Virus record (IMG/VR): IMGVR_UViG_3300028591_000074
Span: 96,001 to 160,000 of that record
Direction: 5' to 3' (one strand)
Length of the DNA stretch: 64,000 nt
DNA from: a virus
Lineage: Duplodnaviria; Caudoviricetes
Shown here: positions 1 through 64,000 of the stretch, one piece after another
Numbering within the stretch: the stretch's first letter is position 1
How the letters are laid out: the number at the start of each line of letters is the position of its first letter
Notes under the pieces: model-generated
What the model was told of the DNA's origin: nothing
Databases searched by the model: none
The model's input: only the letters and a program-made list of their open reading frames with translations
Made by a program: the position numbers and the translations under genes

Positions 1-1979
1 AACCCTTCATCCCTATCTAACTTACTTGCTTTAGCACAATAGAAGTATCTTGATGCTGAACCACCATTATCGTCATAACCTACCATCTCCCCATGTTTCT
101 GAGTAATATTTCCCCAACCGTCGTATTTATCAACACTTGAATAGATTCTATGTGGCTTACATCCATCGCTGTCCGGAAATCCACCGCATACTTCATCAAA
201 ATCAGAATCATCATATGTTAATATTACATTAGCAGGGAAACGGCCATTTGGATTTTGAACAAATGTATTCTCTGTACCATCTTGGAACATACCCAATGAT
301 TTACCTGTACGATCATCACCGGAGTTTGTTCTAAGTACACCGCCATGTACTAATGTATCATCTGTTGGCACTCTACATTCATCAATATTTATCCCACCAA
401 CACCATACTTTAATACATTGTCAGTTGTACTACCTTCACATGGTTTACGTGCGACTATCACAGGTTCGAATGCCGGTTTGAGCGCAGTACCCCACCCATT
501 CCAACGCTTACCTTCTTCTGTTGTATAGTTTACTTTAGTTGTATATCCTTCGCAGCTATCATCATAATTACTACTACGGCATCCTTGATCGAATTGTCGT
601 TTATTCATCCCCCAACTACCGGATTCAGATTTCTCACCATCAAGATTCTTAAACTCTTGCGTGTTTGCACTACCTGTGGTCAGTTTTGCTTCAACCGCTT
701 TGCCTATATTCATTGATTTTGGGAATCCACTATTCCCGGAAATAAACGCTTTGCCATTCCGTCTAACCACAAATGCCCCTGTTTCTGTTTGAAGGCAGTA
801 CACCATCCCTTTATATGGAATATTTGGTTTACAATGTCTTGATTCAGTTTCAGTGCTATTGTGAGCAACATTGAATTCTACACATGACTTAGTTCCATTA
901 CTTATATATGCACGATAGTTCAAAGATATGCATAATGCTTGAAATATATCAAGCCGTTCTTTATTCGTACTCCAAAAAACCCTAGCATACTGACCATTTC
1001 TATAACTACCATCACCGTCCATAAGACCTTCAAGTAATGCTTTACGTGAACTTATGTCCCAATTTAATACATCCCAAGTCAATACCCTATCATAATAGTT
1101 AGATAATAGTTTATCTGCTAATTCACCAGTAACGTAAAACGTATGTTCATCATTATGTTTTGGGTTGTTGGATTTCTTTATATATTCACTATATTTAATA
1201 TTATGTTCATCGAACCAATTACGGAGTTTATTAAGCGTCTTTGGTTTACTTTGGCTAAACATACATGCTTTTCCATCTTGGTGTCTCCAAGCATCTGTTA
1301 ACCACCATCCTATTATATAAGCATCATCCTCATGGACTGATCCATCAAGTTCACCTGCTAATGGATATGATACAATCCAACTTTTCTTAAAATCTTCTGC
1401 AAGCACAAATTCATAAGGAGTAAACTGTTTCCTGCGTTTCTTGATCTTCGCAACAACCCTATGATTCTTAGTAACTAATTGAGATACATGCCTATTCTCA
1501 AACAAACATAATTCATCATCAATATCATACTCAAAGTAATTCAAAGGGTGTATCCAAGATAATTTGTTCGTATCCTTATCCCATTGCAAAATTTTTTCAG
1601 TATGGTCAAGATCATAAAAATATTTCCAACCGCTATCAGTTAATACCTGTGTATCTTCAGAATAACACCCCAACAGCCACATAATAGTATCTCTAATTTC
1701 AAATCCAGCATCTTCGATTGCACATGCAATTCTGTGGAACGTCCTCGAACCGCCGAATGATAAAATATATCCACCCGGCTTTAATACTTTCAGACATTTC
1801 TCCCAGGTCTCTTTCTGAAATGCAATACCACTTCTGTCCCAACCCTTATTCATAAAATTTAATTCATACGGAGGATCAGTTACTATTGCATCAATAGAAT
1901 TCTCCGGTATTACATCAAGCATATCTAACATGCTACCTTCGTATAATTTATATTGATCTGTTTCTGTGTAAAGTTTCAT
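1..1979 (-). CDS. N4/N6 DNA methyltransferase (beta class) containing an intein; runs off the window start
   Basis: Hand translation from ATG at 1979 gives MKLYTETDQYKLYEGSMLDMLDVIPENSIDAIVTDPPY...IRDTIMWLLG[intein]SGFPKS...WNGWGTALKPAFEPVIVARKP...GRFPANVI. DPPY catalytic motif present. Missing from the ORF track because there is no stop in the window. Confidence 0.9.
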   Translation of the reverse strand, partial: MKLYTETDQYKLYEGSMLDMLDVIPENSIDAIVTDPPYELNFMNKGWDRSGIAFQKETWEKCLKVLKPGGYILSFGGSRTFHRIACAIEDAGFEIRDTIMWLLGCYSEDTQVLTDSGWKYFYDLDHTEKILQWDKDTNKLSWIHPLNYFEYDIDDELCLFENRHVSQLVTKNHRVVAKIKKRRKQFTPYEFVLAEDFKKSWIVSYPLAGELDGSVHEDDAYIIGWWLTDAWRHQDGKACMFSQSKPKTLNKLRNWFDEHNIKYSEYIKKSNNPKHNDEHTFYVTGELADKLLSNYYDRVLTWDVLNWDISSRKALLEGLMDGDGSYRNGQYARVFWSTNKERLDIFQALCISLNYRAYISNGTKSCVEFNVAHNSTETESRHCKPNIPYKGMVYCLQTETGAFVVRRNGKAFISGNSGFPKSMNIGKAVEAKLTTGSANTQEFKNLDGEKSESGSWGMNKRQFDQGCRSSNYDDSCEGYTTKVNYTTEEGKRWNGWGTALKPAFEPVIVARKPCEGSTTDNVLKYGVGGINIDECRVPTDDTLVHGGVLRTNSGDDRTGKSLGMFQDGTENTFVQNPNGRFPANVILTYDDSDFDEVCGGFPDSDGCKPHRIYSSVDKYDGWGNITQKHGEMVGYDDNGGSASRYFYCAKASKLDRDEG
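732..1667 (-). mobile_element. Intein (312 aa) with LAGLIDADG homing endonuclease
   Basis: Starts CYSEDTQVLT and ends VRRNGKAFISGN before extein Ser. It splits the conserved MWLxG|SGFPKS motif. Block B (LVTKNHRV) and two LAGLIDADG-like helices (YIIGWWLTDAW, LLEGLMDGDGS) are present. Confidence 0.9.
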
Positions 1980-1990
1980 TAGTTATTACC

Positions 1991-2765
1991 TCAATCAAAC
2001 AATTTATATGGTGGATGTGTATTGTCTATCCTATTTTTGGCTATCTCAAAGTAATCTTTGTCAAGTTCTATACCTATGAAGTTTCTATACAGATTTTTAC
2101 AAGCTACTCCGGTAGTTCCTGATCCCATAAACGGATCTAATACTACATCATCAATATATGTATTCATTTTTATACATCTTTTTGGAAGTTCTTCTGGAAA
2201 TGGGGCAGGATGTCTAAGTATTTGCAAATTATTTTCAGGAGGAAACTCCCAAAGCGCATACGCATATTTGATAAATTTTGATTTTGTAATATCAGTTTTA
2301 CCATCATGTAGTAATTTAGTTTCTTTGTTTGAAAAAAAATAAGTATATGTTCAAACGGTGTAGGGTAACTTGGACTACTTGGGGACATAAAGCTACCCCA
2401 TGCAGTCCTTGCGCTTGTTGTCATCTTGTTCCATATTATGTGTGTAATCGGTATGTATTTAAGATCAACCATTAGTCTTATTATATCGCTACTCGTTGGT
2501 ATAGCACCATTTTTCCATCCCCTATATTTATACAAACTCTACCATCGTCCGACAATTTATTTTTTAATTTACAGAAAATTTCTTTAATCCGTCTTATATA
2601 ACCATAATGATTCTTGTTATCAACATAGCAATTATAACCAAATGTATTATATTTGTTATTACCTAAGTCAACATTGTATGGTGGGCTTGTTATTACGCAG
2701 TTTACTAAGTTATCTTGGATATTATCTACAAGATCAAAACAATCACCTTGCCACAACTCAATCAT
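1991..2765 (-). pseudogene. N4/N6 DNA methyltransferase broken by two frameshifts
   Basis: Three consecutive ORF pieces carry TSPPY, the mid-region, and HPAPFP...DPFMGSGTTG. The frame changes fall in homopolymers at ~2510-2514 and 2332-2339. Confidence 0.85.
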
Positions 2766-2896
2766 TTAACCATAACCCACTTTCCTGTGCCATAATCTCT
2801 AAGACCATAATACGGTGGAGAAGTTACACACATATTTACAGATTCAGAATCTAATGTTATCAATACATCTAAACAATCACCTTGAAGTATTTTCCA
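2762..2896 (-). pseudogene. Truncated N-terminal remnant of another N4/N6 methyltransferase
   Basis: Hand translation WKILQGDCLDVLITLDSESVNMCVTSPPYYGLRDYGTGKWVMVK*; no in-frame start upstream. Confidence 0.75.
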
Positions 2897-2922
2897 GTGA
2901 TATAATCACAAAATTGACTAAA

Positions 2923-3723
2923 CTATTCAAATAAATTATAATTTGGATAAGTGCTATCCAATCTACTTTTTGCAATATTGCAGTATTCTTCACTTACATC
3001 AAATCCAATATAGTTTCTATGAAGAAGTTTTGCTTCTATAGCAGTTGTTCCAGATCCTAAAAATGGATCAAGCACTAAATCACCACTGTTACTCCATGTT
3101 ATTATATGATCATGTGCAAGTTTTGATGGAAACACAGCAGGATGCCCTGTACGATTATTTTTTTCAGATGGCACATCCCAAACATTAAACCTATTGCCAA
3201 ATTCTCCACATATAGTATTAGTCAAACTCTCAGAACGCCTAACTGTATCCCCATTAGTAGTACGATATGTACCATGTACCTTTGTACCATACCACTTATT
3301 ACGCCTATCAGATATTAGATTAACTGTTTTCGGTTTACCGTTACTAAAAACAAACATGTACTCAAAATTTTGATAATACCGTGTTGCATCTGGTAAGGAT
3401 CCAGAATCCTTAACCCATATCATAGTATCATGAAGATTAAGTCCAATATCTCTGAAATAGATGGCTTGTTTAAAACTTGTACATGTCTCACTTCCGTTTA
3501 CTGTACTATCATTAACTATCCAAACAATAACTCCACCTTGTTTCAGAACACGATATAGTTGTTCCGCAATGGTTTCGAAATCAAATGAATATCCATTATA
3601 TCGACGTAAGTTATCATATGGTGGAGAAGTTACAACAAGATCAATACAATCAGAGGGTAATTGTTTTAATAATTCCGCAGAATCTCCGCATCGTACATAG
3701 TTCATTTCTAACATAGACATCAC
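2923..3723 (-). CDS. N4/N6 DNA methyltransferase (beta class)
   Basis: TSPPY, HPAVFP and DPFLGSGTT motifs in an intact 266-aa ORF. Confidence 0.92.
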   Translation of the reverse strand: MMSMLEMNYVRCGDSAELLKQLPSDCIDLVVTSPPYDNLRRYNGYSFDFETIAEQLYRVLKQGGVIVWIVNDSTVNGSETCTSFKQAIYFRDIGLNLHDTMIWVKDSGSLPDATRYYQNFEYMFVFSNGKPKTVNLISDRRNKWYGTKVHGTYRTTNGDTVRRSESLTNTICGEFGNRFNVWDVPSEKNNRTGHPAVFPSKLAHDHIITWSNSGDLVLDPFLGSGTTAIEAKLLHRNYIGFDVSEEYCNIAKSRLDSTYPNYNLFE

Positions 3724-4122
3724 CTATTTAATCCTAACCCACTTTCTTCTTTTCTTCGTAGCCGAAAGAATATATTTATATACACCAGGAACAAGTGTTC
3801 CATGGTTAAAATGTATTTGTCCAATATTATCTACATACGAAAATGCAGTATTCTTGAACTGCGTCATAATTACACAAGATACTATATCTATTAAATCTGT
3901 AGATCTTCTATGATGTGTGTCTGGGAATACTTCCCGTTCTGGATAGAATAGAATTATATCATCAGCATTTGAATATTCCTGTATCCGTTTTTGTTGGTCA
4001 GGGACATCGTATTCTACACCTATGCAAACAACATATTCTATTCTTTTACAATTCTTCCGGCTTGATAATCTTTTTGATATAGCACGAAGTAATTGCATCG
4101 TTAATTTACTATCATTCACCAT
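3724..4122 (-). CDS. Hypothetical protein
   Basis: 132-aa ORF tightly packed in the operon. Confidence 0.55.
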   Translation of the reverse strand: MVNDSKLTMQLLRAISKRLSSRKNCKRIEYVVCIGVEYDVPDQQKRIQEYSNADDIILFYPEREVFPDTHHRRSTDLIDIVSCVIMTQFKNTAFSYVDNIGQIHFNHGTLVPGVYKYILSATKKRRKWVRIK

Positions 4123-4133
4123 AAGTCACCATC

Positions 4134-5747
4134 CTACGAATAGATGATTAGATTTTCTTTTGCCCTAGTAATTGCCACATAGTAGCAGTTTTTGTTATCT
4201 TCAGAATCGAGTTTGAACTTTCTGCCATTCACACCGATAACATATACCGTGTCATATTCAAGTCCTTTTACAGAATGAATTGTTCCAACATATACAGAAG
4301 ATTCCTGTTCCGGTCTATGTTCTACTGCAAGTATTATTTGATTTAATAAATCGGATACAGTAGATACTTCTGATAAATCTACAGCAAGATTCGGAAATCC
4401 AAGTACATTTAAAATTGCTTTGCATTTGTTGTCTTTATCCTTATCGCTATTCAAAATACCACGAATCTTATAGATAGATTCGGATCGTACTTTGATTTCA
4501 CGATTTGTATTAAATTGATTTAAGAATAATCGTTCTGTGTATTCCTTCCCCTCAGAAGTAAATATGGTTGACATTCGAATAAACTCTGAATACTGTTCCG
4601 ATGGTAAAAATGTTGCAAGCCAGTTTATCATATATTTACTATCGGATACACTTGGCAACATGAATCTTGCATCAACTTCTTTATGGCTTGTGGAATAAGC
4701 AACACCATTTTTATCCAATTCGTCACGGATGATAGAACACTCAGAATTAGTCCTAGAAATAATGGCAACAGATCCGGTTAGACATTTACATTCCAATGCA
4801 ATCCTCTTATAAATGTCCTTAAACTTAGGGGAATCAGTTAGATAAAAATACTGCCTATGTTCTACAGGTCGTCCAAGTCGTTCTGATTCAATAGGAATAC
4901 GATACGATTCATCTGCGTATCCTGCACTAAATTCATTTGCAAAGTTACAGATTTCTTTAGTTGATCGATAGTTTTCAGACAACCGGATGACTGTCCAATC
5001 CTTATCTACTGCAAGAGATTTTATAATTTCAGGCACTGCACCCCTAAATCGATAAAGACTTTGCAGAGAATCACCTACTACAAAGATATTAGCGGAATCC
5101 GAAAAGGACATAACAAAGTTATGTTGCACCTTATCTGTATCCTGATATTCATCCACATGCAGATATTTTATCATATTTCTATACTTATCTACAATCGGAT
5201 CTTTTGAAATAAATAATTTACATACACCCTGACAAAGTTCATCAAACGTAATGAGATTTTCCTTAACCATCAACCGTTTCCGAAACTTCATAAGAATCTC
5301 ATAATCTTTCTTTTCTTTCATAGATAAAGAAGCTGGATCAGATATTTTTGTTTTTGACAATCGAATACCGGACTGAGTAAGTGCTTCACTTTCAATCCGT
5401 TTCTGCTTATAATCATCTGCAATTGATGGCATAGATGTATAGCCAAGTGCATTACGGACTTTAATATCTTTGGACATTAAATCATAACAATAGCTATGAA
5501 ATGTACGAAACTCAGGTGATTCACCGCTATCGACATATTCCCTATATCGTTCTTTCATCTCAAATGCAGCGGCATTTGTAAATGTCAATGCAAGTATAGA
5601 AGATGGTTCCACACCTCTGTTCACCAATCCGACAATGCGTTCGATAAGTGTTCTGGTTTTTCCAGTTCCTGCACCTGCTAAACACAGAATCTTCGGTGAT
5701 TCTGAATCAACTGCAATCTGTTGTGCTTTGTTAAGAGCATATCGCAT
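4134..5747 (-). CDS. UvrD/PcrA-like SF1 helicase
   Basis: Walker A AGAGTGKT, LTFTNAAA, TFHS, VDEYQD, VGDSLQSLYRFRGA, ENYRS, TIHSVKGLEYD, YVAITRAK. Confidence 0.95.
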   Translation of the reverse strand: MRYALNKAQQIAVDSESPKILCLAGAGTGKTRTLIERIVGLVNRGVEPSSILALTFTNAAAFEMKERYREYVDSGESPEFRTFHSYCYDLMSKDIKVRNALGYTSMPSIADDYKQKRIESEALTQSGIRLSKTKISDPASLSMKEKKDYEILMKFRKRLMVKENLITFDELCQGVCKLFISKDPIVDKYRNMIKYLHVDEYQDTDKVQHNFVMSFSDSANIFVVGDSLQSLYRFRGAVPEIIKSLAVDKDWTVIRLSENYRSTKEICNFANEFSAGYADESYRIPIESERLGRPVEHRQYFYLTDSPKFKDIYKRIALECKCLTGSVAIISRTNSECSIIRDELDKNGVAYSTSHKEVDARFMLPSVSDSKYMINWLATFLPSEQYSEFIRMSTIFTSEGKEYTERLFLNQFNTNREIKVRSESIYKIRGILNSDKDKDNKCKAILNVLGFPNLAVDLSEVSTVSDLLNQIILAVEHRPEQESSVYVGTIHSVKGLEYDTVYVIGVNGRKFKLDSEDNKNCYYVAITRAKENLIIYS

Positions 5748-5771
5748 ACATCTTACTCCTCATAAAATAAA

Positions 5772-5809
5772 TAGGTGTAGGGAACGAGCCTACACCTATT
5801 ATAACGATT
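5772..5809 (-). promoter_or_regulatory. AATCGTTATA promoter-like motif overlapping a terminator-like hairpin
   Basis: tataacgatt at 5800-5809; inverted repeat taggtgtagg...cctacaccta followed by a T-rich tract on the minus strand. Confidence 0.6.
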
Positions 5810-5824
5810 TAAAAAGATAAAATC

Positions 5825-6997
5825 TTATTCACTGATCGGTTCAAGTTTCATATTCTTAATTGATGATTTTCTGAAGTCTAATTTGTATTCTACATCACTT
5901 GTATCATACTCTGTATTTACTTGACCATCTTCTTCACTGTATTCATCTACTGATGTTACACCGGAAATTGTGTAAACTAAAGTTATATCACCGGATAATT
6001 TGTAATTTCCAGTAGGTGCATCAATCTCAAATGCAATCACATCTAAAGTGTCATTTAATATTATATCAGATGGAACTTCACGAATTTGTCCTATGTTGGA
6101 AGATAAATTAGAATCAACATCATTCAGCCAATCTGTATCTTTAAACTGAACATCTGTTCCCCATTCTGTATAGATTTCTACATCAGATAATGTGAATTCA
6201 ATTTCGTCTGTGATTCCATCTTCAATCACAAGATCTGCATTTTCTTCTGGTGGATCAATCGGTTGTTCGCTTTCCGCAGTAATATCTACATTCACTTTAG
6301 CAGGAATACCACAAGTATTTGTAGCAGCGGCAATATTATCATCATATACCCATGCTTCGATAATTCCGCTTGTTACAGGTTCAAAGTAAGAATCTGCATC
6401 ATACTTTTGAACAATTGGATCCAATGCTTCACACAGATCCATTAATCCACCATAGGAAAGTTCTGCACGGACTTGAATCTTAGTTGCATTATATTCTTCA
6501 GAATATTCCTTAGAAATATGCAGATAATCATCAACATCTGACTCTGAAAAACCATATTCCTGAATCATGCACATCCTTGCGGTGGCTTGAACTTCTTCAA
6601 CAACAGAATCTAAATCGGCATCAAAATTTATTGATTTCTCACACTCAATTGATTTGGAAGAATCTATAGAATCAGCATCCTTCTGAATCTGTTCATTGAA
6701 GTCTTTGGCAATCGGTTCAACATATTTAAACAAATCAGATGGCTTTTTAATCTTTCTAAAATCAATCTTTGTGTCATTAGAATAGTTATACCAATCCTTT
6801 GTTTCGATTTCTATATGGATTACGTTATCTTCAATCCAACTATCAATTACATGTGTATCCGGTGGTAATTGATCTTCAACTAAATTGCATAGTTCCACTA
6901 ATTCTTCCTTTGTGAAGAATTCATCGTAGTCAATCCCATATAGACCTCTGGATGTATATACTTTCTTTTGTATCTTCATATCAAATCTGCTCCTCAA
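5825..6997 (-). CDS. Acidic multi-module hypothetical protein (candidate virion internal protein)
   Basis: 390-aa ORF; likely start MKIQKKVYTS; internal IxA/IxC motifs (SIECE, NIAAA, DITAE). Confidence 0.55.
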   Translation of the reverse strand: MRSRFDMKIQKKVYTSRGLYGIDYDEFFTKEELVELCNLVEDQLPPDTHVIDSWIEDNVIHIEIETKDWYNYSNDTKIDFRKIKKPSDLFKYVEPIAKDFNEQIQKDADSIDSSKSIECEKSINFDADLDSVVEEVQATARMCMIQEYGFSESDVDDYLHISKEYSEEYNATKIQVRAELSYGGLMDLCEALDPIVQKYDADSYFEPVTSGIIEAWVYDDNIAAATNTCGIPAKVNVDITAESEQPIDPPEENADLVIEDGITDEIEFTLSDVEIYTEWGTDVQFKDTDWLNDVDSNLSSNIGQIREVPSDIILNDTLDVIAFEIDAPTGNYKLSGDITLVYTISGVTSVDEYSEEDGQVNTEYDTSDVEYKLDFRKSSIKNMKLEPISE

Positions 6998-7202
6998 TTA
7001 GTCCACATTCACCGGACTTTGCATAGAATCTATAATCTGCTTGATTGCATCATGTTGTCTTTGTTCCTTTAATCTAATCACGTGCATATAGCAATTGTGA
7101 CCACAAAAGTACAAAGTATTGTTCTTATAATTCAACTTAAAAATATTACAAGGTCTGCGTGTATGTTTTCTACCGCAAACACAGCAAGTATATATCTTCA
7201 TA

Positions 7203-7589
7203 TCACTCGATAGCCTTTACTACCCACTTAATATATTGATCGGTTTCTTTCTCACACAGTGGACAGATACCAGAAATCTTATCAACTTCCTGATCAGATT
7301 CAATCATAGCAGAAATGAAAATTCCATGACACTTATCACATTCAGCAATCAGATGACCATCAATATTGTTGTCAACCTCAATATCAACATCATCTTCCTG
7401 AACTTCATCCAGAGTGTCCTGCATATCTTCAATGTTATCTGCCATTTCATCTAATGTGTCGTCAAACGCATCATCTTCGACATCTGCATCATCAACAGGC
7501 ATATCAAGATCTTCGAATTCATCTTCTCCGGCAGCCATAATTGGATCACTTGCAGCATCAACGCTACGTGTTCTTTTTTCAATTCTCAT
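7203..7589 (-). CDS. Acidic protein with C-terminal CxxC...CxxC zinc ribbon
   Basis: AECDKCHG and GICPLCE; Asp/Glu-rich N-terminal half. Confidence 0.6.
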   Translation of the reverse strand: MRIEKRTRSVDAASDPIMAAGEDEFEDLDMPVDDADVEDDAFDDTLDEMADNIEDMQDTLDEVQEDDVDIEVDNNIDGHLIAECDKCHGIFISAMIESDQEVDKISGICPLCEKETDQYIKWVVKAIE

Positions 7590-7975
7590 TGTATAAATCT
7601 CCTCCGTGCCTCTATTCTATTTCTAAGTTCATTTGCCACTGTATTTATATCATCATGGTTCCAGAACTTAACTACATCACCATCTACAAAGTAGTCCCAA
7701 TCAAATTCTATGTGTTGCCTTGGATCATATCCGAAACTGATAGTGGAGTAGACAGATACATCAAATATCCCATCTTCACCATCCTCCAATTCCAATCGTA
7801 ACCCAAGTAACTCTGCATCCAAATCTTCATCCATATTAACGATTTGCAACATATAATCTATATCAGATTTAGCGGAATTTTGAACATGTAGTGGTATTGT
7901 AGTCATCATAATTGAAAATCTCCAATCATTTATACTTAATAGTATAAAAGGTTTGGAAAGAAATTGCCGGAGCAT
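7586..7975 (-). CDS. Hypothetical protein (true start probably internal)
   Basis: ORF lies downstream of the promoter-like motif at 7943-7953. Confidence 0.5.
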   Translation of the reverse strand: MLRQFLSKPFILLSINDWRFSIMMTTIPLHVQNSAKSDIDYMLQIVNMDEDLDAELLGLRLELEDGEDGIFDVSVYSTISFGYDPRQHIEFDWDYFVDGDVVKFWNHDDINTVANELRNRIEARRRFIQ

Positions 7976-7989
7976 TTAAACTCCGGCAA
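7964..7989 (-). terminator. Intrinsic terminator-like hairpin
   Basis: ttgccggag...ctccggcaa inverted repeat after the lipoprotein gene. Confidence 0.65.
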
Positions 7990-7999
7990 ATGCAATAAA

Positions 8000-8794
8000 T
8001 TACCAACAAGTATAAACATCGATTGTCCCATGAGAGCATCCACAGTCATAAACTTTTGCAGGTCCAACTGAAGTAAGTATTACAGTATAGAACTTATAAT
8101 CAGAAGAGGCTACACAAACATATCCGTCTGCATCACGAATAGTACCATCATCAGCAACATGCTTACCTGGAATATTGACCGCAGTAGCTTGACCACAACC
8201 TTCATTTGTAGAATACCAAGTTTCTCTATGTCCGTTAAATCGTATAGAACCGTTACTTCGAGTTAAATGGTTTCCAGTAACATTGTAGGTATCACTGTAT
8301 TTCAAAGTATATCCACATGCAGTTTTCGATGTAGATTTGGAATCAGTATTCTTTTTAGAAGATTTCTTTGATTTGGAATTAGATTTTTTAGATTTTAGTT
8401 TCATAGACTTATTTGAATTTTTAGATTTTGTGACTTCTTCCGGTTGCTTCGGATCTGACTTTTGCTCTGTAGCAATCTGCTTTGGTGAATCTTCTGTAGT
8501 AGGTGTAACAACCTTTTTCGTATCCTGCGTACCTTCCACAGGTGTTGTCTTTGTCTGATTTGTATTGAAATTCCGTTGTTTACTATCGGTAGATTTTTCT
8601 GTTGATGTTTCCGTAGTTGCCGGAGATACATTAACTTTAGAATCTGTAGAAGGTTTTACGGAATAAATCTGCTTCGGGTTCACTGTCCTTGCTTCGCTTT
8701 CTGTGACTGCATTAGGCTTTTCCTGCTCGACATTAGATGTACCGCAACCACACAAACAGACTGCCAAACCAGCCACAATGATAAGTTTCTTCAA
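8000..8794 (-). CDS. Lipoprotein with low-complexity linker and C-terminal 3D/DPBB-like domain
   Basis: Signal peptide with lipobox (LAVCLCGC), S/T/K-rich linker, C-terminal ETWYS...YVCVAS...KVYDCG...TIDVYT. Confidence 0.6.
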   Translation of the reverse strand: MKKLIIVAGLAVCLCGCGTSNVEQEKPNAVTESEARTVNPKQIYSVKPSTDSKVNVSPATTETSTEKSTDSKQRNFNTNQTKTTPVEGTQDTKKVVTPTTEDSPKQIATEQKSDPKQPEEVTKSKNSNKSMKLKSKKSNSKSKKSSKKNTDSKSTSKTACGYTLKYSDTYNVTGNHLTRSNGSIRFNGHRETWYSTNEGCGQATAVNIPGKHVADDGTIRDADGYVCVASSDYKFYTVILTSVGPAKVYDCGCSHGTIDVYTCW

Positions 8795-8814
8795 AATAGT
8801 CCTCCTTAAAAATT

Positions 8815-9420
8815 TTAAAAATTTTGATCACTTTGACGTTTTCCTTTTTCGAACAACTTACAATTATTGTAGTCAGAACCACGTAAATCTACTAATTCTT
8901 TCCCAACTAAACGCAAGCAGGTTGTTTTATTACACTTTGCGTATTCACACATAACATGATTTAGTGCAGCTTCATTGGAACTATACGCATTTTGTGATTT
9001 CGATCCAAAATATCCATGATACTTGCACTGTTCACATTTCTTCTTATTAAATTTACTTTTCAATATTAACCACCACCAACGTATTATACACCTATATAAG
9101 GTTAAATGTTACAATTATTTTACAGAACTTTTAATTTTTGTAATCTTTTCATAAAGATTGAGGTTATTTGCTTCCCCTTCAGGATCGATTAACCGTTTTG
9201 CATAAGCAGCAAGAATGTCAATATAGAGTTTCTGAATCTCAATATCACTATATCCGGATTCTGCTAACTTTACCATTTCCATCACAACTACAGTAGCAGC
9301 ATCTACTTTAAGTCTTGCTTCTTCCGCACTGTCTAAATGCATTTCGAAAGATTCTAAGTTTTCACTAATTTCTTTTGTAACCGTGTTAAGTTTGATAACC
9401 ATACTATCACCACCAATCAT
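8815..9420 (-). CDS. Two small hypothetical proteins (8815-9063 Cys-rich; 9115-9420)
   Basis: Packed ORFs with RBS-like upstream sequences. Confidence 0.5.
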
Positions 9421-10278
9421 TTAATAATCTACACAAGAAAGTCTATCTGCAAATTGTAACAGATATACCATAGGATACTGTCTGCAAGCCTGACTAAACT
9501 CAGGCATTTCACTATCTGCCACATTATATTCCCCCATATGCCACCGGATAGCCAATGCTTCTTCATAAGATAGTTTGAAAAACTTAGATGCGATAAACAT
9601 GGATGAAGCACCATGACCAAGGCATACAGACCGATTCTTTTTGTATTTATAAGATGCAACTGTATCCCATGAATCAGTAACCTCATCCTTTACATTCCTA
9701 TTGAATGATTCATAAAGCCCTATCTTACACCAGTCATGTACAAGACAAGCACGGATGGCTCTTGCAACACTTACTTCATTACCAAATAATTTAGCACCAC
9801 AAAGGTCTATGCATCTATTTGCAACTTTCAGTGTATGCAGTAAGAGTCCACCAACAAAGTTATCATGGTACTGTGTAGATGCTGGACAGTTATAAAAATC
9901 AGTAGTTCTAAGCCAATCTAAGCACCTAAACACAGAATCCATCATTGAATCTGGATTCTTATCATCTTCTTCAGCAATAATCATTGTGGTTGCTAGTAAA
10001 AGCCGTTCATACCGATCAATCATATCAACCTGATTTTCAAAGGAATCTTTCCACACATAGAATTGAAATTCTGGACGTTTTTCAAACTTACTCCAATCAT
10101 CTGCGTACCCATTTTCATCCGCAAATTTTACTGTAAATGCGGACTTTGGAATACTTGTCATATGCTTTTTATCTGCAATCGGAATCACAACAATATTTCT
10201 CGTAGGAATATGAATGCGAAACCAATTTGTAAAGGTTTCATATTTAGCCATGTCTGAATAATCTTCCCGTTTTATCAT
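9421..10278 (-). CDS. HD-domain phosphohydrolase
   Basis: PASTQYH, GGLLLHTL, LVHDWCKIG, LGHG, AIRWHMG, LLQFAD. Confidence 0.88.
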   Translation of the reverse strand: MIKREDYSDMAKYETFTNWFRIHIPTRNIVVIPIADKKHMTSIPKSAFTVKFADENGYADDWSKFEKRPEFQFYVWKDSFENQVDMIDRYERLLLATTMIIAEEDDKNPDSMMDSVFRCLDWLRTTDFYNCPASTQYHDNFVGGLLLHTLKVANRCIDLCGAKLFGNEVSVARAIRACLVHDWCKIGLYESFNRNVKDEVTDSWDTVASYKYKKNRSVCLGHGASSMFIASKFFKLSYEEALAIRWHMGEYNVADSEMPEFSQACRQYPMVYLLQFADRLSCVDY

Positions 10279-10702
10279 TTATCAACACCATCCTTCATAA
10301 TATTCTTGAATGTTTTGATACAATCATCTATGGTAGAATTGATTAATGCACTTCTGGATGTTTTATCTTTACGTTTCAAGCATTCCATAGATGCAATAAC
10401 CTGTTTTGTTGGACACATCTGATAATCAACCTGTAATGCAGCTTCTAATGTAGCCAAAGCCTTTAATGTTTCCAACGGTAATCGTTTTTTAGCCTTGAGT
10501 GGGAACTTTTCCAAATCTTGATACTTTAAATATTTTTGTGCATCAAGTAGAGTTTTATAGGCTTCTGATCTTGTCATAGTAGTGAACTCCAATCATCCAA
10601 TCGGTTATATACATAAATTATAACGATTTCCATACACAAAATGGATGAGCCTACCAAAACGGTAAACCCATCCACTCCTCATGATGCCATTATATGTATG
10701 TT

Positions 10703-11056
10703 TTACTGAGGTCCATCCTCATCATCAGATTCATCTTCTTCAACAGGTTCATCTTCCTCTGGATCATCAGAATCGTCTGATGATGAATTGGAACCTTTCA
10801 GAAGTTGCTTTGGAATCTGATGTATTCCTGTTGCAGCAAAACCGGATACAACACCGACTGCTGCGGCTGTAATAATATCTTCTGCTGGGAAATCTGGAAT
10901 CTTGATAAGATATGCAACTATACCAAGGATAAGTCCAAGGGTTCCACATACACATGGAATCCACTTATCGTCCAATACAGTAACATTCTTCCAAATGTAT
11001 CCAGCTAAAAATGCTATTACAGTTATACTTGCTACACTAGCAATACCAAAACCCAT
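10703..11056 (-). CDS. Holin (Dp-1-like) with acidic C-terminal tail
   Basis: Three hydrophobic segments; DKWIPCVCG and AAAVGVVSGFAATGIHQ; RBS GGAGG before ATG at 11056. Confidence 0.8.
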   Translation of the reverse strand: MGFGIASVASITVIAFLAGYIWKNVTVLDDKWIPCVCGTLGLILGIVAYLIKIPDFPAEDIITAAAVGVVSGFAATGIHQIPKQLLKGSNSSSDDSDDPEEDEPVEEDESDDEDGPQ

Positions 11057-11106
11057 AACAAACACCTCCGCTACTATATTTTGATAATATAAAAGGTTTT
11101 ACATAC

Positions 11107-11200
11107 AAAAAATAAGGAAGAGCCTAACACCTTGCAGGGGGAGAGTGGTGTTAGACCCTTCCTAGTTGGAGAAGGACACAGATGATGAAATTAATCCCAT
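11107..11200 (-). ncRNA. Candidate small RNA with C-rich loop
   Basis: Promoter-like motif at 11208-11218, no ORF, then a 17-bp stem with a 15-nt loop ACUCUCCCCCUGCAA and a U-tract. Confidence 0.45.
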
Positions 11201-11360
11201 CCAATAGTATATAAGGTTAATCTTCCTGTTCAGACATTTGTTTCAATGCCTCTACTGCTAAATCTAAGGCTGTATTTATCTTAACAGTTCCATCGAAGTC
11301 CATAGGATTGAATCTATAACATTCTGATTTTATAACTGTTATTGCTTCAGAATATGTCAT

Positions 11361-11864
11361 TTAAATTAATTCCTCCAGTTCTCCAGTATAATCTAATAAG
11401 TCTTTTCTGCTTGGTATTGTCCGTATCTCTTTGTATGGAATGCCCCACTTATGTACCTTTAGCACATTTAATGATTTATGTCCACTGTTTTCTAAATCAA
11501 CAATATCCTGTATCTTTAATACGAACGCACGTTTGTATGTAGAAAATAGTACAATAACCAGCCCATAGCATCCTTTAATTTTTGAAACTTTTAAAAGTCC
11601 ATCGTGCTGATGCGGTTGAATCATATCAAAATCAAATCTATCGTGACTTGTTTCTTTAGATTCTATGTAGTAGCAATTAGGATATTTATAGCAGATGAAA
11701 TCACAAATGTTCCGGCTAGTCTTATAATAGCCTGACATCTGATCATAAAGTCGAGTAAAAGAGTAGCCATCCTCAGGTCGATTTAGCCACTCTTTTATCT
11801 TCGCTTCTGCTTTTTTACCTAATAGATTATCCATATTACATATTCTTTTCTGCCCACTTATCAA
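11361..11864 (-). CDS. recU: RecU-like Holliday junction resolvase
   Basis: GKKAE, CDFICY, YIESKET and IQPHQ match the RecU PD-(D/E)xK pattern; likely start MDNLL. Confidence 0.75.
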   Translation of the reverse strand: MISGQKRICNMDNLLGKKAEAKIKEWLNRPEDGYSFTRLYDQMSGYYKTSRNICDFICYKYPNCYYIESKETSHDRFDFDMIQPHQHDGLLKVSKIKGCYGLVIVLFSTYKRAFVLKIQDIVDLENSGHKSLNVLKVHKWGIPYKEIRTIPSRKDLLDYTGELEELI

Positions 11865-12258
11865 GGAACTCAGATGTTTTCATAACTTGACCGGATAAAC
11901 CATTTTCAGATTGTTCTTTATAATCGTTATCCATATCTCTATATGTTTCATAGAAAGTAACAACATCGTTATCCCAAATAATTACATACAGGTTGTTGAA
12001 TAACTTCTCAGTAAGTTCCTTTGTCATACCTTTAGGTGCTTGCTCTTTGATTTCATAGTCATTTAGAGCCTTAGTAGTAAGAAGTTTATCCGTAAGGAAG
12101 TACTCACCACCATCGGCTTCAAGTGTATAATACACTTGTGCACCCTTCGGAATTGATCCGATACCAACACCATGTCTTGTAAAATACCAATAGCAGTCAT
12201 ACGGTTGATTGTCATACAGATATTCAGATGCAGTAATAGTTCTCTTTGTAATCTTCAT
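11836..12258 (-). CDS. Hypothetical protein with MKITKRTITAS leader
   Basis: ORF; N-terminus shared with neighbour. Confidence 0.6.
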   Translation of the reverse strand: MKITKRTITASEYLYDNQPYDCYWYFTRHGVGIGSIPKGAQVYYTLEADGGEYFLTDKLLTTKALNDYEIKEQAPKGMTKELTEKLFNNLYVIIWDNDVVTFYETYRDMDNDYKEQSENGLSGQVMKTSEFLDKWAEKNM

Positions 12259-12271
12259 TCAATATACCTAC

Positions 12272-12853
12272 CTATTCTAAGTCTAAGAAATCATCCATTT
12301 CCCCGATAATATATTTCATATCATCTAATGGATTATACTCTAAATCATCTCTTGGTACTTCATACACCGTAATGTCAGAGTATCCAAGATCATCTGTAGC
12401 GGTTAATGTGAAGTACAAATTCTTCTCATCAGAATCAAATTGTACTATAATATCTTCACGTAGTTCTACAATCTTATCAATCACCGCATCACGAAGTTCA
12501 AGTATATATGGATCATTTTCCTCATCTTCATCAGGTCGTTCAATATCAATCACTTCCATATTAGATGGGGAATCTTCTACCAATTCTTCATCAGCAGCTA
12601 TTTTTGTAGATGCAGCAAGTGGATGATTAAATGCATCCAATGGTATTTCAAGATGTTCAATCATAAGATGCTTTGCTTCATCCATAGATACGCCAAGTTC
12701 ATCAGCAATTGCTTTCTGTTCATGTTCAAGTTCTGTAGCCCAACTACCGGATAATGGTGTATCACCTGTATATCTATCGGATATTTCCCAAAGTTTATCC
12801 CAATCAATTTTATGATTGTCTGATGCAGTGATGGTTCTATGAGATATTTTCAT
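12272..12853 (-). CDS. Acidic hypothetical protein with MKISHRTITAS leader
   Basis: ORF; internal LAASTKIAAD. Confidence 0.6.
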   Translation of the reverse strand: MKISHRTITASDNHKIDWDKLWEISDRYTGDTPLSGSWATELEHEQKAIADELGVSMDEAKHLMIEHLEIPLDAFNHPLAASTKIAADEELVEDSPSNMEVIDIERPDEDEENDPYILELRDAVIDKIVELREDIIVQFDSDEKNLYFTLTATDDLGYSDITVYEVPRDDLEYNPLDDMKYIIGEMDDFLDLE

Positions 12854-12864
12854 ACCATCACCGC

Positions 12865-13600
12865 CTAATCAAAATAATTCGGATCAATATCCGTTACACT
12901 GACCGGAAACTCACCATTGAAATCCTCAAAGTACTCATCTGGATCTAATCGAACTTCTCCACCAGTCTTTGTATCGAAGATCAGTGTATAATCACCATTA
13001 GATAGGAACTCATGTGCCATATCTGTAGCTTCTGACCAATCATCCGTTTCAAAACTATCGGCAAGTCCTACATATCTGGCATCATAATATCCTTCTACAT
13101 GGAATCTACCTTCTGCATCATCCGTAAATCCTTCATAGGAATTAAACCATTCCAGTGCTTCTGATTCGTTATCAAATTCCATATCATATTCACCATCTTC
13201 CGGCTTATAGATATCAGAATCACCGAATACTGTGACATAGAAATCACCATCTTCATTATAATACAGACTGTAATCTGTATAAAAACCATCAGAATCTTGA
13301 ACAGATTTCTTATCTACAAGTTCCCATGAAGAACCATCATATTCATCTGGTTCTCTCCAATCATCATAAGAATTCAGTTTCATAATTCACCACCTAAACT
13401 TGCTCTGTAATTGCAGAAATTACGGATTGAAGGGTATCGGAAAGGGCTTGTGCCTGTTCCATAGCAATACCATCATTACCATCACGATGCAACTTCTCAA
13501 TACCTGCAATTGCATAATCAAAATCATCACCAATAGAATCAATCAGTTCTTTCAGTTGATCTTCTTTTGCACCATCTGCGGCATAAATAAATTTCTTCAT
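12865..13600 (-). CDS. Two acidic hypothetical proteins (12865-13383; 13394-13600 starting MKKFIYAA)
   Basis: Packed ORFs with GGTG RBS. Confidence 0.55.
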
Positions 13601-13601
13601 T

Positions 13602-15437
13602 TTATTTTCCTCCGGCTAATAATAAGTCAAACAGTTCTGGGTTTCTACTTAAATCTATTCTACCATCTACGATATACTTTGATATGCCTGACTTAGTAGA
13701 TAGAATCTGCTCCACTTTATCGTCAATTGTGTCTTTTGCTACAAGAGTAAATATATTTACAGATTGCGTTGTTCCTGCCCGGTGGCAGCGATCTTCTGCC
13801 TGTTCCTTATCCGAAGGATTCCAAGGCACGTCATAGAAAATTACATTCCTTGCGACTGTAAAAGTATGTGCTGTACCTGCCGCACCAATGGTCCCAAGAA
13901 GAACTGTATAATTGGGATTTTCGATAAAGGTTTTCTTATGCTTTTCTCTATCCTGCGCAGACATTGTACCTGTAAATACACACGTCTTGTATTTCTTACT
14001 TATAAAAGTATATAAGGTTCGGAGTGGTTCTACCCAATTTGAGAATACAACTGTCTTTTCACCACGTTCGTGTGCCTCTTCAAGAAGTTCCAATAACCGT
14101 ACAAGCCTTGCATTTTTCTTAAGATAATCAGAGTCATTCGGACTAATTTCTGTATCAACCAATTCCGGTGAACCATTTACCTGACGAAGTTTAAGTAACT
14201 TAGTCATTGGATTTACTGCAAGCATAATTTCATCTTTATTATTGATGATATCATTTGCAACCTGTGTATAAAGTTTCCGCTGATACGGAGTATTTTCCAC
14301 ATACTCCGTATAATGAATCTTTGGTGGAAGATCTAACACATCATCTTTTAATCTACGAATCATATTGTGTTGAAGTATATTTTTAAGTCTTGGAATATTC
14401 CTATACCCAAGTACAACATGATCGCCAAAGCCGCCATAGATACAAAAATATTGACACCACTTATAATAACTTTCCACAGTATGTCCTTCACAAAGCCGAA
14501 GTGGTACAAATACATCCATAGGTTGCTTTGTAATTGGTGTACCTGTCATAGGTATCCACATACAGTTCTGCTTTGTATATTTCTTAATGCGAAGCAATTG
14601 CTTTCCCTGCTGAGATTTTGCAGACGCATTTTTATGGATTTCATCCAATGCAATCATATTTATCTCACCGGAATTGATTTTATTGATAATAGCATCTGCG
14701 ATTGCGTACTGCCTACCTTCTGTATATCTCAAGGCTTCTATATTCATTATAATAAAATATGGAAGTTCCTGTTCACAATCTTTACTATATTTTTTCCAAG
14801 TGATTAAATCTTTACATTTATCTTTACCTGTTGTATCAAACTTTACATCACCAGACTTCTTCAGTCGGCTACCAATAAGATATGGCTCGTATTCACCATT
14901 TGTATGTTTCCTGATTTCGTCCATCCAGTTATACTTAGCAGAATTTGTACAACATATAATTAGACAGTGCTTAAATCCATAATGTTCTTTATTATAAATC
15001 GCAAGATTTATAAGTTCTATGGATTTCCCACATCCCATCTCATCGGCCAGAAGAAACCCATTCAAGTTATCTGACTGTTCTCTTGCAATACACCACTTCA
15101 TAAAATCTAACTGATGGGAAAATGGCTTTGAACCTTCCTGAACGTAAAATGGAACATCTGTAAGATCAATATCCGGTATTTCAGTTGTCTTATCAATATC
15201 TGCGTTTTCATTGATATGTTCATCAGAAACAATATTGATAAGTGGTTCATACCTTGTACCTTTCAATTCATTTAAAAGAAAACCAAGATGTTCCTTTGGA
15301 ATTGTCCACATCTTAGCATTTGGCAGCCAGCATTTCCCAGGAACAGACTTAACAATATCAACAATCCCTGCATCATACGGAAATGATACTTCATAAACAT
15401 TATTGTTTTGCTTTATATTTATCATAGAAATCACCAC
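13602..15437 (-). CDS. SNF2-family helicase with N-terminal HARP-like domain
   Basis: LADEMGCGKS, LDEIH, MTGTP, IRRLK...LDLPPK, WNPSDKEQAEDRCHRAG; N-terminal VSFPYD...VKSVPGKCW...WTIP. Confidence 0.92.
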   Translation of the reverse strand: MVISMINIKQNNNVYEVSFPYDAGIVDIVKSVPGKCWLPNAKMWTIPKEHLGFLLNELKGTRYEPLINIVSDEHINENADIDKTTEIPDIDLTDVPFYVQEGSKPFSHQLDFMKWCIAREQSDNLNGFLLADEMGCGKSIELINLAIYNKEHYGFKHCLIICCTNSAKYNWMDEIRKHTNGEYEPYLIGSRLKKSGDVKFDTTGKDKCKDLITWKKYSKDCEQELPYFIIMNIEALRYTEGRQYAIADAIINKINSGEINMIALDEIHKNASAKSQQGKQLLRIKKYTKQNCMWIPMTGTPITKQPMDVFVPLRLCEGHTVESYYKWCQYFCIYGGFGDHVVLGYRNIPRLKNILQHNMIRRLKDDVLDLPPKIHYTEYVENTPYQRKLYTQVANDIINNKDEIMLAVNPMTKLLKLRQVNGSPELVDTEISPNDSDYLKKNARLVRLLELLEEAHERGEKTVVFSNWVEPLRTLYTFISKKYKTCVFTGTMSAQDREKHKKTFIENPNYTVLLGTIGAAGTAHTFTVARNVIFYDVPWNPSDKEQAEDRCHRAGTTQSVNIFTLVAKDTIDDKVEQILSTKSGISKYIVDGRIDLSRNPELFDLLLAGGK

Positions 15438-15498
15438 CTAACAAAATAAATAGAATTACAGTATTTTCCTATATATAGTAACGATTCTGATAATCAAA

Positions 15499-15526
15499 AA
15501 AGTCCTGCATAAATATGCAGGACTTT
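15499..15526 (-). terminator. Intrinsic terminator
   Basis: aaagtcctgcat...atgcaggacttt perfect 12-bp inverted repeat. Confidence 0.75.
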
Positions 15527-15540
15527 GTATAGTTGCACAA

Positions 15541-16586
15541 TTAGATGTACTGTTCCAACAAATCAAAATCAATTGCGGCTTCCAAAACCTCTATAAATGT
15601 ATATCCTTCAGATTCCACCAAATCAGTAAGCACACGATCCACATTGATGTCAGCAACTTCATACTTAGATAAATTCCGCTTAATGATGTTATCTGTAATC
15701 GGTCTGATGAATCCATTATCTGCTAAAGTTTTAATCGGATAGTCAACCAATATATCCTCTACAAATTCAACAGGTTCGCCATCAATCGTAATCGGATTAT
15801 AATCTGTAATCAATAGATATAATGTTCCATCACCATCAATAAGACTTCCTTCGAATTCTTTCCCAATATTGAAAGTATCAAACCCATAATTGTCAAGTAA
15901 GTAGGACATTATAATGTCGTCTTTATAAAAATCTTTTAAATCCTTTAATGTTGTTTTATAGATATTTGTTGCCATATGATTTACCTCAAAAATATTTTAT
16001 ATTCATAGATAAGGTTGATTTTTATAAGGCGCTATTTAGTCATAATATCTATCCACCGAACAACTTCAGAATCTATATATTTAAACGCTTCTTCATAGGA
16101 ATTAAACTCTGTCGAGTTAACAATTATAGATTTTGGATATGCCTTAGGTATTGGTCTGCCATTCAATAAATTTAGTAACTTTTCGGATTCTTTTTCTTCT
16201 TTCTTATGTTTCTGTGACTCTTTAGAACGTCTAGGGTTATGGTTGGATATTCGCAATCGAAGTCTGATTTTGAATAAAGCATTTCCAGATTCATCACAGG
16301 CAAGAAAATTATAATATTTGGAATAATCAACAGATTTCGACTTATATACAAGAATCAATCCATAATAATCTTGTAGTAAGTCTTCAACTGCTTCGATAAA
16401 ATCTTCATAATCTGCAACCATCTGCTCAGATGGAATATCCCCCTTTATACCTGACATCAATTCACCGTCAGGTATATGGATCCCATGAAATTCTGATGCC
16501 GCAATATATGGTGCATATGGGTCAATTATACAATCAATATTGAATACATAAACACCATCAGAAATAAACTTTTTCATACTAATCAC
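15541..16586 (-). CDS. Two hypothetical proteins (15541-15975; 16032-16586)
   Basis: ORF track; promoter-like motif at 16006-16016 between them. Confidence 0.55.
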
Positions 16587-16867
16587 CCCTTAGAAGTGGT
16601 TTGAGATGCAGATTCGTGTAAATTTTCCATAACAACAGTTTCGATTGCTGAGAGCTTTTCGGCATCAGATATTGTGGACTTAAGGAGACCATATATTACA
16701 CTAAGAACCCCATCTGTATTTTTTAAATAATATTGATCTTCTGTGTAATACCTGCGATTTGTAGGTGTCCGGTATGCGATTAAAGTTCCATTTCTATCCC
16801 AACGCTGTAAAGTATTAACGGACACACCGAGCAATTTTGCAAAATCTTTAGGTTTATACGTAATCAT
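16583..16867 (-). CDS. MerR-type HTH protein resembling the IS607 TnpA N-terminus without the catalytic domain
   Basis: KDFAKLLGVSVNTLQRWDRNG...RTPTNRRYYTEDQ; upstream TTGACA promoter-like sequence near 16909-16914. Confidence 0.7.
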   Translation of the reverse strand: MITYKPKDFAKLLGVSVNTLQRWDRNGTLIAYRTPTNRRYYTEDQYYLKNTDGVLSVIYGLLKSTISDAEKLSAIETVVMENLHESASQTTSKG

Positions 16868-16920
16868 AATATCTCCTTAAGTACAATTTAACACATTTAA
16901 ATATATTTTGTCAATACATT

Positions 16921-19426
16921 TTACAATTTTCCGAATTTCTTCAGAATTAAAATAGTAACTACAAGTACAACACACAATATCGTACTTATCCAAATTGGTG
17001 AAAGCACCCACCACCATGACCAATCTATTACTTTACAGAGTTTTAAAGCAATGAATAATAATTGTAATCCACCGACAAATCCAATTCCGGCATTATTCGA
17101 TGTAGTATGCATTATTACTTCTCCTCAATTATATAAATCAATACACAGATGCAGACATCCCAGATGTATCATGGATATTATTTGGAACATCACCATGATA
17201 AATTCCAGCTGAACTAAGTTCTTTAAGCGTATTAATCTGATTAGCATTCATAGTGTACCATTGGACATAACTATTCCACACAGCAATAGCCTTTGTTTCT
17301 TTACAAAGCCAAGTAATCACGTCAAAATAGAAATCATCTGGACAAGATGCAAATACTTCATCTCGTGTTTGATTTCGCATAGACATTAGAAGTTGTATAA
17401 GATACTCTTGATGAGATGGAACCGCATAATGCACAACACCATCTTCAGTTATAATTACTTCGAGGTAGTTAACATATGTCTGTTTGTGTTTTTCAATATC
17501 AAAATCAGAATAGAGATCATAGGTCATGGTTATTCTCCAAAAATCTTATCAACACGAATACAGAATTCACCGTCATAGAATCCAAATGACTTTACAGTAA
17601 GTCCGTTTACAACTTTATTATGATAAGTTTCTAAGCCTGTGCCATAGGCAATTCGGCAAAAGTTCATATCATTTACAACTACACCAATGTTCCAATTATC
17701 GTACAATTCTAAAACTTCTTTTACAGTCATGTTTACATCCCCCATGTTCTCCATAGTATATTAAGTTTCTTCGTGCAACTTGCTCACAAGAGGACAATTA
17801 TCAATGCTACAAGGAATGTTTACTTCTCGCATCATGCAGATGTTCTCTACTTGGTTATCTGAAAATCTGGAAGTACGATATTTGCAGACACTTTCAAGAT
17901 TAGTATGTTCTATTATACACATCATTTTGACTTACCCCTTCCGGTTATAACCATATCCACTTCATCATCTGAAAATGATGAAACATCGTACTTATAACCA
18001 TATACTGATAGTAACCATGTTTCAAATAGTGCAGCAGATACCGGATCTTTGCACGATTCGTTAGCACAGGCTTTATAGTACTCCCGCTTAAAATTACGCA
18101 TCGCTTCTTCAGAATTCATCTATGTCATCCTCCAAAGGTAGATTATGGATAAAATTAAACAATTTCCTCCAAAGGTAAATTGTGGACAAAATTAAACAAT
18201 TTATACTGACAAGATTCACATAAATCTAATGTAACATCCGGTAATCTTGAACCATCTTGTATACGCCATATTTTGAATTGGAATGCAGCTTTCTGATATT
18301 TGCCATAATTCTTATCTTTTTCAAATAGTTTTCCACATCTATCACACTTATATGCCATTGCCATAATTTTATACCATCCCTATAATTTCCACAACAGATT
18401 CATCAACATCTACAGTATTTCCACCAGACAGCTTAATTCTTGTCTTAAAAATACTATTATCAAGCCTAAATATATATTCAATACGATTTACATTTAAGTA
18501 AAATGATTTTTTCGTACGATGCACTTCTATAAAATCTGACAGATTCTTAGGAATCTTTGGAGTTTTATCTTCTGCTTCCAACACAAATACAGGATCGATA
18601 TAACTGGTTGTACATGTAGAACCATCACTATTCTTAGTGACAAACTCTTTTGTATGTGATAACAACTCATCAGCATCAATAAGTTTACCCATTTTATCAA
18701 ATTTATATTCAACATTATCTGACCTAATCATCATATTTATTCCTCCCCAATTCAATATTAACACGATCAACAAAACTTATAATCACACCGGAAATAGGTT
18801 TCCGATATTGCGGATACCATCTTCCATCACAAGTATATTGATCATTCTGCAAACTATTCGGAATGTTTGAATCAATTTGTATCTCCATAATAATCACCAT
18901 CATCTAATATATCATCAGAAACATCTAATTTTGATTCAAAATCTTCTGTAGTTAAGATATGTTTTTCTATTGGCGTAAACTCATTATAGAATGTATGTTT
19001 CTTATACACATTACGATATAATATGTTTAGAGCACTACATAGAATACCAAAACATATACCTACACCCATAGCAATATTACAGACTATGCGAGGTACTTGT
19101 GCATCAATTGCAAGCATAACAACACCAGATGCAAAACTAGTAATACCAGTTAATCCTGTAATGATAGACATTATGTATGTATCTTTTGGCTTGGAATCAA
19201 AATCATATGGATCACTTTCAAATTCGCATCCACATTTACGGCATGTGAATTCCATAACTTCCCAAGTTTCTTTCCAAAAGAAATGTGTATTTGTATAGGT
19301 ATATTGTTGGGAATCCAAATGACTTCGATTACTTCCGCAACAAGGACATTTTTCGCACTCACCCAAAGCTAATTTTCTTTGAATGATTTTTGGATTTTCT
19401 GAATTAGCGGGTTTTGTTATCTTCAT
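16921..19426 (-). CDS. Block of small accessory ORFs (membrane protein 16921-17112; Zn-ribbon proteins 18155-18364 and 18872-19426; others)
   Basis: Co-oriented packed ORFs with CxxC motifs and hydrophobic segments. Confidence 0.5.
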
Positions 19427-19481
19427 TTAATCTCCTTAGCAAATAAGTTATTACATCTATTATAACGATTTTCCAAAATAA

Positions 19482-19518
19482 AAAGTCCACTGAATCGTAC
19501 ATTGACTCAGTGGACTTT
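19482..19518 (-). terminator. Intrinsic terminator closing the tail-fibre operon
   Basis: aaagtccactga...tcagtggacttt inverted repeat followed by T-rich tract. Confidence 0.75.
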
Positions 19519-19522
19519 GACA

Positions 19523-19627
19523 CTATTCTCCATCAAGTATTCTTTTTACATCATCATATAGTTCCGGTGGAACATCATCTAAGGACATCAACCCCTTCTT
19601 TATTAGTGATGCATATATTTCTGCCAT
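19523..19627 (-). CDS. Small CD1375/XkdX-like protein (34 aa)
   Basis: Hand translation MAEIYASLIKKGLMSLDDVPPELYDDVKRILDGE*; typical position downstream of tail fibres. Confidence 0.7.
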   Translation of the reverse strand: MAEIYASLIKKGLMSLDDVPPELYDDVKRILDGE

Positions 19628-20004
19628 TATTTCATCCCCCTTATCATGCCGTATAATTCTACAAGTGCTAGTTGAATATTTGTAATATCGTTGTTGTCTG
19701 ATGATATTGACTGAATAATATTTTTAAATTGCATTTCAGCTTGTTGATCTTCTGTAGGGTAGTAGAATTGGAATTTGGTTTTATATCCTTGCTCGATCTC
19801 TTCATCTGCAAATAATAATGTTTCGCACATTGTACCTTGTCGTTCATCAATGATATCATTAGTATCTTCATCATAGATTTTAATATCATCAAAAAATTTG
19901 TCATTGATTAAGTTGGTATTAAACTCTTCTGTAGAATAGTACATACTTCCCTGTTTAATACAATGACTAATATATAAGTCATTTGTAAAGTATATTGTAT
20001 ACAT
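19627..20004 (-). CDS. Tail-fibre-associated protein (XkdW-like position)
   Basis: C-terminal ITNIQLALVELY motif directly before the CD1375-like gene. Confidence 0.55.
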   Translation of the reverse strand: MYTIYFTNDLYISHCIKQGSMYYSTEEFNTNLINDKFFDDIKIYDEDTNDIIDERQGTMCETLLFADEEIEQGYKTKFQFYYPTEDQQAEMQFKNIIQSISSDNNDITNIQLALVELYGMIRGMK

Positions 20005-20018
20005 GCAATTCTCCTTAT

Positions 20019-23000
20019 TTATGCGTCACGGAATCTACCAATCATAATTACTTGTATATTGCCATTGGTGTTATTTTGTACCTGAATAGAAGTTCCTCCA
20101 GTATAAATAGATACATTTATAGTGTTTACATGGTGTTGATATATCACATTGTCACTGGATCCATCTGTCCATTGAGATACATAAGCAACAGTAGCAGTTG
20201 TAGCGGATGCAGTATATCTGTAACCAATTATTATTCCACAAGCTAAATTATATGTAGTAGTTCCTTTAGCTTGAGGGCGTACTTGTACAGCATATCCATT
20301 TGGACCTATTCTATAATATCCATCTGCATCTTTCCAAAAAGCCCATTGACCAGCCATCATATCATAAATGCCTGAACGAGGAGTATCTGTTGCGGTAAAG
20401 CGCATTTTATGCCCCATTTCAGTTATCTCCCAAGAAGGACTATATACTTCAAAGTTAGCCCCACTTGTTTGACTATAAAGTGTGCCAGTTATTTCATCAC
20501 CAGACTTATTGAGTTTAGCACCTAAAGTAGTATTTAAAGATTTATTGATACCATCCCATTTATGAGTGCCAGTAAATAATATGTCGCTTGAAGAACCACT
20601 AAGTGTTAAATTACCTGCTATTGTTTCATTACCTGACCAATCTAATGTACGAGCATTAGATAATGCGTTAGATGCTGTTCCATTACCGACTACTTCAATA
20701 TAATTTCCACGGCTAGTAGATGCAGCAGATGAGTTATCAACAATATTATATTGTCCAAAGACATGTTGGTATGCATGATTTGCAGTTGTGCCATAGCCCT
20801 CTGCATGAGATGCCCAATCACTTGCAGTTGTATTAGAACCTTCGGAATGTGCTGCCGATCCGCTTGCAGTTGTTTCAGTTCCTTCTGCATGAGATGCCCA
20901 ATCACTTGCAGTACAAAGAGTTCCTAATATAGTTGCAAAATTGCCAACTGTGCTGCCAATAGCGGCAGAACCGACAACAAAAGACATAGTTTTTGGATTA
21001 AATTTAACAGTGTATGCCTTATACACAGAATATGTTTCAGTCGAGCCTCCAGCAGATTTACTGATAAGTAATTCGTGAAATTCATCTGTAGCATATGAAT
21101 ATTCAAGTGGATCTTGAGTTACTTTAGTGTCTGTATATGTTGGAGTAACCCAAGTGCCATCATTCCGAAGGAACGTAGTAGTATCAGATCCTAATTGCGG
21201 GCCTTTTGTAATAGAACTAGTACCATTCCACTTAGCAAGATATCCACTTGTTCCAGTACCAGTTACAGTTCCCGTATTTGCAGTAAATGTTGCCCAGGTA
21301 CCTTTCTTTGTAAGACATTGATTAGTAGTAGAATTATCAAATGTAATAGGAGACCTTGCTACTTTTGGATTAGTAGAAGTATCTGTAATTACAATCTTAG
21401 CACCATTTGCTATTGCCGTATCAGAAGTTATCTATCCACCATTAGTAATATTTCCGTGAGTATGTGAAAAATCGCTTACTTGAGATTTTGTTATGCTTAT
21501 GTTACTAAATGTAGCAGTGACTCTACCGCCTGTTTGATAAAATACAGTAAGTGTTCTATTTGCCGCAGCAGATCCAGATATAGATCCGGCAAGAGTCCCT
21601 AATGCGTCAGTTATAGCCTTACCAGTTGTAACATCAGTTCCACCAGAAGCGTAGACATCTGTAACGTCTCTTGTTGCAGCACTACCAAGTCCTAGATTTG
21701 TTCTAGCATTTGCAGCAGTCGTAGCTCCCGTACCGCCATTTGCTACAGCAACAGTACCTGTTACATTTGCGGAAGTACCAGAAACACTTCCATTGATAGT
21801 ATTTAAGAATCTGGCTGCACCTGTTACAATTAAGTTTCCAACATTATCTTCGGTAATGTTTGCGGTATCTGCGTTAACTGTACCAGATGTTAAAATTGTA
21901 GATGTGAGTGTTCCTGTAGATGGATTAAATGTAAGATTAGAATATTTTCTTGCACCCTCTGTTCTGGTTGTGTTATCAGCAGTTGCAGAGAACAAAACTT
22001 CGTAGTTTGCGTTTGTGCTAGTTGCAGTTTGGGTTACTGCGTTATTGTTATCCGACCAAGGAATATTTACGGATAAATACCCAGATTTATCAAGTCCAAC
22101 TGCATATTGTCTACTACTTGTGGAACCCATCGCAGTAGAATCCAATGTAGAAGCTGTATCTGATTTCAGTTTCAACCCAATACTAACTTGATGATCCCCA
22201 CCAGTGCTTTCTACATCAGCCGATTCTATACCCTTACCACTAGCGGAAACCGATGTAATGCAGTTAATATTAGCACTTGCTGCACTACTTTGATTTGCAG
22301 TAAATGTACCTACACTTACACCATTTCTACTTATTGTAAGTGTACCGTTATTTACCGTAGGGTAACTTGGTACAGCCCACGATCCATCATTCCTAAGAAA
22401 TGTTGTTGTGGATGACCCTAACTGTGGGCCGTTTGTTACTGTATTTGCTGCACTAAATTTTGCTAAGTATCCACTTGTACTCGTCCCATTGCTTACTACG
22501 TTGTTTGTAATTGATGGTGTAACTGTTACAGTTTGTTTTGAACCCCCAGATGGTGTTACATAGAAGCAATTTGTTCCGTTTTCAAATGTGTAGGTTGTGT
22601 TAGTATTTGTTGTATAGCTTGGTGCAGCCCAGCTACCATCTTCTCTCAGAAATTTAGTGCTTTGGGATTGAGATGATACTGCTGCGCTAAATGCTAATGA
22701 TGACCTAGCAACCTTACTACTGTCTGAGCTATCCGTAATAACTAACTTATCTCCGCTTGCTATTGCAACATCTGTTGTCTGTAATGTACCACCATTTTGT
22801 ATATTACCATGAGTATGTGAAGTTGGTGTAGCAGATCCGGCTGTTGTAGCATATGGAACAGTAATAGGTGTCTGTGCTGTTCCATTCTTAGACAACACAA
22901 TTTGCTGAGTTCCGCTTATACCTAATGTAAATTGATCATTTGGAGGAACTTGCCAAGTACCATCTTGGCGCATATATTTTGTTGTTCCGTTAGTTCCATC

Positions 23001-23072
23001 GGTACAAGCACCATATATTTTATTTAGAAACTTTGCTCCGCCTGTGCACAAAATTGAATTAACCTGAGCCAT
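20019..23072 (-). CDS. Tail fibre / adhesin (~1017 codons) interrupted by one in-frame TAG at 21432-21434
   Basis: ORFs 21432-23072 and 20019-21026 are in the same frame and the intervening sequence is open. Repeats include FLRxDGxW, HTHGNIxNGG, VAVANGGTGATTAANARTNLGLG and YadA-like ASHAEGxxTTAS. Confidence 0.85.
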
Positions 23073-25269
23073 GTATACTTCCTCACTTACCCTCTATCGT
23101 ATCTAAATCATCGGATGATTCAGTATAATTTATTACTTTGTAATCTTCTAAATTTTTGTGTTGTCTATGAATATACCATAGGATAAACAGAAATGCTATG
23201 GAAGTAATTGCAACTAATCCAAGGATTACGCATAAGATTATTTTCATTCATCATTGTCCTCATTAGGATCGAACTTTACAAGTTTTACAGTCCAATCAGC
23301 CGAAGTTGTTTTATTCTTCGGCTCTTCCTCTTTCTCAAGTAATTTCTTGATCTCATCTAATTTTCTGAAAATCTTCTGGTTACTTCTAATTCTATATGCA
23401 GTTGATAGTACAATCCATGTCAGGATTGTAGATGCCATGATAAGTTCTGGTAGTGTCATTTGCATTATTATTCCCCAATATCCTGATTATAGTAATATAA
23501 AAGGTGTTAGTTAACTACGTGCCTATAATGATCTATGTCGTATGAATCATCCTTACATTCAGCTGCATGTTTTGATCTTAGAACACATATTGGGTGTTCA
23601 TTATCTGGTGAAGATATGAATGCGCATGTTTGACATTTCTCTTCATCTGCTGTAATCTGAACAGGCTTCCATTCTTTATTAAGAAATTCTGTTGTCACGT
23701 TATCATCATCAAACCACCCACCTGGATCAAAGAACATGCTATATTCTTCTAACCATTCTAAAAATTTATCTTTATCACCACACTTGATTGCATTGCATAA
23801 GTATTCGTAATTTGTCATAGTCGCCTCCAACATGTATAAAACCATCTTTGGAGATGTATGAAGATTCCGGAATTGGATATCCAAAATACAATGCCCAATT
23901 CTCCATAGTCATGCCATGTTTCAGATTATCCGGTAATTTCACAATCTCTGGTTGATTCGATTTTTCTAAGATACTTTGCCAATTTGTCATTTACTTCCAC
24001 CTCATATACAAACAACTCACTTATGTCAATGCAATCAGTTAATTCATCAACATTCAGTGAGTACCAGTAGTCTTCGTCTATAAACATGCAGCATCAACTT
24101 CTTTCTCGCCTATATAGATAAATAAGGTGATGTTGATGCCTAAATTGTAGTTGTGGTCAAATAGTATCGTGAAAACTGCACTCATCGCAGTCACGGCATT
24201 CGCAGAAATGCTCATTGTAGCATATCATATCTTCTCGGCAATCAAGGAATTCGTCGGCATCCTTGATTCCTATGACATTATGTTCTTCTGAAATATGTAA
24301 TTCCACAGTACCCCTCCATCAAAAGTTACTTTTATTTAATCTACATAGTCAGTACATTATGGACAAATCTGACACATTAACTGGCAATATTGTACTTAAT
24401 GTGTCAGTTTTGGCTAGTTATTAACATCTTTCCACTCTCCATCTTCACACATTTCTGATAGCGCTTTTGGCAGATTGTGGTAATGTTTTGCACACGCCAA
24501 ACCCCAGTCACTACCGCCAAGGAAATATTTACAGTTAAAGCAGATACGTTCTTCACTCATATCTTTGTTATAGAACCCGCAGCTTTTGGCGCTTTCATTT
24601 ACCATGATAGTATTTGTCAGCTCACAGGTTACACAATCCTTTCCATAGAACTTCATTGTTCCTCTGTAATGACTACAATTTTCACACAATTGTTCCATAA
24701 GCTCTCCAATCAAACTATTCTTCTATTCTATTTTTTCGTTTTCTTTCAACTTGTTCTTTTGTTTTAATAATTCTCATATACTTTTTTAATTTCATCTTCT
24801 TTCCATTTTACTTGGTTTTTTAAATGCTCAAGTTCATTTTGTAATCTTTCTAATAAAATCTCTTTATTTTTCTTTGCATCTTTCCGCACATAATAATATT
24901 TACTGAATTGATATCCACCACTATCTAACGCAACATGCCATCTATCTTCTTCATTGTAGTCATAAAAATCAGGTGGACTTACTTTACGAACATCATTCAT
25001 ATCAAATAATAACTTGAATTTATCAAAATTATCGTCTGTTAATTCAATACTAAGACCGCTACCACCAGACCAATATGTGTCATGCATGTAATATTTATTA
25101 TGATCCTCATATGCCGCAATTTTAAAAGTCCAATTGATACAATGATATGGATCGTTTCTTCTCCAAGATTCTATCCAACTGAGTACAGGTTTACACTCAT
25201 ATATTCCGGTCATACAGAGTTTATTTATATTTTCTTTGGATAACATATACACCCCCATCAAACTTTGTT

Positions 25270-25671
25270 CTATAATATTTTATAAACAAGCGCAATCCAA
25301 GTAACTACAATTTGAAGAATATGACAACTTTGATCTACGACTAAGTTAATTGTTTTTTTATTAGCTTTTAAATGATCTATTACTGTATGTAATATCCAAT
25401 TCATAATAAAATATGTTATATAAATTGTGTTAATATAATTGTTCTGTATAATCATTGTTACGGTAATTGGCAGCATAATCATAAATGTCCAACTAAAAGC
25501 GTGCTCTATCAATGCGACGATATAATCATGCTTGTACAACGGATCTGGTGCATTTTCTTTCCACCAATCTTTTTGTTTCATGCTGGCCAATATACCTTGT
25601 AAATAGTAGTCATCTACAATATGTAGAAATATCATAGATAGAAGTATTAAAACATTCATATGTCCCTCCAA
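25270..25671 (-). CDS. DUF3307-like membrane protein
   Basis: LHIVDDYYLQ, LIEH, LHTVIDHLK and DQSCHILQ motifs. Confidence 0.7.
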   Translation of the reverse strand: MEGHMNVLILLSMIFLHIVDDYYLQGILASMKQKDWWKENAPDPLYKHDYIVALIEHAFSWTFMIMLPITVTMIIQNNYINTIYITYFIMNWILHTVIDHLKANKKTINLVVDQSCHILQIVVTWIALVYKIL

Positions 25672-27041
25672 TAAAATATTTTATCCGTATCTTCATCTAT
25701 CCGCTTATAGAATTCCTAGGAGGATGGATAGGGAGACCATGGGTCTTGTTTGCATAGATAGTATTACCAATAGGAACAGGGATAGATTCATGTTTCTCTG
25801 GCGGATATATCGCTACGTTCCATGATCCGTCAGCATCGCAACTAATATCAACATTAGCACCTGCTGCTATAGAATCATTTACTAGCTTTCTAACTTTCTT
25901 CCAAGGGATACTGGATACGGAAGATACGAATGTAGTTGGTACTATTATTGACGGATCAACTAATGTCAATTCTGGCTGATTATCAATAATTTCATGCATC
26001 TTAATATTATCAAATGCATTATTTAGTAAATCTCGTTTAAGATAATCTGCATCAATCAGTTTCATGATTTTCCTCCTTGAATCGTATTAGCCATGTACCA
26101 TAATCGTGTTCGTATTCAATGTAGTCACACTGTTCTGATAATTCTTGAACTGTATATGTATCATTAAATATCACCCGAAATGTATGACTGTTTCTAAGTT
26201 GTGCGAGTCCTACTGCAAATGCAACAGCACCGACTGCTAATATGGGAATACCAATCGTAGAGAGCCAACCATAATCTTTTATAATATCTATTATTAGTAG
26301 CACGAGTCCGATGATAAGTAGAATCAATCCAACTTTCCACACCCAATCGTAGTTAATTTCTTTAATTATTTCCATTCTTCTTCCCCTGTTCTATCATAGA
26401 ATTGTATAATTCTATCGTATCTTTAAGGATCTTAATCGTTTCATCGTAGTATTCCCACTTCTGTTTCTGATACCTGCGTTCTTCCTTAATCAACAGATAG
26501 ACAGGGAAACATAGTAGAAAAATCAATCCAACTATACCTATGACGAGCAATGTAACTAAAATAACTTCATACATTATTATCCGCATTTCCTTTCGCAATC
26601 AATCCATCATTATATCCACTTAAATAAGCCAAGTCATATAACCGATCTGCATAACTTCCCCAGTCATCTGTAGGTGGTTGTAGTTCAGAGATAGCTTTCT
26701 GTTTTTCAAGCCGATTAATTACTTCGTTAAGCGTCTCATGCCAATTAGTATGTGGTCTACCATATCTTGACAACCAGCCTTGTATCTCAATGATGGTCAA
26801 TATGAGTTCGTCATTTGTTGCATTTTCTCTTCTTGGAAACATCATCCGTCCACCTCACATTTCCTGTTTTATCTGTTCGATCATTCGTAAAAATGCTATG
26901 GTGTCAGCTTCACCACCTATCGGTATTCCACGGTTTAGGTTATCATAATTTTCACAGAACTCCGATACATACTCATCACCTAGATTCTTACTAACCCATT
27001 TGACACCTTCTTTTCGTAAATCGTACAAACCTAATTTCTTC

Positions 27042-27794
27042 CTAATCTTCAGCATTACAATTAACACCACCTTTCATAGTTGCACCACAATTCGTACAAT
27101 AATGCAATTCAATTATTCGCTCCGGGAAGTCCGGCTCATGCCATCCACATTCTGAACACATAAAATCATGGGCTTCTGTATTTCCAATAATACCCTTATC
27201 AATCCACTTCCCCGGCTTTCGCTCTGACTCAACAGATGGCATATGTTTCGCATAATCAGCAATAAAATCAAGAGCCATGATAAATCCAGTATTCATTTCT
27301 CCAATATCACTTGTTGCCTTAGCTGTATCCTCACACTTGCCGATGATTGCTCTGCGACTGATACAATCTTCGCACCTCTCCGGCTGTGGTGTGATGGATG
27401 GAGCATTTTTGATATTTGATAATAATGACAATATATGTTCATCACTGTTTACACAGATATTTTCCAACTCCTCGACAATCGACTCTATGTATGCTCTGCT
27501 GATACAATCGCTACACTTCTCTGGCTTGACAGATGATAACTTTTTAACCTCTTGCCATACTTCGTGATATGGTCTTACTGCATCACATTTCTCTGCGAAT
27601 AAGTCAAGCACAGCCTGTCTGCTTATACAATCTTCACAAGGCTCTTGCTCCAATGCCTTTAGATTGTTGCAGATTGCCTTGTTGACTTCTAACAGAAGTT
27701 TGTCCTTATCAGATAGAGGCGCTTCTTCATCATCCTCGCAAACATCGAAGAATTGATATATTGTTTTGTGGATTATATTTAGTATTTCATCCAT
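27042..27794 (-). CDS. Phage protein with three DCISR repeats and C-terminal zinc ribbon
   Basis: CEDCISRQAV, CSDCISRAYI, CEDCISRRAI; CSECG...YCTNCGA. Confidence 0.65.
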   Translation of the reverse strand: MDEILNIIHKTIYQFFDVCEDDEEAPLSDKDKLLLEVNKAICNNLKALEQEPCEDCISRQAVLDLFAEKCDAVRPYHEVWQEVKKLSSVKPEKCSDCISRAYIESIVEELENICVNSDEHILSLLSNIKNAPSITPQPERCEDCISRRAIIGKCEDTAKATSDIGEMNTGFIMALDFIADYAKHMPSVESERKPGKWIDKGIIGNTEAHDFMCSECGWHEPDFPERIIELHYCTNCGATMKGGVNCNAED

Positions 27795-29211
27795 GACTTA
27801 TTCCTCGCTTCCTGCCTTGTACTTGTTGATAATCTCAATAATGTCTGATATATCACCTACTGACCGATACTCTGATATATCATTTTCCTCATAATCATAA
27901 TCCTCAAACCAATCGCAGATACTACAATTTCCAAACTTCTCTATTATCTCGGCGCTTATCTTGTCAAGCACATCTTTAGACTCAAGTGCTTTGATTGCCA
28001 TATCAAGTGCATTTAACGTGCTAACATCCCATCCATGTTCTCCTCGGTGCAGTATAATGAAATCTTTTAATTGATTTATTGCTTCTTCTCTTGTCATTCA
28101 CTATCCCTTCCTTCTGACTTCAATTCATCACACCACGATAAAAACGCCCTTCTTAACGGATTCAAGTTTCCATCATCTGCCCAACCTGCAAATCCGATAA
28201 ACCCATCTGTGTTAAACGAAATAGCTTCTCTTCTTGTGAAATAATGGGAATTAAGGTACAGATAACAATTCAAAATTGTTCCGTTCGTATTCTTCCTCAT
28301 ATCAATCTTCTTACTTAAAGACATTGTATTTACAGATGTTTCGCCAACCTTGTTTGACTTCTTTAATTCCCTGTTAATCATCAATACAAGTGACAGGATA
28401 TCACCCTCAGTAATATCGTTATATGTTAAACCACACCTTTTGAAATAGTCTCGTGCTTCGTCATTGGTACATACTGGATCAAAACCCCTTGTCATTCCTT
28501 ATCCTCGCTTTCCGGAAATTCAACCTTGCACCCTTGCTTTTCCAATAATTCCAACTTGGCAAGTGCTAAACTGATAGATGTTGCCGTTCCGTATGGTAGG
28601 TTTTTCTGGATCATGGAAAAGTCCTCTTGTGCTATTTCTGACATATTGTCATTCCAATCAAATGGCTTTGATACTATCTCAGTCATGTCTTATCCTCACT
28701 TTTCTTCGTAATTTAATAAGCACTTATTTATTGCCCCTATCAATTCAATTCCTTTTATTGTATATCGTTTTCCTTCAACTTCCAATTCAACCATTGTATC
28801 TGAATAACACCACGCATTGTGTACTTTGATTTTTGGTTGTGCTGGATTAGAATAATCATTTACTTCACAAGTTACATTCATCAGCGTTATCCTCACTTTC
28901 ATAGGTAAGTTTTATGACATATCCTACATGTGTTTCACTGTAAACCAATTCATCATCGGATCTAAGCAAAGTTTCTATTGCTTTTTCAATTTTAGGACTT
29001 GTGCAATAGTGCCGAACTGTATGTGTTTTACTATCTTCGATATAGATTCCCATTTTATTCCTCGCTCCTGTTTATTCATACTTCATCTGCCACGTATCGG
29101 GTTCATTCATCCCATCATCCTCATGCTTTACAATAGGTTTCCACTTTGATATAAAATCTGAATATGCCTGTTTTGTATTCTCTTTAGGCAGCTCGACACA
29201 CATCCTTTGTG

Positions 29212-31410
29212 CTAAATACTTGGCATATTTAACTTGTCTTTCTGTTGGATGCATACTTCCTCACTTTCTGTCTTATCTGCTTCTATGATTGTGTCAGCAC
29301 ATTCTATTTGTGTAATCCCTATAGCAGTAAATACATTATGCTCATCGTCATCATAATACACAGAATCTATTCGACAATCGGGTACTAATTTGTCTGCGTC
29401 AATCAATCTTCCATGACCTTTAGGTAGTGGTGTGCCGAATGCTATACAAGACTCTGGTATAGAACCTCTTCTTTTTTGCCATATTCTTTTATAATGCTGA
29501 TATATTTCCTCGGGTATTTTAATAACCAACTCTATATTTGCCATAATTTACAATTCTATTCCTCCTTTATCTGCTTCTATAATTGCCGGAACTTCTGGCA
29601 AATTATGTCGTTTAACACATTTCTCTCTATTACAATCTTCACAATTTCCCCAAGTACAAGTTTCATATTCTTCACACTGCAAAATACATAATAAGTAGTT
29701 TTCATCAATCAATCTGCCGTGACCTTTTGGGAGGGGTATGCCTTGAGTAACACTTCCACAAATAAACATAGATTGAATCTCATTAAGCATCCCATCTTTT
29801 GCGATATTAAATAACTTTTCCGGTATATCAATTACTATGTGCATCTTCCTCTCCCCTCTTGTATGGTGTGTTCCACCAATCCTTTGGATAACAAGTGCTA
29901 TCGTGTTCATCAATAATTACATCGACATATGGATAATCTTTATTATCTCGATTGTCATATATCGTTAAATCAGAAAACATTGCTTTAAATATATCTCCGT
30001 TAGTTGCATCTCTTGGGAATGATGTACCGTTCTTAATCCCTTGCACTACATTCTCAACATCTGGTGGCAACATACATCCGTTACAAGTTGCTTTATAAGT
30101 TTCTTCCGGTATGTCAATTACAATCTGCATCCTGCACCTCGCTTTCTGTTTATGATTTTACTTCACATAAGTATCATATCTTTGCATAGTAATTCTTCGT
30201 ATTTAAAGTATTTATTTTCAGTAAATTTACCGTAAATATTATCCCATTTCCAATAAGTGAGTATTCCGCTTTTACATATTTTAATTACATTATAGGCTAT
30301 TCCTGCTGATTGGTCATAAATCACGTCTTTTTCTTTTATTTGTGACAATTCCTTTGTACTCATCCCTTATCACTCGCTTTCTGTATCTTCTTCTATGATT
30401 TTTACTGTGGCATTAGATAAACCAACTTCACTTATCCATTTTTGACAAGACCAATCTAAATTTATTTGATTTTCCTTTAACTTATCTTCGGACAATATTA
30501 TCAATCTCCCATGCCAATTTTGAAGTGGTGTACCATTTCTTATGACTGAATATGTTCTTGATGTAAGACTATTAAATACATCAGGAATGTCTTGTATTCG
30601 CTTATAATCTTCTTCGTCTATATCAATTACTATCCGCATACTTCTACACCCCATTATTTTGTAAAAACAAACCTGCACTTTGGAGTTCTGCAAACAATTT
30701 TGATGGCTGCGCATAGTAATCTGTTCCAAAATCCCCATTAGGACAATAAACACAGGATTGATAGGTCTTTACGCCTATTGGTGGCATATTCCTATATGAT
30801 TCGCTTTCCAATTCCGCCCCACATATCGGACATTTCATTGATCTACTTCCTCACTTTCTGTATCTGCTTCTATAATTGTTGTAAATTCATCGAGGCTTTC
30901 AACATTGTGGCCATTACACTCTAATTCTCTAAATGCTGTTATCTCATTTGTATCAATCAATCTTCCGTGTCCTTTTGGAAGTGGTGTGCCAACACTAATT
31001 ACTTCATGTAAAAATGGTATATGCTCAAAAGTGTTGACTTTTGTTCTAACCTCTTCTTTTATATCAATATACATTTCTTCCGGTATATCAATTATCATCT
31101 GCATTTATTTCTCACCGCCCTCTTCTGCTTCTATGATTGCTGGTAAATCATTAAGATAGTCAAGACTAATTGCTTCTATGTATTGTCCATCTATTGTTAG
31201 ATATATTATAGGGTTATCCTGTTCCATCCTATCTTCATCTATCTTACTGATGTCTACTAATCTGCCGTGACATTTTGGCAGTGGTGTGCCATTATAGATT
31301 GCTCTGTGAATAGTTGGGTCCATTCCGACAACACCGCACCTTTTGGATGCTTCTATTCCTTCACATATGGACTTATACTTCCATTCCGGTATATCAATTA
31401 CCAATCTCAT
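29212..31410 (-). repeat. Tandem family of six paralogous ORFs (IVIDIPE...GTPLPKGHGRLID)
   Basis: ORFs at 29212, 29548, 29828, 30370, 30835 and 31105 share N-terminal and central motifs. Confidence 0.8.
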
Positions 31411-32488
31411 TCCCGTTCTCCCCTATAAATATACTTGCTTCAACTATATCGCCATATGTAGTAAAATGAATCATCGGTTTAATCTGATTCAACATTGTAT
31501 GTTCAAGATCGGCCTTACAGTATTCGATAGCTTCATCCCTTGGGCAAAAATCAAGTACATCATGTATATTCCGTTTGCATCTAAACTCTTGAAAGTGCAT
31601 AGTTGTATGAACAGCATTCCGGATCTGAGAATTGTAAGCATCATACAGTTGTTTCATTCTCTCTGAATTAGTTATGATATTATACATGAATTCATTTGCA
31701 CGTTTTAACTTCTTTAGTTTCTGCCGGTTATTCATGAAAATCCTCCTCCCCTCCAGCAAACATACAAAATAGATTATCACTTACTATATCCAATGACTCC
31801 ATATTCATATTGGATAGTATACTGAACCAATGTCTATTACAATTTGCCTTACTGCTATTACATGTTGTCTCACATGGATATGGACAGGATTCACAAGGCA
31901 TAACTGCTGTTATAGAATCTATTATCTTTGCCATATCGGTTCTCATCGCATCTCCCAAAGATCCATATTCTTTACTACGTCAACTATCTTCATTTCATAC
32001 TGTTGAACTGTAAGAGTTCGTTAGTATTACACAATTCATTCTTTAAGATTTTAATTACTTTCTTCTTTCTCATTTAGGATCTCCTTAACCAATATGTACT
32101 CTATGTAACCATATCTTAAGGTGCTGCCGTGTATGGTTGGAGGTACATATTCGGAAGCGCGTAAAAATTCGTATCCAGAATCAAATGCTTCTTGTAACTC
32201 CATTGTTTTAACTCCACCCTCACCATATGACCTAACTACTTTATATTGTCTCATACTATTCTTCATCCTCTAAATCAATAAGTTGTCCTGTATTTATCAC
32301 ATAACCAGTTTCACCGCATTTACAATGTAGATCTTTTAACCATGTTCCGCTTGGATATACTGCTATCCATCGTTTCAAGCATTTTAGACAGATTACTTCT
32401 GACACTTCATGTGGCAAATTACTTTCGAATTCTACAATGTCACCCATAATGAAATTAACTCCGTTCTGAAATATCCGGTGTATTGGTT

Positions 32489-32660
32489 CCGTTACCAAAA
32501 ACTTACAAAAGATTATAAATTTCTAAAAATCTTTATGTTTTGTTCCTGTTTCATTGAATCCGATTTTGCCAAAGCTACTTTCGTTTGATATAACTCTCCA
32601 CAGGCTTAACTTCCCGATTAACGCTCGGTAGGATATGATTATCAGCATTTAATTATACTA
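32489..32660 (-). ncRNA. Putative TnpB omegaRNA scaffold (IS right end)
   Basis: Non-coding stretch between the tnpB stop and the right end, which is the established omegaRNA location. Confidence 0.6.
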
Positions 32661-33915
32661 AATGAAGTTCACCATAAGATTTTAGGTTCTTCGCAGCATT
32701 TACATCCCTATCTTCTGAATATCCGCAATCACATCTGAATATTCTGTCAGATAATTTTAAATCTTTTTTAATCGTTCCACAGCAATTACATGTTTTTGAA
32801 GATGGATACCATCTATTTGCAACTATTAGCGGAATATTATACTTATCTGAGTTATACTCAAGAAGTCTTCTGAAGTCATAAAATCCTTGATTCTGAACAG
32901 ATTTAGACAAATGTTTATTTTTCATCATACCGGATATGTTCAAATCTTCTATACATATAAACCTTGGTTTTCGGTTTATAATATCACTAACAATATGACT
33001 TCGTTGATTTCTACGGATATTGCGTAATCGTTTATTAAGTTTCAATAAAGACTTTTCAGACTTTATAATATTATTAGTCTTTTGGTAACTTCCTCCTTTC
33101 CTATTACTTACATATTTTCTCGATATAGATTTCTGTAATCTACGTTTACGTTTCTCTAATCTACGGATTTTAGAAGATTTGTTTATATTAGCATACTTCG
33201 TAGAATCACTTAATATAGCAAAATCTTTAATTCCTACATCAAGTCCTATACCATCAGATTCTGGCACATATTTCGTAACATCCGTACTATCCTCAACAAC
33301 GACAGATACCCACCAATGCAATCCATCGAAAGTTATTCTAGGATTCATATAAGATGCCAATATCGGAATCCTACCAACTTCCGCAAGTCGAACATTACAC
33401 TTCACATTCCGTCTTGAACGATTTCCAGAATCACATAATTTTTCTATACGAACAGTTGAATCTGTAAATTGGATCTTAAAATTATCTTGGAAGAAACCAC
33501 AATCTGTATGATTCTTCCGGCTTTTATATTTCGGATGTCCTTGCTTATCATATTCAGTAAGTTGTTTACCAATTCGTTTCGCATGTTCAATCTGCTTTTT
33601 CGTATATGGTTTATAATTTTCAGATTTTCGTAGATTGAAGTATCTAATATATGATTTTACAAGATCCTTTATTGCTTGTTTTGTAACATTATTAGATATC
33701 GACTGCAGCCAAGAATATTCTTCTGAATTTCTCAGTTTTGTAAACTCCTTACGTAGTACACTGTCTGAAATAAACCAATTTCCTGAATTAAGACTTTCCA
33801 TTTCCTTGTGTAAAGCCCAATTATAAGCGAACCTTGATGCACCAGCAAATTGGAATAATCTGGATTTCTGCCAGTTATTCGGAAGCAACATCACTTTGAT
33901 CGCTTTGTACTTCAT
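32653..33915 (-). CDS. tnpB: TnpB RNA-guided nuclease, catalytic triad intact
   Basis: RuvC-I GLDVG, RuvC-II IEDL, zinc finger SSKTCNCCG...CDCG, RuvC-III DRDVNAAKNL. Confidence 0.95.
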   Translation of the reverse strand: MKYKAIKVMLLPNNWQKSRLFQFAGASRFAYNWALHKEMESLNSGNWFISDSVLRKEFTKLRNSEEYSWLQSISNNVTKQAIKDLVKSYIRYFNLRKSENYKPYTKKQIEHAKRIGKQLTEYDKQGHPKYKSRKNHTDCGFFQDNFKIQFTDSTVRIEKLCDSGNRSRRNVKCNVRLAEVGRIPILASYMNPRITFDGLHWWVSVVVEDSTDVTKYVPESDGIGLDVGIKDFAILSDSTKYANINKSSKIRRLEKRKRRLQKSISRKYVSNRKGGSYQKTNNIIKSEKSLLKLNKRLRNIRRNQRSHIVSDIINRKPRFICIEDLNISGMMKNKHLSKSVQNQGFYDFRRLLEYNSDKYNIPLIVANRWYPSSKTCNCCGTIKKDLKLSDRIFRCDCGYSEDRDVNAAKNLKSYGELHLV

Positions 33916-34519
33916 CTTCTGTCAACTCCTTTATCATCTTGCGGGTTTTGTTTGCCAGCTTACCTCGAAGTTTGCAACTAAATGCAGTTATAATTTGAAC
34001 TAAATCTTCTACAAGCTCTTGTTGCTCTGTCTTCTCCGTAGTATCTACTACCTCAATATCACAACCATGTAAACTTGCAACATATTCAATAAGTTCAAAC
34101 CCAAATCGAAGTAATCTGTCTTTATATAATACAACTACCTTAGATACTTGGTTCATAGTTATCTGTCGAATAAGTTCTTGCAATCCCTTCTTATTGTAAT
34201 TTATACCAGATCCTATATCTGATATAATTTCAAACGGATGACCTTGTGCAGTAAGATACATAGTCATATTTTCTATCTGCCTGTCTAAATCATCTTTCTG
34301 CTTTGCACTGCTTACACGACAATAACCAATGACATGTTTCTGAATATTGTTTGTACGAATCCCAATCACTTGATTTATCTGATCTTGAGAATAATACCGA
34401 AATCCAGATTCAGCAACATGATGGGGTTTCAATTTGTCTTTCTTATCCCAATCTCTAAGTGTCTGAACAGTTACACCAATAAGTTTAGCTGCATCTCCTA
34501 TCGCATAATATTTAGCCAT
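33875..34519 (-). CDS. tnpA: IS607 TnpA serine recombinase with MerR-like HTH
   Basis: AAKLIGVTVQTLRDWD, GYCRVSSAKQKDDLDRQ, DIGSGIN, YKDRLLRFGFEL. Confidence 0.95.
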   Translation of the reverse strand: MAKYYAIGDAAKLIGVTVQTLRDWDKKDKLKPHHVAESGFRYYSQDQINQVIGIRTNNIQKHVIGYCRVSSAKQKDDLDRQIENMTMYLTAQGHPFEIISDIGSGINYNKKGLQELIRQITMNQVSKVVVLYKDRLLRFGFELIEYVASLHGCDIEVVDTTEKTEQQELVEDLVQIITAFSCKLRGKLANKTRKMIKELTEDEVQSDQSDVASE

Positions 34520-34555
34520 AGTATATTGTACCTACTTTCTAATCAAGATATGTAT

Positions 34556-34585
34556 ATTATACAACAGGATATATAAATTTGTCAA
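34556..34585 (-). promoter_or_regulatory. Sigma70-type promoter for tnpA
   Basis: TTGACA-18 nt-TATAAT on the minus strand. Confidence 0.7.
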
Positions 34586-35880
34586 CAGAAATCATTACAT
34601 ATTTATAGAATTATCACATCAGCTTAGACCCTTCCATAATCGATCCGCACCATCTGCAAAACCTATATTTAACAATTTCGTCTGCATCCGGTGTATATCG
34701 CTCATAGACTGGACTGCACCCACACTCCGAACATTCATATTCGCCAATGTGTGTATTCCATACCCATTTTCCAGAATTTCGTTCTGGTTCTACAGACGGT
34801 AAGGCTTTCAAATCATCTACATTTATTTCTGCTACAGTGTGTTCGTTTCTTGCATCACTGGAAATAGATATTTCCTGTGTTTCGTTATAAAGCAAGTTAA
34901 TTACTGATTCTCGATTTATCAAATCACCCATACTATTCACCTATATAATCTTTCCTACTACTCCATTCAAAATTTCTACAACAATGAAAATATTGACGTT
35001 TATTGTCACACCACTTAGATTCAGGATTTACACAATTCGAAGTCCATCCGAAACCGTAACCATCCCAGTATTGACAATTTGCGCAACGTCTATTTGATTT
35101 CTTTGTTTTATTTATTGGTCTATGGTTCATGTAATTTTCTCACTTTCGAATCACAGTTAAGACAATCCCAAGGTGGGTATTTTTTCTCATTCCTAAATAG
35201 GTAACTTGTCTATGACACACAGTACATTCAAACAAATATATGCAATCATTATATTCAATTGGAATCGGTGTCACTTTCTTCCACAGATTCATTTAATGCC
35301 TCCAACATCTCTACTACCTGTTCAAAGTATCTGCCAGTCGGTTTTACAGAATCTGGCGAAACTCTCAATAAAGAACCGCCAGTAGCATTTAGTAGCCACA
35401 ATGTATCACCACTGCCATCATTAGATCGTTTTGTTATAATGTATGGTTCGCCATAGTAAATTACTTCAGAGCCAACTTTAATCGAATCCTTTAATTCCTC
35501 ATATGCAGTTATTTTTGATACGACTTCATCATACGTATTATGTGTTATTATCCCAATACCTTTCGAAGTATTTAAATCCAAACATCCGAAACAACTTTCA
35601 CGTTCATTCGGTAACATATGGAATACTTTTCTTACCAATTCCCAAGCATCATTGATACCACGATGATATTGAATTTTACAATCACCTGTATATTCTGCGA
35701 AATTTTTATTCCATTTAAGTGCATCAGATCTACCATTTTCATATCCTGAATTATACATTAATTCAGAAATTTCATTTACTTTATCTTTAAGTTCAAAATA
35801 TCTCATCATTTACACCAAACCTTTCACAGAAATTATTACAATATCAATCTCTAAGTATTTTAACGATTTTTGGATTCAAA

Positions 35881-35907
35881 AAGTGCAGAACATCCTAGTC
35901 TGCACTT
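35881..35907 (-). terminator. Intrinsic terminator
   Basis: aagtgcaga...tctgcactt inverted repeat, followed by an AATCGTTA motif. Confidence 0.65.
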
Positions 35908-38900
35908 ATGTTATTCGAAAATTCAGTTAGTTCTTCTACTAAATCAATATACAAGTCTATCAGATCAACTATGAAGTTAAAATTCTTCTCTTTCATCGGA
36001 TAGCCCTGCATATCCATTACATTTCCTCTATAAAAGAATAGTTCGTGCGGTTGTTCAAATAGACTCATTATCAATCCCCTTTATCATCCACATCTTGCAC
36101 CTAAGATATGTGTTTTAAAATGTATCGCTTAAACCAATTACATTCACCATCTGAGAACTCTACACGATATGCCCATGTATCTCCTGGATCAATTTCAACA
36201 ATCTCACCAATCTCACCAAGTCTACGTTTGCAATAATCATCATATTGATAATCTACAACTATCATAACTTTATCACCTATATGTAGTTCTTCGTATTCGT
36301 ACCCCTCAACATAAATATCCATTTCTTAATCCCCTCAGTTATCACTGTTCATCTGTTTGTTCTTTGGTTAAAGGTTCATCTATCAAATCTCGTTCAGAAT
36401 TGTATTCAAACCAATCACCTATTTCACACTTGTCAAAAGTATCTTTATCTGTGTAGAACCGATTTGTTACATACTTATTGTCAGATTCATTATACTTACG
36501 AATACGGATGATGTACTCGTCCGGATGATGATGCCAGATAGGAACCATCTGCGTCCAAGAGTATTTACCAGTGTAATGCACTATCGGAATTATTTGTACC
36601 CAAGATTTTTCAGGAACAAATTCTTTATCGTATACTTCTCCATCTGTGATACCCTTACTACACCCAGACAGTAATACTACACACAGTGAAATTAGAATTG
36701 CTGCAAGCCTTTGTTTCATTCATTATTACCTCTATCTTCAGCTTCAATCCATACATCTAAGCAATCTTCATATTCCTTACGATAATCCAATGGGATATGA
36801 ATTGGGTTCAATGCAAATATCTTTCGTGCAAGATACTTGTATGGAATCTCGCCACTCTTACCTTCCCAAGATGCTATGCTGTCCGGATCATTGATTCGTA
36901 CTTTCAAATTAGGGTTTATCAATAACTGTAACTTTCGTATTTTCATACAGCCGTTCCTTTCTGCCTTCCTCTGAATGATGTCTTAGTATCAAATCCATGC
37001 ATTTCAATCTTATCATCATTTGTTGCGCCGATAGGATCAATGCGTTCAGATTCTGTCTTAAGTAATGAAAAGTGTTCTTCAATGGCAGTAAATATTGAAA
37101 CAGGGTCGATAATGTCAGCGATACCACAAGCTGTCAAGATAGGAATTGTCCTGATCTCACTGATCCATTTATTCTTGCAAGACTTACTTACTTCGTAACC
37201 GTTCAAGTTTTGTGTGGTTGAAAGATTGTTTGACTGTATAGCTGCAATCATCCTAGGTACATTCGACTTGATGAACTCGTGATAAGTCTCGTTCTTTTTC
37301 TGCTGAATGAGCGTGCCATACATGAACGAAATTTCGGTCAGTTTGAGTACTTCTCGAGATTTACTGTAGTCCTTCCAGGTGGACAACAGTTCCATCTTGT
37401 AATCTGATGGTCTTCCATAGTTGTTATATTGTACATCGTACAATAGTATCAGCCAGAAAGTAGTACCGCACTGAAGTACCACATACTTATATCTGTATTT
37501 GTGCTTGTCTCGGGTGTAGATTGTACAGTATCCAGGTACAAGAACTTCACAAAGACGATCTTTCGTCAGAAGATACGATCCTCTTCGGTCAAATACAATG
37601 CTGTCCTCTGAATTCTGTAGATAATCATAGTAATCAGTATTCTTATCAATTATTCGCATAATCCTGTTCCCTCCTTTCCAAACACTTTATCTATGTACAC
37701 CATATCTATTAATCTGTAAACTAAATCTTTAATAGTTTCACACATACTACTAAACTTTTGTTCATCAATGATATAGTATAGTGTATTCCCGGCGTCACGA
37801 AGATCTTGAAGTGAATACAAAATATGTCTTGCCGTGTAACCATTAAGTTGTATATTTGATGCCTTACCGCCCTTTACCTGCTGTAACGGTTCATATAATC
37901 CGAACATGGATCGCTCAAAGGCGATCTGCCCCTCTGGATCGTCGATGACATCAGAATAAATTACATTTAATCTTATAGCATCATATACAATATCAGCTTC
38001 CGCTTTTGTTAATTCAAAATCAACTGTCTTCAATATGTTTACCTCGCATATCTGAATACTATTTTACCCAAAAGTAATTACTCCACCTGGATACATTTTG
38101 AAAAATCGACTTACATCTTCAAGTTGTTTTTCCGTGAGATCAAAATACTTTTTGCCCATTTTCTTACGCAGTTCATGGCGGTTGTGAATAACCCATGTAG
38201 GATAGTTCCCTACTCTAAAATTGTCATGGAATGGTTCTTGTATATCACAACAGAATACGTTACCATGCTGTAATCTAATTTCCCGATCAGCAAGATCCAC
38301 ATAAAATTTATCATCTATCTCGCATATAAAATCTGCATAAGTATACAATCCGGATTTTAACCATAGATCGGTATCGTTATCCACAGATTCCAAAAATCGT
38401 TTAATCTCAAATTCATCTAGAAACACAGGTTCTTCAAAAATAGATTCTTTTGCAGTCTGTCGAAGTTTCTCTCGTTCTTCTTTTGTTATAGGTCGTTGAA
38501 ACCATGTATGGCATCCCATAATTCACCTCATAAATTAAAATTAAATTTATTTACAATTTACAAAACTTTGATTTTCAAGCATTTTAAAGAAGTCAACCGC
38601 AGAACTTCTTGGTATTGTGATAGTAATCATATTATCCATAATTAGTCATTCTCATTTCCACATAAGGCATACGGACAATCTACACAGGCCGAAACAAGTT
38701 CACCTGTGTCCGGATCAACATAGTAATCATCCCCATATCCAGTACATTCGTAGCAATAATCATCATAATCCATAATGTAATTTTCCCCATTATCGCACAT
38801 CGCTATTACTCCTTCGGTAAACTGTCTAGTATGAATACAGGAGAACAGATACCTTCCTCCATATCTTTCTGCAACTTGGAATACTTATCCATCATGCGTC

Positions 38901-41534
38901 TGCGTAGAAGAATCTGCGATCTAGATGCACGAATCATCATTTCAACGGAATCATTATAAACACCTAAGGTGGCATGATCAAAAAACTCATACATCATATA
39001 CATCTCCAATTTAGAATCATCCATCTTCACCCTCCTTAAAAACATCAGATTCAATTATATCTAACAATGCTACAAGTGCATCGTGTGACATAGGTTCATT
39101 AGGCTTACAATAAGTGGAAATAAACCCATTCTCTGCATAAGTTAATGGTTTACCTTTGTATGTGGTTGCTCTGTAAGGATATTCCCTTGCGCACCACATG
39201 AGATAGAATTTGATGGAGTCATACAGTCCGGATTCTTCATCTGTCAGTTGTGCATTAGAATTGCTTATGAGCGAATTGATGAACTTAATGCATTGTTCTG
39301 GTGAGTTCATGTAACATATCCTCCCTATGAGATTTCTTTTATCATGTTATCCACAATATACCATCTATTTCGGATATACACTAAACTCTTGATATTTACC
39401 ATTTTCATAGAACTTAATGTAAACATCTGCATTTATACCGTCAATATCAAAATCACTCAGTTTCAAATCTTTACCATCTACACAATATCCAATTCCTATT
39501 TCTGCGAACACCGCAGTAAGTTTATCAAAATCAGTCATATTGTTATCACCACCCTATTTCACATATTATAATGATTCATCGGAAGATTTATCTTGTAGAA
39601 CTGAATCCTTATCTTCAAATTTATTGTAAATTTGCTCCCAGATAGATTTCTGAATCTCCTTCAAGTGATCATGCGATTCACTACTACCCATTCCATACAT
39701 CATCTGGACCACAGAATACATTGCGTGACAGATTGCTTCAGCAACTGTTTCAGTTATCTCCACACTGATAGATTTGAGACAGTCACAAAATTTAATCTCA
39801 TCGAGCATAGATATAAGTTTCCTAGCATCTCTGTATTTTATAAGCCTGTCATTGTAGCCCATCTTACCAAGTGATGACAAGAGTATCTGCAATGAGTCCC
39901 TTAGAAACCCTGACTGTATAACGTCCAATGTGATTGTGATAGTCTTTTCAGATTTCGCCATTAGGTTGTTCCTCACTTTCTGAGTTATTCATATACACAG
40001 TATCATCTGCATTCCTAGGTACAGTTACAACCATAGGCTTCCCATCTTCAGGATATATTGTAGTCGTGTATCTAACATCACCAATACCACTGACATGCAC
40101 ATGGTCATTACTTGTTATAGTTGCAGATTTTATCTTTATCCACTTTTCACCAGTCGATACATTATCTTTATCCGGAAGTTTATCTTTTACAGATACCCAA
40201 TCATCCTTTGTCATACTATTCCTCACCTATCTTCATAATTTCTTTACACAGATCGGATTTCAAAAACTCCCGATACTTCTGTAATCGTTCTTGCATGTAG
40301 GTTTCATCAGGATTGAAATCTTCTCCTATCTGAGATTCTATGTCCAATTTAAGATTCCCAGAATTAAGATCTGCCATGAAACCTTTCGCACCTTTAATTG
40401 CTTCCTCTGAGTTTATGATTCGCATAGTGTCACCTCAAGTTAAATCTACATAGTCAAATTCAGGCTTGTCATAAGGGTGGTTAGTATGTACCCAAGTTCT
40501 TTGTGTTATTTCAATTTCACTCTTACCACCAGAGTAGATATCTTCATAAACAGCTACAGGCATATCTAGTGGAAACTTCTGTAATTCTGTTATAAGTTCT
40601 CCTACAGTCATCCATCTTTACCCCCATGATCCTGTAATTTTCTATCTGGTTTTAAATCACATACCAACAGAATCAGAGATACAGCAAGTGGTGTTGCGGC
40701 TACACCTAAAATGATTAAAATTGCTAAGTATATTTCAGTCATTGTTAGGAATCTCCTCATTGAAATCTACACCTGTTGGTTTAGAAATGGAATCTATATA
40801 ATCATTGGTGCTCTTTAACTCTTCCGAAGTAGCATCACGCATCATTTCTGCAACAAGTCTGTCAGTACGTTCCTGAACTAAAATAGTACTGATAACTTCT
40901 AATTGATGTACTATCTTATCCAGTTTTTCGACAATTAAATCTTCTGCCAATTCCTGGTGGCTTTCCCTCTTGTGACCATTGAGGTATTCAACAAGTTCTT
41001 CATCAGATACCATATTAAATATAAAATCATCTTTATTTCGCATAAATATAATCACACCTTATCACTACTTCTGTTTGATTATTTGATCGTTCAGATATCC
41101 TACCATCTGCTTTGTACGTAGTGCCTCATCACTAATCTCTATTGCATCCAGGTCAGTAACATCTGAAATAGCATGTGTAAGAACGAGAAGAAGATCAGAT
41201 ACATTATCTCTTGGAACCCTTAATAAAATATCATATCCCGGAGTCTTTTCACCTTCTATCCACTTCCCTGGGTTTCTCTCCGATTCGGCAGATGGAATAT
41301 CGCTCAAATCCGTCCATTCTTTTCGGTATTCCTCTTTCAGCTTAAAGCAATCGTTTCTCTCGAATCCTGGACACTCATTTGCATATCCGTCTATCCCATG
41401 GTCACAATCGTATTCGCACAAACCGCACACAGAATCATCAACATTCTTTTCCCGAATATCTGCAAATATCAGAGACATTTCATCTACAACTCTTTTCAGC
41501 TTTTCCAGTGCCACTCTTCTACTGATTAAATCAC

Positions 41535-41879
41535 TCATTCCTTATCCTCGCCTTCTGTCTGTGACTCAATGTACAAAATCCTCAGAACGTAGTATTCTAT
41601 CCCATGTTCTGCTCCCCATTCAGGCCTACCTGTTTTAACATCGAGGGAACAAAGTGCTTCAAATGACGGTGAATTTTCTGCGTATCCGTTGCGAAACAAG
41701 ACCTTTCCTTGTTTGATAGTGGGCAGCCCGTATTGGTCGAGAAATCCTTCGTTTCGGAACCGGCTTCTGTAATACTGCTTTAGTTCTCTGTATTCTTCCT
41801 TCTTCTCGCCGGAGAGAATCATATCAAACCACTTTTTCTTTATTGGTAAAATCAGCATATTATTTCTCACTTTCTGCAT
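41535..41879 (-). CDS. ASCH/PUA-like domain protein
   Basis: LPIKKKWFDMILSGEKKEEYRE and FRNGY...GRPEWGAE. Confidence 0.8.
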   Translation of the reverse strand: MQKVRNNMLILPIKKKWFDMILSGEKKEEYRELKQYYRSRFRNEGFLDQYGLPTIKQGKVLFRNGYAENSPSFEALCSLDVKTGRPEWGAEHGIEYYVLRILYIESQTEGEDKE

Positions 41880-44800
41880 TAAGTTGATGATCTCGACATG
41901 CTATTGCAGTTGCAAAACAATGGTAACAATCTCCATAAAATTTTCTTTGTTCACATTCTTCTTCAGGAAATGTATTTTCAAATATCGGCTCTCCTAAAAG
42001 AAATTGATTCAAGTCATGCGGACATTTAATCTCAGTCATTCCTTATCCTCACTTTCTTTAGCGACAAAGAACTCACAAGCGAAAAAGAACTCACAATCGT
42101 TTCTGTATCCATATATACCTGACTGCATTACACATTGTTCATTAGCACACTGATTACATAAATTGGTTGCATCCTCACTTTCTGCCTTGTACTTGTCGAT
42201 AATTGCTAATAAGTGATTTTTACTAACATCTACATACTCAATCTCAGGATAATCATCATCAGGACAGCACCCATTCCAATTTGTTCTCGTATTTGTAGGT
42301 AACTGCTCAATCTCGACTCTTATCTTGTCAAGCACGTCATTAACAACAATTGTCTTTTCTTCATCTGTCAGAAAATCTAAATCATCATGGTCTTTGTCGA
42401 ACCACCTGTCTTTGTCAAATACCATCAAAGGTATGATTCCTTTTTCGGTCACATCGACTATATATTCTTTCCCCAATTCAAAAATCATGCCTTATCCTCG
42501 CTTTCTGCCTTGAATCTACCGTCATATATCATCTTTGACAACTTATCAAGGTTTCTTTTTGCATGTCCGTACATAGTGTCAAACTCTGTCAATTCCTTTG
42601 TGACACACATTCTATTGATTTCTCCTTTGATAGTGTCCGCAAGTATCATCATCGTTTTTCTTTCGTTCTCGTTCATTCCTTATCATCGCTTTCTGCCTTA
42701 TATGGCTTTATGAAGAACGGCATCCATGCTATTACACACCAATTCTTGTACCAACACCCGTTACAGGCATAATTTTGAATACATTTGCTGTTCCAAACAA
42801 CATCATGTATTTTTCCAGTTACTGTGCTGATAAATACATGTTGACCATCTTGTGGGTACTTAGTTCTTCTCATTGGAATCCATCCCGGAACGATTTCTTG
42901 ATTGAGTGGTGTAATCATCTTTTCATATTCGCCGAGTGTTATTTTATTGGCATTTATTTTACGATAGGCACTTATGATTAACTCATAGTATGTCATTATT
43001 TATCCTCGCTTTCCGTCTTATCTAACATATACAGCAACTCTAGATATCTCCGTTTCCAACGCTTTGCTTTCTTCCGGGCCTTGTGGAGTTGTTTCATGAG
43101 TTTGTCTGTGTTATCAACAGTATCATCAAATGAATTACGATTTACTCCAAAAATCATTCCATCGCTACGGATGAAACCTACATCATATACATTATCATTA
43201 ACAAAGAATTTTATCTCTGTATCCGAGGAAATGTCATCAATTTTCTCTAAATATTCAATCAAAACTTTGGATTTCATAAATTGTCCTCCGCATCAAACTG
43301 GTTTTATTTATCTGCTATGAAAATATGGGAACTGAATCCACACATCATTTCGTCCGTTGTTGTATTCTTCCACATTAACTACAATATCATCATCCGAATG
43401 TCGCATATGTACTTCTTCATATTTCTCTTCCAATGCTTTTCCAACAAATTCCCTTAATTCATCTACATTTTTAGGCAACGGCTTTTTAGGTTCATCTTTT
43501 TCTTTGTCTTCATAAAACTTCTTGATATCAAACCATTTATCTTTCGTGATATGTCCTATACACTTAACAGTGCTGCCCCATCCATCATCACGAACCCTAA
43601 CGTATTTTCCAACTAATCCTTCCCATGTATCGGATTCCAATGTATCCATGATCCGCATGATGCATTCCATACCAGTTGCAGAACCTTTGAATTCATCTGC
43701 ACCAACATATCCATGCCCCAACACATACCCACCAAAGTTACATCCGACTCCGCTACCATCAAGTGTAATACTGAACGTCAGGCAGCCATGATCTGCCATT
43801 GACAATGATACATTTGTTATTTTACCATTCCATGTTTTAAAATCTAAATCTCTCATTTGCATCCCTCCTGATTAAATTATTTACAATTACAATCCAGTTT
43901 GCGCACCAATCCAATTTATATTACCTGTACCAAATAATTCTAAGGAGCTGTCTTCATAAGTATCCCCCTTATGCCAACCAAATAGATCATCCGGGTCACT
44001 GTCATCAAGATGTGTATATTCACGATCAAACTGAACCATCTGCACCTTGCCTTTGAACCCTTCGATCACAGTAGCACACCAAGGATGCGTCTTTACAAAC
44101 TCCTCAGCTTCCGGATTAACTTCAAGAAGTTGATTGTAGTTTGCAACAATGACCATCCCGCTATCGGCGCAGAACTCACCGATTACGTTAGACTCAACAC
44201 AGTCTGTATAATCAGATGCTTTCCATACATGGCAGGACCAGTCACCATACAAGGTATTATTTATGATACAGTCTACACCGATGAAAGAATAATCACCATT
44301 CCTGATGTAACACGGATCTGTTATGATGATGTCACAATCAAAATTCATTTCTTTTATAACTTTTGTCGCTAGTAATTTTTCTGATACTTCCATGTAGTTC
44401 TCCTCTTATTTATTCGAATCTAAATACTACAACGAAACAAACATGATGGAATATGATCGCTTATGTGATTCTTATAATCTTCTTGAATCTGCTTTGTTAT
44501 CTGTTTTGATTTCTCCAGATATTCGTCGCTATATGTGATTTTATGTTTTGTAACATCATTTATGCCGTTTTTCATAGCTTCTGTGATTATCAGCTTTGCC
44601 ATCTACCTGTCCTCCTCAACGCTTTGATAAGGTGTATTTCCGTTTCAACTTTAGAGGAATTTCATCGTATTCTTCACCAATCAATTTGTATAGATCCTGA
44701 AGAACATATCCGACTTTGATTCCATCGGTTTCTGAATACCGTTCTTCAATCTTCAGGATTAACTGTTCAATTTGTCTTTGAAGTTTCTTTTTGCCTAACA

Positions 44801-45533
44801 TTTTTCGCCTCCATGTACAATGCTTTGATGGAGTTTATTATTCTTGTCGTTTTCAAATCTTTGTTTCCATATCGGATAACTAACTTCTGCAAGATGTTCG
44901 TATTTTTCCTGAATCTTAATAATTTCCCGCATTTGCTCTAAAATATCAGTATGTTCCATGTTCTGTCTCCATAACGCTTTGATAGAATTATTTGATATAT
45001 ATCGGGAATATCAAATGATATAACAGTTTCTTAGGTGTTGCATACATCCTTACTAAAAACCAATGTTTAGATATTCGCTTGTAGATGAATCCACAATCCG
45101 TTAATCTTTTGATTCGTGTTTCTCTTTCACCATTCACAATCATGTCTATCACTTCTCACTATTCAATATATCAATAATTGCCATTGCTTGATCTACAGTA
45201 AGATCGGACTTTTCACATTTTCGCATCATATTCATTGCCTTATGAATAATATTTGATTCGGCTATTGCTTTTGCATGACCTTCAGAATATTCAATAACAT
45301 GAGATGTATTCCATCGGTCACTTCCACGAGCATGTCCATATCTATCCCACAATGTCTTACCAGTTTTATCTGTGGCAAAATTACCTGCTGGAGTTACTCT
45401 TGTTACAGTTGCAATAGCATCGTTTCCCCAACCTGGAATATATATTACCTTATCTCCTACCTTAATGTTATCGAATGTTGCCATATTTAATATCCTCCAA
45501 TCTGTACAGTAATCATATGCTCCTTACACACAT

Positions 45534-45562
45534 ATAGTAACATATGTAGTACAATATGTCAA
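45534..45562 (-). promoter_or_regulatory. Sigma70-type promoter heading the accessory operon
   Basis: TTGACA-17 nt-TACTAT. Confidence 0.65.
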
Positions 45563-45926
45563 CATATTTAAGATAAATTTTTCAATAATTTTATCTCATT
45601 ATGTAGATAATTAAATCTCATCTTTCATATATTCTTCAGATAGGTATCCACCGCAATCTATTACAACTTGCAGCAGAAAATGCTTTGCATTCATCCTGAG
45701 TTCTTTCCCTTCAGTAGTAGTTTCCAAGCATGATTCATAAGGTTTATCGTACATTACGCTTGCGATTAAACTATAAAGATCATGTTCATCCAGATAATCC
45801 GGAGTGTTCAGTTTGCTTACAATCTCTTCGAATCTTTCAGTAATTGTATCAATCAATTTTTGATTATATTTCATATGGAAATCCTCCATTACATATTTAT
45901 GTATTATAACGATTTTGAGTATAAGA

Positions 45927-45952
45927 AAAGCAGATGACATATCATCTGCTTT
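45927..45952 (-). terminator. Intrinsic terminator
   Basis: aaagcagatga...tcatctgcttt. Confidence 0.7.
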
Positions 45953-46741
45953 AATTCTACACTATTCGCCAAATGGATCTGGACACCATGCTAAAACCTT
46001 CTGACCGTTATACATCCACTCATAGTTAGGGTCCCCATCTGGATTGTAAACCATTGTAGTTGCTTCACCGATTGCATTATAACAGCAAACCCTTTGACCA
46101 ACATACGGATATTCACCACCATCATGCAATACACACCAGGGCTCCATTGTGAACTGTCCATTTAACTCTTTGAGATAGTAGGATATGCTTTTTAGCATTT
46201 TTATTTCTTCAGTAGATTTGGTAGATTCCAAAAGTCCGTCAATGTATTGAATACAATCCAATTTAGAATTTAATGTAAAATCATATTCAGCAAGTCTATG
46301 TAGTTTCTCTTCCTCTGTTACATTCTTGATCTGTTCCATAATCATTTGTCTCCTTATCATTTTATTCCAATTCAGTTTTGCATCCTCAGTATTCTTACCA
46401 AAGGCTTCCTTACCGCATCTTGCACACTTGTAACCATACATGGACATACTGCATTACTCCTTCAGATTATTTTTCAATAAAACCATTCCGTACTACAGCT
46501 AAATGGGACGTCTTTAACAACAGTATCAGGTACATCAATAGTACACTCTATACGTTCTGGATCGGCATAATGACTAACAGAACTAAACTCCCCAGCAGTA
46601 AATTTCTCAGCAACCACAGAAACAAAGTTATCCCAACATTCCTCTGAATATACCACACCATTCTTCTTTGGTTTCATGAAATCAGATTTCAAAAATGTGA
46701 CAGTTGCTTTTGCCATGACGAATCACCTCTAAAAGAATACA

Positions 46742-46963
46742 TTACTCTGTATCTGTATCCGTATCGTCTTTACTCTTCTCATAGAACTTAATCGCACCTA
46801 AAATATACTTAGATGCCGACATTCCACTATCTTTTGCGCTTTTCATAACACTCTCTTTTGTTCCCTTCGGAGCAATAATAGTGATCTTATCGTAGTGTTC
46901 CTTTGTGTAATTACTAATGTAAACATTGGCATCAAATTTTTCTTTCTTATTGATATCTTCCAT
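46742..46963 (-). CDS. Small ribbon-helix-helix-like DNA-binding protein
   Basis: YDKITIIAPKGTKE...AKDSGMSASKYILGAI; own promoter. Confidence 0.6.
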   Translation of the reverse strand: MEDINKKEKFDANVYISNYTKEHYDKITIIAPKGTKESVMKSAKDSGMSASKYILGAIKFYEKSKDDTDTDTE

Positions 46964-46991
46964 ATATATGTCACCTCACTTTCTACATAAT

Positions 46992-47020
46992 ATTATATAG
47001 ATATTCATAACATTTGTCAA
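46992..47020 (-). promoter_or_regulatory. Consensus sigma70 promoter
   Basis: TTGACA-17 nt-TATAAT. Confidence 0.8.
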
Positions 47021-47270
47021 CATATTTTGATATATAAAACTGAACAAAAAATTAAGCCGGATGTTACTCCGACTTAATCATGGGTTCATTACTTGAACTG
47101 CTTAAACACGAACTTACCACCGCATTCGCACCTCAAGTTCGGATCATAAGCATTCCAATTCTCATTTGACTTCTCTTCAAGTATTGGCTGTGGTTTACCA
47201 CAGTTTTCACATACACGAATTATCTTAAGTTTCTTTGCCATATTCATACCACTTTCGTAAAATTAAAATA

Positions 47271-50004
47271 TTAAAATTGATCTCTATCATATCCGCAGGA
47301 TTCTACATAATCCCAATCATCATCGGTAAAGCCTTTCTCATCATACCATGCATGGAATATGTTCCACTCTACTTCGGACCATACTTGATCGTCTTCAATC
47401 ACATTGACCAAATCCTGTGCCATCTGTTGAAGAGAATCATAGTAATCAAAATTTACGGTATGTTGAAGTTGATCCCAATCAGCATCAGATACATCATCCT
47501 TTGTTACTTTATGTTCTGCGAAATCTATTACTTTTGAACACTTGATAGATGTAGAAGATTCTACATACTCAGATATAATTTTATCGTAGAATGGTTGCCA
47601 ATATGCAACAAGTGTATCAACACATTCATCTGCATTATTAGGTTTAATCTCAACTTCTGTGTCAACTACATTTCCATTAGCATCTACAGGAAATTCCCAA
47701 TCATCATAATGATTTGGAAGACCACCAATATTAGGAGTACATGCAACTTTACCATACAGACGGTTAGTATCTGCCCAAGTAAATATCGCACCGTAAATAT
47801 CACCTTTGTATTGACCTAAATACACATATACTGGAACTCCATAATCCACATCAGAATCATTCAGCATGTATGAAATCTTACTGCGGATATTTTGATATGC
47901 TCTATTTGGAAACTCAGAACAAGTTATTTTTGAACTACGAATATACTTCTTCATAATTATACTCCCCATACTAAATGTACTATATTATCCAAGCCTACCT
48001 TCTTTGTAAGCCTGTATATATGCTTTAACTACTGTATTAGCAATCTTCTTAGTATCACCTGTTAATGTACCAAAATCAGTTTCTACCTGCATATCACCAA
48101 GGTTTAAGCGGTTTAATGCTTTTATCAACTCATTTGTGAATGTATCTTTATACTGTTCCAGATCTTCTTCAACAAAGTTGGTTTCATCAAATGCTTCATC
48201 AATAGCATCATAGATATACTCTGTCAGTTCTTCCGGTGAACTGTTTACAGGATCGAATCGCTCTGCACAGGAAATGTAATTTGATCTTACACAGCTGTTT
48301 CGTTTAGAACGATCAGTAGATGTAGAAGATTCTACATCTATTGACTGCGGTTTCATATCCCAAAGTTTTCTATGCAATTTATTAACATTAATATCTCTAT
48401 CAATAAAATCCCCATTTACATCCAATAAAATGTATTCTGAAGATCCAAAATGATCTGTTATTTTCACAATCTTTCCAACACCTTTACGTGATTCATATAC
48501 AATGTCTTTTATTTGTTCAAAACACTTAATATATCTCTTCATAATCATACTCCTTTTATTTTAGCCCCAAATATCTACGCCAAGATACGTAAGCAAATCC
48601 TCGAACCATACGGAATCTTCATAGGATTTATTTGGAACAGCTTCTCGCAATACATGCTTGTCACCTACATATACATCCCAAATAGGATCATCATTTGCAG
48701 GTACATCTGCATCTGGACTATTCCAAGCATCGACAATATCATCAACAGATTCGAATCTCCATGTTCTTGTATCTCCATCTGCATTTAGGCTTTTGAATGT
48801 AATTGATCCATTGGAATTTGCTTTAATACACTTCTTCATAATTATACTCTCCCTTACATACTATTCATACCTGCCAATAGATTCATACTTTCCACCGGAA
48901 GTATACAATTCATTGTACATATCCATAACGATATAATATTGTTCATTGGTAAAGTTTTTACTATTATATTTAAGATTACCTATGGCTTCACGGACCGCAA
49001 TAGTTGAACCACTATCTACTGCATCACTTAAATCTGAAAGAATTTCGTCCTGTCGTTTGTTTAGATTACGATTATGCCACTCAAAATAGTCCAATAGCTC
49101 TCTTGCATCTGAAAATAATTGTAATGATAAATCACCTGTGGCACTTCTAATATATTTCTTCATAATTATACCTCATAATCGAATTCTTTCCATCCACCAG
49201 AATCACGGACGTATTCTACGAGTTCGTCTACATCAATCATACCGTCTTCAGTGAATATGTTATATCCGTATTCTTCGCCTTGTTCTTCAAAGAAATCAGT
49301 AGCAAGTGCAACTACATTTTCTTCATCTGTTTCTGGCTTATATCCACTTTTACGAAGTGCCTGTAATACTCTTCCGTAGTCACTATCTGTTGGTGGGTTG
49401 AAATTAGTTTGTTCAAAACACTTAATATACTTCTTCATAATTATATTCTCCTTTATATAAATCAATCTATGCAACTAACTTTAACCTTATACACATGTCC
49501 CATATATCCGAACACAATTTCAGATTTACCACGATCCACGTACTGTGTTTCTCCAGTCTCGTCATCAATTTCTGTGCAAAGGTCTGGATCAAACTGTGGA
49601 AATTGTGTATTTCCAAACAGGGTGTCAAATATAAGATCAGCCATTTCTTTTGAATCTCCTGATTCTAATCTATTCTTAGAATCGTAAGCAATCTCAGAGT
49701 TTAAATCTGAACACTCGATAGATGTAGATGATTCTATAAAATCCCTATCCAATTTAAGTTCAAGGGCATAGTCTGAATCATAATTGTCCGTTACTCCCCA
49801 CCCATTAAGATAGGAACCATCTTCATCTACACCAGTCCATTCAATATCACTAATAATATCATCAACTGTTGGAAGATTTGTTTCATCAGCAGTGTCTTTC
49901 CCGGCATCAAGAATTTCTTTACGCTTTGCATTTAGTTCTGCTAAATATCTTTTAACTTTTTGCATACCACGATCTGTCAATTTATACATAATATTGTACC
50001 TCAC
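47271..50004 (-). CDS. Operon of six acidic proteins sharing MKKYI(K/R)(C/S/A) leaders or ESSTSIxCS linkers
   Basis: 47271 MKKYIRSS, 47985 MKRYIKCF, 48561 MKKCIKAN, 48861 MKKYIRSA, 49166 MKKYIKCF, 49462 internal IESSTSIECS. Confidence 0.7.
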
Positions 50005-50164
50005 TTTATACTCACTATAACGATTTACAACAAATAATTACCTAAATATAAATAAGGTTGAAAGCCGGAAGATGAAGTTTATGAATCTTTCAATAGTATA
50101 ATTTAGTGTTATTTAGAATATTTAGGATATTTTACTGTTCTATAAATTCATATCCAATTAGTGT

Positions 50165-51653
50165 TCAATTATTAGATATAGATACTGATGTGTTGTGGAG
50201 TTCTGCTATATCTTCTGTGGTTAATACGGTTGCATACATTCGGAAGTCGGATAGTTGACCTGAGAAATATGCAGTAAATGCAGTTCCTGCGGAATTATTA
50301 CTTCTAGCCCCGACAACTAAGTTTGACCTTTGTTTTAAGGCAGCTGTGATAGTTGTAGTATCTACAAGTGCACCGTCTAAATAAGTTTTCATGGAAGAAC
50401 CATCATATGTACAGAAATAGTGATGCCAATTTGTATCATGCAGTAATGCAATTTGAGAATTGTAAGAACCATTAGCCGTGCTTTGTAATCTGTTTTGAGA
50501 ATGGTTTGTATAGAAACCTAATTGTGTATCTGCATCACCACCGGAAGTATTTAATAATAATACAGATTGCCAACCGGAACTAAGATCTGCACTTTTATAC
50601 CACATACCATAACTCCATTGATTTCCGATACTAAATTCTGATTTACTGATAGCAGAATTTGATCCATTAAATATTGTACTATGAGTATATCTTGGAGTAT
50701 CAGTACTTACAGTTAATGATGCACTATTTGTTCCATTGTATTTATATCCACTTACGTCATAACAAATGCTTGGAGTTCCAACTACTGATCCCGCAGTAAA
50801 AGCAGTATTAGCAGATACAGTAAATGTATTATTTACAACATCACACATGTCTACATTATAATATTTTACAGGCATGTTCAATTCCATACCATACAACTTA
50901 CTTAGATAATATTGTTGGTATGAGGTTGCAACTGCACCATTATGATATTTCGTATTAGATTGCTTTTCACGCAATTCTGGTGATTGCATTGTATACAAAA
51001 CACCATAATTCTTAAAAAGAGTTTCTTGCTTCTTTTTCTTAATGTTATCCAATTTGGATACATTATCTACACCATAACGTGCAAAAACGGTTTCAATGCA
51101 TTTTTGCTTTATTTCAGCATTTTGAAATGTGTATTCAACACCATATCGTTCCAAACAAGTATTTCTAGTTTTTTTCTTTAACTTGATCCGATTTTTGTGT
51201 GCTATCTACACCATATTTTGAAATCAAAATTTGTTTTATCTTTTCACGATGATTCGGATCTTGAAATACATAATCTACACCATAATGATTTTTAGTAGTT
51301 ATCCTTGATTTTTCTTGAATTGATTCCAAACACATTGGGGATGGTACACCGTAATTAGACATATTACATTCACGAAGTTTTACACCAGAACAATCCCTAC
51401 ATGCTAATTTCTTGATTACAGTATGATTCATCTCCAAAACATATGTTTTATATGACATTTCAAGTTATTTACCACAATAATCACACGCACAAATTATTAC
51501 AGCATGGCTACCTTTTGACAAATGTTCAATACTAACATCAATTATGTCACCAACTTTATAACCAATGTAACCCTTAGATTCCAAATATTTCCTATTCGAA
51601 TTTGCAATCCGAACTTTTGCAGTCTTTGATATCAACATATTCAATTTCTCCAT
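50165..51653 (-). pseudogene. Decayed YGV-repeat homing-endonuclease-like gene fused to a LamG/concanavalin-like fragment
   Basis: CDYCGK zinc motif and (K/R/N)YGV repeats; in-frame TAA at 51465-51467; A7 frameshift near 51169-51175; abrupt switch to WHHYFCTYDG...YLDGAL...FSGQLSDFRMY. Confidence 0.7.
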
Positions 51654-51828
51654 TCGATTTTTGTACTTTGTATAAATTTATAAGTTCTTCGATTTTTGTT
51701 GTATTATCAAATAAATAAACATTTCTCCAACGTCTACCTAAATTAGTTTCAATTCTACGAATAGGAATCCCATGCATCATTAAAAATCCTGCAAGGCGTA
51801 AATTATAAATACACTTATAGTTATTCAT
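51592..51828 (-). CDS. Small DUF5659-like protein
   Basis: IYNLRLAGFLMMHG...NVYLFDNT. Confidence 0.5.
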   Translation of the reverse strand: MNNYKCIYNLRLAGFLMMHGIPIRRIETNLGRRWRNVYLFDNTTKIEELINLYKVQKSNGEIEYVDIKDCKSSDCKFE

Positions 51829-51837
51829 ATGTGCACC

Positions 51838-52278
51838 TTAGTGTGTTGTAAACACAAGATTCCCAGGTTGTGATTCATCTACATAACAACGAACCTTATT
51901 GTTCCAATTATCTTTGTCTTGTTGTGTTACGTGAATTACATCATTGTCAACATGTGCTTGATAATAATCTTCAATGAAGGGCATATCAATTAGATAGCTT
52001 ATTCCATCCCCAATCTTAAGTCCAGGTATAAGTGTTCCATCTAAATCATGATGATCAGAATATACATAGACTGTACCTTTCATAGACTTTAATTTTGGAG
52101 TAGCATTCCAATTAGCGGTAGTGTCTATCAAAACCCTACCGCCGAATTGTTGTGTTCCTAAAAAGATTTGTCCGGTTTGTTCAATGAAGTATAAACCATT
52201 TTGATTTATATCTTTTGGAAGATGATCAGACTTGACGTAATAATGTTTGACAAGTTCTTGATCTTGTGGTTCTGGCAT
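51838..52278 (-). CDS. Tail/structural-type protein
   Basis: LKIGDG..YLIDMPF and HVDNDVIHVTQQDKDNWNNK, motifs common in tail-fibre proximal domains. Confidence 0.55.
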   Translation of the reverse strand: MPEPQDQELVKHYYVKSDHLPKDINQNGLYFIEQTGQIFLGTQQFGGRVLIDTTANWNATPKLKSMKGTVYVYSDHHDLDGTLIPGLKIGDGISYLIDMPFIEDYYQAHVDNDVIHVTQQDKDNWNNKVRCYVDESQPGNLVFTTH

Positions 52279-52291
52279 ACACTACCACCTC

Positions 52292-52756
52292 TTATAAGAA
52301 ATCGTTATCTTTCAATGCTTTCTGATATGCAGAATTGATATTTGCTATTGCATGAACAGCCTTGTTATTCTTGTATCCTGGGTGCTCATCACAATAGTGT
52401 TCATATTCTGTAATATCCTCATTCGTTTGATCAAACCATTCTTCAGAATGACGCACTTTTAATTTAATTTCATCCGAACCTCTGAGAATACGAACTCTAC
52501 GAGTATCAGCAACTGTTTTAAGATGTTCTTGACGAATCTTCTCATCATTTTCATTCATCTTTTCAGATAAATCTTTTATGCTTTGATGCATTTCATCTTT
52601 CATAGTATTCACATTCTCATTTACAGATTTAATCTCTTTTGTTAATTCTTCTAATTTGGAATTCTTAGTATCTTTTCTGGTTATAAGGAACTGAATGAAT
52701 GTGAATACTGCTGAACTACCTATAATGGATAGTACTATAGTTAATACAGGTCCCAT
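52292..52756 (-). CDS. Single-TM coiled-coil holin-like protein
   Basis: N-terminal TM, coiled coil, RVRILR...ITEYEHYCDEHPGYKNNKA. Confidence 0.55.
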   Translation of the reverse strand: MGPVLTIVLSIIGSSAVFTFIQFLITRKDTKNSKLEELTKEIKSVNENVNTMKDEMHQSIKDLSEKMNENDEKIRQEHLKTVADTRRVRILRGSDEIKLKVRHSEEWFDQTNEDITEYEHYCDEHPGYKNNKAVHAIANINSAYQKALKDNDFL

Positions 52757-52793
52757 TGCATCACCTCCTTACTAATATTGATAGTCATCAGGA

Positions 52794-53999
52794 TTATTCA
52801 CCTGCAACAGTCGATGCAAATACATAACCAACTGCCTTTCTACCATTTCCTGGAAGTGTATATTCGATTCTTCTAAATTCTACATTTGTATATGGATCTA
52901 TGTATCCACCATCAAATACTTTAACTGCGCCAATAATATCAGTAAGTGGGAACTTAATATTTGGTATGGAATAAACACGTGTAACTTTTGTAAGTGCAAT
53001 AGATGTAGAATCTTCTAAAGTTTCACTCGTTAATGCATCTTGTGCTGAGCTAAGGAAGATTGTAGGCGATGTCTGTTCAGGTTTTTCCGGTTTAGTTTCT
53101 ACTACAGGTTCTACTTCTTCAATCGATTCTTCTGTAGATTCTTCTACTGATTCATCAGTGGAATCTTCTACTGGTTCAGAAGCAAGTTCTTCCTCTGCAT
53201 CTTCAGTATCAGAAGTGATATCACTATCGGTATCAATAGGTTCAGGTACAACATCTGTATCGGAATCTACAATATCAACATCGGAATCATCATCAGATTT
53301 CGATTCAATTTCCGTAACAGTATAAACGCCATTTTCATCTTGTTCTGAAATTTCGTAAGTGTCGGTATCTACAGAATCATCTGGAATAGTACCCTTGAAT
53401 GATCCACCAGTTACTGTAACTATAGTTGCGGTATCATCTTCTTTCGAAATTGCTTTGGAGAATGAGTAGATTCCACCACCTTGAACTTCTACGATACCCT
53501 TCTTCGCTACATTTACACCGTGATAATCACCATAAGCTGAAATAGAACCGTCTATAAGAACTAACTTACTATTTGCTTTTGCATTTGTGTAACCTTCTAC
53601 AGATACAACTGCACCTTCACCGGAATCTGGATTCGTCCCAATTACTGCACCATCGATTGTAAGTGTAGATTTCTTTGTTACAGATGCAATTGTTCCAGAA
53701 CCACCTGCCTGTAAACCTTCACCAAATGTAACATGTGTATCTGCACCATCTAAAATGATAGATGGAGAAGCGTTGCAGATAATGTCACCACCGATAAATG
53801 TAATATTACCGGATGTAATGGTAAGTGGAGATTCAATTGTTAAGTTGTAGGAATCAAGATTGATTGTAAGATTATTATTTGTTGAAATATCAATAGATTC
53901 TGAGACTGTGATATTATCGGAAAATACAATACTATCACCATCATTAGAAGAAGCAATAGATTCAAGCAGTTCTTGAAGTGTGCTTACAGTAAGTATCAT
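52794..53999 (-). CDS. Beta-helix-like protein with acidic linker
   Basis: Repeating T/I/G-rich strands, D/E-rich linker, small C-terminal domain. Confidence 0.5.
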   Translation of the reverse strand: MILTVSTLQELLESIASSNDGDSIVFSDNITVSESIDISTNNNLTINLDSYNLTIESPLTITSGNITFIGGDIICNASPSIILDGADTHVTFGEGLQAGGSGTIASVTKKSTLTIDGAVIGTNPDSGEGAVVSVEGYTNAKANSKLVLIDGSISAYGDYHGVNVAKKGIVEVQGGGIYSFSKAISKEDDTATIVTVTGGSFKGTIPDDSVDTDTYEISEQDENGVYTVTEIESKSDDDSDVDIVDSDTDVVPEPIDTDSDITSDTEDAEEELASEPVEDSTDESVEESTEESIEEVEPVVETKPEKPEQTSPTIFLSSAQDALTSETLEDSTSIALTKVTRVYSIPNIKFPLTDIIGAVKVFDGGYIDPYTNVEFRRIEYTLPGNGRKAVGYVFASTVAGE

Positions 54000-54028
54000 T
54001 TTGAAATCCTCCTCGATTGATTATAAAT

Positions 54029-54460
54029 TCAAATCATGTTTTCCAAACGAATCTGTCTCATTTCATCCCAAATTAAGTTAGACAGTATTCTAACTCTTGC
54101 TTTACGAGATTCGTCTAAAACATCCTTGTACTTATATATAAGGTGTTTTTCCTTTTTTGACACTAAAATGGTTTCTCTTGTGGATTCACGTACATCTATA
54201 TCATCTATATATAACAATCTATCGTTTGCGTAAATGAGGTCAAGATTCTTTCTTGTTTCTGCATATTCCAATTTCTGCTGAAGATGTTTCGGTTCTACAC
54301 CAGTAATGACCCAAGATATGGCTTCGGATTCTGAAATACAATTATTGACACGTTTCATTCTTCTACGTGCCACACCGCATATATACAGAATGGCAGCATA
54401 ATTGCTGCCAAGTGCCTGTACATATATATTAAATTTTGAATCATATATCCAATGTTTCAT
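54029..54460 (-). CDS. Hypothetical protein; N-terminus weakly resembles RNA polymerase omega subunit
   Basis: LGSNYAAILYICGVARRR...EAISWVITG versus the omega pattern IGNRFDLVLVAARRARQ...IALREIEEG (by-eye alignment). Confidence 0.35.
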   Translation of the reverse strand: MKHWIYDSKFNIYVQALGSNYAAILYICGVARRRMKRVNNCISESEAISWVITGVEPKHLQQKLEYAETRKNLDLIYANDRLLYIDDIDVRESTRETILVSKKEKHLIYKYKDVLDESRKARVRILSNLIWDEMRQIRLENMI

Positions 54461-54530
54461 AAATGAACATTATTCAACTTTCTTGCGTATAAGATTATTT
54501 CATATTTGTGGTTATACTTCCCACGGCCTT

Positions 54531-54886
54531 GTTTGACACCTATGTAAGTTAGCATTTCATCAAAACTTCTACCATGTATCAAGCATTTTGACACCTATGT
54601 AAATTAACATGACACCAAAACGATATCGTGATTTCACCGCGTATCTGGCTTGTTTGATACCTATGTAATTTAACATGACATCAAAACAGTAGCAGTTACA
54701 TTCATGATACTTCCTCCAGTTTGATACCTATGTAATTTAACACTGTATCGAAACTAATAGCACGCTTTTGTTTCGATTCGCTTTGTTTGACACCTGTGTA
54801 ATTTAACATTGTATCGAAACTAATATCGGATTTGGAAGTCAGTTGGCAAGGTTTGATACCTATGTAATTTAACATGACATCAAACC
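54531..54886 (-). CRISPR. Array A: 6 degenerate 36-bp repeats, 5 spacers (19,30,31,30,30 nt)
   Basis: Repeats start at 54531, 54586, 54652, 54719, 54785, 54851; plus-strand consensus GTTTGAYACCTATGTAATTTAACATGACATCAAAAC. Confidence 0.92.
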
Positions 54887-55000
54887 CCAAATCACACACG
54901 TATTCAGTTTTGATAGCATATTTACAAAGGTTTAGTGAGTGCTTTGTGGAAATCATTATAGATTTCCTACCTCACTATAAGGTTGTCAAATCAACCCTTA
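54887..55000 (-). ncRNA. tracr/omegaRNA-like scaffold A
   Basis: Anti-repeat at 54907-54930; stems tagtgag/ctcacta, ggaaatc/gatttcc, ggttg/caacc. Confidence 0.75.
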
Positions 55001-55043
55001 TATATAAATATTTCAATTACATGTAACAACCGATCCTTCTGAT

Positions 55044-55585
55044 GTTTGACACCTATTGAATCCCATAGCTCAACAAAACTGTATTAACTGTCATGTTTTC
55101 TTCGCTTAGATTTGACACCTGTGTAATTCCGCAGTTCCTCAAAACTATAATGTATTACCCTTGAGTTTGACTATGTTTGATACCTATATAATTTTGCAGT
55201 CTGTCAAAACCGGTATCTCACCTAAGCCGTTTTCCACAGGTTTGATGCCTATGTAATCTCACAATCTAACAAAACCAAGATGTTCTTGTCGATGCCATCA
55301 AGGAAGTTTGACACCAATGTAATTTCGTAGTCCAACAAAACAGAAACTGATATATGAGAATCCCATGTATTAGTTTGACACCTGTGTAATTCCATAATCC
55401 ATCAAAACTTAGCGAATGTCTGTTCACTTTTGACACCTATGTAATCTCACAATCCAACAAAACAATGAATTGTGTTCTTTCATCTTGATTGTTGTTTGAC
55501 ACCAATGTAATTTCATAGTCTATCAAAATCTTCAGACAAATACCTAATAAGTTTGACACCTATACAATTTACAGTCCGACAAAAC
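55044..55585 (-). CRISPR. Array B: 9 degenerate 35-36-bp repeats, 8 spacers (30,29,29,30,31,19,30,21 nt)
   Basis: Repeats start at 55044, 55110, 55175, 55240, 55306, 55373, 55428, 55494, 55551; consensus GTTTGACACCTATGTAATTYCAYAGTCYAWCAAAAC. Confidence 0.92.
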
Positions 55586-55700
55586 ATCAAATCACACATA
55601 TTCAGTTTTGACAGATCATATTTTACAAAGGCTTAGTGAGTGTGTTACGTGAATCATTTCAGATCACTACCTCACCATAAGGTCGTCAAATCGACCCCGT
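55586..55700 (-). ncRNA. tracr/omegaRNA-like scaffold B
   Basis: Paralog of scaffold A; anti-repeat at 55605-55631; compensatory ggtcg/cgacc stem. Confidence 0.75.
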
Positions 55701-55736
55701 ATATTAAATTTTACGTTACGATTATATTTAGCATAA

Positions 55737-55869
55737 GTTTGATGTATTTGTAATTCCATACACCACCCGGGCCTGTAGTTTGATGTCCTTATAATTCCAT
55801 ACAGTTCAAATCAAAAGTATAATCATCCAACCTTTTATGTTTGACATCTATGCAATCACATATAGGATC
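55737..55869 (-). CRISPR. Array C: 3 strongly degenerate repeats
   Basis: GTTTGA-starting units at 55737, 55778 and 55839; the first two share taattccatac, the third is more diverged. Confidence 0.6.
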
Positions 55870-55961
55870 GTTGATCCGTATGAAATTACAAAGGCTTGGT
55901 GAGTGTGTTACGGATAATTCTGAGACTATCCTACCTCACTTTACGGCTGTCAAATCAACCC
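55870..55961 (-). ncRNA. Scaffold C overlapping the Cas12f-like stop codon and fused to its first repeat
   Basis: Third paralog of the scaffold; ggatc-gtt-gatcc hairpin joins anti-repeat to repeat. Confidence 0.7.
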
Positions 55962-57295
55962 ATTATTGTAATATTCTTTGCCTTGTTATAGGCATGACTG
56001 ATTGTTTTTCCACAATGAGGGCAAGTAAACGATACTTCCTGTGTCCATTCAAATACCTTCGGAATTACTTCTTCTGTACAGAATACTTCACCGCAAGAAC
56101 TGCATACATTCCGGACTGTCCGAAGAACATCTGTCTTTTTATCCTGCTTATCAGTCATCTTACTTGTTGTTACAACAATACCTTCACGTTCTGCCTTATA
56201 AGTAATGAACTGTACCAACTGGTAATAGGACCAATTCCGAAGAAGTACGGGGTAATCATCAAGATCTGACTTCGTTACATCTTCTACCACAATAGCGGAT
56301 ACCTTGTTATCTTTTGCAAACTCAACAACCATCTTACTAAGATTATGATTGTATGTCTGCACATAATTTTTCTCATAGGACTTATGTGTTTCAAGTTTTG
56401 CTAACTTCTTCCCACGACCATGCCCACCATTGGAATACTTCAAAGCTCTCTGAAGATTCTCAAAGTGGATCTGAATATCTTTTCGTTTTGCTACAAGATC
56501 ATTCTTTATTGATCCGCCAATCTCATGTTCATCATCATCTGTAGAAAGTGCGGCAACAAGACATTTATCATATCCAAGTGCAAGCCCCATAATCTTTCCA
56601 TGCTCTGGGATATATTCTTCTGCATCACGCTCAATCTTGACAGACAGATTAAATATAATCTTACCCTTGTTCGTAATCTGAATCGTGCTACCGCAGACTT
56701 TATAATGTTCCGGATCAGTTACAATAGATTCCAAAAGTGACGGAAGGAACTTGTCCGGACCCTTATTCTTACCTGCACCAAGATACAGTTTGAAATGGAT
56801 TCCGTTTACAAACTTAAAGAAGTAGGCATTTACGGTATTTTCCGTTCCATCATCCGTAGTGTAGGTATCATCCCCGGTATAAATAGTAATGAACCTGCTT
56901 GGAACCATAAGTGGGAAATCTCTTTTATAAAATGGTAGATTCCGTTCACCCTTTGCAAGACCATTCTTCAAAGCTGTGGAAAAGTCCTGTTTTACTTTCA
57001 TACCACAGTTCCCGGCCATACCCAAACCCTTCGCCTGTTTCATATCATGTATGGCAGTATTTGTATTACGGAATATCATCTTCATTTCTTCCTTGAAGTT
57101 AGGATCATTGAAGTTCTTATCATACTTATAGTATAAGCACCCAACCTGTGACATGTAAGTATTCAAGATACAATACTGATTATAAATCCCGTCACGAAGG
57201 TACTGATATACTCTATCTCGTTCTTCTTTATCACCTACCGGGAATAACTGAATCTTCTTTGTTGTGATTGTAGTTGTTTTCTTCTGCATACCCAC
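55955..57295 (-). CDS. cas12f: Cas12f-like (type V-F / TnpB-derived) protein, predicted nuclease-dead
   Basis: KNGLAKGERNLPFYKRDFPLM, GGHGRGKKL, TYNHNLSK, RNWSYYQL..FITYKAEREGI, CSSCG...CPHCG. RuvC-I is GLALG (normally GVDLG), RuvC-II VEDV is retained, RuvC-III is SHAYNKAKNI (normally NADxNAAxNI). Confidence 0.88.
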   Translation of the reverse strand: MGMQKKTTTITTKKIQLFPVGDKEERDRVYQYLRDGIYNQYCILNTYMSQVGCLYYKYDKNFNDPNFKEEMKMIFRNTNTAIHDMKQAKGLGMAGNCGMKVKQDFSTALKNGLAKGERNLPFYKRDFPLMVPSRFITIYTGDDTYTTDDGTENTVNAYFFKFVNGIHFKLYLGAGKNKGPDKFLPSLLESIVTDPEHYKVCGSTIQITNKGKIIFNLSVKIERDAEEYIPEHGKIMGLALGYDKCLVAALSTDDDEHEIGGSIKNDLVAKRKDIQIHFENLQRALKYSNGGHGRGKKLAKLETHKSYEKNYVQTYNHNLSKMVVEFAKDNKVSAIVVEDVTKSDLDDYPVLLRNWSYYQLVQFITYKAEREGIVVTTSKMTDKQDKKTDVLRTVRNVCSSCGEVFCTEEVIPKVFEWTQEVSFTCPHCGKTISHAYNKAKNITIMG

Positions 57296-57340
57296 ATACT
57301 CCTGTACTTTTGATTTTCGTATGTTTCACGTTCCATGTAT

Positions 57341-57350
57341 TATAACGATT
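57341..57350 (-). promoter_or_regulatory. AATCGTTATA phage promoter-like motif upstream of the Cas12f-like gene
   Basis: Same motif seen at ~11 intergenic sites in the window. Confidence 0.65.
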
Positions 57351-57381
57351 CTAAAATAAAAAATTCTAATCAAAATCACCA

Positions 57382-58233
57382 CTAAAAATTAGTTATCAAC
57401 ACTTCATCCAATCCAATATTTTCTGAACCCTCTGAACGATACCGCCAATGATTACTATAATTACCTAACTGAATCACATTGTACTTACTGCTCCAGTTAA
57501 TTAGCAAATCATTTGACTTTTCACCATGTTTTAATACATTAGACAATGCAAACTTGACATTTTTCTGATTTAAAGTATCAAGTATATTTAATAAATCAAT
57601 ATCATCCTGTTCCAACCAACCACCAAATCCACGTTTACCATCACTGTAAGATCCTAAAGTGATACTATATGGTGGGTCACAATATACAAGTGAATCAGAA
57701 GTTAAATCTGTAAAATCAAATTCCCTGAAATCTAAACTTGTTAATACATACTTCTTTTCCTTCAGAAGTTTTGAAAAGTCCATAAGATTTTTCGCAGCGG
57801 TTGACGTAAAACATTTTTTTCCAAAGGAGGTATTAAATTCCATAGAATTATTGAACCGGAGTACATTGTTAAATGCGTAGAATGATAAGACTAATAGTAG
57901 CATAGGTTCTTTTGTCTTATTATATTCATCGCGTAATTCCATATATCCATCAGCATTTGCTTTACTTAATTTGAATCGATCAATCGTAGAATTGATATCT
58001 TCAAATATTGTAGATGTTGGTGTAGTCATAATATAATTATAGACTTCAATGAGATATGTGATTCTATCATTTGCATAAATGATGTCAGCATCTACATTTA
58101 CTGCAACATTCATACCACCTGTAAATAAATCAACGAACTTATCAATATGTTTTGGAAAAACCGGAATAATCTTTCCAAGTATTTCAAACTTACTACCCAT
58201 ATAGTTTAATGGGGATTTTACAAAATCTAGCAT
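57382..58233 (-). CDS. dam: Dam-like (D12 class) DNA adenine methyltransferase
   Basis: SPLNYMGSK, FVDLFTGG, RFNNSMEFNTSFG, VYCDPPY, FALSN, EVLITNF. Confidence 0.9.
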   Translation of the reverse strand: MLDFVKSPLNYMGSKFEILGKIIPVFPKHIDKFVDLFTGGMNVAVNVDADIIYANDRITYLIEVYNYIMTTPTSTIFEDINSTIDRFKLSKANADGYMELRDEYNKTKEPMLLLVLSFYAFNNVLRFNNSMEFNTSFGKKCFTSTAAKNLMDFSKLLKEKKYVLTSLDFREFDFTDLTSDSLVYCDPPYSITLGSYSDGKRGFGGWLEQDDIDLLNILDTLNQKNVKFALSNVLKHGEKSNDLLINWSSKYNVIQLGNYSNHWRYRSEGSENIGLDEVLITNF

Positions 58234-58422
58234 TATGTCCCCTAAATTATCACTTCTGCATTGTCAACAGAATAGGCCGCCCGGTTATTGTAGAAAGTTC
58301 TTGCAATATAGAATAGTATCGCTCAACATCTGATACTTCTTTCAGATCAATATGGGACATATCTATGACATTATCAGATTCACCATAAGATGGTTTAACC
58401 TGTCCCCCAACTAATTCCACGG

Positions 58423-58944
58423 TCATGTTCTTACCTCCTTATGTGTATCTGCATAATTTTTCAACCGACTCTCAATTTTATCAAGAATATGTTTACGATT
58501 TTCAACAGAATCCTGACTCCAAACAATGTTTTCTTCTTCATACTTCCGGTTCTCTGCAAATGTATTGATTGCCCAATCAAGGAACTGCGGCATCGGATGC
58601 TTTGAAATGCTATCAAACAAATCACCATAGCCGTAAAGATACTTAGCCCCTCTACTGAATGTATCTGCACGATTTACAAGGATTTCAAAATCAACTCCAT
58701 TCAAAGACATATCAATTAGTTCTACGATCAAGAATACATCTGAATAAGAAGCATCTTTATCGCTCATATGTTCAATGTAATTATCAATGAACGGAACAAG
58801 TTCTGTTTCTACATTCAGTTCCTCAATATCGTACATACGATCAAGCGCATTATCATTACAAAGTATTCCGGTGTCCCATGTTCCCATAACCAACCCCCCT
58901 AAATATGATTTATGATAAAATCTACAAGTATTATAACGATTCAC
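58423..58944 (-). CDS. DUF4259-like protein (likely start MGTWD)
   Basis: MGTWDTGILCNDNALD N-terminal motif. Confidence 0.55.
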   Translation of the reverse strand: MNRYNTCRFYHKSYLGGLVMGTWDTGILCNDNALDRMYDIEELNVETELVPFIDNYIEHMSDKDASYSDVFLIVELIDMSLNGVDFEILVNRADTFSRGAKYLYGYGDLFDSISKHPMPQFLDWAINTFAENRKYEEENIVWSQDSVENRKHILDKIESRLKNYADTHKEVRT

Positions 58945-59240
58945 ATATCCTTTAACTGATGCTGCATATCGTCTATCTGACGAGCATCCCTTGGTGCATA
59001 ATTATTTGCAGGTCCAAATCCACCTTTACGTCTGTAGTTAGAATGACCTTTTCGAGTATTAGTTTTTGTACTTGTACCTTTACTCATTATAGCGTTCATC
59101 TCGTTGTTGTTTGCAAGTTTGCTGTAACAGTAATCTTTATCTAACCACCATTCCAACGCTCCAAGTAGATTTGATCTCTGTGCTATTTTCTTCTTTCTAC
59201 TGTTTCTTCGATCTTCACGTGTTCTCATACACAACCTCAA
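58941..59240 (-). CDS. Basic hypothetical protein
   Basis: R/K-rich ORF downstream of an AATCGTTATA motif. Confidence 0.5.
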   Translation of the reverse strand: MRLCMRTREDRRNSRKKKIAQRSNLLGALEWWLDKDYCYSKLANNNEMNAIMSKGTSTKTNTRKGHSNYRRKGGFGPANNYAPRDARQIDDMQHQLKDM

Positions 59241-59344
59241 TCTAATATATTGCTTAAACGTAACAACAGTTCAGCATCTTTACATACATATTATAACGAT
59301 TTACTGTTTCCAAATTGGTGTATCGTCATATGCTTTGAAATTAT

Positions 59345-60019
59345 CTAATCTAGATGTATCTTTGAAAACTTTTCTATATCTTGCGGATTATCTATATCGC
59401 AGGTGTAATCATTGATAGCAATGTAGTTATGATAATCAATCTTATTGATCGGTGTTCCTTTTACAACTTGCCAAAATTCCCAAGCAATTGGTCTCCGTCT
59501 AAACTTATTTTCATCAGCAAGTTTTCTACATTCTTCCTGTGCCTTTCGAAGATGGTTATGATTTACAACCTTAAATGCAAATGGTTCTGCGTATGGTTTC
59601 GGATAATTTTCAGCAAATGGTGGTGCAGATGCAAAGAATTCAATATCATCTGTATCTGTATTTACAATTGTTTCTATTGCATTCTTTGAGAAAACAACAT
59701 CACCCATAAGATAACAAGTAGGTTCATCTGTAGGGTAAAAAGCATCACACCAATATCCTGTAGATTTTCCAGGTCTAAGTACAACCCAACTATTTTTATG
59801 AACAAGTAGTGGTGCTCCTGCATCAATACATGGTTTAAAATGTTCGTAATTCGATTTTCCACTACTAATGCTTACAGATATATCAGTAACACCACATTCC
59901 TTTAAAAGTCGAATTGTTCTTAGTACAATCGGCTCACCATTCAGCGGAAGCATCTGTCTAGGTGTTCTCCAATGTTCATATATTCCACCGCACATGATAA
60001 TGTATTTATAGTTATGCAT
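59345..60019 (-). CDS. Nucleotidyltransferase / GT-A fold (LicC-like) protein
   Basis: IIMCGG...PRQMLPLNGEPIVLRTIRLL, LMGDVVFS, DIDNPQD. Confidence 0.75.
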   Translation of the reverse strand: MHNYKYIIMCGGIYEHWRTPRQMLPLNGEPIVLRTIRLLKECGVTDISVSISSGKSNYEHFKPCIDAGAPLLVHKNSWVVLRPGKSTGYWCDAFYPTDEPTCYLMGDVVFSKNAIETIVNTDTDDIEFFASAPPFAENYPKPYAEPFAFKVVNHNHLRKAQEECRKLADENKFRRRPIAWEFWQVVKGTPINKIDYHNYIAINDYTCDIDNPQDIEKFSKIHLD

Positions 60020-60049
60020 TTTTCAAAGTCTCCTTTAGTATGTTAGATA

Positions 60050-60553
60050 CTAATTTCCATAGAAATTTACAATATTTTTATCCCTACAAAATGATTCCAA
60101 ATTTTCAACAGTATGAATTTTATCAAGATCATCTGAATATTCATCATAAAAATCAAATTGTTTCACCATATCATCAAAATCAATAGTCCCAACAAAATAA
60201 TCCTCAACAGTACCATCATCAATCTGTTCATCCCACACAGCACAAAATAACACAAGATACCTTCTAAAAAAGTTCTTCATTTCCTGTACAGCTTTTGAAT
60301 CTACATGCTTGTCATCTTTTCCAGGAACAAATTCCCAATCATCGCAAAGTTTCAATGTACCAGTTGCACTAAATTTCATTCGATCTGGATTAAACACAGG
60401 TTTTACCCGTATAGTATGACCAGCATCTGCATTTGCTGAAAAGTAAAATGAAAATGGAAGTTTACCAGGATTCTTCACATATTTTCCACGAATATTAGAC
60501 ATGCACAATATTGCGTCTTGTTCATAAGTATCAGTTCTAAGTAGTTTCTTCAT
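60050..60553 (-). CDS. Hypothetical protein co-transcribed with XRE regulator
   Basis: ORF 6 bp downstream of the HTH gene. Confidence 0.5.
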   Translation of the reverse strand: MKKLLRTDTYEQDAILCMSNIRGKYVKNPGKLPFSFYFSANADAGHTIRVKPVFNPDRMKFSATGTLKLCDDWEFVPGKDDKHVDSKAVQEMKNFFRRYLVLFCAVWDEQIDDGTVEDYFVGTIDFDDMVKQFDFYDEYSDDLDKIHTVENLESFCRDKNIVNFYGN

Positions 60554-60558
60554 AGCAA

Positions 60559-60765
60559 TTATACCTCCAAATTATCGATGATATTAAAATCAATCCTCAC
60601 TAATCTGTTCAATATATACAAATAGCACTCAGGAATATTTCGTCTTCCCTGTTCCCAAGTCTGTACTTGTTGCGTAGATAGATGATATAACTTAGCAAAT
60701 TTTGCTTGGGATAATCCTGTAATTTGCCGTAATTCTTTAACTGTCAGCATCTGCATTATGTACAC
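60559..60765 (-). CDS. XRE-family HTH protein
   Basis: KELRQITGLSQAKFAKLYHLSTQQVQTWEQGRRNIP; TTGACA-18-TATAAT at 60784-60813. Confidence 0.85.
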   Translation of the reverse strand: MYIMQMLTVKELRQITGLSQAKFAKLYHLSTQQVQTWEQGRRNIPECYLYILNRLVRIDFNIIDNLEV

Positions 60766-60858
60766 CGTCCTCTCTTACTATGTATTATACTACTGTGATA
60801 TACAATTTGTCAACCACAAAAATAAGACCATCGGATATTATCCAATGGTCTTATCTAC

Positions 60859-62238
60859 CTATGCATCAAATCTTGCAAGTGTATAATTCAATTCTGTATT
60901 AAACATATCTTTCATATCGATCAGACACTGTTGAAGTACGCCTTCGAAATTGCAGTAATATAAATCAATTGTACTAACAATGTTATAAATATCATCTTGA
61001 AGAATCTTAATTGCGGAATCTTCTGCGGAATAGAAGTTATAATCCTCCATAAAATATACTGGATGTGGTGCGTAATTAAACTGAGCAAAATGCTCAATGG
61101 AAAGCTGATCGATCATACCTCGCACTGTCCACATATAGGTGTCAGCAAGTGTTACAATCGCAGGATACTCTGCACCTTTTGCATTCCATGTGAGACTCAT
61201 ACTATCAAAGTATAGTGCATAAAGTGGTTTTAGTACCTTCATAATACAATCTGACATATCTGTGCAGAAACCATCACATGGATCTACATCATAACAATCA
61301 TCACCTACGCAAACCTCATAGGATGCAGGTGTCATTTCTGGAAGGGATGATACAAAGTCCGGTTCACCAACAATATCATTGATGATTTCATTTGTCTTAT
61401 CCACTTCATAAGGTGAATTAATGGACATCAATTGTAAATCAATTTCATCATCTGCAACTACTTTCTGCAATGTGAATGAAAGTTTCGTAGATGATTTAAT
61501 AAACTGCATATCTTCTACGGTACCATCTACACCGATTTTTTCTAAGAGTTTTTCAACTTCTTTTGCGGAAAACTTTTCAAATGCATCATCAACCAGTTTA
61601 CGGTAATCTTCTACTGACATATCTTCTGCGTTTAAAGATTCCTCATCAAATGCAAACTTCACACCACGATCTTTTACAGACTTTGTTTCATCTTCTGTAG
61701 ATTTAAGTTCAAAATCAAAGATAGCATAATCCGGTGCAATGGCATGTTCTACTGCATACAGACGATATGGATAATTTCCAGGTTTTGTACTTTCCTCAGG
61801 ATAATCCCCAGCCGGAAGAATCTCAATCGTTGCATCAAATTCACCAGTTTTAAGTTCTAATTCTTTTCCAGAATCAAGCATCTTCTTAATGGTATTATCA
61901 TCCAGATTCTCATTGATTGTATCCGTTAACTGATTTAAAATCTTCTTACCAACTTGAACAAGTGTCTGTAAAAGACTACCAGATTCAACAGGTTCTTTAT
62001 CATCTATATTTTCAGATGAATAAAATTCATCTGGATAGTTTTCACGCATATAGTCGGATTCATATTCATCATCTTGCCATGCAAAATTAAGTCGTTCCTC
62101 AAGATCAGCAATTTCCATAGCATAATCATCATAATCATACGGTTCAAGTTCACCGAGTTCTTTCTTCTTATGAAATTCTTCCTTTACTGCATCCAACCGC
62201 TTTTGAAGTTCATATGGATCTTCGTATTGTCTATACAT
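60859..62238 (-). CDS. Large acidic hypothetical protein (C-terminal helical bundle)
   Basis: 459-aa ORF with its own promoter motif (62261) and terminator (60822-60854). Confidence 0.6.
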   Translation of the reverse strand: MYRQYEDPYELQKRLDAVKEEFHKKKELGELEPYDYDDYAMEIADLEERLNFAWQDDEYESDYMRENYPDEFYSSENIDDKEPVESGSLLQTLVQVGKKILNQLTDTINENLDDNTIKKMLDSGKELELKTGEFDATIEILPAGDYPEESTKPGNYPYRLYAVEHAIAPDYAIFDFELKSTEDETKSVKDRGVKFAFDEESLNAEDMSVEDYRKLVDDAFEKFSAKEVEKLLEKIGVDGTVEDMQFIKSSTKLSFTLQKVVADDEIDLQLMSINSPYEVDKTNEIINDIVGEPDFVSSLPEMTPASYEVCVGDDCYDVDPCDGFCTDMSDCIMKVLKPLYALYFDSMSLTWNAKGAEYPAIVTLADTYMWTVRGMIDQLSIEHFAQFNYAPHPVYFMEDYNFYSAEDSAIKILQDDIYNIVSTIDLYYCNFEGVLQQCLIDMKDMFNTELNYTLARFDA

Positions 62239-62281
62239 AGAAATATCCTCCGTTATCTATTATAACGATACAAATCTGAAA

Positions 62282-62316
62282 AACCCTTTGGATGATATTT
62301 CACCATCCAAAGGGTT
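62282..62316 (-). terminator. Intrinsic terminator of structural operon
   Basis: aaccctttggatg...catccaaagggtt 13-bp inverted repeat with T-tract. Confidence 0.8.
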
Positions 62317-62349
62317 CATCCTTTACCAATCTATCAAATTGATTGTAGA

Positions 62350-62793
62350 CTATTTCTGCTTTGACTTTGGTACTACACGGATAGACTTGGAAGCCTTAAC
62401 CGGAGTAGCAGCCTTCTTAGTAACAATAGAACGACGAGATGCCATCGGCTTACGGGATGCAGAAACCGGACGACGTGCTTGCATAGGTCTGCGAGATGCT
62501 ACAGGTCTGCGAGATGCAGCTACAGTTCTCTTACCACGCATGTATCTGCTAGATGCTTCAAGAATCTCCTCATCACCTTCAGCAGTTACTTCGTACTCTT
62601 CGATATCCTCACCTGCTTCAGCATCACCAACTGCGAAAGTTACGGTGTCACCCTCAGCGGTTACTTCTACAACCTTATCGGTTACTTCTGCTACAAGATT
62701 TGCAACGTCCTCAGCTTCAAAAAGCAGGTCAGTAGCCTCGGGTGCTACTGCAACTTCTTCTTCAGCAACGATTCTACGCCTATTCTTATACAT
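62350..62793 (-). CDS. Probable head-associated protein: acidic core with basic ASRRP-repeat tail
   Basis: ASRRPVASRRPMQARRPVSASRKPMASRR; codon usage typical of highly expressed genes. Confidence 0.6.
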   Translation of the reverse strand: MYKNRRRIVAEEEVAVAPEATDLLFEAEDVANLVAEVTDKVVEVTAEGDTVTFAVGDAEAGEDIEEYEVTAEGDEEILEASSRYMRGKRTVAASRRPVASRRPMQARRPVSASRKPMASRRSIVTKKAATPVKASKSIRVVPKSKQK

Positions 62794-62824
62794 ATCAGTT
62801 GTCTCCTTTTCTATCAGAATATTA

Positions 62825-63535
62825 TTAATTTAATGCAACGAATTTGTTTTTCCTTGCTTCAAGTTCTTCACGAATCTGCTCTAGTTCTGCATTTGCTTCG
62901 GAAAGTAATGCTTCACCATCCAGACTCACATTAGAACCTTCTACCTTATATTTAGACCTCGAACGACCCAATGCTTTTTTCATATTGGCTTCGCTCATAC
63001 GGATTAAATAATTGATCCAAGTCTCGTTCTTTATCTCAGATACATCCTGATAGTCAGGTACATATCGAACAGTTACTACTGAAGGACGTGGATCACGATG
63101 GGTTAGGTAAATCACTTGGTTATCTGGATCATACTTCCATTGGAAGTCGGTACTAAGTGTATTTCGTACCTGTGCCATCGCCATTTCAGTCATAATCGGA
63201 TCGATGTTAATGGAACTTGTGTTCCCTATAGCACTGTAAACATTTACAGCTGCGGCTACTTGAAATACATTTCCGCTATCAATAGAACTCATTGTCAATC
63301 CGATACGAGGATATGCAGCTTGAACATTTAATACATTTACAGTATGTATTCCAACAGACAATAAATCTATTCGTGTGCTAAACGGCACTGTCTTTTCCAC
63401 AGGCGTTTTCATGTATCGCTTCAGTTCCCTGAATGCAATCATTACAGCTTTTTCAACCTGCATTTCCTCAATGTTATCGTTAGCCGGAAAGCCAAGCATA
63501 AAACTTACCTGGTCGACTATCTCTTCCATTCGCAT
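62825..63535 (-). CDS. Putative neck / head-completion protein (T4 gp13-like)
   Basis: LGFP at the N-terminus, WINYL...LGRSRSKY...VSLDGEALLSEANAELEQIREEL at the C-terminus. Confidence 0.6.
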   Translation of the reverse strand: MRMEEIVDQVSFMLGFPANDNIEEMQVEKAVMIAFRELKRYMKTPVEKTVPFSTRIDLLSVGIHTVNVLNVQAAYPRIGLTMSSIDSGNVFQVAAAVNVYSAIGNTSSINIDPIMTEMAMAQVRNTLSTDFQWKYDPDNQVIYLTHRDPRPSVVTVRYVPDYQDVSEIKNETWINYLIRMSEANMKKALGRSRSKYKVEGSNVSLDGEALLSEANAELEQIREELEARKNKFVALN

Positions 63536-63569
63536 GATGCTCGGCCTCCTATGCTAAAGATTTTTTAGA

Positions 63570-64000
63570 TTACTGAGAATCAGTATCTGTGTCAGAATCA
63601 GAAGTCGGCTCTGTACCATACTTCTTATCACCAACCTCGATGTAGAAACCATCCTGATACATATTCTGAGCCATCTGATTCCAATAAATCTCATCCTCAT
63701 AACCGTCAATCTCAAAAGAGATTCCAGTATTCTCAGCACCGGACTTCTTAGCCTCTGCTGCTGCAAGGATTGCACGTTCAAACTGAACGAACTTATTGGT
63801 AGCAGATGCAGATGGAAGCAGACCAGGACAATTTCCCCAACCATCAACATTAGTTGCATAGATGGACTTGCCATAGGACTCCTTATCACCTACTGCATCT
63901 TCATTAGCATAGCCCTTAGTAAATACAGGGGTATCTACATAGGAATTATTCGGATAGAAGTAACGAGCAATCTGCTCACCCTGACGAACCTCGTCAAACT
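63570..64000 (-). CDS. Partial, probably structural protein (start beyond window)
   Basis: Hand translation FDEVRQGEQIARYFYPNNSYVDTPVF...TEPTSDSDTDTDSQ*; open frame with high-expression codon bias. Confidence 0.7.
   Translation of the reverse strand, partial: FDEVRQGEQIARYFYPNNSYVDTPVFTKGYANEDAVGDKESYGKSIYATNVDGWGNCPGLLPSASATNKFVQFERAILAAAEAKKSGAENTGISFEIDGYEDEIYWNQMAQNMYQDGFYIEVGDKKYGTEPTSDSDTDTDSQ

Follow-up and report, generated by a model that had tools for sequence, protein, structure and literature searches.

A jumbo-phage Cas12f lacking two RuvC catalytic residues may use inherited guide RNAs to silence defence genes without cutting DNA

Results

The effector gene

The stretch of DNA analysed here (the window, 64,000 nucleotides) belongs to a 253.5-kb phage genome from sheep gut with a CheckV completeness of 100%. 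An open reading frame at 55955–57295 on its minus strand, described in the original prediction as Cas12f-like and 446 amino acids long, is indeed present and, on the evidence of its sequence, is a full-length Cas12f1-type protein. It carries the Cas12f1-like TNB domain (PF07282) above the Pfam cut-off, and a profile built from its clade aligns end to end with the two nearest solved relatives, RhCas12f (9nzp, E 1.4e-84) and CnCas12f1 (8hr5, E 5.5e-84). The top Foldseek matches of an AF2 model of the phage protein (pLDDT 84) are Cas12f structures. The protein thus has a TnpB/Cas12f fold with a RuvC and a zinc-finger TNB domain, and its length falls within 400–700 amino acids. Type V-F effectors act as homodimers with a single guide RNA. 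The frame is open from a GTG at 57295, but an ATG at 57289 is preceded, 9 nt upstream, by an AGGAG ribosome-binding site and is also where close relatives start, so that the actual product of the gene, dcas12f (55955..57289, minus strand), probably comprises 444 amino acids. The upstream region (57290..57381, minus strand) contains this ribosome-binding site and a TATAAT-like box, both as consensus matches only, and a promoter scan scored no higher than its shuffled controls.

Loss of the RuvC site in a single clade

Alignment of the clade profile with 9nzp and 8hr5 places Ala239 (codon 56579..56581, minus strand; GLALG motif) under the RuvC-I catalytic Asp and Ala435 (55991..55993, minus) under the RuvC-III catalytic Asp, whereas the RuvC-II Glu338 (56282..56284, minus) and the CxxC...CxxC zinc finger are preserved. 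The protein therefore lacks an intact Asp-Glu-Asp triad. This comparison had been named in advance as a possible refutation of the claim that two of the three RuvC acidic residues are Ala in an otherwise intact protein; both Asp residues are absent relative to the solved Cas12f enzymes, and the claim is borne out.

The same Asp loss was found in 62 relatives, and throughout the clade Ala or Ser stands in place of two of the three metal-binding carboxylates. All 60 of the nearest full-length protein clusters lack both Asp residues and form one clade in the tree, in which a single branch with a support of 100 separates 60 dead from 54 active proteins; the size of the dead clade is a lower bound of at least 60 protein clusters. 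The dN/dS of dcas12f is 0.02–0.045 at a dS of 0.34–0.59, which shows that the gene is under strong purifying selection. The loss shared by one clade, together with these ratios, argues that dcas12f is no decaying copy, and the possibility that its relatives are catalytically intact while this copy drifts neutrally is contradicted. The clade is confined almost wholly to large phage-like contigs. Active relatives, at 36–39% identity, reside in the genomes of Lachnospiraceae and Clostridia. A literature search found no paper on this dead Cas12f clade.

Three guide-RNA modules

Three tracr-like scaffolds lie downstream of dcas12f on the same minus strand: two head CRISPR arrays and one is joined to a single guide. 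The scaffold of module C (55839..55963) begins within the final codons of dcas12f and is directly fused to a half-repeat, forming a single-guide-like unit with a 23-nt guide segment (55816..55838). Two degenerate repeat remnants follow (55737..55815), and this region, originally read as a third array, was rejected as such. Module B (55551..55699) and module A (54851..54999) each consist of a scaffold, a linker and the first repeat of their array. Array B (55014..55586) contains nine repeats of 36 nt, eight spacers and a terminal 30-nt segment, and array A (54501..54886) contains six repeats, five spacers and a terminal 30-nt segment. Thus, of the three predicted scaffold-and-array modules all three scaffolds stand but only arrays B and A do, with 13 inter-repeat and two terminal spacers between them.

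Repeats are 36 nt long throughout both arrays but differ from each other within one array, and spacers measure 29–31 nt, bar three short ones of 19–21 nt. The locus thus combines adjacent CRISPR arrays with a repeat-pairing tracrRNA. Relatives at 47–98% identity carry two to four scaffold-and-array modules each. The G+C content of the spacers (37.5%) does not differ from that of the phage (35.8%). A strain variant of array A carries a swapped block.

Guide-RNA structure, expression and spacer conservation

The scaffold RNA contains 27 base pairs, at which 97.5% of the cells are paired compared to 34–39% when the alignment is slid, and 10 pairs display compensatory changes. The pseudoknot between the scaffold and the 3′ end of the repeat is paired in 100% of cases. 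The scaffold fold, pseudoknot included, is thus supported by covariation. Metatranscriptome contigs from one sheep sample are identical to the window over 54521–55957, the array region; the body of the dcas12f ORF has no cover in these RNA contigs, an absence that is not evidence in either direction. The covariation and the cover of the array region both support the original interpretation.

Spacers shared between relatives differ at 0.8% of positions 1–10, 3.6% of positions 11–20 and 5.3% of positions 21–30, compared to 27–41% of the synonymous sites of a neighbouring gene. The shared spacers evolve far slower than synonymous sites.

Genome context

The reported lack of adaptation genes near the effector extends to the whole genome: no Cas1 or Cas2 match was found anywhere in the complete 253.5 kb. 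Many V-F1 loci carry adaptation genes (cas1, cas2, cas4). The neighbours of dcas12f are a Dam-type methyltransferase gene and ORFs that match no family. No sigma gene stands beside dcas12f here or in the loci of relatives, and the clade as a whole shows no conserved partner gene beside the effector. Three distant loci have a UvrD-type helicase gene near the effector; in most loci, this window included, it is not adjacent. A downstream 143-aa ORF, considered as an omega-like partner, gained no support: it has no family match, distant loci lack it and, in one close relative, it is positioned after another backbone gene.

A candidate target in an AbiL-like cassette

Two sites within one 178-aa gene, which is paired with an AbiLi-type ATPase gene in rumen Lachnospiraceae DNA, are matched by two different guides. 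In two alleles, site 1 agrees with 25 of the first 26 nt of a spacer of the close relatives L005 and L006, and it has a conserved TTTG flank. Site 2, in the 3′ part of the gene, is matched in antisense by the family of spacer B5 (55276..55305, minus strand of the window) at 25–26 of 30 nt, a family score that none of 100 shuffled spacer sets reached. The window's own B5 differs from the best alleles at five positions, and its score by itself was reached by 15 of 100 shuffled sets. Read in frame, the spacers agree with 8–9 of 9–10 protein residues, compared to 6–7 in shuffles. The matches are imperfect (25–26/30), with no exact-match allele found for the target sites, and the flanks (TTTG at one site, TATA at the other) define no single PAM. 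The nearest solved Cas12f relatives use C-rich PAMs. A 40-kb contig bearing the cassette yielded no further spacer matches, and of the window's roughly 16 guides just one has a candidate target.

The partner ATPase belongs to the AbiLi family (PADLOC, E 1.5e-41) and to Pfam AAA_21. The 178-aa protein itself matches nothing in Pfam, PADLOC or NCBIfam and has only weak atlas leads to RloB and DUF4276; its putative role in defence derives from these leads and from its partner. The cassette has mobile surroundings of several kinds, its neighbours being a Tn916-type excisionase, a CI-type repressor, a sigma-like gene, a type I restriction-modification gene and a DNA methylase. Its relatives on ten IMG/VR viral contigs are only 60–71% identical and are not matched by the spacers. 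A defence gene of the host or of a mobile element is thus the likely target of one guide family, as judged from these similarities.

Other target searches

The original prediction left host, competitor and self DNA as candidate targets, and at the levels tested self can be set aside. No spacer matched the phage's own genome with up to 27% mismatches allowed, and spacer prefixes of at least 11 nt produced one 11-nt match, which equals the chance expectation; autoregulation by way of a seed within the promoter of dcas12f itself thus lacks support at that length. No spacer target was found among INPHARED phages and PLSDB plasmids. Six spacers used as exact patterns in IMG/VR returned the arrays themselves alone, one spacer had no target in JGI metagenomes, and the 19-nt prefix of B5 produced 103 JGI matches in unrelated genes from many habitats, none of them in the AbiL-like gene. 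The spacers of the relative L061 had no match in the MAG binned with it. The window arrays had no significant match in 401 Lachnospiraceae and 399 Clostridia genomes, a search that is insensitive, since no more than two candidates are scored in each genome and the B5 match escaped it.

Spacer A3 contains a ribosome-binding site and an ATG and resembles the start of rpsB at 27 of 31 nt. This match was attributed to chance, with about 0.4 such matches expected in 401 genomes and no T-rich flank, and a match of spacer A2 to a repetitive protein gene was likewise judged to be due to chance.

Discussion

Combining these findings, we propose that a jumbo phage of a Firmicutes-type host of the ruminant gut encodes a full-length Cas12f1-type effector whose RuvC site would have disappeared a single time, in the ancestor of this large clade. 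Short arrays would supply the crRNAs that load the protein, each headed by its own tracr-like scaffold, whose pairing to the repeat's 3′ half is complemented by a pseudoknot with the final bases of that repeat; the third module would act as a natural fused single guide. The complex may bind matching DNA without cutting it. The guides would be inherited and held by selection and not newly acquired, and at least one guide family of the window and a second one in close relatives may direct the complex to a two-gene AbiL-like abortive-infection cassette borne by Lachnospiraceae of the rumen or by their mobile elements. RNA-guided silencing of defence genes during infection would be the likely role.

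We assign a probability of roughly 0.6 to the reading that this dead Cas12f with inherited guides binds without cutting and likely silences defence genes. The original suggestion that the protein binds and does not cut draws support from (i) the missing Asp residues, (ii) the dead clade, (iii) the dN/dS values, (iv) the scaffold covariation and (v) the RNA contigs; formation of the ribonucleoprotein, cleavage-free binding, repression and a benefit to the phage are inferred. The timing poses a difficulty, as silencing after infection leaves the already-made defence protein in place, unless the cassette is induced or resides on an induced element. The broader proposal of a virus-owned CRISPRi, in which a widespread dead clade with inherited multi-module guides silences anti-phage cassettes of hosts or mobile elements (here the AbiL-like pair), is one that we put forward tentatively.

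The guides may instead serve competition between mobile elements by aiming at prophages, ICEs or satellites that bear the cassette among other genes, and by blocking the expression or replication of these elements and not chromosomal immunity of the host as such. The mobile contexts of the cassette and its relatives on viral contigs favour this explanation, but the viral alleles are only 60–71% identical and go unmatched by the spacers, and the six exact-pattern spacers have no IMG/VR match beyond arrays. It also overlaps with the silencing of defence genes, from which sequence alone separates it poorly, and we regard it as unlikely. Less probable again is that the effector serves as a general RNA-guided transcription factor, adjusting host physiology or the phage's own programme, with the AbiL-like matches being incidental. 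Regulators are known among dead relatives of TnpB and Cas12f (PMC13472631; 10.1101/2023.11.30.569447) and spacer A3 resembles a translation start; however, the rpsB match is at the level of chance, the phage's own genome is unmatched by spacers or, beyond chance, by their prefixes, and neither a sigma gene nor any other conserved partner accompanies the effector across the clade.

We give very little credence to a residual activity or a recruited nuclease or helicase that would cause DNA damage, and thus interference instead of silencing: Glu338 is kept in most clade members and the UvrD-type helicase gene recurs in three distant loci, but the clade-wide Ala or Ser at two of the three carboxylates and the absence of an adjacent helicase from most loci argue otherwise. 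The least probable of the alternatives is a decoy or dominant-negative anti-CRISPR, in which the dead protein or the repeats titrate the Cas12f machinery or RNAs of the host. Active relatives do occur in Lachnospiraceae and Clostridia, and Cas12f acts as a dimer (PMC13186708), but the phage protein has low identity to host-type Cas12f, and a decoy has no need of selectively maintained spacers with a resemblance to one particular gene.

If the silencing of defence genes is confirmed, phages would possess a programmable, multiplexed shutdown of host immunity genes, a new anti-defence class beside protein and RNA anti-CRISPRs in which repression and not cutting is the RNA-guided act. It would constitute a third independent route from a TnpB/Cas12f nuclease to an RNA-guided regulator and provide a naturally occurring DNA binder of compact size (444 aa) with a ready multi-guide architecture, and the spacer sets could map the defence genes of importance to rumen phages. 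How a guide locus evolves without adaptation machinery is shown by the multi-tracr layout and by the divergence of repeats within one array. The convergence of spacer B5 and of the relatives' second spacer on one AbiLi-paired 178-aa gene is new here.

The active type V-F1 nucleases of Clostridia, CnCas12f1 (8hr5) and RhCas12f1 (9nzp), share with the phage system full-length homology (about E 1e-84), domain order, the zinc finger, a tracrRNA with CRISPR repeats and a Firmicutes setting. The phage system differs in lacking both catalytic Asp residues and an adaptation module, in being phage-borne, in having several tracr-and-array modules instead of one, and in the divergence of repeats within an array.

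dCas12f-sigmaE and a CRISPR-linked dCas12f cluster of Bacteroidota perform nuclease-dead, RNA-guided DNA binding (PMC13472631; PDB 9n9c), as the phage protein, likewise a nuclease-dead Cas12f derivative, presumably does. These Bacteroidota proteins are C-terminally truncated, chromosomal, mostly devoid of arrays and activate genes with a sigma factor partner (PMC13472631). The phage protein, in contrast, is full length with point losses, the alignment reaching the C-terminal motif and zinc finger with no truncation of RuvC, and its phage-borne locus contains no ECF sigma factor or HTH operon. Considering these differences and that its clade is far closer to Cn/Rh Cas12f1 (E 1e-84) than to dCas12f-sigmaE (8e-34), its inactivation is independent. 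TldR proteins are TnpB-like nuclease-dead repressors, some of them on prophages (10.1101/2023.11.30.569447; PMC13622181), and resemble the phage system in their dead RuvC, guide-directed repression (proposed here), phage link and scaffold overlapping the 3′ end of the gene (here module C). TldR, however, is of TnpB descent, uses a single omega-type guide with no arrays and has fliC or opp promoters, not defence genes, as its known targets; TnpB descent and a single guide without an array do not fit the phage locus, whose clade profile matches TnpB structures at only about E 2e-3 and is nearest to Cas12f1. Cas12m (type V-M) and type IV-A systems also silence by binding (PMC10442227; PMC11013384), achieving protection or competition through a transcriptional roadblock and not cutting, as the phage system may do. 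They are of other lineages, without tracrRNA, and are encoded by hosts or plasmids for defence; Cas12m is only a weak Foldseek match to the phage protein model.

The ICP1 vibriophage carries a type I-F CRISPR-Cas system aimed at the PLE defence island. It parallels the present case, in which a phage-carried CRISPR system has spacers against a candidate anti-phage element of the host. ICP1, however, combines an adaptation module with an active nuclease complex that destroys the target, whereas the phage described here would rely on a dead effector and inherited guides.

Catalytic residues and distribution of the dead Cas12f

The dcas12f gene occupies the 446-codon ORF at 55955-57295 (− strand). 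An AGGAG box lies 9 nt 5′ of an ATG at 57289 and close relatives share that start, which argues for a true product of 444 amino acids. The protein matches PF07282 above the Pfam cut-off, and a profile of the dead Cas12f clade (41 members) searched against solved structures aligned with RhCas12f (9nzp, E 1.4e-84) and CnCas12f1 (8hr5, E 5.5e-84) over the whole length of both, with far weaker matches to AsCas12f, Un1Cas12f and the Bacteroidota dCas12f (9n9c, E 7.7e-34). The top Foldseek matches of the AF2 model (mean pLDDT 84) were likewise Cas12f structures, with 8hr5 first (E 1.8e-25). Alignment to solved Cas12f places Ala239 and Ala435 at the positions of the RuvC-I and RuvC-III Asp, respectively, and shows that Glu338 and all four Cys of the zinc finger are retained. 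The original prediction of a Cas12f-like ORF with an intact zinc finger and Ala at two of three RuvC acidic residues is thereby confirmed.

Both Asp are absent from 62 of the best 120 database relatives, 54 have both and 5 are mixed; in the dead relatives, the first position is taken by Ala, Ser or Val and the third by Ser, Ala, Arg or Gly. In a FastTree phylogeny of 119 proteins, 60 dead and 54 active proteins fall on either side of a single branch with a support of 100, with deep diversification among the dead ones. Comparison of dcas12f with three relatives of 97-98% protein identity yielded a dN/dS of 0.02-0.045 at a dS of 0.34-0.59. By these sequence measures, dead Cas12f is a clade rather than a broken copy.

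The virus record holding the window is a single 253.5-kb genome, 100% complete according to CheckV, with a G+C content of 35.8%; every window gene is on the − strand. No match to Cas1 or Cas2 was found anywhere in this genome, so that their absence near dcas12f, noted originally, extends to the complete phage. About 60% of long ORFs have an upstream Shine-Dalgarno motif, consistent with a Firmicutes-type host, and the sequencing runs containing the window stretch are sheep, goat and bovine gut metagenomes. Contigs of other dead members are large and phage-like (up to 159 kb, two of them IMG/VR records), with genes for a helicase, RecJ, thymidylate synthase, tRNA synthetase and integrase. Among 185,579 species, each represented by one genome, a dead member occurred in one short Lachnospiraceae MAG contig only. 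Active sister proteins are found in Lachnospiraceae and Clostridia genomes and also in IMG/VR phages.

The neighborhood of the effector varies. Directly upstream of dcas12f is a D12-class N6-adenine DNA methyltransferase gene (57382-58233, − strand, Pfam E 1.2e-32), replaced by a DUF6011 ORF in the relative L004 (98% protein identity). Three distant loci (L001:508-2550, L248:6651-8726 and the locus of protein P0059) have a UvrD-type helicase gene no more than a few genes away from the dead effector, and in L001 the second gene upstream of the effector encodes an RNA polymerase alpha CTD domain protein. Elsewhere in the window, on the − strand, are a 401-aa ORF (52794-53999) without a family match, in which 12-24 nt tandem repeats make up a long acidic tract rich in Asp, Glu and Ser, and an ORF (50165-51154) that matches phage homing-endonuclease families at its N-terminus (PHROG E 3e-9). 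An IS607-type pair (32653-34519, − strand) comprises a MerR-HTH serine recombinase (33875-34519) and a 420-aa TnpB (32653-33915) with an intact Asp-Glu-Asp triad, unrelated to the dead Cas12f at the BLAST level. A third TNB-domain protein, the 416-aa TnpB-like ORF at L264:1417-2667 (about 221.7 kb in the phage genome, outside the window), is apparently catalytically intact.

RNA modules

Three scaffolds follow dcas12f on the − strand in the order C, B, A. The three scaffold-plus-array modules described originally hold for B and A, which precede 9 and 6 repeats, respectively; scaffold C, which starts within the last codons of dcas12f, is instead joined directly to a half-repeat with one 23-nt guide, and two repeat remnants come after it. 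The 36-nt repeats have conserved 3′ halves and 5′ halves that vary from repeat to repeat. By eye, a short segment close to the scaffold 3′ end is in each case complementary to the 5′ end of its own array's repeats. Relatives share this layout with a varying number of modules: two scaffolds in L001, three or four in L005 and L006, and four in L004 and in L061, whose protein is 47% identical to that of the window. More distant clade members have one module on each side of the effector gene, and the upstream one consists of a scaffold, one repeat and one guide (L248:4494-4647, L249:4822-4929, L250:4667-4831).

The RNAalifold structure of 21 scaffold+first-repeat units has three predicted helices, namely a 5′ hairpin, a long-range stem and a duplex of the scaffold with the repeat 3′ half, to which a pseudoknot joining the hairpin loop to the last repeat bases was added. 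The 27 pairs of this structure are standard in 97.5% of cells, compared to 34-39% after sliding the partners by 1-3 columns, and 10 pairs display compensatory changes. The pseudoknot is 100% paired with 3 covarying pairs. Metatranscriptome contigs from two runs of one sheep-gut sample are identical to 54521-54985, 55225-55691, 55768-55957 and 57145-57428, which places the array and scaffold region in an RNA library; the contigs are silent on strand, ends and level, and DNA carry-over is possible.

Guides and their candidate targets

Five spacer families are common to the window and its close relatives, and about 20 to L005 and L006. Over 37 locus pairs, the divergence of shared spacers rises from 0.8% at positions 1-10 to 3.6% at 11-20 and 5.3% at 21-30, compared to 27-41% at synonymous sites of the adjacent gene; the guides are inherited and constrained. 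Array content differs between lineages, and spacer blocks are swapped between strains: in a goat-gut strain of 95-99% identity, 194 nt of array A (54687-54882, about three repeat-spacer units) give way to 193 nt of different sequence. A conserved 173-aa backbone gene (58423-58944 here, L060:3018-3497 in the L005-type phage) has the dcas12f and array cassette on one side in this phage and on the other in the L005-type phage, and therefore the cassette has moved or the region was rearranged.

No spacer matched the phage's own genome or the phage, plasmid and viral collections searched, and the large array of L005 gave one match among 401 Lachnospiraceae genomes. Target site 1 is in a rumen MAG: a spacer present in both L005 and L006 matches it over 26 nt from the first base of the spacer, with one mismatch and a TTTG flank. 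This site lies inside a 178-aa ORF that shares 4 nt with the end of the gene for a 394-aa ATPase (AbiLi in PADLOC, E 1.5e-41) and adjoins a type I R-M gene. Taken alone it is only a lead, with about 0.26 chance matches of this kind expected across the genome searches as a whole. We then compared further alleles of the 178-aa gene with all 104 spacer-like segments. A second, unrelated spacer family, which includes window spacer 55276-55305, matches another site of this gene (target site 2) in antisense, at 25-26 of 30 nt from the spacer's first base. The score of its best member was reached by 0 of 100 shuffled spacer sets; the window spacer alone is weaker (15 of 100). In the frame of the gene, spacers agree with 8-9 of 9-10 protein residues, compared to 6-7 for shuffles, and several mismatches fall on codon third positions. 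No exact-match allele was found among those compared, and viral alleles are too distant to match.

The 178-aa family has more than 1000 proteins, always encoded downstream of the ATPase gene, in many genomic contexts. A widespread pair of a 389-aa AAA_21/AbiLi-type ATPase and a 178-aa partner is found at L267:1335-3037 and in relatives; the partner has no Pfam, PADLOC or NCBIfam match, and atlas leads for it are RloB and DUF4276.

Function and relation to known systems

The dead Cas12f almost certainly binds DNA under RNA guidance without being able to cut it through its RuvC site. For specific guides to be conserved over a long time, their targets should be stable and important, and the sole target family identified by sequence matching is a candidate defence-type cassette. 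Considering (i) the conserved guides and (ii) this target family, the most likely function is the silencing of host or mobile-element defence genes. A problem for silencing is one of timing, in that defence protein would be made before infection. Competition with elements that carry the AbiL-like cassette is a close variant of defence silencing, in which the same guides would be directed against the carrier.

A search of papers available without subscription found none describing this clade. Hoffmann et al. (PMC13472631) describe a truncated, sigma-linked dCas12f from Bacteroidota, whereas the protein described here is phage-borne and represents an independent inactivation within the Cn/Rh Cas12f1 lineage.

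What the first reader, a model, noticed from the sequence alone, without database searches (positions are those of the whole stretch)
54851..55892. Each array has co-evolved with its own anti-repeat; module C is a natural single-guide fusion
Seen: anti-repeat A (gttttgatagca...ttacaaagg) mirrors A repeats ending atcaaaac. Anti-repeat B (gttttgacagat...) mirrors B repeats such as gtctgtcaaaac. Anti-repeat C (gtatgaaattacaaa) is complementary to the C repeat core tttgtaattccatac at 14/15 positions plus a G:U. In A and B a conserved ~20-nt linker (caaatcacaca..tattca) joins anti-repeat and first repeat. In C they are joined by a GGATC-gtt-GATCC triloop, and the scaffold overlaps the stop codon as TnpB omegaRNAs do. 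Inference: the locus captures stages of the omegaRNA to tracrRNA+CRISPR transition and may give three orthogonal, separately regulated guide sets for one protein.
Basis: partly seen in the sequence, partly recalled or inferred. Interest (0 to 1): 0.82.

Follow-up and report, generated by a model that had tools for sequence, protein, structure and literature searches.

The report
Phage dead-Cas12f with three guide modules
A 253-kb sheep-gut phage carries a miniature Cas12f-type protein that has lost its DNA-cutting residues, followed by three copies of its helper RNA (one fused to a guide, two each heading a short CRISPR array), so one DNA-binding protein is probably fed about 17 guides from separate transcription units.

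Summary
The sequence features are real. On the minus strand a 446-aa Cas12f-like gene (55955-57295) is followed by three paralogous tracrRNA-like scaffolds. Copy C overlaps the TGA stop and is joined to a partial repeat by a GGATC-AAC-GATCC hairpin. Copies B and A each have an AT-rich upstream region, a conserved linker and an array of 9 or 6 repeats.

Compensatory changes support three helices and a pseudoknot in the scaffold. Anti-repeat/repeat pairing lies far beyond shuffled controls.

- Cognate preference is small (about 1-2 kcal/mol between A and B) and absent in several related loci, so orthogonality is not supported.
The active sister clade and the deep branches of this clade have split tracr plus array. 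Fused units occur only in a derived subclade, so they look like secondary re-fusions.

Two points go beyond the finding:
- The protein lacks the RuvC-I and RuvC-III aspartates throughout its clade, so it is probably a DNA binder rather than a nuclease.
- The linker ends in TTTGAG|GTTT, the type II-A leader-repeat junction, with 36-nt repeats and 30-nt spacers. The phage has no cas1, cas2 or cas9.

No targets were found. This scan has noted dead-Cas12f phage modules before, on other DNA.

The parts
55955..57295 (-). 446-aa Cas12f-like gene, predicted nuclease-dead. RuvC-I reads GLALG (A239) and RuvC-III reads SHAYNKAKN (A437). The RuvC-II Glu and the CxxC...CxxC zinc ribbon are kept.
   Evidence: PADLOC Cas12f/Cas12u3, E 6e-71. 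PDB sequence hits RhCas12f 9NZP, E 3e-49, and CnCas12f 8HR5, E 1e-40, with aligned motifs. Clade alignments. AlphaFold2 model pLDDT 82.8; top Foldseek hits are all Cas12f.
55893..55961 (-). Scaffold C core (stem 1 with ATTTGA loop, long-range helix, inner hairpin). It overlaps the TGA stop at 55955-55957 and has no upstream region of its own.
   Evidence: Covariance-model hit, 79.5 bits; fold; sequence.
55839..55894 (-). Fused terminal hairpin of module C: anti-repeat 55878-55894, GGATC-AAC-GATCC 55865-55877, partial repeat C1 55839-55864 ending in the tag GTCAAAC.
   Evidence: predicted as one long hairpin, leaving the tag single-stranded.
55737..55838 (-). Guide C1 (55814-55838), repeat C2 (55778-55813), 16-nt guide-like stretch (55762-55777) and half-repeat C3 (55737-55761).
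   Evidence: C2 and C3 pair best with anti-repeat C (-17.1 and -16.0 kcal/mol). The stretch after C2 is conserved, with changes, in L001 and L002.
55698..55736 (-). AT-rich upstream region of module B with a TAATAT box 3 nt before the GGG start (promoter inferred).
   Evidence: Conserved in the homologous modules of L001 and L003. No RNA-library contig laid on the region extends upstream of 55691. The consensus promoter scan was not above chance.
55587..55697 (-). Scaffold B core (55630-55697), anti-repeat B (55605-55631) and linker ending GATTTGAT before repeat B1.
   Evidence: Covariance-model hit, 79.9 bits.
55044..55586 (-). Array B: 9 heterogeneous ~36-nt repeats, with spacers of 29-31 nt plus two short ones (21 and 19 nt).
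   Evidence: Spacers B1, B5, B6 and B7 are shared with L001/L002 at 93-96% identity.
54998..55043 (-). AT-rich upstream region of module A (TTGTTA, 17 nt, TATATA, then GGG; promoter inferred).
   Evidence: The same region precedes a module in L001 and L003. Neither RNA run has depth in the bin 55006-55106.
54887..54997 (-). Scaffold A core (54929-54997), anti-repeat A (54907-54930) and linker ending GATTTGG before repeat A1.
   Evidence: Covariance-model hit, 80.1 bits. Cis fold with A1: -43.1 kcal/mol, z -4.5.
54531..54886 (-). Array A: 6 repeats of 36 nt, with spacers of 30-31 nt plus one of 19 nt.
   Evidence: A goat-gut strain (run X2) has 193 other letters in place of the 194 nt between 54687 and 54882, about three repeat-spacer units.

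Best explanation
This is the guide-RNA locus of a phage-encoded, naturally nuclease-dead Cas12f (type V-F1 lineage, nearest solved relative RhCas12f). It is not a snapshot of CRISPR origin.

The protein most likely binds DNA under RNA guidance without cutting it, acting as a CRISPRi-like silencer of host or rival-element genes.

Its guides come from three units:
- Modules B and A are autonomous units: AT-rich promoter-like region, ~90-nt tracrRNA-like scaffold, linker, then a short array. In each, the anti-repeat can pair in cis with the first repeat or in trans with any other repeat.
- Module C has lost its own upstream region. It is read through from the cas12f mRNA and has its anti-repeat fused to a half repeat, giving a hard-wired single guide. 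Two further repeat or half-repeat units follow it and match its anti-repeat.

In every unit the last 5-6 nt of the repeat (TCAAAC) pair with the loop of scaffold stem 1, forming the pseudoknot that places the guide.

All scaffolds share the protein-binding core, so the modules probably serve one protein interchangeably. Duplication gives separate transcription and dosage rather than orthogonality. The fused unit is a secondary re-fusion.

Shown: RNA structure, pairing, loss of the catalytic residues, spread of the arrangement across the clade, polarity on a quick tree.
Inferred: DNA binding without cleavage, silencing, promoters, read-through of C.
For: Protein:
- It has Cas12f family and fold.
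- RuvC-I D->A and RuvC-III D->A are seen in the alignment to CnCas12f and AsCas12f.
- The same two losses occur in all relatives down to about 40% identity, while more distant homologues keep D/E/D.
- A canonical TnpB in the same window keeps D/E/D in a direct pairwise alignment.

Scaffold:
- Across 18 copies, 94% of cells are paired and 9 of 16 pairs show changes on both sides. No shuffle of 500 reaches this.
- The pseudoknot covaries: ATTTGA/TCAAAC in most loci, ATTTGG/CCAAAC in L085, L004 and L089, and ACTTGA/TCAAGC in L086.
- Anti-repeat pairing has z about -5 against shuffles.
- All modules fold to the same architecture.

Spread and polarity:
- 10 of the 11 distinct clade loci examined have at least 2 scaffold copies.
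- Active sister loci have one tracr plus array.
- Fused units occur only in a derived clade with SH-aLRT support 99.

Genome:
- The record is a virus, estimated 100% complete, with no Cas1, Cas2, Cas9 or sigma-70 family gene.
- No spacer matches the phage itself.

Weak hint of expression:
- 100%-identical contigs from two RNA libraries of one sheep-gut sample cover arrays and scaffolds (54521-54985, 55225-55691, 55768-55949).
- They stop 6-12 nt inside the predicted scaffold 5' ends. They do not cover 56016-57126, which the DNA run covers.
Against: - No target or PAM was found for any spacer, so silencing is an inference from the lost residues alone.
- RuvC-II Glu is kept and a nearby Asp/Asn (D243) is semi-conserved. 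A rearranged active site is not excluded.
- The promoter scan was not above chance.
- The RNA evidence comes from assembled contigs of one sample, and DNA carry-over cannot be ruled out.
- The tree is a quick search rooted at the midpoint, and module states are known for only 10 dead-clade and 2 active loci.
- Some cognate matching exists (C, L003, L082), so partial specialisation of modules is possible.
Confidence: 0.68

Rival explanations
1. The locus preserves successive stages of the omegaRNA to tracrRNA+CRISPR split, with module C ancestral. The three modules are orthogonal guide sets kept apart by co-evolved anti-repeats.
For: - Module C overlaps the stop codon as omegaRNAs do.
- Fused and split units coexist.
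- The distal anti-repeat segment has a cognate bias of 1-2 kcal/mol.
- C, L003 and L082 show reciprocal preference.
Against: - The outgroup and the deep branches have the split arrangement, and fused units are derived.
- In relatives such as L005 the first scaffold starts about 20 nt after the stop with its own upstream region. The overlap is best explained by a deletion at the shared GGG.
- Whole anti-repeats A and B bind array A equally well, and three other loci show no cognate preference.
Confidence: 0.12
2. The protein is still a nuclease or nickase using a rearranged RuvC site, and the locus is an ordinary interference-competent type V-F system that the phage uses to cut rivals.
For: - RuvC-II Glu is kept, and D243 lies four residues after the lost RuvC-I Asp.
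- Rearranged catalytic sites are described in TnpB/Cas12 (PMC10691335).
Against: - Two of the three carboxylates are replaced by A/S/V/R/G across the clade.
- D243 is N or S in several members.
- The same losses define known dead Cas12 proteins.
Confidence: 0.1
3. The extra scaffolds are by-products of unequal recombination in a decaying locus, and only one module (or none) is functional.
For: - Repeats are heterogeneous, some spacers are truncated and half repeats occur.
- Module number and order differ between close relatives, and an IS605 TnpB sits inside the locus in L001/L002.
Against: - Every copy keeps the three helices through compensatory changes.
- At least 2 copies are kept in loci spanning 40-98% protein identity.
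- RNA-library contigs cover all three modules.
Confidence: 0.06
4. The scaffolds act against the host. Their anti-repeats pair with host type II-A-like repeats, so the dead protein captures host pre-crRNA (an RNA-based anti-CRISPR) instead of, or besides, using phage guides.
For: - The repeat geometry and leader junction are of type II-A kind.
- A Clostridia-class cas9-cas1-cas2-csn2 locus has a related repeat.
Against: - The host is unknown.
- Similarity to that bacterial repeat is 20/36 in the direct orientation and 25/36 in reverse complement.
- The phage keeps and turns over its own spacers.
Confidence: 0.04

Closest known systems
Type V-F1 CRISPR-Cas12f (RhCas12f 9NZP, CnCas12f 8HR5, AsCas12f 8J12)
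   Same: - Miniature protein with the same fold and a C-terminal zinc ribbon.
- A tracrRNA with an anti-repeat and a downstream array.
- No adaptation genes.
- Guide placed 3' of the repeat tag.
   Different: - The RuvC-I and RuvC-III aspartates are lost.
- Three tracrRNA copies instead of one.
- One copy is fused to a guide and overlaps the stop codon.
Nuclease-dead Cas12f: the sigma-E-linked dCas12f and the array-linked dCas12f cluster mentioned by Hoffmann et al., Nature 2026 (PMC13472631), with the re-fusion scenario of Altae-Tran et al., PNAS 2023 (PMC10691335)
   Same: - Cas12f descendants with an inactivated RuvC domain.
- Single guides proposed to arise when a tracrRNA fuses with a half repeat, then duplicate.
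- 9N9C is a sequence and fold hit.
   Different: - This protein is full length with its zinc ribbon; those carry C-terminal truncations.
- No sigma factor in the phage.
- Phage-borne.
- Split arrays, half-repeat units and a fused unit stand side by side in one locus.
TnpB with omegaRNA (ISDra2) and TranC intermediates (Jin et al., Cell 2025, cited in PMC13565253)
   Same: - Scaffold overlapping the 3' end of the gene.
- Pseudoknot next to the guide.
- One protein plausibly served by both a single-guide RNA and CRISPR RNAs.
   Different: - No transposon ends and no TnpA.
- The protein is dead.
- LaTranC is only a distant structural match (rank 31).
- Polarity here is re-fusion, not first splitting.
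Type II-A group 1 CRISPR arrays (leader end ATTTGAG/GTTT; Van Orden et al. 2017, PMC5382924)
   Same: - Junction TTTGAG|G(T/C)TTT in 15 of 18 modules.
- 36-nt repeats starting GTTT and ending AAAC.
- 30-nt spacers.
   Different: - No cas9, cas1, cas2 or csn2 in the phage.
- The guide is used 3' of the repeat.
- In the window itself the junctions are degenerate (TTTGGG, TTTGAT).

Membership tests
Type V-F Cas12f effector | TnpB-derived WED/REC/RuvC/zinc-ribbon fold with sequence membership | tested here: met
   PADLOC Cas12f, E 6e-71. The best PDB sequence hits (12 with E below 1e-10) are Cas12f-type chains. Foldseek ranks 1-21 are Cas12f or dCas12f.
Type V-F Cas12f effector | Intact RuvC D-E-D catalytic triad | tested here: not met
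   GVDLG is replaced by GLALG and NADxNAA by SHAYNKA. The Glu is kept.
Type V-F Cas12f effector | tracrRNA with an anti-repeat complementary to an adjacent CRISPR array | tested here: met
   Three scaffolds. Duplex energies have z about -5 against shuffles.
Type V-F Cas12f effector | Asymmetric homodimer on one guide RNA | not tested
   No complex prediction was run.
dCas12f (sigma-E-linked, Hoffmann et al.) | Inactivating RuvC mutations | tested here: met
dCas12f (sigma-E-linked, Hoffmann et al.) | C-terminal truncation removing part of the RuvC domain | tested here: not met
   The protein is full length (446 aa), with both CxxC pairs and the NKAKN motif present.
dCas12f (sigma-E-linked, Hoffmann et al.) | Genetic link to an ECF sigma factor (rpoE) | tested here: not met
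   No Sigma70_r2 match in the 253-kb genome. The neighbouring genes are a Dam-type methyltransferase and genes of unknown function.
TnpB/omegaRNA (IS200/IS605) | Guide RNA scaffold overlapping the 3' end of the gene, with the guide at its 3' end | tested here: met
   True of module C only.
TnpB/omegaRNA (IS200/IS605) | Sits in a mobile element with transposon ends, with the guide taken from flanking DNA | tested here: not met
   The gene is single-copy in the genome. It is followed by arrays, and the same locus is conserved in related phages.
Type II-A group 1 CRISPR array | Leader end ATTTGAG abutting a repeat that starts GTTT | tested here: inconclusive
   15 of 18 modules in the clade have TTTGAG|G(T/C)TTT. 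The window has GATTTGG|GGTTT and GATTTGAT|GTTTT (motif).
Type II-A group 1 CRISPR array | 36-nt repeats and 30-nt spacers | tested here: met
Type II-A group 1 CRISPR array | Adjacent cas9-cas1-cas2-csn2 | tested here: not met
   No Cas1, Cas2 or Cas9 match in the phage genome.

The most novel reading that the evidence does not exclude
The phage runs an adaptive, multiplexed CRISPRi system without adaptation genes of its own. Each module's linker would be a type II-A leader-anchoring site (TTTGAG|GTTT, 36/30 geometry) that lets the host Cas1-Cas2-Csn2-Cas9 machinery load new spacers into phage arrays. These guides would then be used by the phage's dead Cas12f through its own tracrRNAs. Fused units and half-repeat units would be guides frozen out of this cycle.
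Probability: 0.2. Interest if true: 0.85.

Novelty: new variant of a known kind. Interest (0 to 1): 0.62.

Why it matters
Dead Cas12f proteins linked to CRISPR arrays have been mentioned only in passing and none has been tested.

This clade is found in large phage-like contigs from ruminant and other gut samples. It shows a regular habit: duplicating the tracrRNA so that each mini-array is its own transcription unit.

One locus holds split arrays, half-repeat units and a re-fused single guide side by side. The step proposed for the origin of single-guide dCas12f RNAs can therefore be examined in living intermediates.

If the type II-A-like leader junction is functional, it would explain how phages without cas1 and cas2 renew their spacers.

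The 446-aa binder with about 90-nt scaffolds and natural single-guide forms is also a compact candidate for programmable repression.

Tried and rejected
Spacer targets (none found):
- Own 253-kb genome: only chance-level matches of 14-21 nt.
- GenBank phages and PLSDB plasmids: best E of 1 or more.
- IMG/VR with B5 and B6: the B5 18-mer hits do not extend beyond 19-25 of 30 nt, and B6 finds only the related arrays.
- JGI metagenomes with A4 and A1: no match.
- GTDB genomes with the conserved C2 guide: 55 hits, about the number I estimated by hand for chance (roughly 70).
- Spacers of five loci against all fetched loci: only self matches and shared spacers.

Earlier notes of this scan, tested here:
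- The C1 guide starting with a phage promoter motif. ATAAAAGGTT with up to 1 mismatch occurs 10 times in the window, against 10.5 expected. Genome matches do not extend past 10-14 nt.
- Autoregulation by an array-B spacer. No spacer match of 14 nt or more lies upstream of the gene.

Other searches without result:
- Rfam: no family matched.
- Sigma-70 promoter scan: 17 sites against 14.5 expected.
- The locus DNA has no match in the phage collection.

RNA-library contigs:
- They leave 56016-57126 uncovered. This is one sample and assembled contigs only, so it is not evidence of low gene expression.
- The joints in run X3 between paralogous scaffolds are probably assembly chimeras or other strains.

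Cas12p ('hacker') and Cas-delta were considered and set aside on size and fold rank.
Full report
**What is there**

All features lie on the minus strand. The ORF 55955-57295 encodes 446 aa with a Cas12f1-like TNB domain.

Downstream of the gene, three paralogous ~90-nt scaffolds were found by eye and by a covariance model:
- Scaffold C has its core at 55893-55961. It begins 4 nt before the TGA stop (55955-55957). Its anti-repeat (55878-55894) is joined by GGATC-AAC-GATCC (55865-55877) to a 26-nt partial repeat ending GTCAAAC. After that come a 25-nt guide, a 35-36-nt repeat (C2), a 16-nt stretch and a 25-nt half repeat (C3).
- Scaffold B has its core at 55630-55697. It is followed by its anti-repeat, a ~20-nt linker and an array of 9 repeats.
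- Scaffold A has its core at 54929-54997. It is followed by its anti-repeat, a linker and an array of 6 repeats.

Most repeats are 36 nt. Spacers are mostly 29-31 nt, with three short ones of 19-21 nt.

Anti-repeat/repeat duplexes average -14.9 to -16.6 kcal/mol. Shuffled anti-repeats give -6.4 to -8.4 (z about -5). The C3 core pairs with anti-repeat C at 14 Watson-Crick pairs plus one G:U. The linker is conserved.

RNAfold gives the same architecture for every module:
- stem 1 with an AUUUGA loop;
- a long-range helix enclosing a variable hairpin;
- a long repeat:anti-repeat hairpin, closed either by the 3-nt loop (C) or by the linker (A, B);
- a free 7-9-nt tag before the guide.

**The RNA is real**

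I aligned eighteen scaffold copies from the window and five related loci.
- 94% of cells are paired, and 9 of 16 pairs carry changes on both sides. One pair in stem 1 takes all four Watson-Crick forms.
- No shuffle of 500 reaches these values, and slid partners drop to 33-48% paired.

The tag/stem-1-loop pseudoknot also covaries between loci:
- ATTTGA with TCAAAC in most loci;
- ATTTGG with CCAAAC in L085, L004 and L089;
- ACTTGA with TCAAGC in L086.

**The protein**

PADLOC models Cas12f and Cas12u3 match end to end (E about 1e-71). The nearest solved relatives are RhCas12f (9NZP, identified through PMC13186708) and CnCas12f (8HR5). An AlphaFold2 model (pLDDT 82.8) finds only Cas12f-type chains at the top.

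In the HMMER alignments the RuvC-I motif GVDLG reads GLALG here. The RuvC-III motif NADYNAARNI reads SHAYNKAKNI. The RuvC-II Glu is kept.

These substitutions hold for every relative down to about 40% identity. More distant homologues keep D/E/D. A canonical TnpB elsewhere in the window (32653-33915) keeps D/E/D in a direct pairwise alignment. I therefore read the protein as an RNA-guided DNA binder. This step is inferred, not shown.

**Genome and habitat**

The window is part of a 253,527-bp IMG/VR virus record that CheckV estimates as 100% complete. The genome has 35.8% G+C and no Cas1, Cas2, Cas9 or sigma-70 family match. PHROG hits in the window are phage helicases and methyltransferases.

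A sheep-gut DNA run holds 95% of the sampled words, and goat and sheep gut runs hold parts.

Two RNA libraries from one sheep-gut sample contain 100%-identical contigs over arrays and scaffolds: 54521-54985, 55225-55691 and 55768-55949. These stop 6-12 nt inside the predicted 5' ends of scaffolds A, B and C. The DNA run covers the whole stretch. This fits separate, abundant guide transcripts, but it is only a weak hint.

**Relatives**

- L001 and L002 (97-98% protein identity, IMG/VR) carry four scaffolds: two fused units, then tracr plus 12 repeats, then an inserted IS605-type TnpB, then tracr plus 7 repeats.
- L003 (81%) has a fused unit, two split units and another fused unit. The fused units are followed by runs of half or mini repeats that keep little more than the tag.
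- L004 (62%) has one fused unit.
- L005, L007, L082, L084, L085 and L086 (40-60%) have two split modules each. These stand in tandem or on either side of the gene, with homogeneous repeats.

So 10 of the 11 distinct loci of the dead clade have at least two scaffold copies. Two loci of the active sister clade (L088, L089) have one tracr plus a 36/30 array upstream of the gene.

**Co-evolution and orthogonality**

With whole anti-repeats:
- Array A pairs equally with A and B (-14.9 and -14.9).
- Array B prefers B (-15.7 against -12.9).
- C2 and C3 prefer C.

With the equal-length distal 13 nt, all six A repeats and seven of nine B repeats prefer their own anti-repeat, by 1-2 kcal/mol on average.

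In relatives:
- L003 modules 2 and 3 show reciprocal preference.
- L082 shows a compensatory CCTGT/ACAGG against ACTGT/ACAGT.
- L001, L005 and L007 show none.

There is local co-variation, as expected when a tracr and its neighbouring repeats are copied together. The differences are too small, and the shared core too similar, to claim orthogonal sets.

**Polarity**

On a quick maximum-likelihood tree, fused units occur only in a derived seven-row clade with SH-aLRT support 99. The tree has 33 rows, is rooted at the midpoint, and places the active clade on the other side of the root. Deeper dead-clade branches and the active relatives are split.

In L005 the first scaffold starts about 20 nt after the stop, behind its own AT-rich region. 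In the window the gene's final ATGGG runs straight into the scaffold's GGGTTGA. This fits a deletion that removed the promoter.

The fused units are thus best read as re-fusions of a tracrRNA with a half repeat. Altae-Tran et al. proposed this step for another dead Cas12f lineage, and Hoffmann et al. echoed it.

**The linker**

Its invariant part is the last 6-7 nt. Fifteen of 18 split modules in 10 loci read TTTGAG|G(T/C)TTT, as do both active sister loci.

The motif does not change in the loci where the pseudoknot tag changes, so it is not a pairing partner of the tag.

It equals the type II-A group 1 leader-repeat junction ATTTGAG/GTTT, which is sufficient with one repeat for adaptation (PMC5382924). 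The 36/30 geometry and the GTTT...AAAC repeat ends fit as well.

A sample of 401 Clostridia-class genomes contained one cas9-cas1-cas2-csn2 locus with leader end AATTTGAG. Its repeat is related to the phage repeat at 25/36 in reverse complement and 20/36 in the direct orientation.

Loading of phage arrays by host type II-A adaptation proteins is therefore a testable idea. The orientation question and the degenerate junctions in this window keep its odds low.

**Function**

No target was found for any spacer in any collection searched (see Tried and rejected), and none lies in the phage itself.

Arrays turn over between close relatives. Four window spacers are shared with L001/L002 at 93-96% identity, the others differ, and a goat-gut strain has about three units of array A replaced. 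This looks like a working guide repertoire aimed at unsampled hosts or rival elements.

**Standing in the literature and in this scan**

Array-linked dead Cas12f proteins are mentioned but untested. My literature searches found no natural locus with several tracrRNA-array modules behind one effector. Earlier notes of this scan describe dead-Cas12f modules with two helper-RNA copies in other phages and the dead reading for this stretch.

What this locus adds:
- split, half-repeat and fused units coexist in one locus;
- scaffold duplication is a trait of the whole clade;
- the direction of change is towards fusion;
- the leader junction is of type II-A kind.

Noticed in passing
window 32653-33915 (-): A second TnpB-family gene (420 aa; PHROG 506, E 4e-89) with intact GLDVG, IEDL and DRDVNAAKN motifs. 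It is a canonical, probably active TnpB in the same phage. Its omegaRNA and element ends were not examined.
   Followed up: partly
L001 8600-10100 and L002 equivalent: An IS605-type TnpB gene (429 aa) with flanking ends is inserted between two guide modules of the dead-Cas12f locus in the 97-98% relatives. The window lacks it and shows the uninterrupted junction.
   Followed up: partly
L003 6440-6615 and 7720-7800; L001 7597-7660: Fused scaffolds are followed by runs of mini or half repeats that keep mainly the 8-10-nt tag (GCATCAAAC), spaced 12-45 nt apart. Whether such tag-plus-guide units can be used in trans is unknown.
   Followed up: partly
window 55762-55777; L001 7658-7677; L002 about 7632-7653: The G+C-rich stretch after repeat C2 (TACAGGCCCGGGTGGTGTAT) is conserved, with 3-4 changes, in the relatives. 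A degenerate search of GTDB genomes gave only chance-level hits.
   Followed up: partly
L096 8996-9163 and 9188-11740 (bacterial genome G062): A 3-repeat array lies directly downstream of an 850-aa ORF that has no Pfam or PADLOC hit. Its 36-nt repeat is 29/36 identical to the phage repeat in the same orientation. The ORF could be an unrecognised effector.
   Followed up: no
L007 4824-5000; L084 3669-4000; L085 3496-4000: In several relatives one tracr+array module lies immediately upstream of the dead-cas12f start codon, so its last guide or repeat abuts the gene's ribosome-binding region. Possible coupling with gene expression was not tested.
   Followed up: no
window 57382-58233 (-): A D12-class N6-adenine DNA methyltransferase lies directly upstream of the dead-cas12f gene. 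It is not conserved at this position in L001 or L003.
   Followed up: no
genome-wide, + strand (for example window 7944, 11089): The exact 10-mer ATAAAAGGTT occurs 8 times on the + strand of the genome, usually just after TAAT or TAGT. It may be a promoter or RBS-type motif. It equals the first 10 nt of guide C1, but the matches do not extend further.
   Followed up: partly

Follow-up and report, generated by a model that had tools for sequence, protein, structure and literature searches.

Background

The closest solved relatives of the effector described here are RhCas12f1 and CnCas12f1 from the C-rich-PAM subgroup of type V-F1 (Kong et al. 2023, PMC10090079; 9NZP, 8HR5). In both systems the tracrRNA is encoded just downstream of the effector gene, on the same strand and between gene and array. 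In case of RhCas12f1, the repeat base-pairs with two elements of the tracrRNA: its terminal bases with the loop of a 5' hairpin (GGUUG-AUUUxx-CAACC), and its 3' half with the anti-repeat. A pseudoknot of this sort is common to the guide RNAs of Cas12 and TnpB (PMC10097598). Nuclease-dead descendants of Cas12f are represented by the dCas12f-sigmaE systems of Bacteroidetes (PMC13472631), and a published scenario envisages loss of activity, minimisation of the array to a half repeat, fusion of the half repeat with the tracrRNA and duplication of the guide unit (Altae-Tran et al. 2023, PMC10691335).

The locus described here shares the position of the tracrRNA with the Rh and Cn systems, but differs in comprising three scaffolds with their own arrays, one of them fused into a natural sgRNA, and in residing in a phage. 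The window, i.e., the whole 64,000-nucleotide stretch of DNA analyzed, is part of the genome of a 253-kb rumen-type phage. On its minus strand, a gene for a Cas12f homolog is followed by three paralogous scaffolds of ~86 nt, each with its own guide set (Table 1). The scaffolds very likely represent functional guide scaffolds of the tracrRNA type serving the Cas12f effector. It is also likely that they are the three paralogous tracrRNAs of a phage type V-F1-like system with a naturally nuclease-dead Cas12f, for which multiplexed RNA-guided DNA binding or silencing would be the most plausible function.

Table 1. Features of the Cas12f locus (positions within the window)
Feature	Position	Strand	Remarks
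Cas12f homolog	55955..57295	-	446 aa from GTG; probably 444 aa from ATG at 57289
Scaffold C, tracrRNA-like	55878..55963	-	cmsearch 88.3 bits and fold
Remainder of module C (anti-repeat, small hairpin, half repeat)	55839..55877	-	R:AR helix predicted in cis
Guide of fused module C, 22 nt	55817..55838	-	
Degenerate mini-array C	55737..55813	-	full repeat 55778-55813, 15-nt spacer, 26-nt truncated repeat 55737-55762
Scaffold B, tracrRNA-like	55614..55699	-	cmsearch 82.4 bits
Extended anti-repeat end (through CAAAAC) and 19-nt leader of module B	55587..55613	-	
Array B	55044..55586	-	9 degenerate 36-nt repeats, spacers 19-31 nt
Spacer B6	55211..55239	-	conserved in relatives; nt 1-25 identical to part of a GHKL-ATPase gene
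Scaffold A, tracrRNA-like	54914..54999	-	cmsearch 92.6 bits; fold z = -3.55
Extended anti-repeat end and leader of module A	54887..54913	-	
Array A	54531..54886	-	6 degenerate 36-nt repeats, spacers 19-31 nt
Terminator-like hairpin and U-rich tail downstream of array A	54391..54410	-	2 found vs 0.7 expected, weak evidence

Modules, arrays and genomic setting

Modules A and B each consist of a tracrRNA, a short leader and an array. In module C, a small hairpin (GGAUC-AAC-GAUCC) connects the anti-repeat with a half repeat, the end of which is GAUGUCAAAC; the result is a natural single-guide fusion. This module has collapsed to one RNA composed of tracr, loop, half repeat and 22-nt guide, downstream of which lies a decayed mini-array. 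Repeat copies of 36 nt (6 in A, 9 in B and 3 in C) alternate mostly with spacers of 29-31 nt, some repeats being truncated and some spacers measuring only 15-21 nt. Degeneration of the repeats affects their 5' and middle parts; their 3' 18 nt have stayed conserved and complementary to the anti-repeat.

The leader of module A ends with AUUUGGG (5/7 identical to ATTTGAG), and that of module B has AUUUGAU before the first repeat (6/7). An exact ATTTGAG is found directly before the GTTTT repeats in seven relatives (L001, L002, L065, L067, L075, L012 and L038); ATTTGAG/GTTT is the leader-anchoring junction of type II-A systems (PMC5382924), which are further marked by 36-nt repeats and 30-nt spacers. 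Since no Cas1 was found in the phage, it is conceivable that new spacers, when acquired, would be inserted by a host type II-A Cas1-Cas2 recognising this junction. The degenerate repeats and imperfect leader ends (ATTTGGG, ATTTGAT) could indicate ageing of the arrays.

The upstream neighbour of the effector gene encodes a DNA methyltransferase, the other neighbours proteins without annotation. A comparison of the neighbours among relatives, in which they vary, revealed no conserved partner gene beside the effector. In cultured-phage records, the 10-kb neighbourhood had no match by megablast, and blastn of the arrays yielded only chance-level matches of 31-43 nt (E = 5). Sigma-70-like promoters (9 sites vs 9.6 expected) are no commoner than in shuffled sequences, leaving separate promoters unsupported; -10/-35 candidates picked by eye ahead of every scaffold were discarded for this reason. 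The terminator-like hairpin downstream of array A possibly marks the end of the transcription unit. The modules are presumably transcribed, and the RNAs would then be processed, probably by host RNase III at the repeat:anti-repeat duplex.

Scaffold structure and covariation

The initial annotation had described three paralogous scaffolds with compensatory base changes, encoded on the minus strand. Read on this strand, the 5' hairpins are GGUUG-AUUUGA-CAACC (A), GGUCG-AUUUGA-CGACC (B) and GGUUG-AUUUGA-CAGCC (C). The change between A and B is indeed compensatory, and the hairpin of C pairs on the minus strand only, where its third pair is U:G as opposed to C.A on the plus strand. The loop AUUUGA is invariant across the three scaffolds, all of which also possess the outer stem GUGAG/CUCAC, and the inner stems are paired despite their unlike sequences (7 bp in A, 6 bp with one bulged A in B, 5-7 bp in C), all in agreement with the earlier description. 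The fold is composed of stem 1, a 5-bp hairpin with loop AUUUGA, and stem 2, the base of which (GUGAGG/CACUCAC) encloses a variable inner helix. The 36-nt repeats are conserved in their 3' half (AUUACAUAGG), to which the anti-repeat (CCUUUGUAA...) is complementary. Scaffold boundaries (Table 1) were taken from the covariance model; as delimited by this model, scaffold C begins 2 nt past the end stated initially. It overlaps the stop codon of the effector gene, the TGA lying within its 5' hairpin.

Energies calculated for the repeat:anti-repeat duplexes and the in-cis folds lie between -10 and -25 kcal/mol, A and C showing a slight preference for their cognate arrays. The idea of three orthogonal modules in this phage was dropped, since these energies are only mildly cognate and A and B are probably interchangeable. 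Compared to shuffled sequences, minus-strand folding is most pronounced for scaffold A (z = -3.55), followed by C (-2.29) and B (-1.10); in-cis folding is predicted for scaffold A plus its first repeat (z = -5.28) and, in the form of a fusion, for C. The decisive evidence for scaffolds beyond chance is covariation across homologs rather than these z-scores.

As had been suggested in the initial annotation, a covariance model (R1) was built from the scaffolds and used to search related phage loci. It retrieved 90 matches in 46 sources, 89 of which are in sense orientation to the effector gene, and only three matches in the entire 253-kb genome, all within the present locus. Covariation was evident, with double-sided changes in all 20 modelled pairs (282 double-changed cells). 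Pairing amounted to 94.7%, a figure somewhat inflated by fitting of the alignment to the model, as compared to 36-43% with slid partners, and none of 500 shuffles reached as high a value. The minus-strand orientation proposed earlier agrees with this sense bias and is fixed by G:U pairs, which occupy ~130 cells (11%) when the 90-match alignment is reduced to its 74 distinct rows. Eleven paralogous scaffold copies, in total, are present in the window and the relatives L001 and L002; their stem 1 reads GGUUG/CAACC, GGUCG/CGACC, GGCUG/CAGCC or GGCCG/CGGCC, with GGUUG/CAGCC as G:U intermediate. Every helix is kept by compensatory and G:U changes across loci with saturated synonymous sites, which substantiates the earlier claim of selection on RNA structure.

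An Rfam search (E-value mode, positions 53500-57500) retrieved no relevant family. The 5' 33 nt of the scaffold align with the published RhCas12f1 tracrRNA (ACGGTTGATTTAGCAACC..CTGAGGG vs AGGGTTGATTTGACAACC..GTGAGGT; tracrRNA sequence from Suppl. Data 1 of Kong et al.), over stem 1, the junction and the base of stem 2. Judged from this alignment, the scaffolds are homologs of the RhCas12f1 tracrRNA and hence of an already known kind of RNA. Shared with RhCas12f1 are also the 5' hairpin (GGUUG-AUUUxx-CAACC), the stem-2 base (YUGAGG...CACUCRS) and the pairing of the anti-repeat with the 3' half of the repeat. Differences concern the 3' part of the scaffold, where stem 4 is absent, stem 2, which is short, and the repeats, which are 36 nt long and degenerate here but 30 nt long in the Rh system.

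Pseudoknot

The stem-1 loop is predicted to pair with the last bases of the repeat (UCAAA), immediately 5' of the guide. The initial annotation had taken the repeat end to be UCAAAC or UCAAAU; UCAAA is indeed invariant in all 18 repeat or half-repeat copies, but the following base varies more widely (C in 15, A in 2, U in 1), UCAAAA being the form overlooked. An uninterrupted run of at least five Watson-Crick pairs connected the loop to its own repeat end in 25 of 31 cases, as compared to 55 of 778 when classes were crossed. Across the relatives, loop and repeat end co-vary in at least eight complementary classes: AUUUGA/UCAAA, AUUUGG/CCAAA, AUUUUG/CAAAA, AUUUUA/UAAAA, ACCUUU/AAAGG, AUUUAC/GUAAAU, GCUUUG/CAAAG and AUUCAG/CUGAA. 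The corresponding elements are AUUUA/UAAAU in RhCas12f1 and UUUGA/UCAAA in this phage. The proposed pseudoknot thus finds support in this co-variation. Its designation as TnpB-like is too narrow, since the scaffolds are homologous to the characterised RhCas12f1 tracrRNA and the pseudoknot is accordingly of the standard Cas12 type (PMC10097598).

Effector protein

By sequence and fold the effector is a Cas12f, aligning to RhCas12f (9NZP, E 2.7e-49) and CnCas12f1 (8HR5, E 1e-40). In contrast to RhCas12f1, both RuvC aspartates are lost: the RuvC-I motif GxDxG reads GLALG (vs GVDLG), and the RuvC-III motif NADxNAA reads SHAYNKA (vs NADYNAA). Of the D-E-D triad only the RuvC-II Glu is left; the CxxC...CxxC zinc ribbon is retained as well. 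Both aspartates are replaced by Ala (or Ser) throughout a clade of 40-98% identity, and relatives at 33-39% identity have an intact D/E/D triad. Acidic residues close to these sites (D of GYDK and a D/E two positions before the RuvC-III position) are unconserved, being N in several members and S/H in the present protein. The gene is under strong purifying selection, with a dN/dS of 0.026 vs L001 and a range of 0.026-0.04 at pS 0.27-0.40. Taken together, the effector is probably naturally nuclease-dead and would act by binding without cutting. From its sequence, residual or altered catalysis is conceivable, as the RuvC-II Glu is kept. Since the PAM-contacting R117 of RhCas12f1 aligns with a Pro, the PAM probably differs from that of the Rh system.

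Spacers and candidate target

A target was detected for one of the ~17 spacers. The first 25 nt of spacer B6 match (25/25) a HATPase_c_3 (GHKL-ATPase) gene of Lachnospiraceae/Clostridiales (L087), inside the coding region and 97 nt from its start. Homologous genes are matched at 24/25 positions in L089, in a defence-island context, and at 23/25 in a Lachnospiraceae MAG (L090). The 5' flank of the target is TTACT, unlike the CCN/CCD PAM of Cn/RhCas12f1. The match derives from one metagenome scan, and its estimated chance is ~1e-3 to 1e-1, depending on collection size; on balance, we slightly favour the GHKL-ATPase gene as the true target of B6.

Searches with other spacers provided no further candidates. 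Only chance matches of 13-18 nt to the phage's own masked genome were obtained, arguing against self-targeting; spacers of the loci with dead effectors matched, among the other fetched loci, nothing except the arrays themselves, and two conserved spacers, in an exact scan of IMG/VR, only the arrays of relatives. Three exact spacer patterns had no match in GTDB representative genomes, and the shortened 25-nt B6 pattern matched one Lachnospiraceae MAG. Apart from B6, no spacer matched the target loci. BLAST of the arrays against 401 Lachnospiraceae genomes yielded short matches only, four of which were inspected and found to be in coding sequence or AT-rich DNA, in a chance-like manner. In these 401 genomes, matches recurred over the spacer B7 region and scaffold A.

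Three spacers also occur in L001, with differences at 4 of their 88 sites, whereas third codon positions in the adjacent gene have diverged by 24.5% (P = 5e-7). Recent recombination, rather than selection, could also explain why this spacer block has diverged so little, L001 and L002 being 100% identical in this region.

Function and alternative explanations

Binding of DNA without cutting would enable the complex to block transcription or replication of genes of the host or of rival elements. A differing view is that of an ordinary immune type V-F CRISPR locus engaged in warfare between viruses or against plasmids, with modules captured by recombination and targets destroyed via a rearranged active site or a recruited nuclease. 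The multi-module layout is also found in nuclease-active relatives encoded by other large phages, module positions vary among relatives (module S4 of L001 is located 2.4 kb further downstream), the spacer content differs between close relatives, and the RuvC-II Glu is retained. Opposed to this are the replacement of both catalytic aspartates across a clade under strong purifying selection, the lack of conservation of substitute acidic residues near the RuvC sites and the absence of a conserved partner gene adjoining the effector, rendering this explanation unlikely. Decay of the locus to a relic is even less probable: here, the RNAs would be unused, and conservation would reflect recent ancestry or DNA-level roles as terminators or recombination sites. 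The degenerate and partly truncated repeats, the short spacers and the imperfect leader motifs would agree with this, as would a plus-strand hairpin (54981-54996) which, with the T-rich sequence after it, has a terminator-like score, and the folding of scaffold B no better than shuffles. A relic is difficult to reconcile with the compensatory changes retained in every helix at saturated synonymous divergence, the persisting complementarity of loop and repeat 3' 18 nt, the low dN/dS of the protein (~0.03) and the impossibility of plus-strand pairing in scaffold C.

An origin of the scaffolds as omegaRNA-type right ends from repeated IS200/IS605 (TnpB) insertions, instead of CRISPR tracrRNAs, might be suggested by the overlap of scaffold C with the 3' end of the gene, by its single-guide fusion and by the NCBIfam guided_TnpB score of 94 bits, just below the cut-off of 100. 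Three scaffolds accompany only one effector gene, though, 6 repeat-spacer units follow scaffold A and 9 follow B, the effector's nearest relatives of known structure are Cas12f proteins that use tracrRNAs (the scaffold aligning with that of Rh), and the two canonical TnpB genes of the phage, ~21 kb and ~70 kb away, have no model-detected scaffold alongside. The locus has no transposon context, and the only three model matches in the genome are those at the locus. This origin is the least credible of the explanations considered. We therefore prefer the reading as tracrRNAs of a dead Cas12f.

An extension of this preferred reading, which we put forward tentatively and regard as rather doubtful, is that a clade of large rumen and gut phages performs multiplexed natural CRISPRi with a dead Cas12f, several tracrRNA-array modules and fused guides. 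Their guides would be under purifying selection and silence accessory or defence genes of the host (e.g., the GHKL/MORC-like ATPase in case of B6), and new guides would be gained by mimicking the type II-A junction for the host's Cas1-Cas2-Csn2.

The fold of the RNA, a Cas12f tracrRNA with a canonical pseudoknot, is not new; the unusual part is the arrangement. The locus and its relatives provide a natural mutational series for the Cas12f scaffold, showing which helices tolerate free variation and that recognition of the pseudoknot depends on shape and not on sequence, which is useful in designing orthogonal or minimal sgRNAs. The sizeable, apparently uncharacterised clade of phage dead Cas12f proteins with arrays comprises candidates for viral multiplexed gene silencing, with a testable first target. 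As predicted compact natural DNA binders of ~440 aa with short cognate scaffolds, these proteins are of practical interest for CRISPRi/CRISPRa.

Comparison with known systems

Inactivation of the effector occurred independently of the dCas12f-sigmaE systems, within the Rh/Cn branch (9N9C is matched with E 2.4e-16 only). In contrast to these systems, the protein is full-length with a zinc ribbon, rather than having a C-terminally truncated RuvC, lacks an rpoE or HTH neighbour, retains tracrRNAs and arrays, and is encoded by a phage. TldR (bioRxiv 10.1101/2023.11.30.569447) is likewise a phage-borne, nuclease-dead member of the TnpB/Cas12 family with adjacent guides and predicted repression of host genes. 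TldR descends directly from TnpB and uses a single omegaRNA-like guide directed at flagellin promoters, whereas the present system has a CRISPR Cas12f ancestor, tracrRNAs, arrays, ~17 guides and one detected target located inside a coding region.

In the omegaRNA of ISDra2 TnpB (PMC10097598), too, a 5' element forms a pseudoknot with the 3-5 nt immediately preceding the guide, and this RNA, like the scaffold of module C, starts at the 3' end of the effector gene. It differs from the present RNAs in its transposon context and shares no sequence similarity with them; in modules A and B, moreover, the RNA is split into tracrRNA and repeats. The stages proposed by Altae-Tran et al. coexist here as full tracrRNA plus array (A, B) and fused unit (C), so that one locus displays the steps by which dual-RNA CRISPR guides are proposed to have reverted to single omegaRNA-like guides once the nuclease was lost.

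Locus organization

The genome that carries the three paralogous scaffolds A, B and C (RNA elements of ~86 nt) is a single IMG/VR virus sequence of 253,527 bp (35 % G+C), rated complete by CheckV; the window comprises its bases 96001-160000. Each scaffold is followed by its own array of 36-nt direct repeats spaced 55–67 nt apart. Immediately upstream of the effector gene is a DNA methyltransferase gene (phrog_56, E 3e-45); in other phages the neighbours of the homologs vary (UvrD helicase, RecJ, integrase, HTH proteins), which gives no sign of a conserved partner. Small phage ORFs, otherwise devoid of annotation, surround a 329-aa ORF whose N-terminus is homing-endonuclease-like (phrog_12131, phrog_3339). 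Two further TnpB-family genes have intact RuvC motifs (GLDVG...DRDVNAAKN and ALDLG...NADVNGALN) and presumably represent ordinary IS200/IS605-type insertions; the scaffold covariance model gave no match beside either of them.

Features of the Cas12f locus, its phage genome and the candidate target loci (window coordinates unless stated)
Feature	Position	Strand	Remark
Effector ORF	57295-55955	minus	first in minus-strand order
Scaffold C	begins 55963	minus	followed by 3 repeats (one fused, one truncated)
Scaffold B	begins 55699	minus	followed by 9 repeats
Scaffold A	begins 54999	minus	followed by 6 repeats
Terminator-like hairpin	54410-54391	minus	3' of array A
Spacer B6	55239-55211	minus	array B; scanned in JGI metagenomes
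G+C-rich segment	55763-55777	minus	spacer-like
DNA methyltransferase	57382-58233	minus	phrog_56
329-aa ORF	50165-51154	minus	
TnpB-family gene	32656-33483	minus	
Second TnpB-family gene	221675-222592 (genome)	minus	outside window
HATPase_c_3 gene	L087 2290-3207		
HATPase_c_3 gene	L089 8001-9731		
HATPase_c_3 gene	L090 2-1393	minus	

Structure, covariation and orientation of the scaffolds

Sequence inspection recovered the features of the initial annotation: the 5' hairpins, including that of scaffold C, which pairs on the minus strand alone through a G:U pair, the stem GUGAG/CUCAC, and inner stems of differing sequence. The proposed repeat 3' ends UCAAAC and UCAAAU do occur next to guides but are not the full set, UCAAA plus one base ending every repeat (15 with C, 2 with A, 1 with U). 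When the sequences were folded singly, the proposed structure was reproduced by scaffolds A (z = -3.55) and C (z = -2.29) and, weakly, by scaffold B (z = -1.10); scaffold A together with its first repeat folded with z = -5.28, the anti-repeat pairing in cis with that repeat.

Two close IMG/VR relatives (L001 and L002, 97–98 % protein identity) harbour four scaffolds apiece. Stem 1 of the resulting 11 copies occurs as GGUUG/CAACC, GGUCG/CGACC, GGCUG/CAGCC, GGCCG/CGGCC and GGUUG/CAGCC, and RNAalifold predicted 20 pairs, of which 12 show changes on both sides. These copies served to build a covariance model, with which the window and 45 homolog loci (30 of 62 IMG/VR loci, two earlier IMG/VR loci and 13 chosen by protein identity) were searched, yielding 90 matches at E up to 1. 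The matches mostly begin 10–60 nt from the stop codon, two to four per locus being common and exactly three being present in the whole phage genome. In the match alignment, which is itself fitted to the covariance model, 94.7 % of the cells are paired versus 36–43 % with partners slid by 1–3 columns, all 20 pairs show double-sided changes (282 cells), and none of 500 shuffles reached the observed pairing and double-change values. About 11 % of the cells are G:U, which would read A·C on the opposite strand and thus fix the orientation; likewise, 89 of the 90 matches are sense to the gene. Minus-strand orientation and selection on the scaffolds as functional RNAs, both proposed earlier, are thereby corroborated, the latter by double-sided changes in every helix pair of this model-fitted alignment.

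Pseudoknot between stem-1 loop and repeat end

The proposed pseudoknot was assessed by comparing the stem-1 loop in the model alignment with the repeat 3' end of the array following the same scaffold. At least five contiguous Watson-Crick pairs were found in 25 of 31 distinct own combinations versus 55 of 778 combinations with crossed loop classes, in agreement with the complementarity originally described. The loop/repeat-end classes are AUUUGA/UCAAA, AUUUGG/CCAAA, AUUUUG/CAAAA, AUUUUA/UAAAA, ACCUUU/AAAGG, AUUUAC/GUAAAU, GCUUUG/CAAAG and AUUCAG/CUGAA.

Several nuclease-active relatives, e.g., L006 (Cas12f homolog flanked by tracr-array modules at 3060-5400), have three modules with three distinct loop/repeat-end pairs around one gene, and two or three modules per nuclease-active homolog are also found in L005, L011, L012-L016, L023, L024 and L030; the respective contigs (90–186 kb) belong to other phages. 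Since the differing loops of these modules (AUUCAG, ACCUUU, AUUUUG, AUUUUA) each fit the repeat 3' end of their own array, several orthogonal tracr/crRNA pairs appear to share one nuclease-active protein. In the present phage, duplex energies indicate that each anti-repeat favours its own array only mildly; thus, its three scaffolds are probably interchangeable.

Effector protein

The effector contains a Cas12f1-like TNB domain (Pfam), scores 94 bits with guided_TnpB (NCBIfam) and is most similar among solved proteins to RhCas12f (9NZP, so identified in PMC13186708; E 2.7e-49) and CnCas12f1 (8HR5, 1e-40). Its AlphaFold model (pLDDT 84) best matches CnCas12f1, AsCas12f, Al3Cas12f and dCas12f. 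According to HMMER alignments, RuvC-I GVDLG of RhCas12f1 and CnCas12f1 is replaced by GLALG and RuvC-III NADYNAARNI of CnCas12f1 by SHAYNKAKNI; the effector retains the RuvC-II Glu (VVEDV) and the four Cys of its zinc ribbon. Homologs from 98 % down to ~40 % identity all carry the same substitutions, whereas those of 33–39 % identity on other large phage contigs retain GVDLG and NADFNAARNI; within the dead clade, lacking both RuvC Asp, acidic residues close to the lost positions vary. The dead effector is under strong purifying selection (dN/dS 0.026 versus L001 at pS 0.40; 0.04–0.08 versus relatives of 76–81 % identity), and because of this selection it is considered a functional Cas12f, predicted to be non-cutting or at least non-canonical.

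The codons ATG GGT TGA at 55955-55963 also form the 5' arm of the hairpin in the first scaffold, thereby coupling protein C-terminus and RNA start. A C-terminal MG followed by the stop is common to many dead-clade proteins, as judged from the 3' ends of the homologous genes.

Module architecture

In modules A and B, a linker of 19–21 nt separates the anti-repeat from the first repeat. The linker of relatives ends with ATTTGAG abutting GTTTT of the repeat, a leader-repeat junction at which type II-A systems anchor the integration of spacers (PMC5382924); in this phage, the corresponding motif is ATTTGGG in module A and ATTTGAT in module B. Type II-A systems also share the sizes of repeats (36 nt) and spacers (30 nt) with these arrays. 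A search for Cas1 in the phage found none, and we infer that the arrays may use the type II-A adaptation machinery of the host.

In module C, a small hairpin links the anti-repeat to a half repeat, which is followed by a guide of 22 nt. L001 and L002 each have two modules of the same fused build (S1 and S2), and these, like module C, are predicted to be natural single-guide RNAs. A short G+C-rich spacer-like segment (TACAGGCCCGGGTGG; L001 version, CACGGGCCCTGGAGG) lies 3' of the fused module in each of the three close phages (L001 5658-5677, L002 5628-5647) and was kept while the repeats around it decayed.

Guides and candidate target

Apart from the arrays, no spacer match was found in the phage's own genome, in IMG/VR, in cultured phages or in the related loci. 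L001 and L002 have three successive array-B spacers in common with this phage; these differ at 4 of 88 positions versus 24.5 % of the third codon positions in the adjacent gene (P = 5e-7), which may reflect either purifying selection or recent recombination. One of the three spacers, B6, is still recognisable in the relative of 81 % protein identity. In JGI metagenomes, B6 matched two arrays of relatives and one short contig (L087), the latter over 25/25 nt from the repeat-proximal end. A HATPase_c_3 gene contains this protospacer in its sense strand, 97 nt from the gene start, where it covers the SVENGLGEI codons in the Bergerat motif I region.

The protein is a stand-alone HATPase_c_3 (GHKL/MORC-like) of 576–587 aa; its best PADLOC match, MzaB (4e-11), is weak. 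Clostridiales and Lachnospiraceae assemblies commonly contain homologs of 95 % identity. Gene contexts vary (adjoining transposases, defence-island or prophage-like region, housekeeping genes): the homolog in L089 (24/25 match) is flanked by a Dnd-associated/SMC/HNH/methyltransferase cluster on one side and a phage-like replication module on the other, and that in L090 (Lachnospiraceae MAG, 23/25) has housekeeping genes and a transposase as neighbours. All three loci have GATTACT as 5' flank, which does not fit the PAM of CnCas12f1 and RhCas12f1 (CCN/CCD); one of the two PAM-contacting Arg of RhCas12f1 aligns with Pro in the effector. The HATPase_c_3 gene is a likely target of B6, which would point to a host of the Lachnospiraceae type and to the silencing of a gene that is accessory and possibly defensive.

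Comparison with known systems

The scaffolds align with the first 33 nt of the RhCas12f1 tracrRNA (Kong et al., Suppl. Data 1, PMC10090079), sharing stem 1, loop, junction and stem-2 base. The loop is AUUUAG in RhCas12f1 and AUUUGA here, and as the repeat end GUAAAU complements the former, UCAAA complements UUUGA in the latter; alignment and loop/repeat-end match identify the scaffolds as tracrRNA homologs. They differ by lacking stem 4, which is naturally absent from the Al3Cas12f guide and the deletion of which increased activity in case of OsCas12f (PMC13186708). Their pseudoknot is that described as a conserved feature of the guide RNAs of TnpB and Cas12 (PMC10097598). The initial observation and interpretation stand, and the RNAs are of a known kind, i.e., Cas12f tracrRNA with the Cas12/TnpB pseudoknot.

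The surrounding system is an unusual variant: phage-borne, with a strongly conserved effector that is nuclease-dead by sequence, three tracr-array modules including one natural single-guide fusion, type II-A-like leaders and at least one conserved guide matching a bacterial gene. Array minimisation, tracr-half-repeat fusion and duplication, the successive stages proposed for sigmaE-associated dead Cas12f (Altae-Tran et al., PMC10691335), agree with the modules found here; the present lineage is, however, independent and still keeps full arrays. No description of the phage dead-Cas12f clade was found in the searchable literature. The nearest precedent is a brief mention of array-associated dead Cas12f in bacteria (PMC13472631), which differs in being C-terminally truncated.

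Follow-up and report, generated by a model that had tools for sequence, protein, structure and literature searches.

A guide-position sequence in the predicted dead Cas12f locus of a rumen jumbo phage matches the core of a late-type promoter motif of the same phage

Described systems closest to the locus

The oppF-associated TldRs use natural guides of 9 to 11 nt at promoters, and about 6 nt of these form the seed (Wiegand et al., bioRxiv 10.1101/2023.11.30.569447, 10.64898/2026.09.22.753285). The phage system analyzed here would resemble them in its dead RuvC, in RNA-guided DNA binding, and in target sites that overlap promoter elements. In contrast, the single fixed guide of an oppF-associated TldR adjoins the operon that it regulates and is conserved together with its target, and the factor is TAM dependent and chromosomal, whereas the phage sequence of interest, guide C1, is one of about 16 guides in three tracr-plus-array modules, is strain specific, and would match seven dispersed promoters.

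In the dCas12f-sigmaE systems, guides are 14 to 16 nt long and have a TAM-proximal seed, all complementarity longer than 10 nt is active, and some of the loci carry vestigial CRISPR arrays (Hoffmann et al., Nature 2026, PMC13472631). Their effector is likewise a nuclease-dead Cas12f homologue, and 9N9C, the solved dCas12f, is detectably related to the phage protein. However, these systems of the Bacteroidota have no tracrRNA and are coupled to an ECF sigma factor gene, whereas the phage scaffolds are tracr-like and a search of the phage genome for an ECF sigma partner yielded no match to Sigma70_r2.

The type V-F proteins RhCas12f (9NZP) and CnCas12f1 (8HR5) share with the phage locus the architecture of a tracrRNA plus repeats and spacers. 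RhCas12f recognizes a CCD PAM. Both proteins are active nucleases, unlike the phage protein, which lacks two RuvC acidic residues and is encoded by a genome without Cas1. For CnCas12f1, a C-rich PAM specificity is announced in the title of the report by Su et al. Finally, the prophage fliC-associated TldR is also a phage-encoded dead TnpB-type factor, and it represses a host gene; it differs from the system studied here in having one 16-nt guide, a known host target, and a temperate phage as its carrier. The silencing of host fliC by a prophage TldR fits a phage family whose guides have no targets in the phage itself.

A Cas12f-like protein with two replaced RuvC residues

The window, that is, the whole stretch of 64,000 nucleotides that was analyzed, comprises bases 96001 to 160000 of the 253,527-bp genome of a rumen jumbo phage (about 35% GC), and its minus strand carries nearly all of the genes within it. 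Coordinates given below are those of the window unless another locus is named. One of these genes (55955-57295, minus strand; 446 amino acids, likely start ATG at 57289) encodes the Cas12f-like protein, hereafter dCas12f, in which the Pfam domain Cas12f1-like_TNB (PF07282) was recognized with 32.1 bits, a score exceeding the cut-off. The protein has a RuvC-fold core, a C-terminal zinc-ribbon TNB domain, and homology to solved Cas12f, as do members of the Cas12f/TnpB superfamily. Its closest solved relatives by sequence are RhCas12f (E = 2.7e-49) and CnCas12f1 (E = 1.1e-40), and the four Cys positions of its CxxC...CxxC pattern are invariant in the homologue alignment.

RuvC residues were compared in an alignment of 26 homologues. 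In the phage protein, the RuvC-I Asp is replaced by Ala (GLALG) and the RuvC-III Asp by Tyr (AYNKAKN), and Glu338 is kept; two of the three acidic residues of the D-E-D triad are lost. Homologues at 37 to 41% identity retain the catalytic motifs GVDLG and NADFNAA, and members of the clade of at least 43% identity carry Ala or Ser at the RuvC-I position and Tyr at the RuvC-III position. Since both Asp residues are replaced and the catalytic motifs are intact at 37 to 41% identity, we reasoned that the phage protein is, as judged from the alignment, a naturally dead Cas12f. For this protein (P0001), 572 homologues were found, and the sampled ones that are at least 43% identical to it are dead. 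Several homologues of this large dead clade, from ruminant-gut metagenomes, lie on contigs of more than 100 kb (up to about 234 kb). Only two homologues have named sources in the searched collection, both Eubacterium sp. MAGs, and its closest relatives encoded in bacterial genomes come from Lachnospiraceae and other Clostridia.

The genes neighboring dCas12f encode a Dam methylase and products that were assigned to no family. A class-1 promoter-like motif (AATCG-TTATAAT type; 57338-57350, minus strand) is located about 45 nt upstream of the dCas12f start. Motifs of this type, 10-mers of which reach up to 24 genomic copies, precede dCas12f among other genes and are more frequent than the AACCTT-type motif described below. 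For Cas1 (PF01867), the marker of an adaptation module, no match was found anywhere in the 253.5-kb genome, and neither the locus (54400-58300) nor the array region (54500-55860) had a match in the INPHARED phage collection. The tRNA T-arm word GGTTCGA-TTCC is present in seven to eight copies in genome G000, which points to a large set of predicted tRNAs.

Guide modules downstream of the dCas12f gene

Three paralogous tracr-like scaffolds lie downstream of the dCas12f gene on the same strand, each followed by repeats and spacers, and an Rfam search matched them to no family. The tracr-like scaffold C (55839-55961, minus strand) starts within the last dCas12f codons, is fused, via a short hairpin, to the 3′ portion of a repeat, and is conserved in the related loci L180, L001, and L002. 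Directly 3′ of this fused repeat sits guide C1, 22 nt in length (55817-55838, minus strand), followed by a degenerate repeat (55778-55816, minus strand), which pairs with the anti-repeat of scaffold C in the minimum free energy (MFE) fold, and by a GC-rich guide of 17 nt, C2 (55761-55777, minus strand). The first-pass annotation had placed the first guide at 55812-55838. Its reading of the guide and of the location after the fused repeat held, on the minus strand, but that range includes 5 nt of the next repeat, and C1 itself runs from 55838 to 55817.

C2 is the sole guide of module C that is conserved in relatives. It is found at 4697-4714 in L180, 7657-7673 in L001, and 7627-7643 in L002, with four variable positions, and has no target in phage genome G000 or G002; it is a candidate for a fixed guide against a host site. 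Some relatives have an extra gene-proximal scaffold of type D or E with conserved short guides of its own (7330-7480 in both L001 and L002, 4335-4545 in L180, and 5832-6040 in L181 and L189). Scaffold C of the window resembles D at its start and C further on, a composition suggesting that it may have arisen by a recombinational deletion between two scaffolds.

A conserved A/T-rich box (AAAATTT-AATATA type) is located a few bases before the G-rich start of each downstream scaffold (55705-55725 and 55010-55035, minus strand, in the window; 7710-7730 in L001; 7555-7570 and 8085-8105 in L074), and these boxes probably represent a separate promoter for each module. In L001 (8717-10006) and at the same place in L002, there is an unrelated TnpB gene with OrfB_IS605 and TNB domains, whose catalytic motifs appear intact when read by eye. 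Together with surrounding non-array DNA (about 1.6 kb), this gene breaks up the guide region of both related phages, separating array B from module A.

The first 10 nucleotides of C1 match a late-type promoter core

The first 10 nt of C1 (55838-55829) are the reverse complement of a late-type promoter core. When the whole genome was searched for this prefix, as the first-pass annotation had recommended, seven exact copies were found in 253,527 bp versus 0.44 expected (Poisson, 4.5e-7). All of them are on the plus strand, the sole minus-strand genomic copy of the prefix being guide C1 itself, and 7/7 fall inside the motif AACCTT[T/A/G][T/A]ATA (as read along the gene strand), which a TATA-like box follows at +15 to +19. 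Both exact identities already reported for the window were confirmed on the plus strand: at 7944-7953, a minus-strand promoter-like core comes after a terminator hairpin and precedes a gene start by 44 nt, and at 11089-11098 such a core lies 37 nt before the start of the holin gene (10703-11065, minus strand). The reported 9/10 matches at 9094, 11209 (11209-11218, plus strand), and 23497 were recovered as well, along with a further one at 14010, the mismatch being at guide position 4 or 10 in these variants. It had also been stated that only the seed matches; indeed, pairing ends at nt 10, no C1 pairing beyond that position was found in the phage's own genome, and the best site there agrees at 16 of 22 positions.

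The AACCTT-type motif has 25 sense and 4 antisense copies in the genome. Sixteen of the sense copies lie 37 to 57 nt upstream of a ribosome-binding site (RBS) and start codon, often directly after a terminator hairpin, and among the exact-core sites, one heads the holin gene and another heads the tail-sheath operon. The motif is thus an oriented, intergenic upstream element at a fixed distance from gene starts, in keeping with its earlier description as promoter-like and possibly late. Since exact sites head the holin gene and the tail-sheath operon, a late promoter class is a fair reading of this motif.

The C1 match covers exactly the conserved motif core and starts at guide position 1, the expected place of a seed. 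An exact match is present in 7/25 sense motif copies; the variable motif positions correspond to guide positions 3 and 4, in the PAM-proximal seed, so that the other 18/25 are mismatched there. A 5′ T had been given as the only base shared by the flanks, and T is found at −1 in 7/7 exact sites, but so is A at −3 (flanks TAAT, TAGT, TATT, or GATT). Position −1 is the invariant +10 of the motif, and the 5′ flank is a continuation of the motif.

The first-pass annotation had cautioned that a 10-mer match of this kind is not rare by chance. This caution is borne out in the window and for the raw count, but not for the whole genome, where the seven copies stand against 0.44 expected. Within the window, the prefix has three copies versus 0.37 expected, a number that was reached by 1/100 shuffles, and the excess is marginal; copies with one mismatch show no excess there (10 found versus 10.5 expected). 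When both strands were summed, 1.6% of random 10-mers reached seven genomic copies, and a raw count of seven is not rare in an AT-rich genome. By strand-specific expectation, only 126 10-mers are clearly over-represented in the genome, and a random guide prefix falls on any of these with a p value of 2.65e-4 per guide, yielding a coincidence estimate of about 0.004 over 16 prefixes and of 0.076 over all 285 guide 10-mers. A chance match between the C1 prefix and the promoter core is unlikely, with the reservation that a reader could have noticed a match at any guide position.

C1 in related loci and in RNA-library contigs

The closest strain, L180 (98% protein identity), does not have C1: the same fused repeat leads directly to the degenerate repeat and then to the conserved 17-nt C2. 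Unrelated sequence occupies the C1 place in L001 and L002, whose gene is 90% identical in DNA, and no guide starting with the C1 prefix was found in L074 (81%) or in three further architectures (13 loci, L181-L193). C1 shares 9 nt with one spacer of L001/L002, which is no more than chance would give (about 0.8 expected, by a rough, uncomputed estimate). C1 is missing from all seven related array architectures, and neither conservation nor co-variation of guide and target was observed. The relative G002 retains the AACCTT-type motif (eight sense copies and one antisense, three of them exact), and 0/21 of its guides have a multi-copy seed in its own genome. The first-pass annotation had named beforehand the conservation of the guide among the points on which its proposal would stand or fall, and on this one the proposal failed, with C1 missing from L180 and six other architectures and the motif kept in G002.

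Two sheep-gut RNA-library contigs from one sample (X3 and X4) span 55773-55942 and 55768-55949 with 0 differences, a stretch consisting of scaffold C, C1, the next repeat, and the start of C2. Such contigs reveal neither the strand nor the RNA ends and may stem from DNA carry-over. RNA-library contig cover is lacking over most of dCas12f, and lack of cover was not counted as evidence. In DNA variants from two goat-gut runs (X2 and X5), the C1 stretch is replaced.

Explanations for the C1 match

We favor, at a probability of roughly 0.45, the reading that C1 is a strain-specific by-product, arising either by chance or as a spacer once taken from the late promoter of a related phage; a dedicated control of the phage's own promoters by C1 is improbable. 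C1 would be a real spacer at the guide position, represented in RNA-library contigs, in a hypervariable gene-proximal module of a phage-encoded locus for a dead Cas12f. Its first 10 nt correspond to the most frequent form of the late-type promoter core, a likeness that would be due either to chance or to descent from the promoter of a relative. At the phage's own promoters, C1 may then mediate, at most, weak, seed-only, and transient binding. This by-product reading has no positive target either, because no full-length foreign protospacer for C1 was found in IMG/VR or, with module C as the query, in 401 Lachnospiraceae genomes. Furthermore, strain specificity alone does not exclude a function, because CRISPR-like arrays turn over.

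A functional reading, which we consider unlikely, is that dCas12f loaded with C1 binds the seven exact-core late-type promoters via the 10-nt seed, so as to repress them or set their timing; the effector would be made earlier, from its class-1 promoter. The match sits at the seed position and addresses seven oriented promoter cores, 2/7 of which head the holin gene and the tail-sheath operon, and the coincidence estimate is about 0.004 if the prefix is taken as a prior hypothesis. Moreover, the effector is predicted to be nuclease dead, the RNA-library contigs cover scaffold C and C1 without a difference, and the promoter class of dCas12f differs from the class of the sites it would bind. By analogy, the 9- to 11-nt guides of oppF-associated TldRs at promoters and the activity of dCas12f-sigmaE at all complementarity lengths above 10 nt would also be consistent with short pairing, but the 10-nt pairing of C1 is shorter than the active length in the latter. 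Against steering further stand the absence of C1 from the seven related array architectures, although G002 keeps the motif; the exact match in only 7/25 motif copies, with mismatches within the seed; the A/T-only flanks of the C1 sites versus the C-rich PAM that the title of Su et al. gives for CnCas12f1; and the finding of no other self-targeting guide in the family. Thus, of the earlier proposal that dCas12f is steered to a whole class of phage promoters, the predicted dead effector, C1 at a guide position in RNA-library contigs, a real motif class, and a precedent for 9- to 11-nt guides have stood, whereas conservation of the guide, pairing past nt 10, exact matches across the class, and a second self-targeting guide were not found.

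It is likewise doubtful that C1 represents a seed-only (10-nt), class-wide switch newly evolved in one strain, in which one small RNA would address seven exact-core late promoters and time lysis and tail genes. Were C1 truly to steer dCas12f to the promoter class, a single guide RNA would for the first time be seen in nature to control a promoter family via a shared motif, and for the first time a lytic jumbo phage would be seen to regulate its own program with a CRISPR-derived factor; the switch would do by RNA guidance what a regulator of phage late genes does. A match of the seed alone to a repeated motif arises easily and calls for data on conservation or binding before regulation is concluded from it.

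A somewhat less probable explanation than promoter steering is that C1 is not a guide but a variable linker in module C, in which case the anti-repeat would pair with the second repeat and present C2 as the working guide. C2 is kept in L180, L001, and L002, and no two strains agree in the stretch from the fused repeat to C2. In the MFE fold, about 18 bp form between the anti-repeat and the second repeat; however, the fused repeat is also conserved, has the canonical repeat 3′ end, and can pair with the anti-repeat as well, and the single-sequence fold of module C is no better than those of shuffles (z = −1.49). Likewise, the RNA-library contigs continue beyond C1 via the next repeat into C2 (55768-55949), but they cannot reveal RNA ends. 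It is very improbable that the plus strand acts here as a late-type promoter firing antisense into the dCas12f gene: although 55829-55838 (plus strand) is an exact 10-nt core, the sole exact one on the plus strand genome-wide, position +10, an invariant A in 16/16 sites, holds a G, the match does not reach past the repeat boundary and so has no TATA-like box (+15 to +19), and a sigma-70-type scan gave one weak plus-strand match, built from the repeat and at the shuffle level.

Targets of the guide family

When the 18 window guides were compared with the phage's own genome, no 5′-anchored match longer than 11 nt was found, and C1 alone had more than four own-genome sites of at least 10 nt. The conserved gene-proximal guides of relatives (D1, E1, and E2, like C2) had no target in G000 or G002, and no cross-targeting was found between the related phages. 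With no self-targets in it, the guide family looks outward, probably at host DNA; its working targets probably lie outside the phage genome, in the host. The searches identified a target for none of the other guides, and this left no basis for deriving a TAM.

The locus is useful even under the by-product reading of C1, which we consider the likelier one: a large clade of dead Cas12f proteins with tracr-like scaffolds and multiple arrays, but with neither Cas1 nor self-targets, points to phages that control host genes in a multiplexed, RNA-guided manner. With its three scaffold-plus-array modules, the dCas12f of this jumbo phage is of greater interest than the C1 match.

Several database matches were inspected and rejected. 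A 16-mer of C1 gave 45 matches in IMG/VR, none of them after a repeat end, the best being 20/22 in an unrelated context, and the matches of module C in the 401 Lachnospiraceae genomes were at the chance level. The conserved spacer B5 matched only the relatives' own arrays in IMG/VR; a 20-mer of B5 gave 23 matches in GTDB genomes of diverse phyla, the best at 26/30, which are attributable to chance or common coding words. Arrays A and B, searched against 401 and then 151 Lachnospiraceae genomes, gave weak matches only.

The first 10 nt of guide B4 (55372-55342, minus strand) match the promoter region of dCas12f itself (57333-57342, minus strand), just past the −10-like box and with an adjoining TTA flank. 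The B4 prefix has three 10-nt matches in the genome, of which this is one. It has another flank and lies on another strand than the C1 sites, so the two seed-only candidates share no PAM.

Among the matches in Lachnospiraceae genomes, the best for a spacer was that of A3, which agrees at 28/32 positions with the start of an rpsB-like gene and its RBS. At E = 9.5e-4 per genome, this match has no significance across the 401 genomes and serves as a lead at most. Spacer A3 (54688-54718, minus strand) itself contains an RBS and ATG, and its match lies at 1501-1532 of L177, from Lachnospiraceae, in a gene that reads like that for ribosomal protein S2. This arrangement hints that the arrays may aim at host gene starts.
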